A stretch of 64,000 nucleotides of DNA from Octopus vulgaris (taxonomy: Eukaryota): assembly GCA_951406725.2 (NCBI GenBank), contig OX597835.1, positions 7,936,001 through 8,000,000 of the forward strand, in the 5' to 3' direction. Below the pieces are notes generated by a model, which worked only from the letters and a program-made list of their open reading frames with translations, did not search any database and was not told the origin of the DNA. Position numbers and translations under genes: made by a program. Positions 1-64,000 of the stretch are shown piece after piece; positions within the stretch are counted from its first letter, which is position 1, and each line of letters opens with the position of its first letter.

Positions 1-614
1 TCGCACATGCACTCGCACACGCACACATACGTACGATCACCCGCGCGCACACAAGCACACACGCAAATTTATGTGTGTGAGTGTAAGAACAACGAGGAAG
101 AGAATTTAGATTATCCGCACATGGCGAGTTGCAATGCAAAAGAATATATATATAATTAAAGAAGGAAAATTCAAGCAGTTTATATAGTTTCAATATATTT
201 TAAATGAAAGTGTATTGTGGCTGTCTACCGGTTTTGCTTTCGCTAATCATGACATTGAAATTATTGCGATTTCGTATTTCCTTAGGAAGTTTATAGTAAA
301 CGTTCTCGTATGGAAGTGTTTGAATGAAGCAACAAGTAGAAAAATCTAAGATGGAGTATAATTGGTGATAGTTATTATTCGGGCCAAGGAAGGTAATTGT
401 TCATGTTTTCAGTGGGATAAATAAACAACAAAAACTCATCAGTTAAAGTAGTGAGATGAAATATGTACAACGATGGATATATGATCATGAATTAAAATAT
501 ATACTGATATCAAAGTTGTTTATGCGTTCATATTTAGGCGTCTTCTGTATTTTTCAATAAATAAATTTTCTTTATTTAAACGTTCTTGTACAGAATTTTT
601 TTCTTTGCACTGAT

Positions 615-962
615 AATTACCGAAAGGCTTTTTTGTTAGTATTCCCCACACATGGATCCTAGAAACACTAGCCATGGACAAGGTGGCACCAATAATCAAA
701 AATATATAACACAGTCCATGAATAAGTGGCAGACAGTGCTACAACTCTAGACAAAAGAGGGATTCATAAAAACCAAAGCCATTACCATTAGAAGAGGAAT
801 AATCCAGGGAGACACGCTCTCTCCACTCCTTTTCTATTTGGCACTGACACCTTTATGTGACATTCTAAATAGAACTGGATGTGTTACATGCTAAACAGAA
901 CTGTTATAGCAAAACAATCAGCTACCTCTTCTATGTGGATGATCTAAAACTGTACGCTACAA
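615..962 (+). mobile_element. R4/Dong-clade non-LTR retrotransposon, reverse transcriptase fragment (decayed)
   Basis: Translates in pieces to YRKAF..SIPHTWILETL, ITIRRGIIQGDTLSPLLFYLALTPL and ISYLFYVDDLKLYA; ends at an (AAT)n tract. Confidence 0.85.
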
Positions 963-977
963 ATGATAAACAACATT

Positions 978-1710
<733 letters not shown>

Positions 1711-1737
1711 TGATAATATTTAAAAGAAAAATAAATA

Positions 1738-1825
<88 letters not shown>

Positions 1826-1830
1826 GTAAT

Positions 1831-2240
1831 AAAGAATTTGACAAGATCAGTAAATCTAAAGACTTGCTAATAGAAATTGAAAAAATGTGGCATCTCAAGG
1901 CGACTACAGTACAAGTGATTGTAGGATCTCTAGGAATGATAAAAAAGGTACTGAAACCTATTTGAAAATGATACCAGACTTACCATCCTTACAGGAAGAG
2001 CAAACAGTCGTGTTAACTGGAACGTATCATGTACTGAGCTGAGCATTATCACTGTGAAAGCAACATCCCTTCATGCATGAATTTGTTTCGTTATTAACTT
2101 TTTAAATACCTGTTTTACCTGTGAATTTGCGTGTGTCATCTGGGAATGCATACAATGAGCTTCTCTGTCCTAGGTGTACGGAAAACACTCGGCGAGAAAT
2201 GGAAGAACATTTGAAGAAAGAAGGAAAAAAAAAATAATAA
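1831..2240 (+). mobile_element. R4/Dong-clade LINE 3' end (restriction-like endonuclease C-terminus plus 3' UTR)
   Basis: KEFDKISKSKDLLIEIEKMWHLKATTVQVIVGSLGMIKK matches the RLE tail of R4-clade elements. 5'-truncated at (AAT)n; 3' end is poly-A then AATAAT. Confidence 0.75.
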
Positions 2241-2647
2241 TGATAAATTTATACATTGTAGAAATTCAGAGCTGACAAGCAAACTTCATCTACTTAGATG
2301 TTTTGTCATAGCGACAGTGACAGCAACGATAGATATGAAGCTTTTAACAAAATAAAATGGAGTAAAAAGCATTGCCTAATTGATTTTCAGGAAAATGTTA
2401 ATAAATCAGATGAATAGATTTCAAGAACATGGAAGGAGAAAACAACGAGAAAGAAACGAAGTTAAAATCGGGAAAAATAAGAGAAGAGAGAGAGAGAGAG
2501 AAAAAAATAAATGAAAGCGAAGAAATGCGGTCCAAGTATGGAATCCAGTTAAGTGTGATTTCATTTCACACATCCGCCATTGCTATGACGCTACAGGAAA
2601 ACCGATGAGGTGTCCACTTCAATCAACGAGATGACACTTTCCATCAT

Positions 2648-2741
2648 AATTTTCTCTTCTCTATTGCTATCGGGATCTATCAACAATCCTGACAACTTCG
2701 GAATTTCTCTTCATCATGACAATGTTTCTTGTTGTCTTTGC

Positions 2742-2814
<73 letters not shown>

Positions 2815-2897
2815 TATTTATTTATATTTTATTTAATTGGAGGAGGGAATGTGATATAAGTAATAAAGGATAATCGTTTTTGTTTTGTATTTTTTTT
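2648..2897 (+). repeat. Segment duplicated in inverted orientation at ~7905-8233
   Basis: ctattgctatcgggatctatcaacaatcctgacaacttcgg...(TTA)n...ggagggaatgtgatataagtaataaaggataatcg recurs as its reverse complement. Confidence 0.9.
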
Positions 2898-2939
2898 TGC
2901 TATTTTTGTATCACGTCTTCCCTCATATATAAACTCTCT

Positions 2940-3151
2940 CACACACACATACACACACACACACAAACAAACGCACATAGTACACACACGCTCACACACA
3001 CACACACACAAACACACATACAGACACACACAATCAAACGCACATAGTACACACACACTCACACACACAAACAAACACACATAGTACACACACACTCTCT
3101 CACACACACACACACTCACACACACATACACACACACAAGCAAACGCACAT

Positions 3152-3186
<35 letters not shown>

Positions 3187-3256
3187 CAAACGCACATAGT
3201 ACACACACACTCACACACATACACTCAAACAAACGCACATAGTACACACACACACA

Positions 3257-3289
<33 letters not shown>

Positions 3290-3307
3290 GCACGCACACA
3301 CACACAC
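2940..3307. repeat. Compound (CA)n tract with recurring aaacgcacatagtacac motif
   Basis: Motif recurs about five times inside CA repeats. Confidence 0.9.
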
Positions 3308-3646
3308 CTGCAATTTGATACAGGAAAGCAAGTACAGGCTAAAACTAATGCACAAAATTAGTTTTCTTCAGCTTGCTAATTTGATAAAGCATTCAAGTAT
3401 CGTGTAATCTCTCAGCTCAAATCTGCTGCGGGCATTTCGTTTCGTTTCTATGTACGTCACTTCATTTTACATATCACCGTCCAATTAGGTGTGAGAAAGA
3501 GATACCTGCAGTTTTGTTACAGACATATGCAATAGGCTGGCTTTCTATTACGTGGCCAACGTTTAACTCTGATCCACTTCATGTTACCGTGTAAAATACT
3601 AAACACGAATATACAAGGCCAAGCAAGCAAGCTCCATTCATCCAGT

Positions 3647-4652
3647 TACATACATACATGCATACATACATATATATATATACATACATTCATGCATACA
3701 TACAACATACATACATACATACACACATACATACATACATACATACACACATGCATACATACACACATACATACAAACATACATGCATACATACATACAT
3801 ACATACATACATACATACATGCATACACACATACATACAAACATACATTCATACATATATGCATACATACATACATACATACATGCATACATACATACAT
3901 ACACACATACATACATACATACACACATACATACATACACACATACATAGATACAAAGATACATACATACTTGCATGCATGCATACATACATACAAACAT
4001 ACATACATACATGCATACATACAAACATACATTCATACATATATACATACATACATGCATGCATACATACATACATACATACATACATACATACATACAT
4101 CCATGCATACATACATGCATGCATGCATACATACATACATACATGTATGCATGTATACATACATACAAACATACATACATATATACATGCATACATACAT
4201 ACATACATACTTACATACATACATATACATACATACATGCATGCATACACACATACATACATACATACATACATACATACATACACACATACATACATAC
4301 ACACATACATACATACAAACATACATGCATACATACATACATACATGCATACACACATACATACAAACATACATTCATACATATATGCATACATACATAC
4401 ATACATACATACATGCATACATACATACATACAACATACATGCATACATACATACATACATACATATATACATACATACACACATACATACATACATACA
4501 CACATACATACATACACACATACATACATACATACAAACATGCATACATACATACATACATACATACATACATACATACATGCATACACACATACATACA
4601 TACATACATACATACATACATACACACATACATACACACATACATACATACA
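3647..4652. repeat. ~1-kb degenerate (CATA)n satellite
   Basis: Direct reading; source of the HTYI/MYVC pseudo-ORFs. Confidence 0.98.
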
Positions 4653-4931
4653 TTGGCTGATTCGTTAGCATGTCGGTTAAAAGACGCTCAACGACATTTT
4701 GCCCGTCTAATTTTTCTGAGTTCAAATTCCGTTGAGGTAAGTTGCGACTTACTTATTTATAGGCGCAGGCGTGGCTCTGTGGTAAGAAGCTTGTTTCCCA
4801 ACAACATGGTTCCGGGTTCAGTCCCACTGCGTGGCCCCTTGGGAAGATGTCTTCTACTATAACCCCGGGCCAACCAAAGCCAGCATTGTGAGTGGATTTG
4901 ATAAGACGGAAACTGAAAGAAGCCCGTCGTG

Positions 4932-4963
<32 letters not shown>

Positions 4964-4973
4964 TGTATGTATG

Positions 4974-5030
<57 letters not shown>

Positions 5031-5034
5031 TATG

Positions 5035-5114
<80 letters not shown>

Positions 5115-5127
5115 TAATAATAATAAT

Positions 5128-5510
5128 GGAAGCACTCCGTCGGTTACGACGACGAGGGTTCCGGTTGATCCGAATCAACGGAACAGCCTGCTCGTGAAAT
5201 TAACGTGTAAGTGGCTGAGCACTCCACAGACACGTGTACCCTTAACGTAGTTCTCGGGGATATTCAGCGTGACAGAGAGAGTGACAAGGCTGGCCCTTTG
5301 AAATACAGGTACAACAGAAACAGGAAGTAAGAGTGAGAGAAAGTTGTGGTGAAAGAGTACAGCAGGGATCACCACCATCCCCTGCCGGAGCCTCGTGGAG
5401 CTTTGGATGTTTTCGCTCAGTAAACACTCACAACGCCAGGTCTGGGAATCGAAACCGCGATTCTATGACCGCGAGTCCGCTGCCCTAACCACTGGGCCAT
5501 TGCGCCTCCA
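5128..5510 (-). mobile_element. tRNA-derived SINE family B, full length
   Basis: Head GGAGGCGCAATGGCCCAGTGGTTAGGGCAGCGGACTCGCGG..GGTTTCGATTCC (A and B boxes); near-identical to 14348-14730 and 27275-27657; inserted in (AAT)n. Confidence 0.92.
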
Positions 5511-5511
5511 C

Positions 5512-5565
<54 letters not shown>

Positions 5566-6466
5566 TTGGAAAATTTGTCGCGAACATAGAGCCGTGTGTA
5601 GACATTGTATTACACATAGTTCCGAGGTCTCCAGCTGACAATCTGTTCATATAAAAGAACCGGGAACTTAAAGAGGTACTTGTTACGATTTCTAAAGAAA
5701 ACCTTGACGGAATCCTCTGTCTGTCTGTTTGTATTCTCTCTCTCTAATCTCTTTCTCGCTCACTCTCTCTCTCTCTCTCTCGCTTTTTTTTCTTTCTCCT
5801 ACATCCTTGATTAATCTTCTTGAGCAATTTCACAATACGTAGGAAAGAAAGGCAGAGAGAGAAAGAGAGATGTAGCCCTCAGCAATATTCCTTCATTAAT
5901 ATACATCCAACAAAGGAAGCTGACCAGCTTTATAGGAACAACAATATACAGTGAAGAAGAAGGAAGAAGATGAAACAAAGAGAAAAAGAAAGAAACCTCT
6001 AGTTTTCCTTCTTTCAACTTTATTTATGTTGATTCATTCCCTATCTTCACCCTTCTTTCTCTTTTATCGTCATCTCTTCCTATTTTCGTCTGTCTTTACG
6101 TTCTGAGTTCAAATTCCGCCGAGATTAACTTTGCCTTTTATTCTTCGGGGTCGATAAATTAAGTACCAGTCGCGTACGAGGGTCGATCTAATCGACAGGC
6201 CCTCTCCCCAAAACTTTTGGGCTTTGTGCCTAGAGCAGAAAAGAATATTTACTAAGCAAGGGAGCAATATTATACAAAGAAATAATTAGACGTAAAATAT
6301 AAAAATTATTAGAATTCGGAATCAAATCTGAAAATATAATCAAGGGTTTAGCAGAAAACCGACCGCAGAGCAGTCTTTCTGCTAGTCTTTATGATGATGT
6401 AATGTTTTCATTAAGTATTTAAAGAAGTCGTTAGAAACAGACGTAACGGATTGATATCAGTAACTC

Positions 6467-6532
<66 letters not shown>

Positions 6533-6704
6533 GTGTACGCAGGAAGGACTAGTTCCACGAGTCGTGTTCTGTCCAACCTTCAAAACACGCTGGAGTTGAA
6601 CTAGGGACAGCTGATGAAGGGATTTTTCCTTGTGTAGTTTGTCTTGTACTCTGTTTTTTTCGTTTAGGTCCGTTTCCACGTTTGTTTTTACGTTTTCGTT
6701 TCTC

Positions 6705-7736
6705 GTTGAGTTCTACGTCTATTTGTGGTGTCCTGTACTCACGTATATATATTTATATATGCATGTATATATACATGTAGATGTAGGTACGTTGAGTTCT
6801 ACGTCTATTTGTGGTGTCCTGTACTCACGTATATATATTTATATATGCATGTATATATACATGTAGATGTAGGTACGTTGAGTTCTACGTCTATTTGTGG
6901 TGTCCTGTACTCACGTATATATATTTATATATGCATGTATATATACATGTAGATGTAGGTACGTTGAGTTCTACGTCTATTTGTGGTGTCCTGTACTCAC
7001 GTATATATATTTATATATGCATGTATATATACATGTAGATGTAGGTACGTTGAGTTCTACGTCTATTTGTGGTGTCCTGTACTCACGTATATATATTTAT
7101 ATATGCATGTATATATACATGTAGATGTAGGTACGTTGAGTTCTACGTCTATTTGTGGTGTCCTGTACTCACGTATATATATTTATATATGCATGTATAT
7201 ATACATGTAGATGTAGGTACGTTGAGTTCTACGTCTATTTGTGGTGTCCTGTACTCACGTATATATATTTATATATGCATGTATATATACATGTAGATGT
7301 AGGTACGTTGAGTTCTACGTCTATTTGTGGTGTCCTGTACTCACGTATATATATTTATATATGCATGTATATATACATGTAGATGTAGGTACGTTGAGTT
7401 CTACGTCTATTTGTGGTGTCCTGTACTCACGTATATATATTTATATATGCATGTATATATACATGTAGATGTAGGTACGTTGAGTTCTACGTCTATTTGT
7501 GGTGTCCTGTACTCACGTATATATATTTATATATGCATGTATATATACATGTAGATGTAGGTACGTTGAGTTCTACGTCTATTTGTGGTGTCCTGTACTC
7601 ACGTATATATATTTATATATGCATGTATATATACATGTAGATGTAGGTACGTTGAGTTCTACGTCTATTTGTGGTGTCCTGTACTCACGTATATATATTT
7701 ATATATGCATGTATATATACATGTAGATGTAGGTAC
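6705..7736 (+). repeat. Minisatellite, 12 x 86-bp apparently identical units
   Basis: Unit gttgagttctacgtctatttgtggtgtcctgtactcacg...gtagatgtaggtac starts at 6705, 6791, 6877 ... 7651. Confidence 0.97.
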
Positions 7737-7994
7737 GTACATATATGTATGTATGTATGCATATATTTTATTTATTACACTATTGTATGAATGAGCGCCC
7801 TCGCGTCGATTCGATTCGTTTTCGTTTCGTTTCATCTCCTCCAAGTAAGTTTTGTTATATATATATATAAATGAGTAACTGTAGAGTTACTGATATCAAT
7901 CCGTAACAAAAAATAAAACAAAACAAAAAACGATTATCCTTTATTACTTATATCACATTCCCTCCTCCAATTAAATAAAAATATAAATAAATAA

Positions 7995-8141
<147 letters not shown>

Positions 8142-8232
8142 GCAAAAACAACAAGAAACATTGTCATGATGAAGAGAAATTCCGAAGTTGTCAGGATTGT
8201 TGATAGATCCCGATAGCAATAGAGAAGAGAAA

Positions 8233-8277
<45 letters not shown>

Positions 8278-8487
8278 TAGATAAACTTTGATATGTTTCG
8301 ACCAAAGATTGGTCCAGGCCATGTCTATATATGTATATGTTTATATATATAGCATAATTACCCCCTCCCCAATATATATATATATATATAGTTAATCCAA
8401 ACAAGAAAACACAGAAAAAAACACAGCAATGCGAGGACGTGGAACAATTAAAGTATTATTTGACGCTCAGGAAAGAAGGGAAGGAGG

Positions 8488-8522
8488 GTTTAACGTTTCG
8501 AGCGGAGCTCTTTGTCGGAAAC
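8488..8522 (-). ncRNA. Degenerate minimal hammerhead motif in TA-flanked element (family H1, ~8390-8550)
   Basis: gttt CCGACAA A GAGC tcc GCTC GAAAC GT T aaac; G8 mutated. Homologous to 52987-53021. Confidence 0.55.
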
Positions 8523-8954
8523 AAGGAGAAGGAAAGATCCCGAGAAGGGAACATATACACACACAGAGAATAGATAGATAGACAGATAGATCAAAACAGA
8601 ATGATTCAGACCCCTTAGTACGTCGAGTTTCAAGCCTGAGGCTTGTCTTCGTGCATTTTATGTCGTCTCCTGACAAGAACTGAATGGATCTCATCGTCAA
8701 TCAACACCAATTTTACTGCCGCCATCAACTCCGCCTTCACTTAAGTCACAAAGCCTCATCGAACACGAAACCTCACAATTGCTATGAAAACTTCTGAACC
8801 ACAACCTTCTTAACTCTCACGCAATCCTGCGTCGATGTAACATTTAATGATAACACCTTCGCTCCCTTCACCAGGGATTTCCACACCAACATCATGGACA
8901 ACACACTTCCCCTTCACAAGTCCCACCACAACAATTAGCACCGACACTGCAATT

Positions 8955-9445
<491 letters not shown>

Positions 9446-9938
9446 AAAATTGACAACAAGAATACTATTAGACTTAGCACTAAGAAATACCTTCCCATAA
9501 ACCCTCAAAAAAATAATAATAAAAGAGAATTCAACACTAGTTTAAGAGAGAACATTGTTATCGTTTAAGACGAAGCTAGAGAACAACGTTTCTTGCAGGT
9601 CCTCCTAAATCATCAAATCTCTACTCTTGATAACCACATTACAGTATCAACAGATATCATTGTATTGTAGCGCACACAGAAAAATGTCGGCCACATAACT
9701 AAAATAACAAATGACAGATGCAAATATATATTGCAGGGTAGTCAGGGAGATACGCACTTTGATATATTGTCGAACACAGACTTTCTTTCCTTCTCCCCCC
9801 CCCCCTTCTCTTTCACCCTCTCTTTTTCCCCCCTATCTGTCATGCGCAATCGCACACACATACATACAGGTGTGTTTGTGTGACAGCCTACATTAAATTA
9901 CATATAAATATGTGAATGTGTATGAGTGTGAAAGTGTG

Positions 9939-10026
<88 letters not shown>

Positions 10027-10174
10027 TGTACATGTATATATAACTATACAATATATCCGTATTCATTGTGGCTTACCTGATTTGAAATTTCTCCATTCCA
10101 TTTATTGTAATGTAAAAATTTTTCAGGTGCTCGACTTGCGCACTTCTAAACGGTCTGTATCTTTCGTAAGAAAA

Positions 10175-10694
10175 TTACAATTACTAAACGAATTCAAGGC
10201 ATGGCTGCTCTCGATTATTGGGATCGCCTTAAAGCCTTGAAACTTTACTCCCTCCAGCGTCGCCGTGAGCGGTACATCATTTGTACGATGTGGAGAATAT
10301 ACCGCCAACTTTGCCCAAACGACCTTAACATTAGCTTCAAGGTTCATCCAAGACTGGGACCACGGGCCATACGTACCCTGCCCAATTCAAGATCACAACA
10401 TACAGGTACACTGCAACATAATTTCTTTTCCTCAACAGGCCCTGCCCTATTTAACATTGTCCCGAGGGAGATCAAAGAGGAAAAGGATCCCATCAACTTT
10501 AAACGGAGTCTGGATAGATTCCTTCAAAGAATACCAGATAAGCCACCCATAATTGGATACAACTCACCCAACAAGAACTCACTAGTTGAACAAAACTTGA
10601 CTTAAACAGGATTCGAGTAATCCTATCAGGTGGTGCTATTAAGTTAGACATGGCCTGGACCAATCTTTGGTCGAAACATATCTAAGTTTATCTA

Positions 10695-10700
<6 letters not shown>
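10175..10700 (+). mobile_element. CR1-like LINE 3' end (ORF2 C-terminus plus tail)
   Basis: YWDRLKALKLYSLQRRRERY...GPALFNIVP...FKRSLDRFLQRIPDKP. Tail catggcctggaccaatctttggtcgaaac plus (atctaagttt)2; an isolated copy of the tail lies at ~8273-8327 (-). Confidence 0.85.
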
Positions 10701-10729
<29 letters not shown>

Positions 10730-10732
<3 letters not shown>

Positions 10733-11217
10733 TGTGAAATAGAAAGATGAATAATCTTGTAGTAGATTAATCAAAAGTTTAACCGATACCTTAGTAGCAA
10801 AAATCACAGCAGTAAAACTCACAGCAGTAAAACAGCACGGTTGGAGGTACAACCATATGGTGTTGCAACCGTGCGCTGGTGCGGATAATTGAAATTAGAA
10901 CATTATTGGTGAATTGAAGAAATGGAGCTGAACGCAGATTGAACAGAAATCGTTTTATTTCATTCTACACGTGTTTCGAAAGGCACAATTACGAGTTTCG
11001 CCATGGGCTCTTAGGAGCATAGTTCGATTTGTTTTTGCTCCGCCTCTGTTCTGTTTTTGTTTTTCCAACGGATTTCCTATTTTCTTCCTGAAGAGAAAGA
11101 CACAATATGGTCCCATTATTCCATCGGATTTTGGTAATTTGTGCCTTTCGAAACACGTGTAGAATGAAATAAAACGATTTCTGTTCAATCTGCGTTCAGC
11201 TCCATTTCTTCAATTCA

Positions 11218-11223
<6 letters not shown>
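10730..11223. mobile_element. TA-flanked fold-back element with ~88-bp inverted arms (10904-10992 / 11134-11223), Penelope-like pLTR remnant
   Basis: Arms are near-perfect reverse complements; contains a hammerhead; (TA)n on both sides; related segment at ~53490-53709. Confidence 0.7.
11079..11170 (+). ncRNA. Type I hammerhead ribozyme motif
   Basis: ttttcttc CTGAAGA(11088) gaaagacacaa...ttgtgcctttc GAAAC(11150) ACGT GTA^ gaatgaaa. Intact core, long stem II, palindromic stem III ACACGTGT. Confidence 0.75.
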
Positions 11224-11259
<36 letters not shown>

Positions 11260-11411
11260 CAATTGTCATTAACTGTGACTAGAATGTTAAGAAACACCTT
11301 CATTGCGAGAAATAAGAGCTGAAATGCTCTCACTCTGTAGTTAGCGCACAGAAATGAAAACATATACTTTAACAGGTACCTAAATCGTCCGAAAACTGCT
11401 GATCGAGAATT

Positions 11412-11460
11412 CTTAATACTGACGTCAGTTTCGGCAATTTCCGTTGCTTCGTCAGTTAAA
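11412..11460 (-). ncRNA. Type I hammerhead ribozyme motif (family H4)
   Basis: ttaa CTGACGA A GCAA cggaaa TTGC C GAAAC TGACGTCA GTA^ ttaa. Stem III is the 12-nt palindrome ACTGACGTCAGT; A.C mismatch at 10.1/11.1. Confidence 0.75.
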
Positions 11461-11581
11461 CCCGTCCGATTCTTCAGCTTTTTCGGGACTTGCTTCTCTA
11501 TTAGAATGTATCTTTTCGTTATCTAAATTCATGAATGATTTAACGATTCGCTAATGTGTTTACATAAAATTAATATAAACA

Positions 11582-11816
11582 GTAGGTTGCAATGTTTCAC
11601 CAAAGAGGAGAATTATAAGTGTCACTAAATGTGACTAACGCGTTAAGATACGGACAATCCAAGGCCGTAATACCATATATGTTTTCATTCATTAGCTTTA
11701 ACTACAGCATTAGCACATTTTAGCTGTTATTTCTAACAATGTAGGTGTTTCTTAAGAGCCTAGTCACATTTAGTGACAATTATTATTCTCCTTTTTGGTG
11801 AAACTTTGCAACCTGC
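11582..11816. mobile_element. Fold-back element with ~55-bp inverted ends, family H4 relative
   Basis: gtaggttgcaa..gtcactaaatgtgacta / tagtcacatttagtgac..ttgcaacctgc. Interior 11676-11781 is homologous to 11260-11370 (-) and to ~55800-55885. Confidence 0.6.
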
Positions 11817-11824
11817 GGTTCATC

Positions 11825-12163
11825 CTTTTATTCTATGTGTCACCTGCTGTCATGTGGGCTCATCTGATATACCAGATAGAAACCTGTCCAGACGTTCCTT
11901 GAAAACTTCCACATCAGCACTATGTAGATCTCTCAGGCTGCTTGAACAATTGCGGGCCCTTGAAATACAGAATATTGCAGTACAGTGACCGGATCTTTGG
12001 GACTATGCATTGCCGATCGGACATTGGTGTAGCTGCCAATTCCAAAATTGGGAGCTAAACCCTCTAAGAGCTTCCAAATATATATCACCACATTTCTCTA
12101 GGAATGATTGATTGATTGATTCTAGTTTCAGCTTATGAGCTGTGGCCATGCTGGGGCACCGCC
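11825..12163 (-). mobile_element. CR1-like LINE fragments (ORF2 C-terminus; separate 3' tail at 12105-12163)
   Basis: YIWKLLEGLAPNFGI...FKGPQLF..LRDLHSADVEVFKERLDRFLSGISDEP; tail ggcggtgccccagcatggccacagctcataagctgaaac followed by (AATC)n. Confidence 0.7.
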
Positions 12164-12532
12164 ATTAACATGGATTTTTTTTTGTGTTTGTTGAATGAAT
12201 TCATGTGACCTTCTAATATTGCAAAATTAGATTATTTAAGGTGAGCCTGGTAACTGATGGTTTTTGGGTCTTGTTGTTTGTAGCTTTTGGTGAGCCATGG
12301 TGCAACCAACAACATAGAAAATTCCCTACCATTAATTTGGTGTGGATGGGTAATATCAAATAATTCAATCACAATATATATTTAAATTAAACATGAAAAA
12401 ATTGAAATATTATCATCACTTACATGGAAAAATTGAAATATTATCTTTCAGTATTTTATAAGGTAAAATCTTAAATTATTAATTGGCACATTATTAATTA
12501 TCTTATAACAGGAATGCCTGGAAAAATCATGG

Positions 12533-13042
12533 ATTACATGGAAAAATGCGAGCATGAAAAGTAATATTCTTAAGATTATAAGCCGGGACAAGTTATTACA
12601 CCTGTAAAATTATAGGACAAGCTATTACTTCTAGTAAAATAAAGAATAAGAAACATTTTACTTAAAATTTTGAAGCTAAAATTAAAATTTGAATATCAAA
12701 CTTATTTCATTATAGTTTACAAATAACAGTATACTTATTTAAGTAGAATTTGGCTAATTTACTACCTTAAATACAGAAAAAAAGTGACTAATTTGACAAA
12801 CTTACAAATTAGCTGAACAGTTTTGCACAATAAATTTAAAAGATGAGAACTGTAAAGAGTGATAAATTAGAAGAACTGGCATTCTTTGCTGCAATATTTT
12901 AAGCAAAAAGTTTCCTACTCTTTACTTTACTTGAAGTAATAGCTTGTCCTATACTTTTACAGGTGTAATAACCTGTCCTGTACTTTTCCAGGTTTATAAT
13001 CTTAAGAATATGACTTTTCATGCTCGCATTTGTCCATGTAAT
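12533..13042. mobile_element. MITE-like fold-back element with ~150-bp imperfect inverted arms
   Basis: attacatggaaaaatgcgagcatgaaaag...(to ~12680) pairs with ~12885-13042 ...cttttcatgctcgcatttgtccatgtaat. Confidence 0.7.
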
Positions 13043-13052
13043 ATATATATAC

Positions 13053-13290
13053 ACGACGTGTTGTACAGCTGCCGTTCGCGCTGGAAGCCCCAATACGAAG
13101 AAGACTCAAGAGTGCTTGGGTGTCAATTTGAGGATTGTGAAGAAGAATCGGAAAGAGTTGGATAAGTTTAATGGTGATTGCGAAGGTACGGTAGCTCGGA
13201 AAACTTACTGATCGTTCTGATAAGAAAAAAACTGAAATTGATGGTGAGATTCAGGTCATGATTGACAACGATGCCTCTATGTCAATAATA
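13053..13290 (+). mobile_element. Tc1/mariner-type transposase N-terminal fragment (decayed)
   Basis: Frameshifted AVRAGSPNT..ECLGVNLRIV..RKELDKFNGDCEGTVARKT..DRSDKK..GEIQVMIDND resembles the HTH region of maT/DD37D-like transposases; recognised from memory only. Confidence 0.45.
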
Positions 13291-13531
13291 TTTCAATAAT
13301 ATTACGATTCAATAATATTTGATACAACACAATTGCGAGAATTTTTCAGGCATGACTTTCATTTTTGTATAGTTTGAGAGTTTAATTTCGGAAAACGTTG
13401 AGAGAATTACACATTACTTACAATATTGCAAAGTAAGAATAGTGCCAAATCATTTGATGAAAATCGTCTCACTACTTTTTCGTTTTGTGGCTGTCATACA
13501 CGGCATAGCACTGCTTCAACAGAGGGCTATA

Positions 13532-13698
13532 TACGTTCTGAGTTCAAATTCCACCGAGGTCGATTTTTGCATTTCATCCTTTCGGGGTTGATAAATAAAG
13601 TAGCAGTTTCGCACTGGAGTCGATGTAATCGACTTAATCCCTTTGTCTGTCCTTGTTTGTCCCCTCAATGTTTAGCCCCTTGTGGGCAATAAAGAAAT
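13532..13698 (+). mobile_element. SINE family C, 5'-truncated
   Basis: gagttcaaattcc.ccgaggtcga...tttcatcctttcgggg...ccccttgtggg..aaagaaata; central region resembles the Meta-SINE domain. Confidence 0.85.
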
Positions 13699-13779
13699 AT
13701 ATAATGAAGCGTTTTGGTTTTTCGGAACTATTTAAAGTGTCTATAATACTTATTCTTACAGTCTGAACAAGTCAAATTC

Positions 13780-13837
<58 letters not shown>

Positions 13838-14347
13838 GCACACACAAACTCTGCCATTCCTTTTAACGTACAGCCTCTATCACTTGTGGTCAACCAGAAT
13901 CGCAAATGAGATTTGCATCACATTTTCTCTGTATCGCTTGCAGGATGTTTTCGAACTTAATCTCTCATCGAACACCAGATAAGAAGTCAGAGGACGATTA
14001 AAAAGCGTATTCTCTTTCAGATCTACTCATTGTCAGAGTTGCTGCTTTTTTATTAATCGTTAAGACATGATATGACATGCTTCAGATGCCAAGAGGCAAT
14101 TGGTAATATTCGAGTCAACATTGGAATGGTTGTCGAAAGTCTGCAAGAATTATGAGATCAGTTTGACACTCTGTTGATAAAAATCAATATAAATCGCACA
14201 CAGTTTGCAAATTGAGATTAAATTCTATGAGCTGAGGAAACGAAGGAGAAATAAAAGTTTAGATTGGAACCAATCAGGTGGCGGAAACCAGGCGAAGGTT
14301 CCTTAGATACAAAATCATTATTCAAAAACCGTTATTTATTTATTTGT

Positions 14348-14730
14348 GGAGGCGCAATGGCCCAGTGGTTAGGGCAGCGGACTCGCGGTCATAGGATCGC
14401 GGTTTCGATTCCCAAACCGGGCGTTGTGAGTGTTTATTGAGCGAAAACACCTAAAAGCTCCACGAGGCTCCGGCAGGGGATGGTGGTGATCCCTGCTGTA
14501 CTCTTTCACCACAACTTTCTCTCATTCTTTCCTCCTGTTTCTGTTGTACCAGTATTTCAAAGGGCCGTCCTTGTCACTCTCTGTGTCACGCTGAGTATCC
14601 CCGAGAACTACGTTAAGGGTACACGTGTCTGTGGAGTGCTCAGCCACTTACACGTTAATTTCACGAGCAGGCTGTTCCGTTGATTCGGATCAACCGGAAC
14701 CCTCGTCGTCGTAACCGACGGAGTGCTTCC
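14348..14730 (+). mobile_element. SINE family B, full length
   Basis: Same sequence as 5128-5510; inserted in (TTTA)n. Confidence 0.92.
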
Positions 14731-14736
14731 ATCCAT

Positions 14737-14767
<31 letters not shown>

Positions 14768-15642
14768 TTGTCGATTCAATTATTCAGTAATTTTTTTTCT
14801 CGTGAGATTCATTAGATTGTGTGGTTGTATACTGCCAACATAATGTGACAGTCCCGTAAAGGGAATTACACCACCGCTATTTAGCCCTAGGAAGCATCGA
14901 CGCTTCCTGTCAGCTTTGACACATTTCCTGTGTCCTTATATTTTCGAAGGGGAGGCAAGCACCCCCACCAGCTAGGACACAGAAGAGTGGGTTGACAGCT
15001 CATTGCTAGGTATGGTCATAAATATTGTCATAGGTATCCCTTTTCCTCAAGAGAAAGGAAAAAAGACATTAGGAAGAGTTAATTTGATAGAAAGTAACTG
15101 TCTATTAAAAAAAAAGAGAAGCAGAGTAGGAGTAGAGTGTAAATCATGATGTTAATTACCAGTTAAAGGAGCAAGACACTAAGGAAACGTTTATTAGGGG
15201 CACGATGGGGGAACATTTATAAACAATATTGTTAATGTTGTATAAAAATAACATTTAAAATTCCAAACTAATATAACGAAAATAGATAAAAATGTGTTTA
15301 TATTATTATAAACATTAAAAAGGAAGATTATGTAGAATCAGTTTAATAGCCATTCTTGTGCTTAATTAATTAATTAATTAATTATTAGGTGTTTTTTGTA
15401 TATACTGCTCAAGGCTCTTACAAGTGGAATATCTGGAAAAATATACATATGAATTTCAAAGCATGAATCAGAAGCGCGATATCAAGATAATGGTAACACA
15501 TATACATATTTAAGCAAAAATTATAAAATCTAAAGTATTATAAATATAGAAATGCTCGAAAATTATGTTATGATATAAGTATGTGTAAAGCATAAAATTT
15601 GCATACAGATTCATATACAAAGAGGGTTTATATACATATAAA

Positions 15643-16013
15643 GGCGTAGGAGTGGCTGTGTGGTAAGTAGCTTGTTTACCAACCACATGTTTCCGGGTTC
15701 AGTCCCACTGCGTGGCACCTTAGGCAAGTGTCTTCTGCTATAGCCCCGGGCCGACCAATGCCTTGTGAATGGATTTGGTAGACGGAAACTGAAAAGAAGT
15801 CTGTCGTATGTATGTATATATATATGTATGTGTGTTTGTGTGTCTGTGTTTGTCCACACCAACATCGCTTGACAACCGATGCTGGTGTGTTTACGTCCCC
15901 GTCACTTAGCGGTTCGGCAAAAGAGACCGATAGAATAAGTACTAGGCTTACAAAGAATAAGTCCTGGGATCGATTTGCTCGACTAAAGGCGCTGCTCCAG
16001 CATGGCCACAGCT
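15643..16013 (+). mobile_element. tRNA-derived SINE family A, fused to a downstream LINE 3' end
   Basis: Head GGCG(C/T)AGGAGTGGCTGTGTGGTAAG..GGTTCAGTCCC, CORE-like ACCTT(A/G)GGCAAGT, internal (TA)(TG) tract. Confidence 0.9.
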
Positions 16014-16272
16014 TTTTAATATTCTCCCAAAGAGTCTGAGGAACTTGCACAAAGTAGATGTAGCGGTTTTTAAATCAAAGCTGGACATCTTCCTGTCAAG
16101 AGTCCCAGATGAACCTACCTCACGGCAAGAGGTGCAAATGAGAGTAGATGTATCAAACTCCATTCTTCACCAAGTGCCACATATTAGACGAGGTTCGTCG
16201 TAATAACAGTGTAGCACAAAACGGCGGTGCATCAGCATGGCCGCAGCTCTGAGCTGAAACTAGAAAAAAAAA
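16014..16272 (+). mobile_element. CR1-like LINE 3' end
   Basis: FNILPKSLRNLHKVDVAVFKSKLDIFLSRVPDEP...SNSILHQ; tail ggcggtgc..cagcatggccgcagctctgagctgaaac plus poly-A. Confidence 0.8.
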
Positions 16273-16499
16273 TATATATATATACATGCATACACACACA
16301 CAGATATGTGCATATATGCATATATACATATACACAAATATTTATACGCTTATATGAATATAATATATAGACCCAAGTAACTGAAAGATAACAATTTACG
16401 AACAAGAAAAATAACAATTTAAAAGGGATAAGAGGTTAATAAGTAAAGATATCAAAATAAGAAAACAAAATAAGAATTTATAGAAAATAATAATAAATA

Positions 16500-16505
16500 T
16501 CTATC

Positions 16506-16560
<55 letters not shown>

Positions 16561-16577
16561 TTATCTATTTATATATC

Positions 16578-16657
<80 letters not shown>

Positions 16658-16672
16658 ATATATATCTATCTG

Positions 16673-16739
<67 letters not shown>

Positions 16740-16925
16740 CTCCGCTCAGTCGAAGTCGACTCTCGGTTACTCGATGGATCAGTGTCCTCCAGTCAGTTCT
16801 ATCCTGGGCCACTTCTTTCAGATTGGCTATGTCCATTCCGGTATCACTCTTGATGGTGTCAAGCCAGCGGGTTCTTGGTCGGCCTCTTCCTCTCTTTCCA
16901 CTGACCATTCCGGGCATGTTGTCCT
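16500..16925 (-). mobile_element. RTE-clade LINE 3' end with (AGAT)n tail
   Basis: GMVSGKRGRGRPRTRWLDTIKSDTG..LKEVAQDRTDWRTLIHRVTESRLRL is a typical RTE/BovB C-terminus. Confidence 0.85.
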
Positions 16926-17025
16926 TAGCCTACATATAAAGTGACAGGGGATTAAGATTAGAGGTAGGGAAAAGATAAAGATAACCGCAAAACGGGGTTA
17001 ATAGGTATGGAAGTAGTGAGGACAG

Positions 17026-17250
17026 TTACTCTTTTACTCTTTTACTTGTTTCAGTCATTTGACTGCGGCCATGCTGGAGCACCGCCTTTAGTCGAGCAAA
17101 TCGACCCCAGGACTTATTCTTTGTAAGCCTAGTACTTATTCTATCGGTCTCTTTTGCCGAACCGCTAAGTTAGAGGGACGTTAACACACCAGCATCGGTT
17201 GTCAAACGATGTTGGGGTGGACAAACACAGACACTCAAACATATACATAC

Positions 17251-17300
<50 letters not shown>

Positions 17301-17463
17301 GACGGGCTTCTTTCAGTTTCCGTCTACCAAATCCACTCACAAAGCTTTGGTCGGCCCGAGGCTATAGTAGAAGACATTTGCCCAAGGTGCCACGCAGTGG
17401 GACTGAACCCGGAAACATGTGGTTGATAAGCAAGCTACTTACCACACAACCACTTCTGCGCCT
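17026..17463 (-). mobile_element. SINE family A, full length
   Basis: Head, internal TA/TG tract and tail gcatggccgcagtcaaatgactgaaacaagt(aaaagagt)n. Further copies at ~4761-4935(+), 26159-26690(+, rearranged), 28429-28840(+) and 37480-37660(-, decayed). Confidence 0.92.
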
Positions 17464-18198
17464 TGTTTGTTGTAAACCACTACGCCATATGCCCACGAGC
17501 ATATGGCGTAGTGGTTAAGAGCGCGGGATACTGAATAAAGGATCTGAACATTTATTCAGATGTGTATCGTGCACTGTGTTGTATTATTTGTGTGTGTTGT
17601 GTGCTGCTCCTAATTAGAAATCTGAACTCAAGACTTCAACTAACGATAAGGCACTATTTATTTCAGCCAGTTGGAGGACTTACACCTAGGGCATCCACCT
17701 GGTGAAAATAGTAGTCTAATCTCACTCAAATTCCACCTTATAGTCTTAAAAAAATATAAAAGTACATCGTGTATTGCATATAGTCGGTTTTTTTATCCTT
17801 AAGAATACAAATAATCATGTGAAAGAATATTTTTTATGTTATATCAGGGAATAGAAACTGATCTGCAGTTAATTAACAACAATAATAATAACAACACATA
17901 ATGTTAATCAGTTAAAACTTCGTATACAGTAGTGATTTGGTAGTGTGGAGATCGTAGGACAATTTCTGTGTAAAATTACAGCTCATAACATTTTGAATTC
18001 AAATACCGCCATCACCAAATTTGTCATTCAGCTTCCGGGAGTCTTACAAGATATAGTAGAGGTTGAGTATGTGGGACAGTCGAATCAACTATGTTTCCCA
18101 AATCTAAAACGTCATCCCATGTTAAATGTTATTAAAAAGAAAAATTTATGCGATTGACTGAACCAAGTATCGGATAAAATACCTCTTGGTATTTAGTA

Positions 18199-18345
18199 CG
18201 CCGAGGTCGACTTTGCCTTTCATCCTTTCGGGGTCGATTAAATAAGTACCAGTTACGCACTGGGGTCGATATAATCGACTTAATACCTATGTCTGTCCTT
18301 GTTTGTCCCCTCTGTGTTTAACCCCTTGTGGGTAGTAAAGAAATA
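18199..18345 (+). mobile_element. SINE family C, 5'-truncated, with 13-bp TSD ggtatttagtacg
   Basis: TSD at 18188-18200 and 18346-18358. Confidence 0.88.
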
Positions 18346-18744
18346 GGTATTTAGTACGTCTCCTTACTTTCTTAGTTCGAGTCCTGCCAAGGTCAATTTA
18401 CAAAATGATAAACGCAGTACAAGGCTAAAAACAAAGAAATTAGAGGTGGAGACTCATGAAACAAATCATCACACAACCCTACAGCAACGAAATAACAAGC
18501 ATTTCCAGCAAAACAAACAACATAAACGTTACAAACACCCCCAACAAATGAAAACACTTAGCAATCCAGACCCATAACATGAACAGCACTTCCAAGTCTT
18601 CCGGTATCAATAGAGTGCCAATTAGGTACCTGGGTAAATAGAATCGACAACAAACAACCCTCACCTCTGTTTAAGATTAATATTTAGAACTGGTTGCAAC
18701 ATCCGGTCTTGCCCCATGTTTATAAATTCTTAAAATATATTCAA

Positions 18745-19046
18745 CTAGCAGTATTGCCCGGCGTTGCTCGGGTTTGTAAGGGAAATAACTATATAAGCAT
18801 TTTTAGAGAGTTACTTCCCTTATATAATAGCAAAAAAAATGCATTAAAAATGGGAAAAATTTATGGTAATTTTTTTCAAATCGTAGACTCATCGTAGACG
18901 CGCGCTAATACCCAGAAGAGCTCGATATGAATCACGACTATAAGATACCCGGTTTTGGTTAAACTGCACCGCAAAATGTGGGAGTAGTTAGGAATCTAAA
19001 TCGTAGGAGACAGACACTCACACAATTTCACTTTTATATATAAAGA
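18745..19046 (-). mobile_element. Non-autonomous Helitron
   Basis: On the minus strand A|TCTTTATATATA...CCCGAGCAACGCCGGG (subterminal hairpin)...CTAG|T, no TSD; second copy at 62206-62600. Confidence 0.88.
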
Positions 19047-19603
19047 TAGGATTTGAGTATATTTTATCATTTAGTTAGGAGCTAGTGAAGGGCTCCTAAG
19101 ACCGTGGTTAGTGAGAGGAGAGGGAAACCTCAAAAGTGGTGGCCTGAATACTTGCAACAGGTCAGTAGATTTCGCTAAACCTTTCACACGACCAGGTGGT
19201 GCTGTTAATCCGCTTATTGGATTAAATCTACATTCAGATAGACCGCAGTACGATTTGCACTTGAATACACTAAATACACCACACACACAAACACACACAC
19301 ACGAATAAATATTGCAAAGTTTCCGTCCAGCAAAGGCTCAAACGATTCCATTAGTCTGTAGTTCAAAAGTGGAATTTCAGTTATTTATTCTAACATAATA
19401 AAATCAAAGTTCATCGGCGGGATTTGAACTCAAGAAAAGAAAAGAAAAGACATACAACACACAGTGATGTCCAGTTCGATGCCTTGACCTCTTTGTCAGT
19501 TTCTCACAGTGCTACAGACTGCAGTTGGTCAAGGAACGAGGAGTCACTCAGAACTTGTTCTCAAGCAATTCAGTGGCGTCATTCAGGTGTTCCTAGTAAT
19601 GGC

Positions 19604-19740
<137 letters not shown>

Positions 19741-19799
19741 AGATCCTTTCTACTATAGGCAAAATGCCTGAAATTGTAGAGGAGGGGAAAATTGTGGAA

Positions 19800-22700
19800 T
19801 GTTTGACAAACGGCGACCACTCCTGGTCACCGTCTAGGAAGCACTGGAGATGACGTAGCCGCAGCAGCGCATATTTGTGCATCAGCAACCACGGCATGCC
19901 TATTCCTGCGGCGGGTGTTAACAGTACGTGACCAATGGAACGTGTTCTTTCTACAGAAAGCGGAAGAATATGGGCTCCAATTTGGTCAGACGTAAACCGG
20001 AGTAAGGTACGATGGTCAGATGTAAGCATTCGCACACTCCGCTTGACCTTTCAGAGGCGGCTTTCTCTCGGCCCATTTCTGGATGAGATTGGACCCAGTT
20101 CGTCATGTCGTCCCTGTTCTTCTCCACCTGCAGATCTGGACCAAACCAAACCCCAAGCAATTTAAACGGTCCCTCCGTCCAGCTTCTTACAGCGTTATTG
20201 GACGGCATGGGCCTTCCTCTCCAGGTGCCGAGCTGCAGTCTCCCTGACTTTCCTTCTTAAATTTTTGCTCCTGTTACTGCCTCGTTTTCTCTTAAAGCAG
20301 TGCTGTGAAGGCCTATGTGCCTGGTATTCGACCCTAGTATTCGACATTATGATGGTGGTGTCTGTGTATACCAACGCAGTTTTCCCTCGTCCTAGTTCGT
20401 GCGGGATGTCTCCCAACGCCTCTAATTTTCACTGTAGCAGCTCTGGATTCAGGACATACAGAGGAGACAAGAGTAGATACTCTTGATACTCGGTCCACCG
20501 AGTGCATGATGCTATATGATTCTTCTATGTAACTATTCATTCGAATTTCCGAGCAAATTCAGCCATGGGAAACGGGACCGAAACCAGCCGCTGTGAGAAC
20601 AGCGGCCGCCAAGTTTTCTTGGTCGGCACTTTTGAAGGTATTAGATTGATCCAAATGGATCAGAGCCCCACACATACCAGCTTTTTTTTTACCCACCCTG
20701 TCTATGATGCATCATATGAGTTGGAGGTTTTTGTGGATAAAGCTGCTTGAGTAATGTGTCACCAATCAGTTCCTCTCCGATAAACGCTAACCTCTTTAAT
20801 AATAGGCCAAACTTTTGGGCCTAAAATTTTCTATTTGATCCCCCTCGTTTGGGTCCTTTCTCATTGCTCTGGCAATGCACCATTCGTGCATAGCGATGAA
20901 TAATTGATTCAGGGCCAATTTCGCCACCAGCACGTCGGTTACGATATCTTTCCTAAGCGTCTCTCCTAAGTTTCTAACTTTGCCCTTTATTTCATTCTAT
21001 AGTTAAACCCTTACTAAACTCACTTGATTCTACTCTAATTATCCTTTTTTATGGCAAACCACCATTTATTGTTGATGACTGTCTCCTTCAACGCCCGCTT
21101 AAATAATCCCGACTCTCAAAGCTTGGCAAGTTGTGATTGACGTCTTAAACTTCCAGTAGCCGGGTCCCTGCCAACGAAGTCTAAGTCGACCATGCAGATC
21201 ACAAATTTGTAGTCTGTGAGGCTGACGTTGTTGAAAGGTGGACAACTTATACTATCCTTATCTACTGGCCATCTGTATACTCTATCAAGTACGACCTAGA
21301 TTGATTGAATGCTACATTCCATACTGCCCGAATAGTAGAGCGCTGTAATAGTTTCCCAGATACCAAGTGTTCTGTCTCAGTTTTCAAACAGCTGAACTGA
21401 GGCTCTGTGAAGGAGAGTAGCGGAGATACTGCGGCCTCGGTGAATGTCTGATCACCATCAGCCACGCCATGCCCAGTTCTCTGGATGTTGGCAGCAATTT
21501 AAATGCCTGACCAATGGGAGGTGTCCCTTCTACAAAACCAGGAAGACGACGTCAGCCTGAACTAGATAATGGAGACGTTGTAGGTGTTCACATCGAATGC
21601 CCAAATTTTCAGGAATAACTTTCTCCTGGTCTCTTTCTTGCTAAGACTGGTTGAACTCTCATCACCTTGTGTCAGTTCTTACACTGGACGACTGGACCAA
21701 ACCAGATGCAATGTAATTTAACCACTGCCCTAAAAGGTTCAGAGACCATCTTAAGCATGTTCTCAACATCTGTAACATTCAACCGGCACAACTTGAACTC
21801 TTTGCTCGTAACTGGCAAACCTTGCGCTCCCCCCTGCGACGAAGGGGCTGCACACTTTGAACTAATCCGACGTGAAAAACTTGAGGAACAGAGACGTCAA
21901 CGTCATCTCAAACTTACCAAGTGTGTTCATGGACATACCGTAACAGGATCGGACGATTTTCACATTCTATCAACTCACTAAATGTAGGATAAGACTCTAA
22001 GAGGACAAAGTGGTCGTCAACATTGTCGGACAGCCATAAGCAAGTAACCAAGTAAGTCTATGCTGGATTTGGGGCGATAAGTACTCACGGCTACATCATC
22101 GAAATCTTGGGAGTTTCTAATGAGGACCGATTTGTTTGACTCTTTTTCTTCTTCTTTCCGTTTTTACGGAGATAATTTTCCATTTTTCCGCATTGTTGTC
22201 CTCATTACACAAATTATCTGAATGGAGGAGGACTATGTTTCATCGAATGTGGCTGGAGGATTTTGTCGCTGATGCTGATGATGCTGTTCTTGTTATTGTT
22301 GTCAAGAAGAGGGTTCTGTGACTTCAGTTAGTGATGCAGGATTTTGCTGCTGCAGCTTGTTTGTTTGTTTGTTGAGCGAAGCGGCCTTCGTCCCAGAATG
22401 GGAGAAGTCCGAAACGTGGTCTTTTGCTACTCGTAAGACCCGCAGAAGAGAAAGCTGGTCAACCCCTGACACCGAGAGCATCGACGGATGGATGAATCCG
22501 CATCCAGGCTCAGTGGTTGCGTAGGAAGTCGGGGATAAGAAACAAGAAGAAAGAGTGAGAGAAAGTTGGAGCGAAAGAGTACAACAGGGGTCACCCACCA
22601 CCCCCTGCCGGAGCCTCGTGGAGCTTTAGGTGTTTTCGCTCAATAAACACACACAACGCCCGGTCTGGGAATCGAAACTGCGAGTCCGCTGCCCTAACCA

Positions 22701-23020
22701 CTGAGCCATTGCGCCGCCACTGCTGCTGCAGCTCCTGTTGCAAGTGTGTGTTATTGTTCATACTTATCAAGCTGTGGTGTTAGTAGGAATGGAGGACTTC
22801 TTTCATTTACCCTCGGTCATGGACAGAAAGCCATGTGGCAGATGGTTACACACGTGACATTATGGCCTTCGACCTTTTACCTCCACATACAAATGGACCC
22901 CACATGGAAAGCGAATCAAGTTGAAGATGGCTTCGATTTTCTCCTGATCTGTTCGGATGAAGACCTCCATTCGTATTCCCGAGCAGTTTTCTTTGCGCGT
23001 CTCCTCTTCAATGTTGTCAC
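19800..23020 (-). mobile_element. Cluster of highly decayed Tx1/L1-like LINE fragments, interrupted by SINE B
   Basis: WTEGPFKLLGVWFGPDLQVEKN, GIGMPWLLMHKYALLRLRHL, a second ..IWFGP..Q.KN piece near 21700, and an ORF1-like VKGRRP*CHVCNH knuckle near 22850; many stops and frameshifts. Confidence 0.5.
22358..22720 (-). mobile_element. SINE family B variant with alternative 3' half and (AAAC)n tail
   Basis: Same tRNA head; TSD tgctgctgcagct at 22345-22357 and 22721-22733. Confidence 0.85.
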
Positions 23021-23039
23021 ATACAGTTGCTACCAACCT

Positions 23040-23274
23040 TTTTTCTTTACTACCCACAAGGGGCTAAACACAGAGGGGACAAAACAAGGACAGACAAAAG
23101 ATTTAAGTCGATTGCATCGACTCCAGTGCGTAACAGGTATTTAATTTATCGACCCCGAAAGGATGAAAGGCAAAGTCGACCTCGGCGGAATTTGAACTCA
23201 GAACGTAACGGCAGACGAAATACGGCTACGCATTTCGCCCGGCGTGCTAACGTTCCTGCCAGCTCGCCGCCCTC
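23040..23274 (-). mobile_element. SINE family C, full length, 17-bp TSD
   Basis: TSD acagttgctaccaacct at 23023-23039 and 23275-23291. Confidence 0.92.
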
Positions 23275-24555
23275 ACAGTTGCTACCAACCTGCAGATGTT
23301 TATTTCAGGAGTACAATTACCACCCTTACCTTTGCCACTAGTCAGCCAAGATACGTGGGTTTTAGAAATAATTCCTCATTTTTGCGAGAAACTGTGTATT
23401 GTTACTTCGATCTCCGTCGGAGATCTGACACCTACCTTTACTGAAATGTCTGTGGCGAGTGCTAAATGTCCTTTAAATCAGAAAGAAATCTTGGCATCTT
23501 TGTACTAGTGCAATTCGCCTACTACTGTGCACCTGGTTCTTCTAAAATGATGCAGGTTTTCTCACAAAATTGATGAAGAACTTTCATACACCACCAACTA
23601 TGTAGTTACTTTGAACAGTATCATGTTGTGCAGTTGACTTAAACCTCATCGTAAAGCACTAAAACTTCTGTATGGAACACTAGTAATCCATTTGGGACAC
23701 GTTGTGTTACATAACTGAGCTAAATGTCACGAAGAAGTAAGCAGTTTTCTTTGTCAAGTTGTCTGCGATAAACAAGGGTCGCGTCAAGTAGGGGACTATC
23801 ACTCGGTATCATAACTGTTCAGGTTGTTGTACTTTGGTCAATACTACCTTATCTCATTGACGCATTGGAGGATAAACACCACTACCACCACCACCACCTA
23901 CACCACCACCACCACTACTAACACCACCACCGCCCTCACAACAAGAACTAGCAGTATTACCATAATCATCATAGTCACTGCTATGTCCCTCACTGTCGCC
24001 ACCTCTATAGCTACCGCCAAGACTATAATCACTAGCACTGTTGCCGTAACCACCACCAGCAGCACCACTACCACAACGATAATTACTACTCTTACTGCCG
24101 CTATCGTCCCAATTGCTATCACTACTTTCACAGCTACCACTACAACTACCACGACCATCACCACCACCCTGTTCTAACACAAGCTTTTACTATGACCACT
24201 TCTATTTTCACAACTAACACTTATCACCCTAACTACCAACGTTACTTCCACAAAGTATACCCTGACTCGCGCTACTACCAGCATCAGGGCTTCTTTCTAG
24301 ACATGGAACACACAAGAAGGGGACACGAGGCCATGGTTGAATAATCTTTGCCGAGATCCACTCAGAACTTTCTCTGCCAACTTTATCGCAATCAATCACA
24401 AATCTAATTTATTTAGAATAAAAATTACTTCACTTTATGCAGAGAAGAATCTATACATATAAGTATGTATAAAGTATGTATAACAACATGAATAACAGTA
24501 TGTTTATACACAGATGCACGTCAAATAAGGCTTATGTAAGCATTCTATATATATA

Positions 24556-24943
24556 GGCGCAGGAGTGGCTGTGTGGTAAGTAGCTTGCTAACCAACCACA
24601 TGGTTTCGGGTTCAGTCCCACTGCGTGGCATCTTGGGCAAGTGTCTTCTGCTATAGCGCCGGGCTGACCAATGCCTTGTGAGTGGATTTGGTAGCCGGAA
24701 ACTTAAAGAAGCCTGTCGTATATATGTATATATATATATGTGTGTGTGTGTTTGTGTGTCTGTGTTTGTCCCCCTAGCATTGCTTGACAACCGATGCTGG
24801 TGTGTTTATGTCCCCGTCACTTGGCGGTTCGGCAAGAGAGACCGATAGAATAAGTACTAGGCTTACAAAAGAATAAGTCCCGGGGTCCAGCATGGCCGCA
24901 GTCAAATGACTGAAACAAGTAAGAGTAAGAGTAAGTAAGAGTA
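24556..24943 (+). mobile_element. SINE family A
   Basis: Head, body and tail as at 17026-17463. Confidence 0.9.
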
Positions 24944-25157
24944 TATCTACATATATATATCTACGTGTACGTGAGTTGTCTGTATGTCACCTTGTATTCC
25001 TAAAGCACAAAACGCGTGCGCACGAAACTACCTATTTATAATTTGCCACAATGCATAAGGAAGTTTGTATGACATTTGCTTTGAGAAATAGCAGCCAAAT
25101 TTCCCCCACAGCTTAGAGTGCTCTTCAAGACGAAAGGAAAAACATTGTTGAAATGAA

Positions 25158-25294
<137 letters not shown>

Positions 25295-26009
25295 TATGCA
25301 TATAGTTTTGTTTAAGAATTATATATACATATATACACGCAAGTATATGTGTGGACATGCAGAGAGATGGAGAATATCTGTGACTAACGGGGAACGTCTG
25401 TTCAATGAAACCTGAAAATATGTTCCGTGATGAGATGACAGTTTTCTAGTTATAGATGATCTTAGCTAACGGGAGATCTCAGAAAGAAGAAAAAATTGCT
25501 TGTTTTGTAGAAACTATAGAAACAAGATAACTATCAATAACATTGTGAAACTCTTTATATTATATCCATAGCGGAAAATCGTCAGTTATATTTCCAGATT
25601 ACCCATGAATCGTAGAAAATTCCCAGCTTAGTCAAAGCGGATCTCTCAATCATTGATTTCAGAAAACTTCCTATAGATTCTCTTATTCAATACAATGATG
25701 TAATAACTAAAGTAATTTCGAACACTATCACACCACCCCACTACACCATACACCATCATACCACACAACACCACATCACATACACTAGCACTGACCACTT
25801 CCCAGCCCCACGTCCACACACCTACACATACACACACGCACACGTCAAGGTCACCAGCCCTCTTTCACACGCACATACATACTCGTTTTGGGATCACCGC
25901 TACTTTATTTATCTCCCCTTCTTCCTAGCTCTCCTGTGTGACCCCTCTCTCCGGCATTCGCCATGATAGATCGCTAGCCACTACACATTCTTTATTTTCT
26001 CTCCTTGTT

Positions 26010-26047
26010 TCTTTCTGTGGAAGAGCGTAGGCTCGAAACGTTAAAGA
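26010..26047 (+). ncRNA. Variant minimal hammerhead motif (family H2, element ~25860-26140 ending at (TA)n)
   Basis: tcttt CTGTGGA A GAGC gtag GCTC GAAAC GT T aaaga. Confidence 0.6.
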
Positions 26048-26444
26048 CTTTTTCACTTCCCAAGCGTTAAACTAATACATCTGTTTGTTGTCTACATCAC
26101 CTGTCTTCGTCATTTGCTTTTTTTGTGACTTTTCCCCATATATATATATATATATATAGGCGCAGGAGTGGCTGTGTGGTAAGTAGCTTGCTTACCTACC
26201 ACCTTGGGCAAGTGTCTTCTACTATAGCCTCGGGCCAAGCAAAGCCTTGTGAGTGGAATTTGGTAGACGGAAACTGAAAGAAGCCCGTCGTTTATATGTA
26301 TATGTGTTTACGTCCCCGCAAATTAGCGGTTCGACAAAAGTTCCACTGCATGGCACTTAGGCAAGTGTCTTCTACTATAGCCTCGGGCCGACCAAAGCCA
26401 TATGAAGTGGATTTAGTTGACGGAAACTGAAAGAAGCCCGTCGC

Positions 26445-26493
<49 letters not shown>

Positions 26494-27274
26494 TATGTAT
26501 ATGTGTGTTTGTGTATGCTTGTGTGTAGGTTCCCCACCGTCGCTTTGACAACCGATGCTGGTGTGTTTACGGCCCCCATAACTTAGCGGTTCGGCAAAAG
26601 AATGAATACTAGAGTTGATATGTTCGACTAAAGGGCGGTGCTCTAGCATGGCCGCAGACAAATGACTGAAACAAGTAAAAGAATAAAAGAATGCACGCAC
26701 GTGCAGACAGACCTCATATGTAACAACCCATTCAGTCATAGGAACGTAATTGTCTGAGTAGGGAAGAAGAAAGCGTTTAAACGAGTGACTTGACTGGGTC
26801 ATAGCGTATCACCAACACAGTCATTCATTTTCGTTGACATACGATCATTTGTACATTTTTTGTTCAAATTCTGCTGTATTTTTAATATAAATTTTAATGT
26901 CAGGCGTAGTTTTATATTTGTATATATATATCCCAAATATTTCTTTGCAAATATTATATGTTCAAAATGTAACTTTAGAAAGCACATATTATTCCATTAT
27001 TAATCAAACAAGGCAACTTATTCAACGGTAAAAAAAACGAAAAAAAAACTGGACTTACAACTATCTTTTCAAAAAGGGGAAACCAGCATTATGTTACCGA
27101 AGCGAATATTTTACAATTTAGAACTGGCATTCTATTGTCACTTAAAATACATAAAATTACTCTTATTTCACAAATAAGTAATTCACACACTCACACACAC
27201 TTATACGCAATTTTGAGTGTGTACGTATATATGTATGTATGTATGTGTGTTTGTGTATGTATGTGTATATGTAT

Positions 27275-27657
27275 GGAGGCGCAATGGCCCAGTGGTTAGG
27301 GCAGCGGACTCGCGGTCGGAGGGTCGCGGTTTCGATTCCCAGACCGGGCATTGTGAGTGTTTATTGAGCGAAAACACCTAAAAGCTCCACGAGGCTCCGG
27401 CAGGGGATGGTGGTGATCCCTGCTGTACTCTTTCACCACAACTTTCTCTCACTCTTACTTCCTGTTTCTGTTGTACCTGTATTTCAAAGGGCCGGCCTTG
27501 TCACTCTCTGTGTCACGCTGAATATCCCCGAGAACTACGTTAAGGGTACACGTGTCTGTGGAGTGCTCAGCCACTTACACGTTAATTTCACGAGCAGGCT
27601 GTTCCGTTGATTCGGATCAACCGGAACTCTCATCGTCGTAACCGACGGAGTGCTTCC
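27275..27657 (+). mobile_element. SINE family B, full length
   Basis: As 14348-14730; flanked by tgtgtatatgtat on both sides. Confidence 0.92.
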
Positions 27658-28589
27658 AATGTGTGTATATGTATGTATGAATGTAACTATCTGTCTATCC
27701 ACCTATCTCTCTTTGAAGTGAATGATGACGCAATACATTTTAGTAGAGTATATTTCTCAATTTTTTAAAAAAATGTTTATCTATGATTTCTGCATGCTTA
27801 CAACCATCGAACTGTCTGATGACTCAAACTTTTGAAGTCCTTGTCTGCCTTTCCTTGCTATGGGTTATATAAATTTGGTTGAACTCATAATGCTTTAGGT
27901 GGACAGACTCGGTATTTTCCTCCAGGTAAAGAAACTTTGTCGATGAGGCCCTTCTCCAAGAAGGGTATATTGGCCTCATTCCCTACTGAATTCGGATTCT
28001 ACCGTTTTCCAGTTCCATAAGTCTGTAATCTAGACAAGTGAACAAACTCATCGTGGCAATAGGTACGACAGCTGAATGAAGGTCAAGGTGGTTACGCATC
28101 ATAAGAGATTGCAGGTGGAACTCTTCTGCTCTACGTAGGAAGGGTTTCCTATATTCTGATGGATTTACAAAAGGTTACAATCATCTGAGTAGCTCTGGGA
28201 CAAAGCACCGCTGATGTTTATTTCACTGATACATACATACATACATACATACATACATACATACATACAAACATGCATACATACATACATACATACATAC
28301 ATACATACATACATACAAACATACATACATACATACATACATACATACATACATACAAACAAGCACTCATGCATGTATGCATATATATACAAATATATAT
28401 ATATTTGAAAAAAAAATGAATAGAAATAGGTGCAGGAGTGGCTGTGTGGTAAGTAGCTTGCTTACCAACCACATGGTTCCGGGTTCAGTCCCACTGTGTT
28501 GGACTTCGGTCAAGTGTCTTCTCGGGCCGACCAAAGCCTTGTGAGTGGATTTGGTAGACGTAAACTGAAAGAAGCCCGTCGTATATATG

Positions 28590-28652
<63 letters not shown>

Positions 28653-29189
28653 GTGTCTGTGTGTCTGTGTTTGTACCCCACCCCTCCAACATCGCTTGAT
28701 GCTGGTGTGTTTATGGTAAAGAGGCGATAGAATAAATACTAGGCTTACAAAGAATAAGTCCAGGGTCGATTTGCTCGACTTAAAAAAGATTGTGCTCCAG
28801 CATGGCCGCAGTCAAATGACTGAAACAAGTAAAAGAATAAATGATAAAGAAAGAAATGGTTTTCCTGATAATTTTTCCACTTTAATAATTGAATGCTTAC
28901 GAATGGTGACTCTGATCGGAGTTTTTGGCTTAAAAGCGGTTTTCAAGAAAGGAACTCCGCTCCAAGTCATCATTTGTAAACATCGAATTATTGAAGTGGA
29001 AAATTATCAGAAAAGCCACACACACACACATACACACATGTATATATGTCGCCATGATAGATCGGATATATATACACACACGCACTTATGTATATCTATA
29101 TCTATATCTATATATACATATATATATATATATATACATATATACAACCCATGCCAGCATGGAAAACGATCGTTAAAGGATGATGATAT

Positions 29190-29220
<31 letters not shown>

Positions 29221-30094
29221 CATATTGTATATATATATATATATACTATACATATATCATACACACACACACTCATATATATCATATATATATATATAGA
29301 CATATACACATATGTATATGTACGTATATATATATGTGTGTATATATGTATGGATTTGCGTATGCATGTATGTATATATCAATGCATGTGTGTGTTTATA
29401 TGGATATATGTAATATTAGTACAAAAATATATATGTTTACCTAAATACATGTTACGCGTATGTGTGCGTGTTTGCAAATGCATCACATTTTCTGGGGCTT
29501 CATATATCTGTTAAGATCATTCATTCGTGTGCAAGTATGTTTGACTTGCTAATTAACTATAGATTGTTTCTCTGTCCATTTTTCGTTATATCATGCAACT
29601 TTCTCCATCTCCAACCTATCTGTTTAGCAGCACGTATGCCTCTATAATATACACACATTCACTCTCATTCTCAGTTTCGGCGGAGCCACTGCTTTCTCTT
29701 TCTGATTTTATTTTGTTATCTTTCCTTTTTAGTTTGGATATCTCTTCATTCATACTTTCATTAATTCCTCGCTAAATTTCCCGGTATATTCACTCGACTA
29801 CCTGTCGTGTATGCAGCTAATTGCAGTCAATTCCTCTCACTTAGAGACTGTCAATTTTCTTTTTTTTGTATTTAAATAAATAACTCTCCTGTCTCTACAT
29901 AATTCTTTGGTCCCTCTCACACAGAACAGCAACTGACATATGTATTCCTGTTATAGAATAGAAACAACTAATTAAAGTGTCACCGCTCGGTGTTAGCAGA
30001 TTTTTCTCCTTTTTCTAACATGTACATTGCATAGAATGAATTTACATTCTAAATATTTAAATCGTTGCCAAGTTTGCTCTCTCTCTCTCTCTCT

Positions 30095-30310
30095 TCGTTT
30101 TTCGTTGAGTTCTACGTCTAGTTGCAGTGTCCTGTACTCACGTATATATATTTATATATGCATGTATAATATACATGTAGATGTAGGTACGTACATATAT
30201 GTTTGTATGCATGCATATATTTTATTTATTACATTATTGTCTGACAGCGCGTTCGCGTCAGGGTCGATTCGATTCGTCGTTTCGTCGCACTCCCCTTCCT
30301 CCCAGTTTTG

Positions 30311-30315
<5 letters not shown>
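30095..30315 (+). mobile_element. Dispersed element carrying a single copy of the 86-bp minisatellite unit
   Basis: Unit at ~30104-30190; the downstream flank is homologous to 7737-7860. Confidence 0.85.
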
Positions 30316-30358
<43 letters not shown>

Positions 30359-30738
30359 CAGTCTTATTCGCGTTATCATTATTGTTTTTACGTATTTTTG
30401 TATTCTTATTCGTGTTATCATTATTGTTTTTACGTGTTTTTGTATTTGTATTCGTGTAACATCGTCCGGATTTCCGTCCTTGTTTTGTATACATTCGAGG
30501 CTTTCTTCCAAGGAATCTAATGCGCTTGGCTTAGATTTTCCTTTGGGGCTGGCTGGCCAGATCGGAACAATCTCAAGATTAATCAGCCGAAATTGCGAAG
30601 ATGATCCGGTTCTTGACTGAAGATTGAAGGCTTCGAATGTCCCGTCCCGTCCGTGTTTTTTGTATCGTCTTCTAAATGTTTCACGTTCTTGTCCAAGTTT
30701 GTATTTTTTTACATTTACATTATATATATATATATATA

Positions 30739-30880
30739 CCGGAGTAAACACATAAATGTGAAACAAGGTAGAAAAAAAGAGTACTCAAATAACAGTGGTA
30801 GAGTAATATGCTTTATTTAAAGCAGCAGAAAATTCAACAAAATCAGATTTTGTTGAATTTTCTGCTGCTTTAAATAAAGC

Positions 30881-30884
<4 letters not shown>
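30739..30884 (-). mobile_element. TA-flanked element ending in a perfect 79-bp palindrome (30806-30884)
   Basis: 39-bp arms around A30845; homologous to 43303-43486. Confidence 0.85.
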
Positions 30885-30911
<27 letters not shown>

Positions 30912-31120
30912 TACATATGTACTCACACAAACAGACACACACACATATGTATGTGTGTGTAATGCTATCATTATATAATAAATTTAAAGGCACAAAAGCC
31001 TCGGAAGATACTAATATATTTGTCAGGTGGGCTGAATTTACCAAAAACCATATGGAAATAACAAAACAAAGTCTTATTATTTACAGTTGATAGATATTTA
31101 TCCACATCTTGTTTGTTGTT

Positions 31121-31166
31121 GACACAAGGTTTCGGCTGATATACCCTCCAGCCTTCATCAGGTGTC
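31121..31166 (-). ncRNA. Minimal type I hammerhead motif
   Basis: gacac CTGATGA A GGCTG gagggtatat CAGCC GAAAC CT T gtgtc. Confidence 0.72.
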
Positions 31167-31214
31167 TTGAGGAAATTTCGTACCTGAATTCTCATTTCCA
31201 AGGGTTTTTTTCGA

Positions 31215-31255
<41 letters not shown>

Positions 31256-31337
31256 TCACTGCCTGGAATCAAACTCGCGATCTTGGGGTAGTAGCCCGCG
31301 CTCTCTTAACCACTACGTAGTGGTTAAGAGCGCAGGC

Positions 31338-31392
<55 letters not shown>

Positions 31393-31463
31393 GTAATAAT
31401 AATAACAACAACAACATTAAAAAATACCTTAGGAATGAGAACCCAGGCTCGAAATTTCCCCAA

Positions 31464-31509
31464 GACACCTGATGAAGGCTGGAGGGTGTATCAGCCGAAA
31501 TGTTGTGTT
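31464..31509 (+). ncRNA. Minimal type I hammerhead motif
   Basis: gacac CTGATGA A GGCTG gagggtgtat CAGCC GAAAT GT T gtgtt; the consensus of the two arms is GAAACGTT. Confidence 0.72.
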
Positions 31510-31949
31510 AACAACAAACAAGATGAGGACGAATATCCGTCAATTGTAAATAATTCCTCGTCTTGTTTATTATATTGTTGATTTAGACAAGTGTAAGAGG
31601 GATGTTGTGGTGGCCATAAAATGGATGGTCAGATACAACGAACTGAATAAATAAAGATTTTAAAAATATCAAGTATTGTCTGAAGAGGCCCAAGGGTGGT
31701 AGTGTGCACATGGGACCCCAGTGTGACCAACATTTTGGCGGGAGACATAAAAGTGACGATATACATAATAAGTGAGAAGAGAATACGACGTGCTGGTCAT
31801 GGTGGAGAGGCTTTAATCATAATCAGTCAGTGGTACAACTTAACAGCTGCCTCTTTGCAGTAATGGTCAAAACTGGTTCCGGTTTGTAGCAGTAGTTTGA
31901 AAAAGAATTGAGAAATTCCCATGTGACCTGAATATTAGTCAGTACAGTA

Positions 31950-31950
31950 G

Positions 31951-31981
<31 letters not shown>

Positions 31982-32283
31982 TGAGAGAGTGCGAGAGAGA
32001 GAGGAGATATAGATAGAAAGACAGGTAAAGAGAGAGAACAAAAGAGAGAGGAGAGAGTGATTGAGAAAGAGGGGAAAATAGACAAAACGATAGAGTGCAA
32101 GAGAGAGGGAGAGAGAAAGCAAGAGGAGAAAGAGAGAGCAAGAGGAGAGAGAGAGGGGGGGAGAGAAGATATAGATAGAAATACAGGTAAAGAGAGAGAA
32201 CAAAAGAGAGAGGAGAGAGTGATTGAGAAAGAGGGGAAAATAGACAAAAAGATAGAATGCAAGAGAGAGGGAGAGAGAAAGCA

Positions 32284-32345
<62 letters not shown>
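31950..32345. repeat. GA-rich tract with an internal tandem duplication (~160-bp period)
   Basis: gatatagatagaaa.acaggtaaagagagagaacaaaag... occurs twice. Confidence 0.9.
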
Positions 32346-32346
<1 letters not shown>

Positions 32347-33144
32347 ACGTTGGTGGAAGCTTGGAGAATTTAGAGATCTTCAGTTGACTGTTAATGAAGG
32401 AAAGATCCCTTTGATTGTGTTGTATATAGAATAATAATTATGTATGCAGGTGTACACATGCCTTTGCTAAGCACACACACACACACTTTCACACAGGTAG
32501 TTCTCAACTTTATGAGTAAATTTGCTCTTAATTATTGCTTGGTAATCACCAACTTGTAAATCAGAAGGTATTTTTCCCAGAGAAACGAGCAGAAAACTAA
32601 AACAGATTTAGTTACCTCATTAACATTCTTTTGCTACCAACAGAATGGCATGGTTGGATTGCAAAAATATCATAGTTCAGCGCTACAGTGGCTAGAAGGG
32701 TTTGCTGAATCTTGTCTTCTTAATTTGGTTCAGCTAATGGAAGGAAGTAGATCTTTGCTCAGACAAAGGAGGAGATGCCAAATGGGAAGGGATTCCGAAA
32801 TGGAGGAGTTCTATACGAAAAAGCATCCTTGAACATAGAAATTTGGGGATGAGGTTAATCAGTTATATCAAATCCTGTACTTGAGGAATGAAAGGGGCAG
32901 TTGCCCCTGGAGGGATTTGAACTCAGGAATTCATGGTATTTCTTCAGGCTCTTTGTGTTCTTAACATATTTAGCAGAGTTCCAGAATATCAGTTATATAA
33001 CTTGGCTGTATTGATCTCAGGGGATGATTGCAACCTCAAAGGTCACACACCTCTGTCTCCTGTAGGGAGTGGAGAGAGATGAGTAAATGAGAAAGTCTTT
33101 CTTTGTATCCAATGTTTTCTCTCTTCAAGATTGGTAATTATACC

Positions 33145-33617
33145 TATTTCTTTACTACCCACAAGGGGCTAAACACAGCGAGAACAAACAAGGACAGCCA
33201 AATGGATTAAGTCGATTATATCGACCTCAGTGTGTAACTGGTACTTAATTTATTAATTAAGATAGGTGGCGAGCTGGCAAAAACATTAGCACGCCGGGTG
33301 AAATGCTTAGCCGTATTTCGTCTGTCGTTACGTTCTGAGTTCAAATTCCGCCGAGGTCGACTTTGCCTTTCATCCTTTCGGGGTCAATAAATTAAGTACC
33401 AGTTACGTACTGGGGTCAATGTAATCACTTTATCCCTTTGTCTGTCCCCTCTGTGTTTAGCCCCTTGTGGGTAGTTAAGAAATACTTATTTAATCGACCC
33501 CGAAAGGATGAAAGGCAAAGTCGACCTCGACAGAATTTGAACTCGGAACACAGCGGCGGACGAATTACAACTACGCATTTCACCCGGCATGCTAATGATT
33601 CTGCCAGCTCGCCGCCC
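33145..33617. mobile_element. SINE C (-) interrupted by an antisense SINE C copy (+, ~33260-33483)
   Basis: Outer TSD taattatacc at 33135-33144 and 33618-33627. Confidence 0.85.
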
Positions 33618-33982
33618 TAATTATACCAACAGGTACATGACACAGGGGATCCACCACTATGTCACATGGCAACATGCATCTTTTTGATGTAGGAAAAGAT
33701 GGCATAGCCAAATGTGGAGCAACTTTGGTCATAAGTTTGCCCAACAAGAGGAGGACGAGGGGGAGGGAATAGATGAAGTAGAAGAGGAAGAGGAAAGAGA
33801 ATAAGAAAAGACCACTATTGTGTGGTAGAGACCAATTGGTAGAGTGAAGCGAATTGAAGTGGACTTTGAAAGAATTACTTGTTAATAATAAATGCCTGAT
33901 TCTGTGACTTAGTCCAAACCGTATTCCTGATAGAATCACAGAGATTGGAAATGAATAAAAAATTTTAAAAAATAGACATATA

Positions 33983-34393
33983 GGCACAGGAGTGGCTGTG
34001 TGGTAAGTAGCTTGCTAACCAACCACGTGGTTCCGGGTTCAGTCCCACTGCGTGGCATCTTGGGCAAGTGTCTTCTGCTATAGCCCCGGGCTGACCAATG
34101 CCTTGTGAGTGGATTTGGTAGACGGAAACTGAAAGAAGCCTGTCGTATATATGTATATACATGTGTGTATGTGTGTGTGTGTATGTGTGTGTGTGTTTGT
34201 CCCCCTAGCTTTGCTTGACAACCGATGCTGGTGTGTTTACGTCCCTGTCACTTAGCGGTTCGGCAAAAGAGACCGATAGAATAAGTACTGGGCTTACAAA
34301 GAATAAGTTCCGGGGTCGATTTGTTCGACTAAAGGCGGTGCTCCAGCATGGCCGCAGTCAAATGACTGAAACAAGTGAAAGAGTGAAAGAGTA
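33983..34393 (+). mobile_element. SINE family A, full length
   Basis: Matches the other family A copies. Confidence 0.92.
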
Positions 34394-35429
34394 TACAAAA
34401 TGAAATATTATGAAGTTTTCTATGTGGTGAATAGACTTGCTAGAAATACCAGGCAAATGTCCTTCAAATTGTTATCTAGGGAAGGGAGAGAACACTTAGT
34501 CTTAAGATAATACTTTCTAATGTAGGCACAAGGCCTGAAATTTTGGCATAATGGAACTAGTTGATTACATTGACCCAGTATTTCACTGGTACTTAATTTA
34601 TCAACCCTGAAAGGATGAAAAGCAAAGTCAACCTCAGAGGAATTTCAACTCAGAACGTAGTGGCAGATGGAACACAGCTAAGCATTTTGCTAGGTGTGCT
34701 AAAAATTCTGTTGGCTTGCCAATATATAATGGTTTCAAATTTTGGCCCAAGATCAGCAATTTTAGAGGAAGGGACTTAATTGATTGCATTGGCCCTAGAA
34801 GAATAGAGGCAGAGTCAACTTTGGCAGCATTTGAACTGGAAGAAATGCAGATAAGAATTCTGTCAGCTGCCTTCCTGACATACAAAACTAAAAAGGTAAA
34901 AATGCCATGGTTAAGGCTGCAAAGCCATCATCTTAAGTGTGCTGGATGAGAGCAGTTATATAACTCTACACACAAAAATGGAACACACAGTTGTATCTAA
35001 AATCATCATCATGCATTTAGTTTTCCATGCTTGTATGGGTCAGAACGAATTTATTGAGGTTGATTTTCTGTGATAGGAGAGGCCCTTCCACACCCCTTTC
35101 GAAGCAAGGTAATAGTTTTCATGGCCAGAAATGTTTTTTCAAAGAAGGCCAGAAATGATCAACATTCCTTATATGACACTGATTCAGTATCATGACCATT
35201 ACGTGATGCCAAGACAAGACTCCTCACAAGAGATACACACACACATACATAGGACAGGTTTTCATCCACTTCCAAGCACAAGACTTTGGTTTGCCCCAGT
35301 CTATAATAGAGGACACTTCCCCAAGATCTAACCTATATATATATATATACACATCTTTGTCTATATATCTACCTTCTCTATAAAGTTGCCACTTGATATC
35401 AAAATTTTTGTATTAATGGAAAACCTCTA

Positions 35430-35522
35430 TAATTAGCTGATGAGTGCTCAACATCTTAAATCTGTTGTAATACTTACAACATTTAATAAAATGATGTAGT
35501 ACGAAATGATCGTACCAAATTA
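35430..35522 (+). ncRNA. Type I hammerhead motif with extended stem II (element ~35350-35652, TA-flanked)
   Basis: taattag CTGATGA(35437) GTGCT caacatc..tgttgtaa tac ttacaaca..gatgt AGTAC GAAAT(35503) GATC GTA^ ccaaatta; stem I imperfect. Confidence 0.65.
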
Positions 35523-36714
35523 CCGGAGTCATTCTTGTTGCTTATTTTGATTATAATCACCCCACGGATTTTTATGGATAACACCATACAGAATTTTGGT
35601 GCATCTAAATTAAGTACCATATTCATTTGAATCTAAATTTTTGCTGAACTGATATATATATATATGCGTGTCTGTGTGTGTGTGTGAAGAAAAAAGAAGT
35701 CCTAAGGATTTCATGCTTTTATTTCATAAAGCATGAAATAAAGAACTATTTATCTTGGGCTTTTGTCCCTTTGAAGGATTCAACATTATTCATGATGAAT
35801 CCCTGAAGGGGATTAAAGCACCTAAATAAACAATTTTTATATAAATCCTGGCTATCTCCTTTTACATAATATATAAAATCTGTAAACCACTTCAAACAAT
35901 CCATACACACACATGTATGTATGCATGCATGTATGTACAGACAGACATGGATACATATGTATGTGTGTAGGCATGTATGCATGCATGCATGCATGTATGT
36001 ATGTACGCAGAGCTATACACATGTACAAAAGAAAAAGAAAGAAAGAAAGACTGAGAGAGGAAAAATAATTGGCTTCTGGAAAACTCAATGAGAAGGTTCT
36101 TGTTAGGGACCCATTGACCCTAAATTGAGTTGGATCAGGTCTGATAGACAAACAACAGCCAGTCATCAAATGCCACAAATTGGATTCCTTTATTACAACC
36201 AGAAATGCTTTTATCCTAACAACAAAGGCAAGGCAAAGCAGCATCCATGACACATTATATAACAGGAGAGTTTCTAGAGAACAGAAAGACCAGATGGATT
36301 GTATCAGATTGAAAATGGCAAAACGAACGCAAGAACTGTAGAGTACAGAGTCGCTGAGCATCCAGTGATTACGAGACATAGGAATATAGTTTTCAAATAT
36401 ACAGTGTGAATATTACAAAATTAAATTAATTTGATCGGTAATGGATACATTAGTATTAATGATGATTAATAAAATTAATAACAATAATTATGGTAATAAC
36501 AGTAATGAAATCACATTCATATTAATAATAATAATAATAACTGATTGCAATTAAACATACAGGAATACAACAGCTGAATAACAATGGTTCTTTAGAATTT
36601 ATTGATGTTTCTATGCGTGTGTAGTTGTGTGTATGAATGTGTGTGTGTGTGTGTGTGTACATGCATGGATGTCTATGTGTGTGCATATCTACAAATGTGT
36701 GGAAAACCTACAAA

Positions 36715-36738
36715 AATACACATACACATATCTATGCA

Positions 36739-36774
<36 letters not shown>

Positions 36775-37400
36775 CACTAACACATTTATATATGCAAGCA
36801 TATATATATACATATGTATATATATATATATATATACATACATATACATATCTATACATACATATACATATCTATACATACATATACATATCTATACATA
36901 CGTATACATATATATATACATACATATACATATATATATACATACATATACATATCTATACATACATATACATATATATATATATACATACATATACATA
37001 CATATACATATATATATACATATACATATATATATATATACATATATATATACATACATATATATATACATATACATACATATATATATACATATACATA
37101 CATATATATATACATATATATATACATATACATACATATACATATCTATACATACATATACATATATATATATACATATACATATATATATACATATACA
37201 TATATATATATCTATACATATATATATACATATAAACATACATATACATATATATATACATATAAACATATATATACATCTATACATATATACATATACA
37301 TATATGCATATATATATATATCTATATCTATATATATACATATATATATACACACACATACATATATAAATGTAGATTACATATATAAATATATTACATA
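36715..37400. repeat. Degenerate (TA)n/(TATACA)n tract; similar tracts at 37800-38600 and 41580-42585
   Basis: Direct reading. Confidence 0.95.
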
Positions 37401-37915
37401 GGTGCATCTATATACATATATGTGTATATATAGAAGCAGTAAGAGAGAGGCAAACGTCTACTGTCACACACAAACACATATCTTTTCCTTGTTTCAGTCG
37501 GTGGCCATGTTAGAGCACTGCCTAAAAGAATTTAGTCAGATAAATTCATCCCTAGTACTTATATTCTTTCGGGTAAACTGCTAAGTGATTGGGATGTAAA
37601 CACACCAACACCAGTTGCCATGCAGTTGTGGTGGAGAAACACAAACTCAAAGATGCATACACAATGTACAAAGATATATATACATATATACATATATATA
37701 CACAACTTATAAACAAGGGCAGAAGAAAATTATTTCTATGCCAATATGCTAATAACAGACTTCTAAATTGTCAATTTCCACATATTATATACCCACTACA
37801 GTAATACGTATATATGTATATATGAAGATTCATAGATATATAAATATAAAGATATATGTATACATATATTCATATATATATATATACATATATACACATA
37901 CACATACATACACAT

Positions 37916-37961
<46 letters not shown>

Positions 37962-38195
37962 ATATATCTATGCACATATGTATATGTATACATATATATA
38001 CATATACATATTTACACATACATATATATATATATACATAATATACACAAACATATATATATACATATATACTTATATATAGATATACATATACATATAT
38101 ATATATAATAGGAATTTACAAAAGAACAAAAGACTGAGACAGGTGTGTAAACAACAAACAGGTGTATTAGTTTAAGGCTCGGGAAGGTGAGAAAG

Positions 38196-38232
38196 TCTTT
38201 CATGTTTCGAGCCTATGCTCTTCAACAGAATT
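38196..38232 (-). ncRNA. Decayed family H2 hammerhead motif
   Basis: CTGTTGA A GAGC atag GCTC GAAAC AT G aaaga. Confidence 0.45.
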
Positions 38233-38779
38233 GAACGCAAGAAAATAAACAGAGAGAGAATAAAATACATATATATATATATACATACATAGACATATAT
38301 ATACACACACACATATGTATATATGCAGATATATATACATACACACATATATATATAGAGATATATATACATATATATATATACACATTTATATATATAT
38401 ATACATGTATATAGATATACATACATGTGTGTATATATATATATATATATATAAGATATATATATATAGCTATACATATTTTTACATACATGCATATATA
38501 TATGTATATATACGTATATATATATATATGTATATGCATATATATATATATATGTATATATACGTAAATATATATATATATATATACTTGCATATATATA
38601 TATTTGTTTCTCAAACACATTCCCTGCTGTGTGACACCTTGACAAGTGTCTTTAATTATATGTATATACAAACATATATATATATATATTTTATATATTT
38701 TGTATATTATATTAATTATTTTTATGTTTTATGTTTTTCGCTGTTTGATTTGCCTAATAGTGGTTTTATGTCTAATTTA

Positions 38780-38818
<39 letters not shown>

Positions 38819-38844
38819 CATACATATATATATATGTATGTATA

Positions 38845-39233
38845 TTCTTTTATTCTTTTACTTGTTTCAGTCATTTGACTGCGGCCATGTTGGAGCACCG
38901 CCTTTAATCGAGTAAATTGACCCAAGAACTTATTTTTTGTAAGCCCAGTACTTATTCTATCAGGCTCTTTTGCCGAACCGCTAAGTAACAGGGACATAAA
39001 CACACCAGCATCGGTTGTCAAGCAATGCTAGTGGGACAAACACAGACATACAAACACACACACACATACATATATACGACAGGCTTCTTTCAGTTTCCAT
39101 CTACCAAATCCACTCACAAGGCTTTGGTCAACCCAAAACTATAGTAGAAGACACTTGCCTCATGTGCCATGCAGTGGGACTGAACCCAGAATCATGTGGT
39201 TGGTAAACAAGCTACTTACCACACAGCCACTTC
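38845..39233 (-). mobile_element. SINE family A (diverged)
   Basis: Matches the other family A copies. Confidence 0.88.
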
Positions 39234-39474
39234 TATGTGTGTGTGTGTATATTTGTGTCTTTGGCAGTGGGAGGTATTTTTGCATGAGAAATGTTTTTAT
39301 TGACAAATACATACACACACACTATATATACATACACATATATACTTGTACATAAGCATATATTAATAATTGTGTCATATATAAATATATATGTACATGT
39401 ATGTCTGCATATGAATACATGTGAGTATATGCATGTGTTTGTATTGTACATATATGTATATTATATGTTTTCTA

Positions 39475-39690
39475 CTGCTGGATGCCCTTCCTAACGCCGA
39501 CCACTCTGAGAGTGTAGTGGGTGCTTTTTACGTGCCACTGGCATGGGGGCCAGTTGGGCAATACTGGCAATGACCTTGCTTGAATCTTCTTACACATGCC
39601 ACCAGCACAGGTGCCAGTAAGTCGACGTTGGTAACGATCACGCTCGAATGGTGCCCTTTTATGTGCCACTGGCATGGAAGGCAGTTGACT
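39475..39690 (-). mobile_element. SINE-like family D fragment (GGCGTTAGGAAGGGCATCCAGC motif); further pieces at ~29145-29190, 35000-35220, 41460-41583, 41790-41970
   Basis: Shared motif, plus a CATGGAA..GACGTTAAA(TGA)n-like tail in other pieces, typical of RTE-mobilised elements. Confidence 0.6.
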
Positions 39691-39701
39691 GCTCTCACTC
39701 A

Positions 39702-39732
<31 letters not shown>

Positions 39733-40441
39733 ATTATAACAATAAGGGTCTTTGCAACAAGTTGCTTGACCACATACCGAAAATTTTAGAAATAGCAGCC
39801 AGAGGACTGCTATTTCCTCTTACTACAAAAATATGTCTCCACAGACAACAGTATTTGTTACAAATATTGTGAAGCAACTTGTTGCAAAGACCCTTATTGT
39901 TGTAATTATATAAACTTTTACCGAATATGGTCCTTTTCCATACCGAAGTGCTACTAGGTGAAATTTGTTGATTTTATTAAATTAATTATATTTCACCCTT
40001 TATCTGTAATATATATATATATATATATATATATGTAAGTATGTATACACACACACTTCTATCATTAAGCTGACATACAAATATACTATGTAGAAACACA
40101 CACTGTTTTCCTTTTAGATATATTCTTATAACTCTAGTTATATAGAGATCCTTCAAAAACTCCCATCATGAAAATTATATACTCAAATTCTCATTTATAC
40201 ATACATCTATAAATATAAACTTCTCAACATCTGTTTTTGCATGCATGTTGTTATATATATATATATATGCTTACATGTATATATACACATTATGTATACA
40301 TCTTTATATAAATATATAAGTATCCATACAGGTGGCTATAATCCTATATGTATAGACAGTTGTATTTAAAATAACATTTAAAGATCCATCTGTACATAAA
40401 TGCATACATACATATATATTTATATGTATATATAAATAAAT

Positions 40442-40693
40442 ATTTATATTGTATAGAGGGCATTATTACACATAAATGCCTCACACTAAGAGGGACATAA
40501 GTCATTACTACCAAAATTTCACTAATCATACCTAATGCAGTCTTCAAAGCAGGACATTTAAAAAATTCATTTTTTAAATGTCATGCTTTGAAGACTGCAT
40601 TAAGTATGATTAGTGAAATTTTGGTAGTAATGACTTATGTCCCTCTTAGTGTGAGGCATTTATGTGTAATAATGCCCTCTATACAATATAAAT
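40442..40693. repeat. Near-perfect 252-bp palindrome
   Basis: ~124-bp arms, 4-nt loop TTCA (40566-40569), two mismatches seen. Confidence 0.95.
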
Positions 40694-41394
40694 TAATATT
40701 TTCAAAAAGAAAAAAATTATTTTCGAAATTTTTTTCTCTTATGAGGTGTTTCACGCTAACTACCTGATAATTTCTTGTTAAGATTCCTTATTAAGAAGTT
40801 ATCCTTAATTGTTAAATAGATAAATATACATATATATGAAAGGACATAGCCTGCAGGAAACATGAATGTTTTTTATATGCTTATGTGTGTGTGTGATTTT
40901 ACTGAAGAAAACAAGTCTTGCTCCATCAGACCATCACCAGTCTCTTTTGAGTTTAATTTACTCACTCACACACACAGGTGTGTGTGTGTATATGTAGACA
41001 GGTATATGGCCCAGCATTCTTGTGTGAACATTCAGCTAAAATATTTGGGCTGCTTCCTGCATATCGCTGTTAATCCTCCTTTTATGCTGGCTCCTGATTG
41101 ATCAGATATATCTTTGAGGTTAGGATTTGGCACCGGGGCCCAAAACACATGCAGCTCCTGCAACCTATACCATCCAAACCCTTCAAAATCTCATTAAAAA
41201 AAACAGCTAACGACTAAGGCTTCAACTAAGGATTTCAAAGAATGAGGAACAATGTTGGCTGCGGTGTGGTTAGAATTGAGGACCCTGACAGGTGGAGCGT
41301 ACACCACAAGGCATGCTATCCTGTATTCCAATCACTCTAGCAATGCAATAACATTCTCTCTTAATCTCTTCAGGCATGTACACATTGATATATA

Positions 41395-41452
<58 letters not shown>

Positions 41453-41582
41453 TATATGGTGGGTGTTAAGAAGGGCATCCAGCTGTAAAAGTCTACCTAA
41501 AACACACAGTATTCTGGGGTAGTCTTCTACCTGGCTCACTCCTGTCAAACTGTCCAACCTATGCATGGAAGATCGATGTTAA

Positions 41583-41629
<47 letters not shown>

Positions 41630-41664
41630 CATATATACACATATATATATACACACATATATAT

Positions 41665-41703
<39 letters not shown>

Positions 41704-42270
41704 CATACATACATACATATATACACACACACATATATATACATATATTTATACATATATACATACACACACGCGCACACATATTTGTCATCATTATTTA
41801 AAGTTCGTTGTCCATACTGGCATGAGTTTGTCTGCGTTAGCATGCCAGAAGGATGCACCACACTCCAGTTTGATCTGGCATGGTTATCTATGGCTGGATG
41901 CCTTTCCTAATGCTGACCACTCGGAGACTGTAATAAATGCTTTTAACTGCGATTTGCATGACACCAGGCACATACACACACATATACATATATATGTGTA
42001 TATATGTACATATAAATATGTGTGTATATATATATATATACGTATGTATTGTATATATGTATGTATATATGTGTGTGTGTATATCTATGTACATACATAT
42101 ATGTATACATGCCTGTATGTATACATATATGTATGTTTGTGTATTTTATATATATATATATATATATATTTCAGTATATATACAGATATATATGTCTATG
42201 TGTATATATATATAGATATATGTGTATATATATATATATATATACATATTTATATATGTATACACATATG

Positions 42271-42313
<43 letters not shown>

Positions 42314-42518
42314 GTATATATATATATATATATATTCATATATGTATACACATATGTATATATATATATATATATACATATTTATATATGTATACACATA
42401 TGTATATATATATATATATATACACACATATATGTTGGTATATATATATATATATGTATATATATATACATATCTATATATACATACATATATGTTTATC
42501 TCTCTATCTGTCTATATA

Positions 42519-42562
<44 letters not shown>

Positions 42563-42823
42563 TGTATATATATATACATATATTATGCTGGGTTATTGTT
42601 GGTTAGATAGGGCAACCAGAGGTAAAACCCATGCCATGGGTCAGAGAAGAGTGCTGTCAAACTATCCAACATGGAAGGTGAGCATTAAATGAACAAGATG
42701 ATGAATGTCTTAATCACAAAAACAGGCACACACAAACACACCCACTTATTATTTTATACATATTGTTGAAGTTTTCAATTTGCAAAATATACATAACACA
42801 CAAGATGAGGCAAAGAAAAAGAC

Positions 42824-42863
<40 letters not shown>

Positions 42864-43257
42864 AGATAAAAATATTTGTAGATGCATAAATTCATGTAAA
42901 CTGGTTTGTAAAGATTTGGCTGTTTTTGTTTTCATACACACACACACACAAAATCAATATATTTATATGCAATCATTTTTAGAAGAAAATAGGAAATTTT
43001 GTCAAAGAGTCACATAACACAGCCCAAAGAACAGGAAGAATTGAAACCAGATCCTCAAAACAAACAGCAGCACATAGAAGCAAGAAATATTTAGAAAGGT
43101 GATAGAAATTGTTTTCAAAATACTGAAGTGGGCAGAGCAAATAATAATTGGGGTGCACTAGGAGTCTCTGGGTTAATAAGTGGTTCACTAGGAGCCTCTG
43201 GACTGATAATTTGGGCTTTTCATCTCAGTCGGAAGGAACGGAATATTTTACATGCAT

Positions 43258-43296
<39 letters not shown>

Positions 43297-43302
43297 CATA
43301 TA

Positions 43303-43486
43303 CTTTACTTAAAGCAGCAGAAAATTCAACAAAACCTGTTACTCTGAGTTTCACGTTTCCGTTCGTCGGACAGAGTAACAGGTTTTGTTGAATTTTCTGC
43401 TGCTTTAAATAAAGCATATTACTCTACCACTGGTATTTGAGTACTCTTTTTCCCACCTTGTTTCACACTTATGTGTTTACTCCGGT
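43303..43486 (+). mobile_element. TA-flanked element with 44-bp inverted arms (43303-43346 / 43371-43414) enclosing a hammerhead-like loop on the minus strand
   Basis: Minus-strand loop reads t CCGACGA ACG gaaa CGT GAAACT between ctctg and cagag. Confidence 0.7.
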
Positions 43487-43603
43487 ATATATATATACAT
43501 ATAAAAAATATCATCCACATATACAGTTGCAACTATTTCAAGTCTTAGATACTTCACAAACTCATTTGAGTGAATGTTGGCATTTATACAATTAAATACA
43601 CTG

Positions 43604-43635
<32 letters not shown>

Positions 43636-43802
43636 TTATGCACACACATAGCTTAGCACCAAGATGACAATTCCATGCATATCTGCTAAGTTCTCCTTAT
43701 CTAATACCTAAATAAATCTGCATGTAATTTTGACTGGTCTGTACTGAAAGGCAAAGCTAAACTAATGTAGGTGCTCTCTCTCTCATTCTACATACATACA
43801 TA

Positions 43803-43848
<46 letters not shown>

Positions 43849-44008
43849 CATGTATACACACATGCACACAAAGAAAAGGAGCTGAAAATGAGTTTACTGT
43901 CTTTAAGAAAATTTATTTACATTTGCTTCTTTATTTCACCACTTTCACAATTTCATGATTTAAGAAGTGCTGTCAGAAGGGGAACTTGGTTCTATACAAT
44001 ATATTTCA

Positions 44009-44083
<75 letters not shown>

Positions 44084-44782
44084 ATACACACATATATATA
44101 TATACACACATATATGTATGTATGTATATAAATATAGATATTGAGGCACACACACAAAAATATTTAAATATATGACACACATAGATAAATGTGCATATAT
44201 AGATGCATTTATGCACACATGCATATATACATCTCAGTGTATACTAAATTGCATAAAAAACATTCATCTAAACACACATACCTGTATGTGTGTGTGTATG
44301 AGAGAGAGGGTAATAGTTTGGAGCAGATATGAACATATTTAAAATCGTGGCAAACATTAGAAGTGAAATATTCTATCCACTCTGGGCAGAGTAGATAGTA
44401 TATTTATTGTACCACCATTTGGCTTTTCAGTGGTCAAATTATATTGTGGTATTATTTTGATGGAAATTGCATCATGTGTATGTTTGTGGCCTGCTGATCA
44501 GTGTGAGAATTAGGTGATTGATAAATGTGACAGAGAAATAGTCAAGAACTTCTGAACTAAGTCATTCAGCAGATGTCAACTTCCTGAAATAACTGGGCTT
44601 TTGGTGGCTTACACAGAGTGAAATAGATGTGGAAGGCTATCAAGAGTGTATGTGTGTGTACACACACACACATACATACATATATACATTTATTATGTAT
44701 ATACAATTTGGTGAGAATCGTAGCAGCAACTAGTGTTTGCGTGCATGCAGCCCCAGTAGCATCAACTGCAGCAATAATGCAT

Positions 44783-44815
<33 letters not shown>

Positions 44816-45490
44816 AAGAAGGCATTGTTTTAAAAGAAGGTGCTTGTTTAGATACAGGTGTTATGGCTGTAGTGGCGTGTTGGACGTTGTGGAGCAGGGG
44901 GGAGTGTACCGCAGACCAGAAAAATAAGGGGCACTCTTGACTGCGATTGGAAAGGGGGGAAAATGATACATTTCAAAACAAAGCATAAAAAAATACCTTT
45001 TGTAGAATTTAAATATTTCCTTTTAATATATTTTTTCCTTTTCTTTTCCTGTTTATCATTTTTTTTTGTATTATTTTCATATTTTTTTTCAATATTTATC
45101 GTTTCATTTAACAACAATTCAAAACACAAAATAAACAGAAATATAACAAATATTATATATATATATATACTCTCTGTAACAGTAGTAGTTTTTTGTTATT
45201 TTCTATATATATGTAAATATATATACGTGGGTGTATATATATATTTGCTTTTTTATCTATTTTTGTTGTTTATATTTTTCCATTCTTAGCATGTATGTAT
45301 GCGAGTGCATATATATATATATATATATATATACACTCACATATGCACACACACTGTGTATTAACTATTTCATGTGTGTATGTATGCACATATATATATA
45401 CGCATGCATATACACACGTTGTCGCTATATCACAATTTCACATTGAAGTTCATTCATGTTTTTTACACCTATATAGTGTGTGTACATAGA

Positions 45491-45527
<37 letters not shown>

Positions 45528-45734
45528 CATGTAAATATTGTGTGCATATGGAAGCTTTTGGGTGTGTGAGGTGTTTGTGTGTGTGTGTGTAAAATGCTTT
45601 TATTAAATACATCACTTGAAATAATATATCACATAGACGGACGTGTGCATGTGTGTATGTGTTGTAAATATGTGCTCACAGACGCACAACTATACATAAT
45701 CATATATATATTGTATGTGTGTGTGTGTGTGTGC

Positions 45735-45787
<53 letters not shown>

Positions 45788-45970
45788 CATATAATTACAT
45801 ATATTGGAAAATCACATGAAACATTGTATTGTGTACAGGTATGCAATCTATACATCGTGTTTGAGTGTGTGTGTGTGTGTGTGTATATATATATTTATAT
45901 ATACTTACATGTGTATAAATATATGCAATGCATGTGTGTTGTGTGTGTGTTTATATATGAATCGTACATA

Positions 45971-47089
45971 TCACTTCGTCTGTTCCGTGTACTGTTTATA
46001 AAGTTCGCTATTTCTTTTCATGATATCCAAACACGACCCTAACAACCGTTCAAAAGAGTCTCTTTGTAAAAATGCCACCTGTATGTCACCAACTGCGTAT
46101 ACGTTGGCTGACCGTGGTTTATTCTCTATAAGTGCCAGTTCTCCGAAATACGATCCCTTGCACAATCGACCCACCTCCTCCACTTCTCCTTCAGGGTCGT
46201 CTGGTTTATGGGAAATGGTGACCCTTATCTCACCCCTTTCCACAAAATACATACCGTCAGCTCCGTCCCCCTGCTTGATGATCTGGGTTTGGTCTGAGTA
46301 GTTTTGCGAGACCAGGGCATCGGCCAAACTCATTCTTTCGTACTGGTCGAGCGATTTCAAAATGGGTACATTTTCCAGGAATTCCTCGTACATTTTGCGT
46401 TTATTGCAGGCTCTTTTCAGAACGATTCGCCGAAATGAATTTCGGTCCATCGCCCATAACGTGCCCTCATCCGACACAGCAGTAACGGTCGCCGAACGTG
46501 GCTTGTTATACAAAAGTGCTAACTCACCGAAGCTGCCCGTATCTACGAACTGGTGGACTTTCCTGGTAGTTCCGTTAGTTTCCACAAACACATCGTAAAT
46601 TCCGCTGTCTATCACATAAAAATTATCTCCATCGTCTCCCTGGGTGATCACTTCTTCCCCAGCATTCACCTTTTTCCCGAACATCGCATCAAGAACTTCC
46701 TGCATTTGGTCGGAATCCAAAGATCGGAATATCAAAATGCCGCTAACGGCTTCTGTCAGACGCCGACGTTGTTCGTCCGTTTTCGGGTGGACGACTTTCT
46801 CATCATCGTCATCTTCTTCAGGGTCATACTTTTCGCCTGAAATAGAAATCCGACGTTCGTAACGATTCGAGATGTTCGTTTTAGGCTTCATCGATGAAGG
46901 TTCTGGTTCTCCAGCTTCGCACTCATCCACCACGATGTACATGGGGACCGTTTTAGGTTTCCGATTTTCTCGCACCCTCGTGAAATAGTCTATTGCGAAG
47001 TCGTAGATGTCAGCCGGCCTCTCTCGTAGAACTGCTACAGTGAAATCTCTCAACATATCACCAAGACCCTCCGGGATTTCAAAGCTCAT
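45971..47089 (-). CDS. PRKAR2: cAMP-dependent protein kinase type II regulatory subunit (PKA RII-like), intronless CDS, 372 aa
   Basis: N-terminal RII-type D/D domain (FEIPEGLGDMLRDFTVAVLRERPADIYDFAIDYF). Phosphorylatable inhibitor site RRIS (Ser82) marks type II. Linker HPKTDEQRRRL. Two CNB domains with PBCs FGELALLYNKPRSAT and FGELALIENKPRSAN. C-terminal capping Tyr in KRNSELY. Open from ATG to TGA with no introns; GC content higher than the flanks. Confidence 0.97.
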   Translation of the reverse strand: MSFEIPEGLGDMLRDFTVAVLRERPADIYDFAIDYFTRVRENRKPKTVPMYIVVDECEAGEPEPSSMKPKTNISNRYERRISISGEKYDPEEDDDDEKVVHPKTDEQRRRLTEAVSGILIFRSLDSDQMQEVLDAMFGKKVNAGEEVITQGDDGDNFYVIDSGIYDVFVETNGTTRKVHQFVDTGSFGELALLYNKPRSATVTAVSDEGTLWAMDRNSFRRIVLKRACNKRKMYEEFLENVPILKSLDQYERMSLADALVSQNYSDQTQIIKQGDGADGMYFVERGEIRVTISHKPDDPEGEVEEVGRLCKGSYFGELALIENKPRSANVYAVGDIQVAFLQRDSFERLLGSCLDIMKRNSELYKQYTEQTK

Positions 47090-48966
47090 GACTTTTGTTT
47101 TGTGGTTGTTTTTTTTGTTGGAGGAAAAAATTTATTTTCTATCGAACAAAAAAATTATATTTTTTATGTATTTGTGAAAGTGAGAACAGAACAAAAAAAA
47201 AAATGAATATTCTTCGAATTTTTTTTTTCTCTCAAAAAATACCCGATTCTCTATAATTATAATTATAATAATTATGATAATCTTTTCGTTTTTGTTGTTG
47301 AATATTATGGATATTATAATAATGATATTTGTTGTTGTTGTTGTTGGTGGTGGTGGTGATTGCACTAATAATGGTAATTGTAGCACTAGTGGTAGTAGTA
47401 AATTGCAGTGGTGGTTGTAAGATTTAGTGTAGTGTTTGATTGTAATAGTAGTAGTAGTTGTTGTTGTTGTTATAGTCGTAGTGGATAGCAAGAAAATGTA
47501 TTTTGTAGCTATGTTATATACTACTATTACTAATAATAATAGTTTTCGTTGTTAATTTTAAGCTGATGTTGGTGATGATGATGATGATTGTAAAGTTGTG
47601 TAAGTTGTTAGGCTGTAATTAATTTGTGATTAATCCAAAAAGTAAAGAGAACGTGCCTTGTATATTACTGGTATACATTTATACACCCATGTGTGTGTCG
47701 ATGTATATAATATCAGTGCATAGAGTACTCCCGTGTTAGCATCTCCACAACTTTAAGGTAAGAACTTTTCCACAAAACGTTTCTAAAACTGTTTGGAAAC
47801 GGAGCTTCCTCATCAGCCTCCTCCACTTTGGTTCGACTTCTTCGCCATATACAGTTATTGTTGTTGTTGTTGGTTCCACTGTTTGTTTGTTTTTTTTCAC
47901 CTTTTTTTTTTTTGGTTCTTTTTGCTGGAGTTTCTGTTTTCTTTCCGCCAACCGAGTAATAATATATATTGCAACCGTAACAACAAAAATAAGTTTTCTT
48001 CCGAAAAGGTATATAATTAAATAATTAAGCAGAAAAAAAAAAAACAGGAACAAAACGAAAAATGTAATAAACGAAAAAAAAAAATGAAGATAAGATAAAC
48101 GGAAGAGGGGGGAGAAAAAGCCCCACGAACTTGTCTCTTCGACAAACGTGTGTATTATATTAGAATAACGGTGGTTCCTGCTTGTCACCGCTGCTGCTGC
48201 TGCTGCCACTGCTGCTGCTGCTGTTGCTTGTCAGTATTGTTATTGTTAGTAGTAGTAGTAGCAGTGGTAGTGGTTAAAGCAGTCGAAGTCACTGTAGTAG
48301 TCAATGTTGTTGTCGTCGTCACTGGAGGAATTATGTTCTTGCAGTTGTCGTCGTTGTTGTTGTTGATGTTGTTGGCATTTAACTGATTATTCCTGTTGTT
48401 GTTGTTGTTGCTGTTGTACTTTCTTCCACTCAACTTGTTCCTTCTAAAAGCAAAATTCCTTCTTTTCGTTTTAAAATCTCCTTCTTTTTTCCTTCCCTTG
48501 CTTTCTCATTCATCAAACTCTTCTTTTTTCCCTTCTTTCATTCCTAATTCATTCTATCGCTCTCCTTCTTTTCTCATTCTTTCTTCATTCCTTCCTCCTT
48601 TATCTTTTCTTATTCCTTTCCTGATTTTCTTTCCCCTTTCTTTCTCCAGTCACTCCGTGAAACATATTATTACATATAACATTTGTTAAAACTTGTTTCT
48701 CTCATATCCTCCTCTTTCGCGCACCTTGCCTTCTTTTTTATATGTGTGTATATATGTCACTCTTTTCTCCTCCTCCTCTAGTCCAACTTTCGCGTGTGTT
48801 TGTTTGTTGGACAAAAACTTAAATCCAAGCAATCAGACTCCGCAGGATGGATCGATTCTAAGGGAATCCGACCAAATATTTCTCTCAAAACTCAGGTTTT
48901 TCCATGCTGTTTTTCCACCATTTAGTTTCGTCTCTTTTTTTCCCCCTTCTTTTTCTTCACATTCTA

Positions 48967-49030
48967 CTCTCACTTTCTAGCTCTCCCTCTCACTTTCTAG
49001 CTCTCCCTCTCACTTTCTAGCTCTTCCTCT
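48967..49030. repeat. 3 x 20-bp tandem repeat upstream of the RII gene
   Basis: ctctcactttctagctctcc x3. Confidence 0.9.
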
Positions 49031-50457
49031 CTCTCTCGTTCTCTCTCACTCGACAGCAGCTTGATTAAAATGTCTATTTATCTGCCGCGTGTGTATGAGA
49101 TTAAACTGGGAAACTGTGAATGAAAGAGCGGCGGCGAACGACTATGAAAGAAAGTATTACAATGAAGGAGAAAAAAGTGTGTGAAGAACTTCGATGATGT
49201 GTGTGTGTGTGTGTGTGTGTTCACATTCTCTCTCCCCCTCTCTTTTGCTCTCCACAAACACAAAGACAAGCTGGTCTATACACCTACCTGGGGAAATGTG
49301 TGTTTAATTGGTACACGTCACATAACTATACACCCATGCACATAATACACATACAAAGCTGCAGTTAAAGGTGGAGTTTTTTTTTTTTTCTGTGTTACTA
49401 CCTTGACGACCACAGTTGTCCGTCATTTAAAGTTGTGCGATGTGAGAAGAAATTCAAATCCTTGCCTCGAAAAGTGCCAACGAGAGAGTGCAGTTTCTAT
49501 ATATGCAGATATACACACATTGCACACACACACACATATATACGTATAAGGGTATAAGGTAAACATATATACATGTATACACATATATATTAAATATATG
49601 TCATATATATTTTATACATGTGTGTGTTGCTTTGCTCTACAACATGCGCGCGCTTCTCAGAGCTAAGCAGTCAAACGGTCTCTCTCGTTCCGTTGCCATC
49701 CCTTGCTATTCATCCGCCTCTTTTCTGTGCTCTACACACCATCTGATATATATATACTGCTGGATGTATGGTGCTATAATGGATATCGCTTATTATAATC
49801 ATAGGTAATGCAATCAGCTATTGCTTATTGTTATCAAAATGAGTGGGTCCCAATACGCTTGCCTAATATATTGTTAATATCGTGTACTTAATGTTATCAT
49901 CCGGTTATTGATGTAATAACGATATCAGACTAACTTTGCTGTTTGAAGAAGAGCAGAACGGATTACGGAAGTTTTCGACCCAGGAGGGGAATCATTATTA
50001 TAACCTCTAAAAAGAAAATATACCAAATCACAGCAAAAACTGTCTGAATTTTCTAAATAACAGATTTTGCTGTTGTATGTCTATACGCATGTGTGTTTGT
50101 GGGTTTTAACGTACACATTTTTGTACATGCCTGTGTAGACTTATCTTCTCAACCTTTCGGGGTCGATAAAATAAAAGTTCCAGTTTTGTTGTCCCTGGAA
50201 TGTAATTGACTTGCCCCTTTAAAGTTGCTGACCTTGTACCCTAGATTTAGAGATAATTATCTTTATTAGGCCGGGTAATTGATAAGAATCTAGGGAGATA
50301 TTTTCCTTTCTGAATTCAAATCCTATCGAGTTTGCTTTCGTCATTCTGGGGAGGGTAGTCTTAAGGCATAAACAAACAGGACATATGCCTTGGGTTGACA
50401 CAGCACTAGGGGCTGGATCTATGTATTAAAAGACTGGGGCCCCCAGGGCATGGTTTG

Positions 50458-50618
50458 GTGAGTTCAAATTCCGCCGAGGTCGACTTTGCCTTTCATCCTT
50501 TCGGGGTCGATAAATTAAGTACCAGTTACGCACTGGGGTCGATGTAATCGACTTAATACCTATGTCGGCCCTTGTTTGTGCCCTCTGTGTTTAGCCCCTT
50601 GTGGGTAATAAAGAAATA
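50458..50618 (+). mobile_element. SINE family C, 5'-truncated
   Basis: Family match; other copies at ~6085-6248(+), 34530-34720(-), 60450-60633(-), 60650-60851(-) and 63234-63408(-). Confidence 0.88.
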
Positions 50619-51079
50619 GGTTTATGATGTTGTTAAGACGGTTCTGTCTCTGGGGTCGATAAAACATCACCACCTGAAATTTCTGGTTTTGTACCTATAT
50701 TAAACGTTATTATTAATGTACTAATTATAATGTTAATTAAAAAAAAACTAAAAGCTGAAGTGTTAGTAGCGTTAAAAGTGAGGAAGTGAAAAAGCGCGCG
50801 AGTGATGAGAGAAGGAAGAGGAGAAATGCAAGAGTGAAAGGTAGAGAGGAATAATGTGAGTGAGTGAGGAAATGAAGTGGAGGTTGTCTTTACTGAGTGC
50901 CAAGTGCTGAGAACAAGGAAAACCTTATTAACAGCATAGCAGCAGCTGTTATAGTTGTAATAATGGAAGTAGCAGTGGGAGTAGTTACAATAGTGAAGGT
51001 AGCTATAGTTATGGTAGGGGTCATGAGGTCGGTGTGAGAAATGTAGAGCGTTGTTGTTTAGCACCAGGTCAGCTGATCA

Positions 51080-51587
51080 GGCAAGATCCAGTAGAACTCA
51101 CAACCGCGCCAACCGTGACTCTCTCGTTTTGTTAAAATGCTAACTGAAACTAAAATTTATAGAACAGATTTTATATGCTAGCGTTTTGCCTGCCAATCCC
51201 AGGTCAGATCCAGCCGTGACGATCACCTCTGATTTGGCTATCTACGAGCAGGCAGATCCAGTAGAACTCACAACCACGCCAACCGTGACCCTCTCGTTTC
51301 GTTAACATGCTAACTGAAACTACATTTACAGAACAGATTTTATATGCTAGCGTTTTGCCTGCCAATCCCAGGTCAGATCCAGCCGTGACGATCACCTCTG
51401 ATTTGGCTATCTACGAGCAGGCAGATCCAGTAGAACTCACAACCACGCCAACCGTGACCCTCTCGTTTCGTTAACATGCTAACTGAAACTACATTTATAG
51501 AACAGATTTTTGTTTGCTAGCGTTTTGCCTGCCAATCCCAGGTCAGATACAGCCGTGACGATCACCTCTGATTTGGCTATCTACGAG
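51080..51587 (+). repeat. Tandem repeat, ~3 x 169-170 bp
   Basis: ccaggtcagat at 51199, 51368 and 51538. Confidence 0.93.
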
Positions 51588-51761
51588 ATTAACTGACGTG
51601 TCTTTTCTTTTTTTTTTCTTTCTTTTCAACCCAGTAAGATAGTAGGATGTCGTTTCAAAAAGATTCGGCTATTGTTTCTAGCAGGTCGGACGACCATGTA
51701 GCACTCCCCTCAGTTGTTGGCTCATGAAACTTCCTGGTAGTGGTAGTAGTAGTAGTAGTAA

Positions 51762-51793
<32 letters not shown>

Positions 51794-52438
51794 ATAGTAG
51801 TAGTAGTGGTGGTAGTAATAGTAGTAGTAGTAATAGTAGTAATAGTAGTAATAGTAGTAGAAGTAGTAGTAGTTGTAGTAGTTTTAGTAGTAGTAGTAGT
51901 AGTAATTGTGGTGGTGGTGGTAATTTTCTTATGCGTGACGCCTCACAGTTTGCTGGCAAAATGCGTAACGAGAACAACAACAGCAAGAACAATAATCCAT
52001 TTTTCTGTAGACAGAAAGGCCTGGAACTTTAGGGAAAGCGGGGGTGAGTAGTTTTGCATCGACGCCGCCCAGGGGCCCAAAGTCGACTTTGGCGGAATTT
52101 GAACGTTTGAACGTTTTACCCCTTACGTGCAAAATACAAAAACGATTCTGCCAGCACCCTCCCCCCCCCAACCCGCCCTAAAGAAAAAAAAAACAAAAGA
52201 GAAACATAAAAAAAATAACACAAATAAACGGTTTGTTAGTATGTTCAATGTCCAATGTACCCCACCACCACCACCACCTCCGCCGCCGCCACCGCGACCA
52301 CCGCCACACCAACTAGCGCTGCTGTTATATGTATTGCCCTGTTGCTAATACGAAAAGCGCTGAAGGCGGCAGCAGCGGCGACAACGCTTACTCGTTTGTC
52401 ATGTTTAACGCTTTGAATTTGTAGGGAAGACTGGCAAC

Positions 52439-52474
<36 letters not shown>

Positions 52475-52477
<3 letters not shown>

Positions 52478-52882
52478 CTCTTTTACTCTTTTACTTGTTT
52501 CAGTCATTTGACTGCGGCCATGCTGGAGCACCGCCTTTAATCGAGCAAATCGACCCCGGGACTTATTCTTTTGTAAGCCCAGTACTTATTCTATCGGTCT
52601 CTTTTGCCGAACCGCTAAGTTACGGGGACCTAAACACACCAGCATCGGTTGTCAAGCAATGCTAAGGGGACAAACACAGACACAAATACACACATGCACA
52701 TATATATATACATATATACGACAGGCTTCTTTCAGTTTCCGTCTACCAAATCCACTCACAAGGCATTGGTCAGCCTCGAGGCTATAGTAGAAGACACTTG
52801 CCCAAGGTGCCACGCAGTGGGACTGAACCCAGAACCATGTGGTTGGTAAACAAGCTACTTACCACACAGCCACTCCTGCGCC
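52475..52882 (-). mobile_element. SINE family A, full length
   Basis: Matches the other family A copies. Confidence 0.92.
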
Positions 52883-52986
52883 TATATATTTTTTATATAT
52901 ATATGTTCAAAATGTGACCGCGTGTGTACCGTTGGCGATTTTTTTCTTCCTCTGTCTTCCCTTCTCTGGATCTTTCCTTCTCCTAT

Positions 52987-53021
52987 GTTTCCGACGAAGA
53001 GCTCCGCTCGAAACGTTAAAC
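52987..53021 (+). ncRNA. Variant minimal hammerhead motif (family H1, element ~52900-53125)
   Basis: gttt CCGACGA A GAGC tcc GCTC GAAAC GT T aaac; stems I and II perfect, U4C. Confidence 0.68.
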
Positions 53022-53138
53022 CCTCCTTCTTCCCTTCTTTCCTGAGCGTCCAATAATACTATATTTGTTCCACGTCCTCGCGTTGTTGTGTTTTTTTTTT
53101 TGTGTTTTCTTGTTTGGATTAACTATATATATATATAG

Positions 53139-53203
<65 letters not shown>

Positions 53204-53380
53204 ATTTGAAAACTCCACCGGAATGAACGAAAGCGCTAATGCATGATATATGATATAAGTTATATGATGTATAAAAACATGTAATATACAAATAAATATC
53301 TGTAAATATAAAACCATCCGAATTTCTGAGTACTTCATTTCTTCTAATATAAAACACCTGTACATCATCTCCAAACCTTC

Positions 53381-53490
<110 letters not shown>

Positions 53491-53702
53491 AGTAGGTGAA
53501 TGAATTATCCTAGTATTGGTAATTCGGTTAACCGATACCTGGGTAGCAATTCACGTCAGAAAACACGGTTGAAGCTACTTGCCAAGGGTAGAAACTCCGT
53601 GTTCTTGTGTGGCAATTTGTGTAATATTTAAAATGAATAAAAGAATGAGTCGAACGATAAAGGAATTGTGTTAAAATCCTCGTTCGACTCCATTCTTTTA
53701 TT

Positions 53703-53738
<36 letters not shown>

Positions 53739-53924
53739 GCCTGTCCAGACCTATCCTAGGGTCATTCAACCCTATTATCAACCCTATTATCTCCCCTTAT
53801 TTCGCTCTCGCGTCTCATGTTTGATCTTTGACCTCTGGCCGAAATCAGATCGCCATGTTGATTCGTTAGCTACTGCACGCATTTTTTTCTCTCCTTCTTT
53901 CTGTGTTTTTTTTTTCTCTGTGTA

Positions 53925-53962
53925 TCTTTCTGTTGAAGAGCGTAGGCTCGAAACGTTAAAGA
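53925..53962 (+). ncRNA. Variant minimal hammerhead motif (family H2, element ~53740-54062)
   Basis: tcttt CTGTTGA A GAGC gtag GCTC GAAAC GT T aaaga. Confidence 0.62.
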
Positions 53963-54059
53963 CTTGTTTTATTTATATTTCCTGAGCGCCATACTAATAC
54001 AATTGTTTGTTTGTTTTCCACCTGCCTTCGTCTTTTGTCTATTTTCATAAAGCTTCCCG

Positions 54060-54116
<57 letters not shown>

Positions 54117-54703
54117 TGTATACATACATGCAGGCAGGCATATATTCATGTGTACGTGCGTATTTATACACACGCGCATACACATTCCATCATTGTAGAG
54201 ATTTGTATGTATATGATGTGTACCTGTGGAATCTATATGCGGCAGATGAGAAGAGAGAATGAGAGAGTTAAATACAATTACCGCTCTCTATGCACGTACA
54301 GGTTCAGATCGATACAGATAATTGATTGACATTACATCGATCATACAAATCCTTCAACAGGTGATTAACCCTATTGATGGTTTGGTGGCGGGAGGGGGAG
54401 AGCAGTCAGGTTATTTTGCATCCCATTCCGTCCCAATCTCTAAATTGTTACTTTATTTTATCGATCAGAGTAAGCGGGAAAGATAAAGTCGCCATTTGAG
54501 CTCAGAAAGTAAAGGGAGGTAATTATTTCGGAGGCATTTTGTAAGGCGCCTTAAAGAGTCTGCCGACCTTGCTTCCATACTGAAATATGCGGCATGATCC
54601 ACAGAGACGTGCGAGGGCGACGGTGGGGGGTGTAGACATTAAAAAAAAGCATAAATATGTACTTATGTAATACATATAAATTAGCTAAAATATATGAAGA
54701 TTA

Positions 54704-54976
54704 GTGGAGGCGCAATGGCCCTGTGGTTAGGGCAGCGGACTCGCGGTCGTAGGATGGCGGTTTCGATTCCTAGACCGGGCGTTGTGAGTGTTTATTGAGC
54801 GAAAACACCTAAATCTCCACGAGGCTCCGGCAGTGGGTGGTGGCGATCCCTGCTGTACTTTTTCGCCACAACTTTCTCTCACTTTCTTCTGTTAGCCAGC
54901 GGGGCGGCGTCATTGAAGGCTAAAACAATGCGAAGCGCATTGTGACCAGCGATGTGTAGCAGCATCTGATCACGTG
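54704..54976 (+). mobile_element. SINE family B variant with a third type of 3' tail
   Basis: TSD atatgaagatta at 54692-54703 and 54977-54988. Confidence 0.85.
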
Positions 54977-55231
54977 ATATGAAGATTAACAATTGCACAA
55001 ATTTTACTAATCAAAATAATTCGTATATGTAAAACCTTAGCCATATATCTACAGGTTTGAGTCGAGAACTCTGAGCTAATGGAGGTCTGAAATATGCAAC
55101 ATGAATTGCACGTTCTTCCTTTACTTACGAGGAGATTTCTCTCCTGAAAAGTTTTGTTTGGCGTTTTGTTTCGTTGCAAAATGGTGACTTTATTACAAGA
55201 CAAACAAAGAAGCACCGACGCTTGTAAGTAT

Positions 55232-55269
<38 letters not shown>

Positions 55270-55391
55270 TCATTTATACACTAACTCACCCATTTTTCGT
55301 ACATGTATGTAGGATGTATGTATCTACTTTATATATGGTTATATATGGATATACACATTAGCATTCCGCTAAATCAGCCATGAATTTATAT

Positions 55392-55460
<69 letters not shown>

Positions 55461-55548
55461 GGACAGTTTAAGAAAATAAACAAAAGTCGAAGGCAGGTGG
55501 AGTACAAACAAACAAATGTATTAGTATAGCGCTCAGGAATAGAAAAAG

Positions 55549-55586
55549 TTTTTTACGTTTCGAGCCTACGCTCTTCGACAAAAAGA
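55549..55586 (-). ncRNA. Decayed family H2 hammerhead motif (element ~55460-55680)
   Basis: tcttt TTGTCGA A GAGC gtag GCTC GAAAC GT A aaaaa. Confidence 0.5.
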
Positions 55587-55700
55587 TACACAGAAAAAAA
55601 AACAAGGAGAGAAACAAGGAGAGAAAAAAAATGCGTGTAGGAGCTAACGATCTATCATGGCAGACCGATTTAGCCAAAACTATCGAGTGATCGAGTTGTT

Positions 55701-55742
55701 ACTACTGACGAGTATACGACTGGTAGACGAAACTAGTCTAGT
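55701..55742 (+). ncRNA. Canonical minimal type I hammerhead ribozyme (family H4)
   Basis: acta CTGACGA GT a TAC gactg GTA g AC GAAAC TA GTC^ tagt. All core nucleotides present, GUC cleavage triplet (cut after 55738), palindromic stem III ACTAGT. Confidence 0.8.
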
Positions 55743-55905
55743 CCAGTGAACCTAGATTCGCTCATGTGACAGTTATTGCCTCTGTCCCTCTATACATATT
55801 ATGCGCTTCATACAGCATTAAGAGCGTTGACTCTTATTTCTTGCATTACAGGTATTTCAGTACCCTCAGTCACAATTAGTGACTATTGCATTTTTCTTTT
55901 ATGGA

Positions 55906-56250
55906 CGGTGGCGGATTAACCAGGTTGCTAGCTTGCCCGATGGCAAGTGGGGCTTTGCGCCATTAGAATCCATATATGGGGGCCCCACATTAGCATCTAA
56001 AGGGCCCATCCCCTCAAGTTTGAGAATTTTTTAATTCACTCTTGGAAGAATGCATTATTTCAGCCTGACTGCGTTTGTGGACAGTTGAAAAGAATGCTTT
56101 TAACAAACAGAAAAAAATTAAATGAGAGCAATGTAGTTGCCGGTGGGCCCTCTTGTAGTTGCCGGTGCCCCCCCCCCTTTAGTTGCGGGTGCCCCCCCCC
56201 CCCCGCCTAGTCTCCTAGCAACCAATATTTTTAGACCCTGTCCGCCACTG
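55906..56250. mobile_element. hAT-type MITE (345 bp)
   Basis: TIRs C(G/A)GTGGCGGA; 8-bp TSD TTTATGGA at 55898-55905 and 56251-56258. Confidence 0.88.
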
Positions 56251-57232
56251 TTTATGGATATAGATTTGTGTGTGTGTGTGTGCATATGTTTGTGCGTTTA
56301 TCCAAGTTTACATTAATAAGCTTAAGTAAACAGTATAGAAAAGTTTTAATATATTGAGTTCACAATTGAGAGAAAATACGAGCGTAATTTGAATTTCCAA
56401 TCTTTTACATAAATGTACTGTGGAATCGCTGTATTAGAATATATCAGCGTCTATTTTATTGACAAATGTAAATATGCATTGGTAGATTGGTAGAATTCAA
56501 ACCTATGTTTACCACACACACACACCCACACACACAACTAATTACAGGAAATACAAAACAGAGGAGTTCACAGCAGTTGATTTAGCTCCGTGGGAAATCA
56601 GAGACGGCTTCTTATAATGTTTGTAATTGCAGGTCCTTCATCAAAAACAGGCAGCTTAGAAGTGTTTTTGCATTAGGATGATATTTAGGTTTTTCGTGCA
56701 AAAAGCAGAAATAACGAATCTTGTTAAGACTTAATCGCTGCAATTAAAAAAAGCTTCAATTAAATTCCCCCTGTAAAATAAATGTAAAATTTAGTAAAAA
56801 GAACAGATGAGACATGTATGTAGGTGGGTTTTTTTTTTACGTGTGTGTGTATGTATGCTGGCTTTCTTTTGTGAATGCATGCGGTGTATTTCTCTGCCTG
56901 GTTAAGTGCTTTGTGTAAATAATGACGTAAGCGTTCAAAATTTGATATTTTTGCAAGAGTTCGGAAGGTCGTATGTACTTTGTTTTTAACGAGATTACAA
57001 ATATAATCTGAGATGAAAATCTTTTTGTAATTACTGTCAAACACTAACGAACCCAAAAATACAGACATTTTGATTTAAAAACACTTCATCAATAGACAAA
57101 TAAACCTTTAAAGTGTGTTGGAGTAGTTTAGACTTTAGTCCTTGAGCCGAAAAAAAAGAATTTAAAATTGTTTTGCAGACATGGATGTCCGAAGTAACAA
57201 AAGTTGAGTGAGGCTCCCTGGCAAAAAAATCT

Positions 57233-57394
57233 GCAGGAGTGGCTGTGTGGTAAGTAGCTTGTTTACCAACCACATGGTTCCGGGTTCAGTCCCACTGCGT
57301 GGCACCTTGGGCAAGTGTCTTCTGCTGTAGCCTCGGGCCGACCAATGCCTTGTGAGTGGATTTGGTAGACGGAAACTGAAAGACGCCTGTCGTA

Positions 57395-57427
<33 letters not shown>

Positions 57428-57654
57428 GTGCGTGTGTGTGTTTGTGTGTCTGTGTCTGTCCCCCTAGCATTGCTTGACAGCCGATGCTGGTATGTTTATG
57501 TCCCCGTTACTTAGCGGTTCGGCAAAAGAGAGCGATAGAATAAGTACTGGGCTTACAAAAGAATAAGTCCCGGGGTCGAGTTGCTCGATTAAAGGCGGTG
57601 CTCCAGCATGGCCGCAGTCAAATGACTGAAACAAGAAAAAGAGTAAAAGAGAGT
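57233..57654 (+). mobile_element. SINE family A
   Basis: Matches the other family A copies. Confidence 0.92.
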
Positions 57655-57819
57655 ACAGAGAAGGAAAATGGGGGAGTTTTCTTCGTTATTTTCATGTTCT
57701 GTTTACACATATCTCAAAAGAACACAATCTGATATATGCACACCCAGAAAGACTCGTACCCATAAATCCTTCACCCATGATCTTTCTTGCAATAATTCTT
57801 TCTATTAAGAGCCTGAAAA

Positions 57820-60370
57820 GAAAAAAGCAGAGTACAGTCCTTCGCTGGAATAGGGACGTGATGAAGCAAAATGAAAAGGAAGGTTATGAGTACCTTGGCA
57901 TACAATGAAATCATGGGGAAGGTAACAAAAGAAGAGCCGAGGAAAGAATATGTCCGAAGGCTAGTATTGGAGTGGCGCTCAATCCAAGCTTTAAATACGT
58001 GGGTGATAGCATCCCTTCGGTATGGAACTGGAATCATAAACTGACAAAAGAAAGAACTGATAAGTATGAATACGAAGAAGACAGGGAAACTATTGCGAGT
58101 GCATAGAACATTTCATCTCAACAGTGACACTGATTGGTTATACTTGTCCAGAAGAAAGGGTCAGGGTTAGGGTTTTGTTCAGTTGTCAGAACTGTGCTGA
58201 ATCAGGGGGAAAACATTTAAGACTGGTGTGTAAAAAAATGCCATGGAACCATTGTTAATGCATGGGAAGAAGTCCGGCATCATAAGAACTTAAAATTGTG
58301 CTAAGAGAAATTTAAAAAGGAAAAACATCCACACGCACGCACGCACATACACAAAGAAAATAAGTGGCATGGAAAGGGGGAAATGTACGGTCAGTCTGCA
58401 AGAGATGCGTGTGCAGCAACAGATAGCGAAGGCCGGTGGTTATGGATGTGTAGGAATGACCTGAAGATAGAAACAGAAGCAGTTAATATGCATAGCATAA
58501 GAACAAGCACTGAGGAGAAACAATATGAGCGAAAACTAAAAGCGAAAAATACAGAATACGCGGTGAGAGGGGTGAAGCAGTGAAGCAGTGAAGCAGTGAA
58601 GCACATCGGATGCCCGAAATTGACACAACGGGAATAGAAAAGACATGACCATGTGACAGGAATGATCGATTGGGCGCTTTATCAAAATTATGGCCTACAA
58701 AATCAAAGAGACGGTATGATCAAATCGGCGAGCTGGCAGAAACGTTAGCGCGCCAGGCGAAATGCTCAGCGGTATTTCGTCTGCCGCTACGTTGTGAGTT
58801 CAAATTCCGCCGAGGTCGACTTTGCCTTTCATCCTTTCGGGGTCGATAAATTAAGTACCAGTTACGCTCTGGGGTCGATGTAGTCGACTTAATCTGTTAT
58901 GTCTGTCCTTGTTTGTCCCCTCTATGTTTAGCTCCTTGTGGGTAATAATAAAAAAATAGGTATGATAAGGCGGCGAGCTGGCAGAATCGTTAGCGCGCCG
59001 GGCGAAATGCTAGCGGTATTTCGTCTGCCGTTACGTTGTGAGTTCAAATTCCGTCGATGTCGACTTTGCCTTTCATCCTTTCGGGGTCGATAAATTAAGT
59101 ACCAGTTACGCTCTGGGGTCGATGTAATCGACTTAATACCTATGTCTGTCCTTGTTTGTCCCCTCTATGTTTAGCTCCTTGTGGGTAGTAAAGAAATAGG
59201 TATTTCGTCTGCCGTTACGTTGTGAGTTCAAATTCCGCCGAGGTCGACTTTGCCTTTCATCCTTTCGGGGTCGATAAATTAAGTAACAGTTACGCACTGG
59301 GGTCGATGTAATCGACTTAATACCTATGTCTGTACTTGTTTGTCCCCTCTATGTTTAGCTCCTTGTGGGTAATAATAAAAAAATAGGTATGATAAGGCGG
59401 CGAGCTGGCAGAATCGTTAGCATGCCGGGCGAAATGCTTAGCGGTATTTCGTCTGCGTTACGTTGTGAGTTCAAATTCCGCCGAGGTCGACTTTGCCTTT
59501 CATCCTTTCGGGGTCGATAAATTAAGTACCAGTTACGCTCTGGGGTCGATGTAGTCGACTTAATACCTATGTCTGTCCTTGTTTGTCCCCTCTATGTTTA
59601 GCTCCTTGTGGGTAATAATAAAAAAATAGGTATGATAAGGCGGCGAGCTGGCAGAATCGTTAGCACGCCGGGCGAAATGCTTAGCGGTATTTCGTCTGCG
59701 TTACGTTGTGAGTTCAAATTCCGCCGAGGTCGACTTTTCTTTCATCCTTTCGGGGTCGATAAATTAAGTACCAGTTACGCACTGGGGTCGATGTAATCGA
59801 CTTAATACCTATGTCTGTCCTTGTTTGTCCCCTCTGTGTTTAGCCCCCTTGTGGGTAATAAAGAAATAGGTATTTCGTCTGCCGTTACGTTCTGAGTTCA
59901 AATTCCACCGAGGTCGACTTTGCCTTTCATCCTTTCGAGGTCGATTAAATAAGTACCAGTTACGCACTGGGATCGATGTAGTCGACTTAATACCTATGTC
60001 TGTCCTTGTTTGTCCCCTCTATGTTTAGCCCCTTGTGGGTAATAACAAAAAAAGGTATGATCAAATCTCAGAAGGAGTTATTAAGGATGAGGTTTGCAAA
60101 ATCCTGTGGGATGCAATTATTCGGTGTGACCATTAGATTAGATATCGGAAACCCGTCCGACATTAGGATGATGAAGAGAAAAGAAAAGAAAAGAAAAACA
60201 TGCCTGATAGAAAAAAAAACAGTAAAAAACTCTGACAATTTAAAGTGGGAAATATGCAAGTCGTGGGCAATGAAAAGAGAGGACGTAACAGCAATGGTTA
60301 ATTGGCGCGCCCGGAAGTATCAGCACTCAGCTACCAGCATGGCTTAAAAGGATTGGTGCAAATGTACAGA
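57820..60370 (+). mobile_element. Decayed R4/Dong-clade LINE (post-RT region, zinc knuckle, RLE) split by a SINE array
   Basis: IQALNTWVIASLRYGTGIIN*..FHLNSDTDWLYLSRRKG, MYGQ..WLW..NDLKIETEA and CPKLTQRE*KRHDHV before the array; YDQISEGVIKDEVCKILWD..DH*IRYRKP after it. Confidence 0.75.
58727..60053 (+). mobile_element. Tandem array of six SINE C copies within one 14-bp TSD
   Basis: TSD ggtatgatcaaatc at 58713-58726 and 60054-60067; four full and two 5'-truncated units. Confidence 0.9.
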
Positions 60371-61431
60371 TAGAACACTTTCCATCATACCCAGCAAAAT
60401 AAGCTGGGAGTCTTCATGAAAAAACAACAGCAACAACAATAATAATAACCCTTTCTACTACAGGCACAAGGCCTGAAATTTGACGGGAAGGGACTAACCG
60501 ATTACATCGACCCCAGTGTTTCATTGGTGCTTAATTTATCGACCCCAAAAAGGATGAAAGGCAAAGTCGACCTCGGCGGAATTTGAACTCAGGACGTAAC
60601 GACAGACGAAATAACGCAAAGCATTTCGCCCGGTCATCTATATATACACATTTCTTTACTACCCACAAGGGGCTAAACACAGAGTGGACAAACAAGGACA
60701 GACAAACGGATTAAGTCGAATATATCGACCCCAGTGTGTAACTGGTACTTATTTAATCGACCCCAAAAGGATGAAAGGCAAAGTCGACCTCGGCGGAATT
60801 TGAACTCAGAACGTAACGACAAACGAAATAACGCAAAGCATTTCGCCCGGTGATTTATATATACAGTTTGCTTCACTCTTAACCAGAGTTCATCATAGAA
60901 TTAACAGGGAAGTTGTGCTTATATAAGTAAATGTAGGAGATGGTAGGGAAGAAACAGAGAACCAATAGACCCATGTTCGGTGGGCGAGGTAGGGTGAGGG
61001 AAGGGCGGTTCTACGTTGTTATTTTCTGAATGTGCCTAATTTCAAAGAAAGAGGTAACTCCATAACTAGTCTGGTCCAGGAGAAAGGGCGGCGGAAAAAC
61101 TGCGGTAAATAACGGTTAAATGATTAGAAAACGATTGTAGTAGTTTGTGCGATGGCGAAATTAGAAATAATGAATGATTAAGTCGTAGAATACCGAAGAG
61201 GCCAGATTTTTGTGAGAGAAGTAAAGCGCTTTGTGGTTTTATATTTGCGACATTTTTAGCTATTTTGGTGATCCAGGAACCGTCAAATGTCTTTTGCGGA
61301 TTATTTGTAGCTCTGCGGGTGAACAATATAAAATATGTATTAGGGATGTGGAGGTATACTTTTTATTTATCATTTATTTACGCTATCAAACGTTGAGTTT
61401 ATATAACTATAATTTATATAAGTGCAATATA

Positions 61432-61813
61432 GGCGCCGGAGTGGCTGTGTGGTAAGTAGCTTGCTAACCAGCCACATGGTTCCGGGTTCAGTCCCACTGC
61501 GTGGCATCTTGGGCAAGTGTCTTCTGCTATAGCCCCGGGCCGACCAATGCCTTGTGAGTGGATTTGGTAGACAGAAACTGTCGTATATATGTATATATAT
61601 ATATGTGTGTGTGTCTGTGTCTGTGTTTGTCCCCCTAGCATTGCTTGACAACCGATGCTGGTGTGTTTACGTCCCCGTCACTTAGCGGTCCGATATAATA
61701 AGTACTGGGCTTACAAAAGAATAAGTCCCGGGGTCGAGTTGCTCGATTAAAGGCGGTGCTCCAGCATGGCCGCAGTCAAATGACTGAAACATCTAAAAGA
61801 GTAAAAAAGAGTA
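61432..61813 (+). mobile_element. SINE family A
   Basis: Family match with small internal deletions. Confidence 0.9.
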
Positions 61814-62205
61814 TAAGAAAAAGAAGGAAGAGGAGGAGGAGGAGAAGGAGGGGGAGACGGTGGTAGAAGAATGACTGAAGGAGTGTGAGCAAATTGCTGG
61901 TATTACCTGATATTTTAATTTTCCTATTTGTTTTCATTTCAAGATATGTCCCTTTATTAAAATCAGTCTACGAAAGCAATACTAAACAGATGTGAACTAT
62001 TCTACATATCCGGGTTTGCTTTATCGCGTCTTCCAGGCCACATTCCAAGACATCCTGGCACTTGAGACTTTACTCCAGTCGTTAAAAACCCTCTTTTGAC
62101 ACTTGTTATCATCTTTTATGCTTGTATGTATTTAATCGAGACTGCATTCGGACTTGCAGGTTTCCCCCGCTTATTTTTCACTGAGATTTTAGTCTTTATT
62201 ACAGA

Positions 62206-62600
62206 CAAGCAGTATCGCCCGGCGTTGCTCGGGTTTGTAAGGGAAATAACTATATAAGCATTTTTAGAGATGTAAAGTATAATAGCCATCTCAATATGGC
62301 TAACCACAAAGGAGGGGTGTTACTGTAGCTTTTTACGTTCTGAGATTTAATAATAAATTTTTAGAGAGTTACTTCCCTTATATATGCCAAAAATGCATTA
62401 AAATGGGAAAAATTGATGGTAATTTTTTTTTTAAATCGTAGACTCATCGTAGACGCGCGCTAATACCCAGATGGGCTCGATATGAATCACGACTATAAGA
62501 TACCCGGTTTTGGTTAAACTGCACCACAGAATGTGGGAGTAGTTAGGAATCTAAATCGTAGGAGACAGACATCACACAACCTCACTTTCATATATAAAGA
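62206..62600 (-). mobile_element. Non-autonomous Helitron, longer copy
   Basis: Same 5' TC end and hairpin as 18745-19046; 3' end reads CTTG; ~90 bp of extra interior. Confidence 0.88.
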
Positions 62601-63886
62601 TTTAAAGAGTTAATATTTGTTGTGGCGCTGGGCTACAGTTTGTAAAGAGACAGAGTTTCGTGGGTTTCGCTCATCAGATAAACTGTTTCTGACTGTTAGC
62701 TTATCATGTTTGTTAGACACTAATAGAATTGTGCACTCTTTGACAAAACTGGATATAAAAAGGAAGCAAACGATATAGAAAAAAATATATTTAAGAATAA
62801 TTTATAAAAATAATCTATACAAATTGATACGAATTTCATTGCGCGTGACGTGTGGCTTCCTGGTTTAGAGACTCATCCACCACACAGGATCAATCACACG
62901 GGATCTATGCTATTTTGGGTCACTTGCCTGCGGCGCAAGTTTGCTCCATTGTATAACACTTTTAGTTCTTTCTCGAAATATGAACTAAGAAGTATAACAA
63001 TGAAAGTCAAAATTTTGGTTAAAGAATTATATTAACCCTATTCAGAATGAGAAGCGGTGAGAATAATTAACCTTTTTTGATCTTTAACTATTAAAGTTTC
63101 ACAGTAAAGCACTCTTCATGTTGGTTCGAGGTGTGATGGTTCTAATTAACCGCTTTGTTGTGGATGAAATCCTTTCCCTAAAGACGAAATCCGAACGAAA
63201 TCCATCAAATGTAAGGCGTTAGTCAGTTTCCTGACGGATTAAGTCGATTATATCGATCCCAGTGAGTAACTGGTACTTATTTAATCGACCCCGAAAGGAT
63301 GAAAGGCAAAGTCGACCTCGGCGGAATTTGAACTCAGAACGTAGCGGCAGACGAAATACAGCTACGCATTTCGGCCGGTGTGCTAACGTTTCTGCCAGCT
63401 CGCCGCCCTGGTCAAACAATGTATACCGTTTCGTAAACAATAGAGAGCGCTCAACCAACATTTTCTCTTCGGCCAAACCTTGATGAACTTCTTCAAGTTT
63501 CACGTAAGGGTAGAGAGGTAAGTGTTGTCTTCTAGTAGGTGTGCCGAAAGGTAGATGAAAGTGGCGAGAATGGTACGAGTGAACGGGCCTGCCTTGAGCT
63601 GGAATGAGGAAAGGAAACGAAAAAAAAAAAAGCACCTGCCTCAAAAGCCAGGGTTTTTATGGGGCTTTTATAGGGTTTTTCCATGAGCAGCCCTCGAACG
63701 TCTCTTCCATATTGAGGATTATGCATCGTTGACCCTTATTATTTTTTTTATAATTCTATTAGTCTTGTTTACACGCAAAAGCCTCACAACTACACACACA
63801 CAAACATTTTTTTTTTTGCTTTGTCCTGTGCTGTCCATAATGTTTTTCTTCATGTAAACCCGTGATTAATAAAGAAATTATTATTA

Positions 63887-63946
<60 letters not shown>

Positions 63947-64000
63947 GGGTGATGACGACTTTAACCATACCATCGGATTCAAGTGGAAAATATTTTAATA

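What the first reader, a model, noticed from the sequence alone, without database searches (positions are those of the whole stretch)
46100..46560. PKA RII subunit with PKG-like serines in both cyclic-nucleotide pockets: candidate cGMP-responsive PKA
Seen: both phosphate-binding cassettes read PRSA (NKPRSATV, Ser199, codon 46493-46495; NKPRSANV, Ser327, codon 46109-46111). Established: animal PKA R subunits typically have PRAA here. PKG has Thr/Ser at this position (RTA, RSA), whose hydroxyl binds the guanine 2-amino group, and Ala-to-Thr substitution in RI-alpha raises cGMP affinity. The second PKG determinant (the beta-5 Arg) aligns by eye to His179 in CNB-A and Gly307 in CNB-B. Inference: a dual cAMP/cGMP sensor rather than a cGMP-selective one. 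It keeps an RII docking domain and RRIS site, so it could let NO/cGMP signalling release PKA catalytic subunit at AKAP sites. The same change in both domains argues against drift.
Basis: partly seen in the sequence, partly recalled or inferred. Interest (0 to 1): 0.78.

Follow-up and report, generated by a model that had tools for sequence, protein, structure and literature searches.

The report
Ancient PKA subunit with cGMP-type pockets

Summary
Observation confirmed: single-exon 372-aa PKA RII gene (45971-47089, minus strand) with Ser199 and Ser327 after the phosphate-binding arginines; His179 and Gly307 occupy the beta-5 site. It is not a one-species oddity. Of 120 top homologues, 78 carry Ser/Thr in both pockets, 41 Ala in both and 1 is mixed. 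The Ser/Thr proteins form one clade (100/98, pocket columns and linker removed) across cephalopods, chiton, bivalves, gastropods, annelids and a nemertean. It sits beside the ordinary Ala/Ala RII, which this genome also holds as a multi-exon gene. Within the clade these serines changed to Thr 6 times and to Ala once, which suggests selection for a hydroxyl; three more CNB-A pocket residues changed with them. Published mutagenesis makes relaxed cAMP/cGMP selectivity likely, not cGMP preference: the beta-5 Arg is absent and the PKA-type caps remain. Against: the hydroxyl also aids cAMP binding (HCN2), lone Ala-to-Ser changes recur in divergent R subunits, a leech-type paralogue reverted pocket A, and no binding was measured. 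Ten literature searches found no description of this clade. Verdict: new variant of a known kind, cheaply testable.

The parts
45971..47089 (-). Single-exon CDS, 372-aa PKA type II regulatory subunit of the Ser/Thr-pocket paralogue clade
   Evidence: contigs of 4 runs agree
46961..47068 (-). RIIa dimerisation/docking domain (aa 8-43)
   Evidence: Pfam PF02197, E 5.9e-10; two helices at pLDDT about 94
46928..46957 (-). Clade-specific linker motif (aa 45-54, PK-x-VPMYIxV type); role not determined
   Evidence: Tyr/Phe51 and Val54 in 78 of 78 clade rows, absent from canonical RII; low confidence in the monomer model
46841..46855 (-). Autoinhibitory substrate site R79-R80-I81-S82-I83 (RRxS); flanking residues changed in this species only
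46553..46555 (-). His179, beta-5 base-contact position of CNB-A
   Evidence: His 61, Tyr 9, Phe 6 of 78 clade rows versus Gly in 40 of 41 Ala/Ala rows
46487..46531 (-). Phosphate-binding cassette A (aa 187-201) with Ser199 at 46493-46495
46169..46171 (-). Gly307, beta-5 position of CNB-B; no PKG-type Arg, variable in the clade
46103..46147 (-). Phosphate-binding cassette B (aa 315-329) with Ser327 at 46109-46111 and clade-typical Glu322
46046..46048 (-). Arg348, aligned with RIIbeta Arg381 (cap of pocket A; role recalled)
   Evidence: alignment; invariant in 120 of 120
45998..46000 (-). Tyr364, aligned with RIIbeta Tyr397 (cap of pocket B; role recalled)
   Evidence: alignment; 119 of 120

Best explanation
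The gene encodes a member of a second, ancient RII paralogue of molluscs, annelids and a nemertean that carries Ser or Thr in both phosphate-binding cassettes and likely works as a PKA inhibitor released by cGMP as well as cAMP. Shown: domain anatomy, clade membership, coexistence with an ordinary Ala/Ala RII, and exchange of Ser almost only with Thr at the two sites. Inferred from homology: it dimerises through the D/D domain, can dock on AKAPs, and holds the catalytic subunit through RRxS82. Inferred from PKG, HCN and RIalpha mutagenesis: the Ser199 and Ser327 hydroxyls bond the 2-amino group of syn-cGMP, and His179 with Val167 and Phe181 may add base contacts in pocket A. With no beta-5 Arg and PKA-type caps retained, cAMP would still activate. 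The expected result is a large drop in cAMP preference (my estimate: from roughly 100-fold, a recalled figure, to a few- to twenty-fold), enough for local cGMP rises to release PKA-C. The gene likely arose by retroposition of the multi-exon RII before these phyla split.
For: Bimodal motif distribution: 78 hydroxyl/hydroxyl, 41 Ala/Ala, 1 mixed of 120. Monophyly of 43 rows at 100/98 on 253 CNB-core columns with nine pocket columns and the linker removed; 98 SH-aLRT under a mixture model, quick search. Both paralogues in this genome and in Owenia, Mercenaria, Lottia and Mytilus. Changes away from Ser at the two sites: 6 to Thr, 1 to Ala; at seven other Ser-majority columns 1 of 31 to Thr (Fisher p 1.7e-5, imperfect control). 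One member uses an AGT codon where others use TCN. CNB-A pocket co-changes: Val167 78/78 vs Ile 39/41, Phe181 77/78 vs Tyr 40/41, His/aromatic 179 vs Gly. Literature: in PKG, Thr to Ala costs 27-29-fold in cGMP activation but Thr to Ser only 4-fold, and CNB-A (Thr, no Arg) prefers cGMP only 2-fold (PMC3080414); single PKG-type mutations in isolated RIalpha CNB-B abolish selectivity (PMC3765617).
Against: Nothing was measured on this protein. The hydroxyl also bonds the cyclic phosphate: HCN2 T592A weakens cAMP binding about 7-8-fold, and wild-type HCN2 with Thr still binds cAMP about 4-fold better than cGMP (PMC6785730 Table 1). The full switch in RIalpha used Thr plus beta-5 Arg, not Ser alone, and was done in RI, not RII. 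Ser/Thr at this site recurs outside the clade: 19 of 72 divergent representatives have it in at least one pocket, of which 3 are clade members, and tapeworm and mite RIIs have PRSA/PRAA. A leech-type subclade reverted pocket A to Ala and lost His. Mussel type II PKA is recalled (Bardales 2004, not held) as about 100-fold cAMP-preferring, and which RII gene it represents is unknown to me. Octopus vertical-lobe LTP showed no cGMP involvement.
Confidence: 0.5

Rival explanations
1. The hydroxyl is kept to tune cAMP binding (higher affinity or slower release through a bond to the cyclic phosphate). The paralogue is a cAMP sensor with a different set point, and any cGMP gain is physiologically unused.
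For: Thr193 OG1 bonds the phosphate oxygen in cAMP complexes of PKG too (Table 2). HCN2 T592A lowers cAMP affinity 7-8-fold and HCN2 remains cAMP-preferring. No beta-5 Arg; PKA caps Arg348 and Tyr364 retained.
Against: In the same studies the hydroxyl matters far more for cGMP: HCN2 cGMP Kd goes from 0.36/6.1 to about 180 uM on T592A, and single mutants of RIalpha CNB-B lose selectivity. Base-facing residues of pocket A changed too.
Confidence: 0.27
2. cGMP binds well but is a partial agonist or competitor, so the paralogue lets cGMP damp or sensitise cAMP-driven PKA rather than switch it on alone.
For: Binding and activation are separable in CNB domains (PMC9417419 passages on partial agonism). 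PKA-type capping residues are unchanged.
Against: RIalpha holoenzymes with PKG-type residues were activated by cGMP, not blocked.
Confidence: 0.1
3. It is cGMP-preferring: His179 stands in for the PKG beta-5 Arg in pocket A, making a PKG-like switch on the PKA catalytic subunit.
For: His or an aromatic residue at 179 in 76 of 78 clade rows; it is lost together with Ser199 in the leech-type subclade.
Against: His179 occurs with Ala in insect RII (Chrysoperla, Papilio). Position 307 is Gly/Ala/Ser and unconstrained. PKG CNB-A itself barely discriminates.
Confidence: 0.07
4. Ala-to-Ser changes were fixed neutrally soon after duplication and are now held by local packing, with no change in ligand response.
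For: Ala to Ser is a one-base change that recurs on long branches. Many other columns also separate the two paralogues. One reversion to Ala is tolerated.
Against: Ser is exchanged for the bulkier Thr six times and for Ala once, the opposite of other serines in the same proteins.
Confidence: 0.06

Closest known systems
Metazoan PKA RII (vertebrate RIIalpha/RIIbeta; canonical invertebrate RII, Mytilus Rmyt2 type)
   Same: D/D domain, RRxS site, tandem CNB-A/B, invariant Gly-Glu-x-Ala and Arg of both cassettes, Arg and Tyr caps. Best PDB matches by sequence (E 1e-109 to 1e-94) and by fold are RII.
   Different: Ser/Thr for Ala at both cassettes; Val167, His179, Phe181, Glu322; a conserved extra linker motif; C-terminal tail after the Tyr cap of median 6 versus 18 residues; single exon here versus at least nine coding exons for the paralogue on C5.
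cGMP-dependent protein kinase (PKG I CNB-A and CNB-B)
   Same: Hydroxyl residue directly after the cassette Arg (consensus PRTA, parasite PKG PRSA; PMC2246266 Table 1). PKG I CNB-A, with Thr but no beta-5 Arg, is the nearest pocket type.
   Different: No kinase domain in the ORF, RIIa D/D at the N terminus, no beta-5 Arg in either pocket, far lower similarity (E 1e-34 to 1e-32 for PKG I).
Engineered cGMP-responsive RIalpha (T192R/A212T, G316R/A336T)
   Same: Same positions, same proposed chemistry.
   Different: Natural, type II, Ser more often than Thr, and without the Arg half of the switch.
Trypanosomatid nucleoside-activated PKA-R
   Same: A natural PKA-R with altered ligand specificity (PMC10959531 passages).
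   Different: It does not respond to cAMP; here all core cyclic-phosphate contacts are invariant.

Membership tests
PKA type II regulatory subunit | N-terminal RIIa D/D domain | tested here: met
   PF02197 aa 8-43, above the curated cut-off
PKA type II regulatory subunit | RRxS autophosphorylatable inhibitor site | tested here: met
   R79-R80-I81-S82
PKA type II regulatory subunit | Two tandem CNB domains with intact cassettes and RII caps | tested here: met
PKA type II regulatory subunit | Groups with animal RII in a tree | tested here: met
   rooted on fungus-like R subunits, no named RI row in the tree
PKA type II regulatory subunit | Ala after the cassette Arg (usual cAMP-selective signature) | tested here: not met
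   Ser199 and Ser327; this is the variant feature
PKA type II regulatory subunit | Binds and inhibits PKA-C, released by cyclic nucleotide; binds AKAPs | not testable with these tools
   needs recombinant protein
PKG (cGMP-dependent protein kinase) | Kinase domain in the same chain | tested here: not met
   ORF ends at aa 372; only RIIa and cNMP families found
PKG-type cGMP-selective pocket | Thr/Ser after the cassette Arg | tested here: met
   both pockets; 78 of 79 clade hits in both
PKG-type cGMP-selective pocket | beta-5 Arg (PKG Ibeta R297 equivalent) | tested here: not met
   His179 and Gly307
PKG-type cGMP-selective pocket | Measured cGMP affinity at or above cAMP affinity | not testable with these tools
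   no binding assay; no cGMP ligand model was run
Retrogene | Loss of the parental introns | tested here: inconclusive
   Single exon here and in long genomic-type contigs versus a multi-exon paralogue. Some clade members show ORF breaks near aa 122, 178, 185, 239 and 336 that differ between lineages, read as later intron gains but not checked on DNA.

The most novel reading that the evidence does not exclude
Lophotrochozoans have kept, since before molluscs, annelids and nemerteans split, a third class of PKA regulatory subunit that is a natural cGMP-activated switch on the PKA catalytic subunit. NO/cGMP signals in Aplysia, Octopus, oysters and annelids could then reach anchored PKA directly, and some effects now assigned to PKG, or to cAMP alone, run through it.
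Probability: 0.4. Interest if true: 0.85.

Novelty: new variant of a known kind. Interest (0 to 1): 0.68.

Why it matters
The cAMP-to-PKA and cGMP-to-PKG division is a textbook rule. In what I could read, cGMP-responsive PKA appears only as engineered mutants. A natural, phylum-spanning paralogue with the PKG hydroxyl in both pockets would show evolution building the crossover and keeping it alongside the normal subunit. It is present in classic models of cyclic-nucleotide physiology: two copies are annotated in Aplysia, plus octopods, mussels and oysters. Pharmacology there that uses cGMP analogues or PKA inhibitors to separate the pathways would need re-reading. Even if the hydroxyl only retunes cAMP binding, an unrecognised RII paralogue with its own linker motif changes the inventory of PKA holoenzymes in these animals. 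One binding experiment decides it.

Tried and rejected
Expression: no RNA holder listed; three of the four runs laid are only guessed to be RNA and are contigs, so they were used to confirm the sequence, not transcription. A loose end upstream of the start codon shared by two runs looked like a spliced 5' exon, but it is absent from the window and maps to contig C1: rejected. RNA editing: no A-to-G-type difference in the CDS in 4 runs of contigs; contigs drop rare variants, so this is not evidence of absence. A Priapulus hit to the linker region (E 0.025) is a canonical Ala/Ala RII, so it does not extend the clade to ecdysozoans. Tapeworm second RIIs with PRSA/PRAA and unnamed His/Ser-in-A representatives could be distant orthologues, but the tree leaves their place open (the careful search did not finish and the quick tree is cited). 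Five long-branch rows of 84 were dropped before the bootstrap tree, and locus L020 (Asn/Ser) was left out of the tested group and falls outside it. The structure model left the linker motif unresolved and the fold search only repeated the RII assignment. No complex prediction was run: R with C is a textbook pair and cGMP is not an offered ligand. Papers not held: Lorenz 2017, Huang 2014, Kim and Sharma 2021, Altenhofen 1991, Littler 2016 and a DOI tried for Bardales 2004. Shabb 1990/1991 were seen only as reference-list titles. Three look-ups of earlier scan findings returned nothing.

Full report
Observation. The region is part of one uninterrupted ORF, 47089 to 45971 on the minus strand, 372 aa. 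No other ORF of 150 aa or more in the window resembles an ordinary gene; most are low-complexity repeats. Pfam finds the RIIa docking domain and two cNMP-binding stretches, and the six best solved-structure sequences are RIIalpha and RIIbeta. The beta-5 positions lie 20 residues before each serine, the spacing of the RIalpha mutant pairs (PMC4565163, whole text) and of C173/T193 in PKG Ibeta (PMC3080414, passages). Contigs of 4 of 4 runs laid span the CDS with one synonymous difference. The nearest named proteins are from Octopus bimaculoides (17 differences) and Argonauta (33 differences).

What it is. The 120 best of 4122 homologues split in two: 78 have Ser or Thr at both sites, 41 have Ala at both, and 1 (Helobdella) has Ala/Thr. 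Named hydroxyl-type proteins come from cephalopods, a chiton, bivalves, gastropods, annelids (Owenia, Dimorphilus, Paralvinella, Ridgeia, Lamellibrachia, Helobdella) and the nemertean Lineus. The named RIIs of insects, spiders, echinoderms, amphioxus and Priapulus in my lists are Ala/Ala. On 253 CNB-core columns, with the linker and nine pocket columns removed, the 43 hydroxyl-type rows among 79 form one branch at 100/98 (five long rows dropped from the 84, where support was 96). A 60-row mixture-model quick tree with divergent proteins added gave 98. The canonical Ala/Ala RIIs of the same phyla lie outside it. This genome holds both: the window gene and a canonical RII on contig C5 with at least nine coding exons over about 158 kb and PRAA in both cassettes, plus an RI-like gene on C6 with PRAA twice. 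Owenia, Mercenaria, Lottia and Mytilus also have both types. The duplication therefore predates the split of these phyla. No named brachiopod, phoronid or flatworm member appeared in the listed hits, so its outer limit is open.

Gene structure. The window gene has no intron. Full-length ORFs also occur on megabase-scale contigs (cluster 5) and in a 45-kb contig (L019). Some members show ORF breaks at lineage-specific places near aa 122, 178, 185, 239 and 336. Retroposition followed by scattered intron gain is the likely history; this is inference from ORF ends and was not checked on DNA.

Is the hydroxyl selected? On a tree of 80 clade proteins, parsimony gives 5 Ser-to-Thr changes and none to Ala at site 327, and one to Thr and one to Ala at site 199. 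At the seven other Ser-majority columns only 1 of 31 changes from Ser is to Thr; 12 are to Ala and 14 to Cys (Fisher p 1.7e-5). The control is imperfect because those columns sit in other structural settings. One member encodes the pocket-A serine by AGT where others use TCN. Three further positions of pocket A switch with the clade: Val167 (78 of 78 versus Ile 39 of 41), His/Tyr/Phe179 (76 of 78 versus Gly 40 of 41) and Phe181 (77 of 78 versus Tyr 40 of 41). In pocket B, Glu322 replaces Thr (65 of 78 versus 41 of 41). The Gly, Glu, Ala and Arg of both cassettes are invariant, and the residues aligned with RIIbeta Arg381 and Tyr397 (capping role recalled) are kept in 120 and 119 of 120.

Results against. 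Ser/Thr at this site is not unique to the clade. Of 80 metagenome loci, 72 gave two readable pockets: 56 Ala/Ala, 3 Ser/Ser (two clade members and one unrelated long branch), 4 Ala/Thr, 3 Asn/Ser, 1 Ala/Ser and 5 other. Of 150 representatives, 57 were longer than 520 aa and 21 could not be parsed; of the other 72, 42 were Ala/Ala, 5 had hydroxyls in both pockets, 11 in A only and 3 in B only. Four of the five doubles lie outside the clade on long branches. Tapeworm second RIIs and a mite RII read PRSA/PRAA (supplement of PMC12608923, parts 379 and 399). A leech-type subclade has reverted pocket A to Ala and lost His while keeping Thr in B, although Helobdella retains a second, Ser/Ser copy. 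Insect RII has His179 with Ala.

How it likely works. The Thr193 hydroxyl of PKG bonds the 2-amino group of syn-cGMP and a phosphate oxygen. Thr to Ala or Val raises the cGMP needed 27-29-fold, Thr to Ser only 4-fold, and isolated CNB-A, which lacks the beta-5 Arg, prefers cGMP about 2-fold. Single PKG-type mutations in isolated RIalpha CNB-B gave similar affinity for both analogues (PMC3765617, whole text). Thr plus Arg in one domain gave holoenzymes activated equally by both nucleotides, and in both domains selectively by cGMP. I recall, without having read them, that Shabb 1990 and 1991 found Ala-to-Thr alone raised cGMP affinity with little effect on cAMP. The best reading is a holoenzyme with relaxed selectivity, opened by cAMP and also by locally high cGMP (0.5). 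The main rival is retuned cAMP binding (0.27): HCN2 keeps the Thr, binds cAMP about 4-fold better, and T592A weakens cAMP binding 7-8-fold, though it weakens cGMP binding far more (PMC6785730, passages and Table 1). Partial agonism (0.1), cGMP preference (0.07) and neutrality (0.06) follow. The link to NO is inference. Octopus vertical-lobe LTP is reported NO-dependent without evidence for a cGMP cascade, while the same text cites NO/cGMP regulation of cephalopod statocysts (bioRxiv 10.1101/2024.12.25.630295, passages).

This species' copy. Where O. bimaculoides and Argonauta agree, the window protein differs at 12 sites, against 3 where O. bimaculoides is the odd one. Nine of the 12 lie in residues 53-92 and five surround the inhibitor serine, including Val83Ile and Ala85Gly at positions nearly invariant in both paralogues. 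RRxS is intact, so inhibition is probably retained, perhaps with altered affinity.

Novelty. Ten full-text searches listed no paper describing this paralogue or a natural cGMP-responsive animal PKA. Most subscription journals are outside the library. The recent metazoan PKA survey (PMC12608923; section 2.2 and passages) reports only RI and RII clades and does not mention it in what I read; its supplement is cut, so most of its R alignment was not visible. Mussel Rmyt2 is described as type II with partial peptides (PMC13425070, passages); which paralogue it is bears directly on the claim and could not be settled. Databases annotate all members simply as RII or RII-like.

Verdict. A real, deeply conserved feature; a new variant of a known kind; function predicted, not shown. 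Interest 0.68.

Noticed in passing
window 46814-46933 (aa 53-92): Burst of species-specific substitutions in the linker and around the autoinhibitory site: 9 of 12 window-specific changes, including A85G at a position that is Ala in 77 of 78 clade and 41 of 41 canonical rows; supported by contigs of 4 runs.
   Followed up: partly
window 46928-46957: Clade-specific hydrophobic linker motif between the D/D domain and the inhibitor site, nearly invariant across three phyla but unresolved in the monomer model; possibly a binding site for a partner or for the D/D groove.
   Followed up: partly
P0075, P0206, P0283, L012, L016, L019, L064: A leech-type subclade has Ala back in pocket A with Thr in pocket B, a natural half-revertant useful as a control; Helobdella keeps a second Ser/Ser copy, P0214.
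   Followed up: partly
P0052/P0258, P0019/P0062, P0020/P0037, P0085/P0261: Gastropods carry two copies of the hydroxyl-type paralogue (Lottia, Patella, Haliotis, Aplysia); the two Lottia proteins list the same longest-contig length, which may mean linkage.
   Followed up: no
L020-L022: Another intronless RII-like ORF with Asn in cassette A, Ser in cassette B and a pseudosubstrate-like RRRAV site; outside the clade.
   Followed up: no
L069, P0334: An unrelated pair of R-like proteins with Ser in both cassettes, an independent origin of the same signature.
   Followed up: no
window 10150-10605: Short ORF resembling the C-terminal part of a LINE-type retroelement protein (resemblance by eye, not searched).
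   Followed up: no
L094 (G000:C5:123498802-123499107) and L096 (G000:C3:132487158-132487448): Exons of other CNB-domain proteins in this genome with RTA-type cassettes.
   Followed up: no
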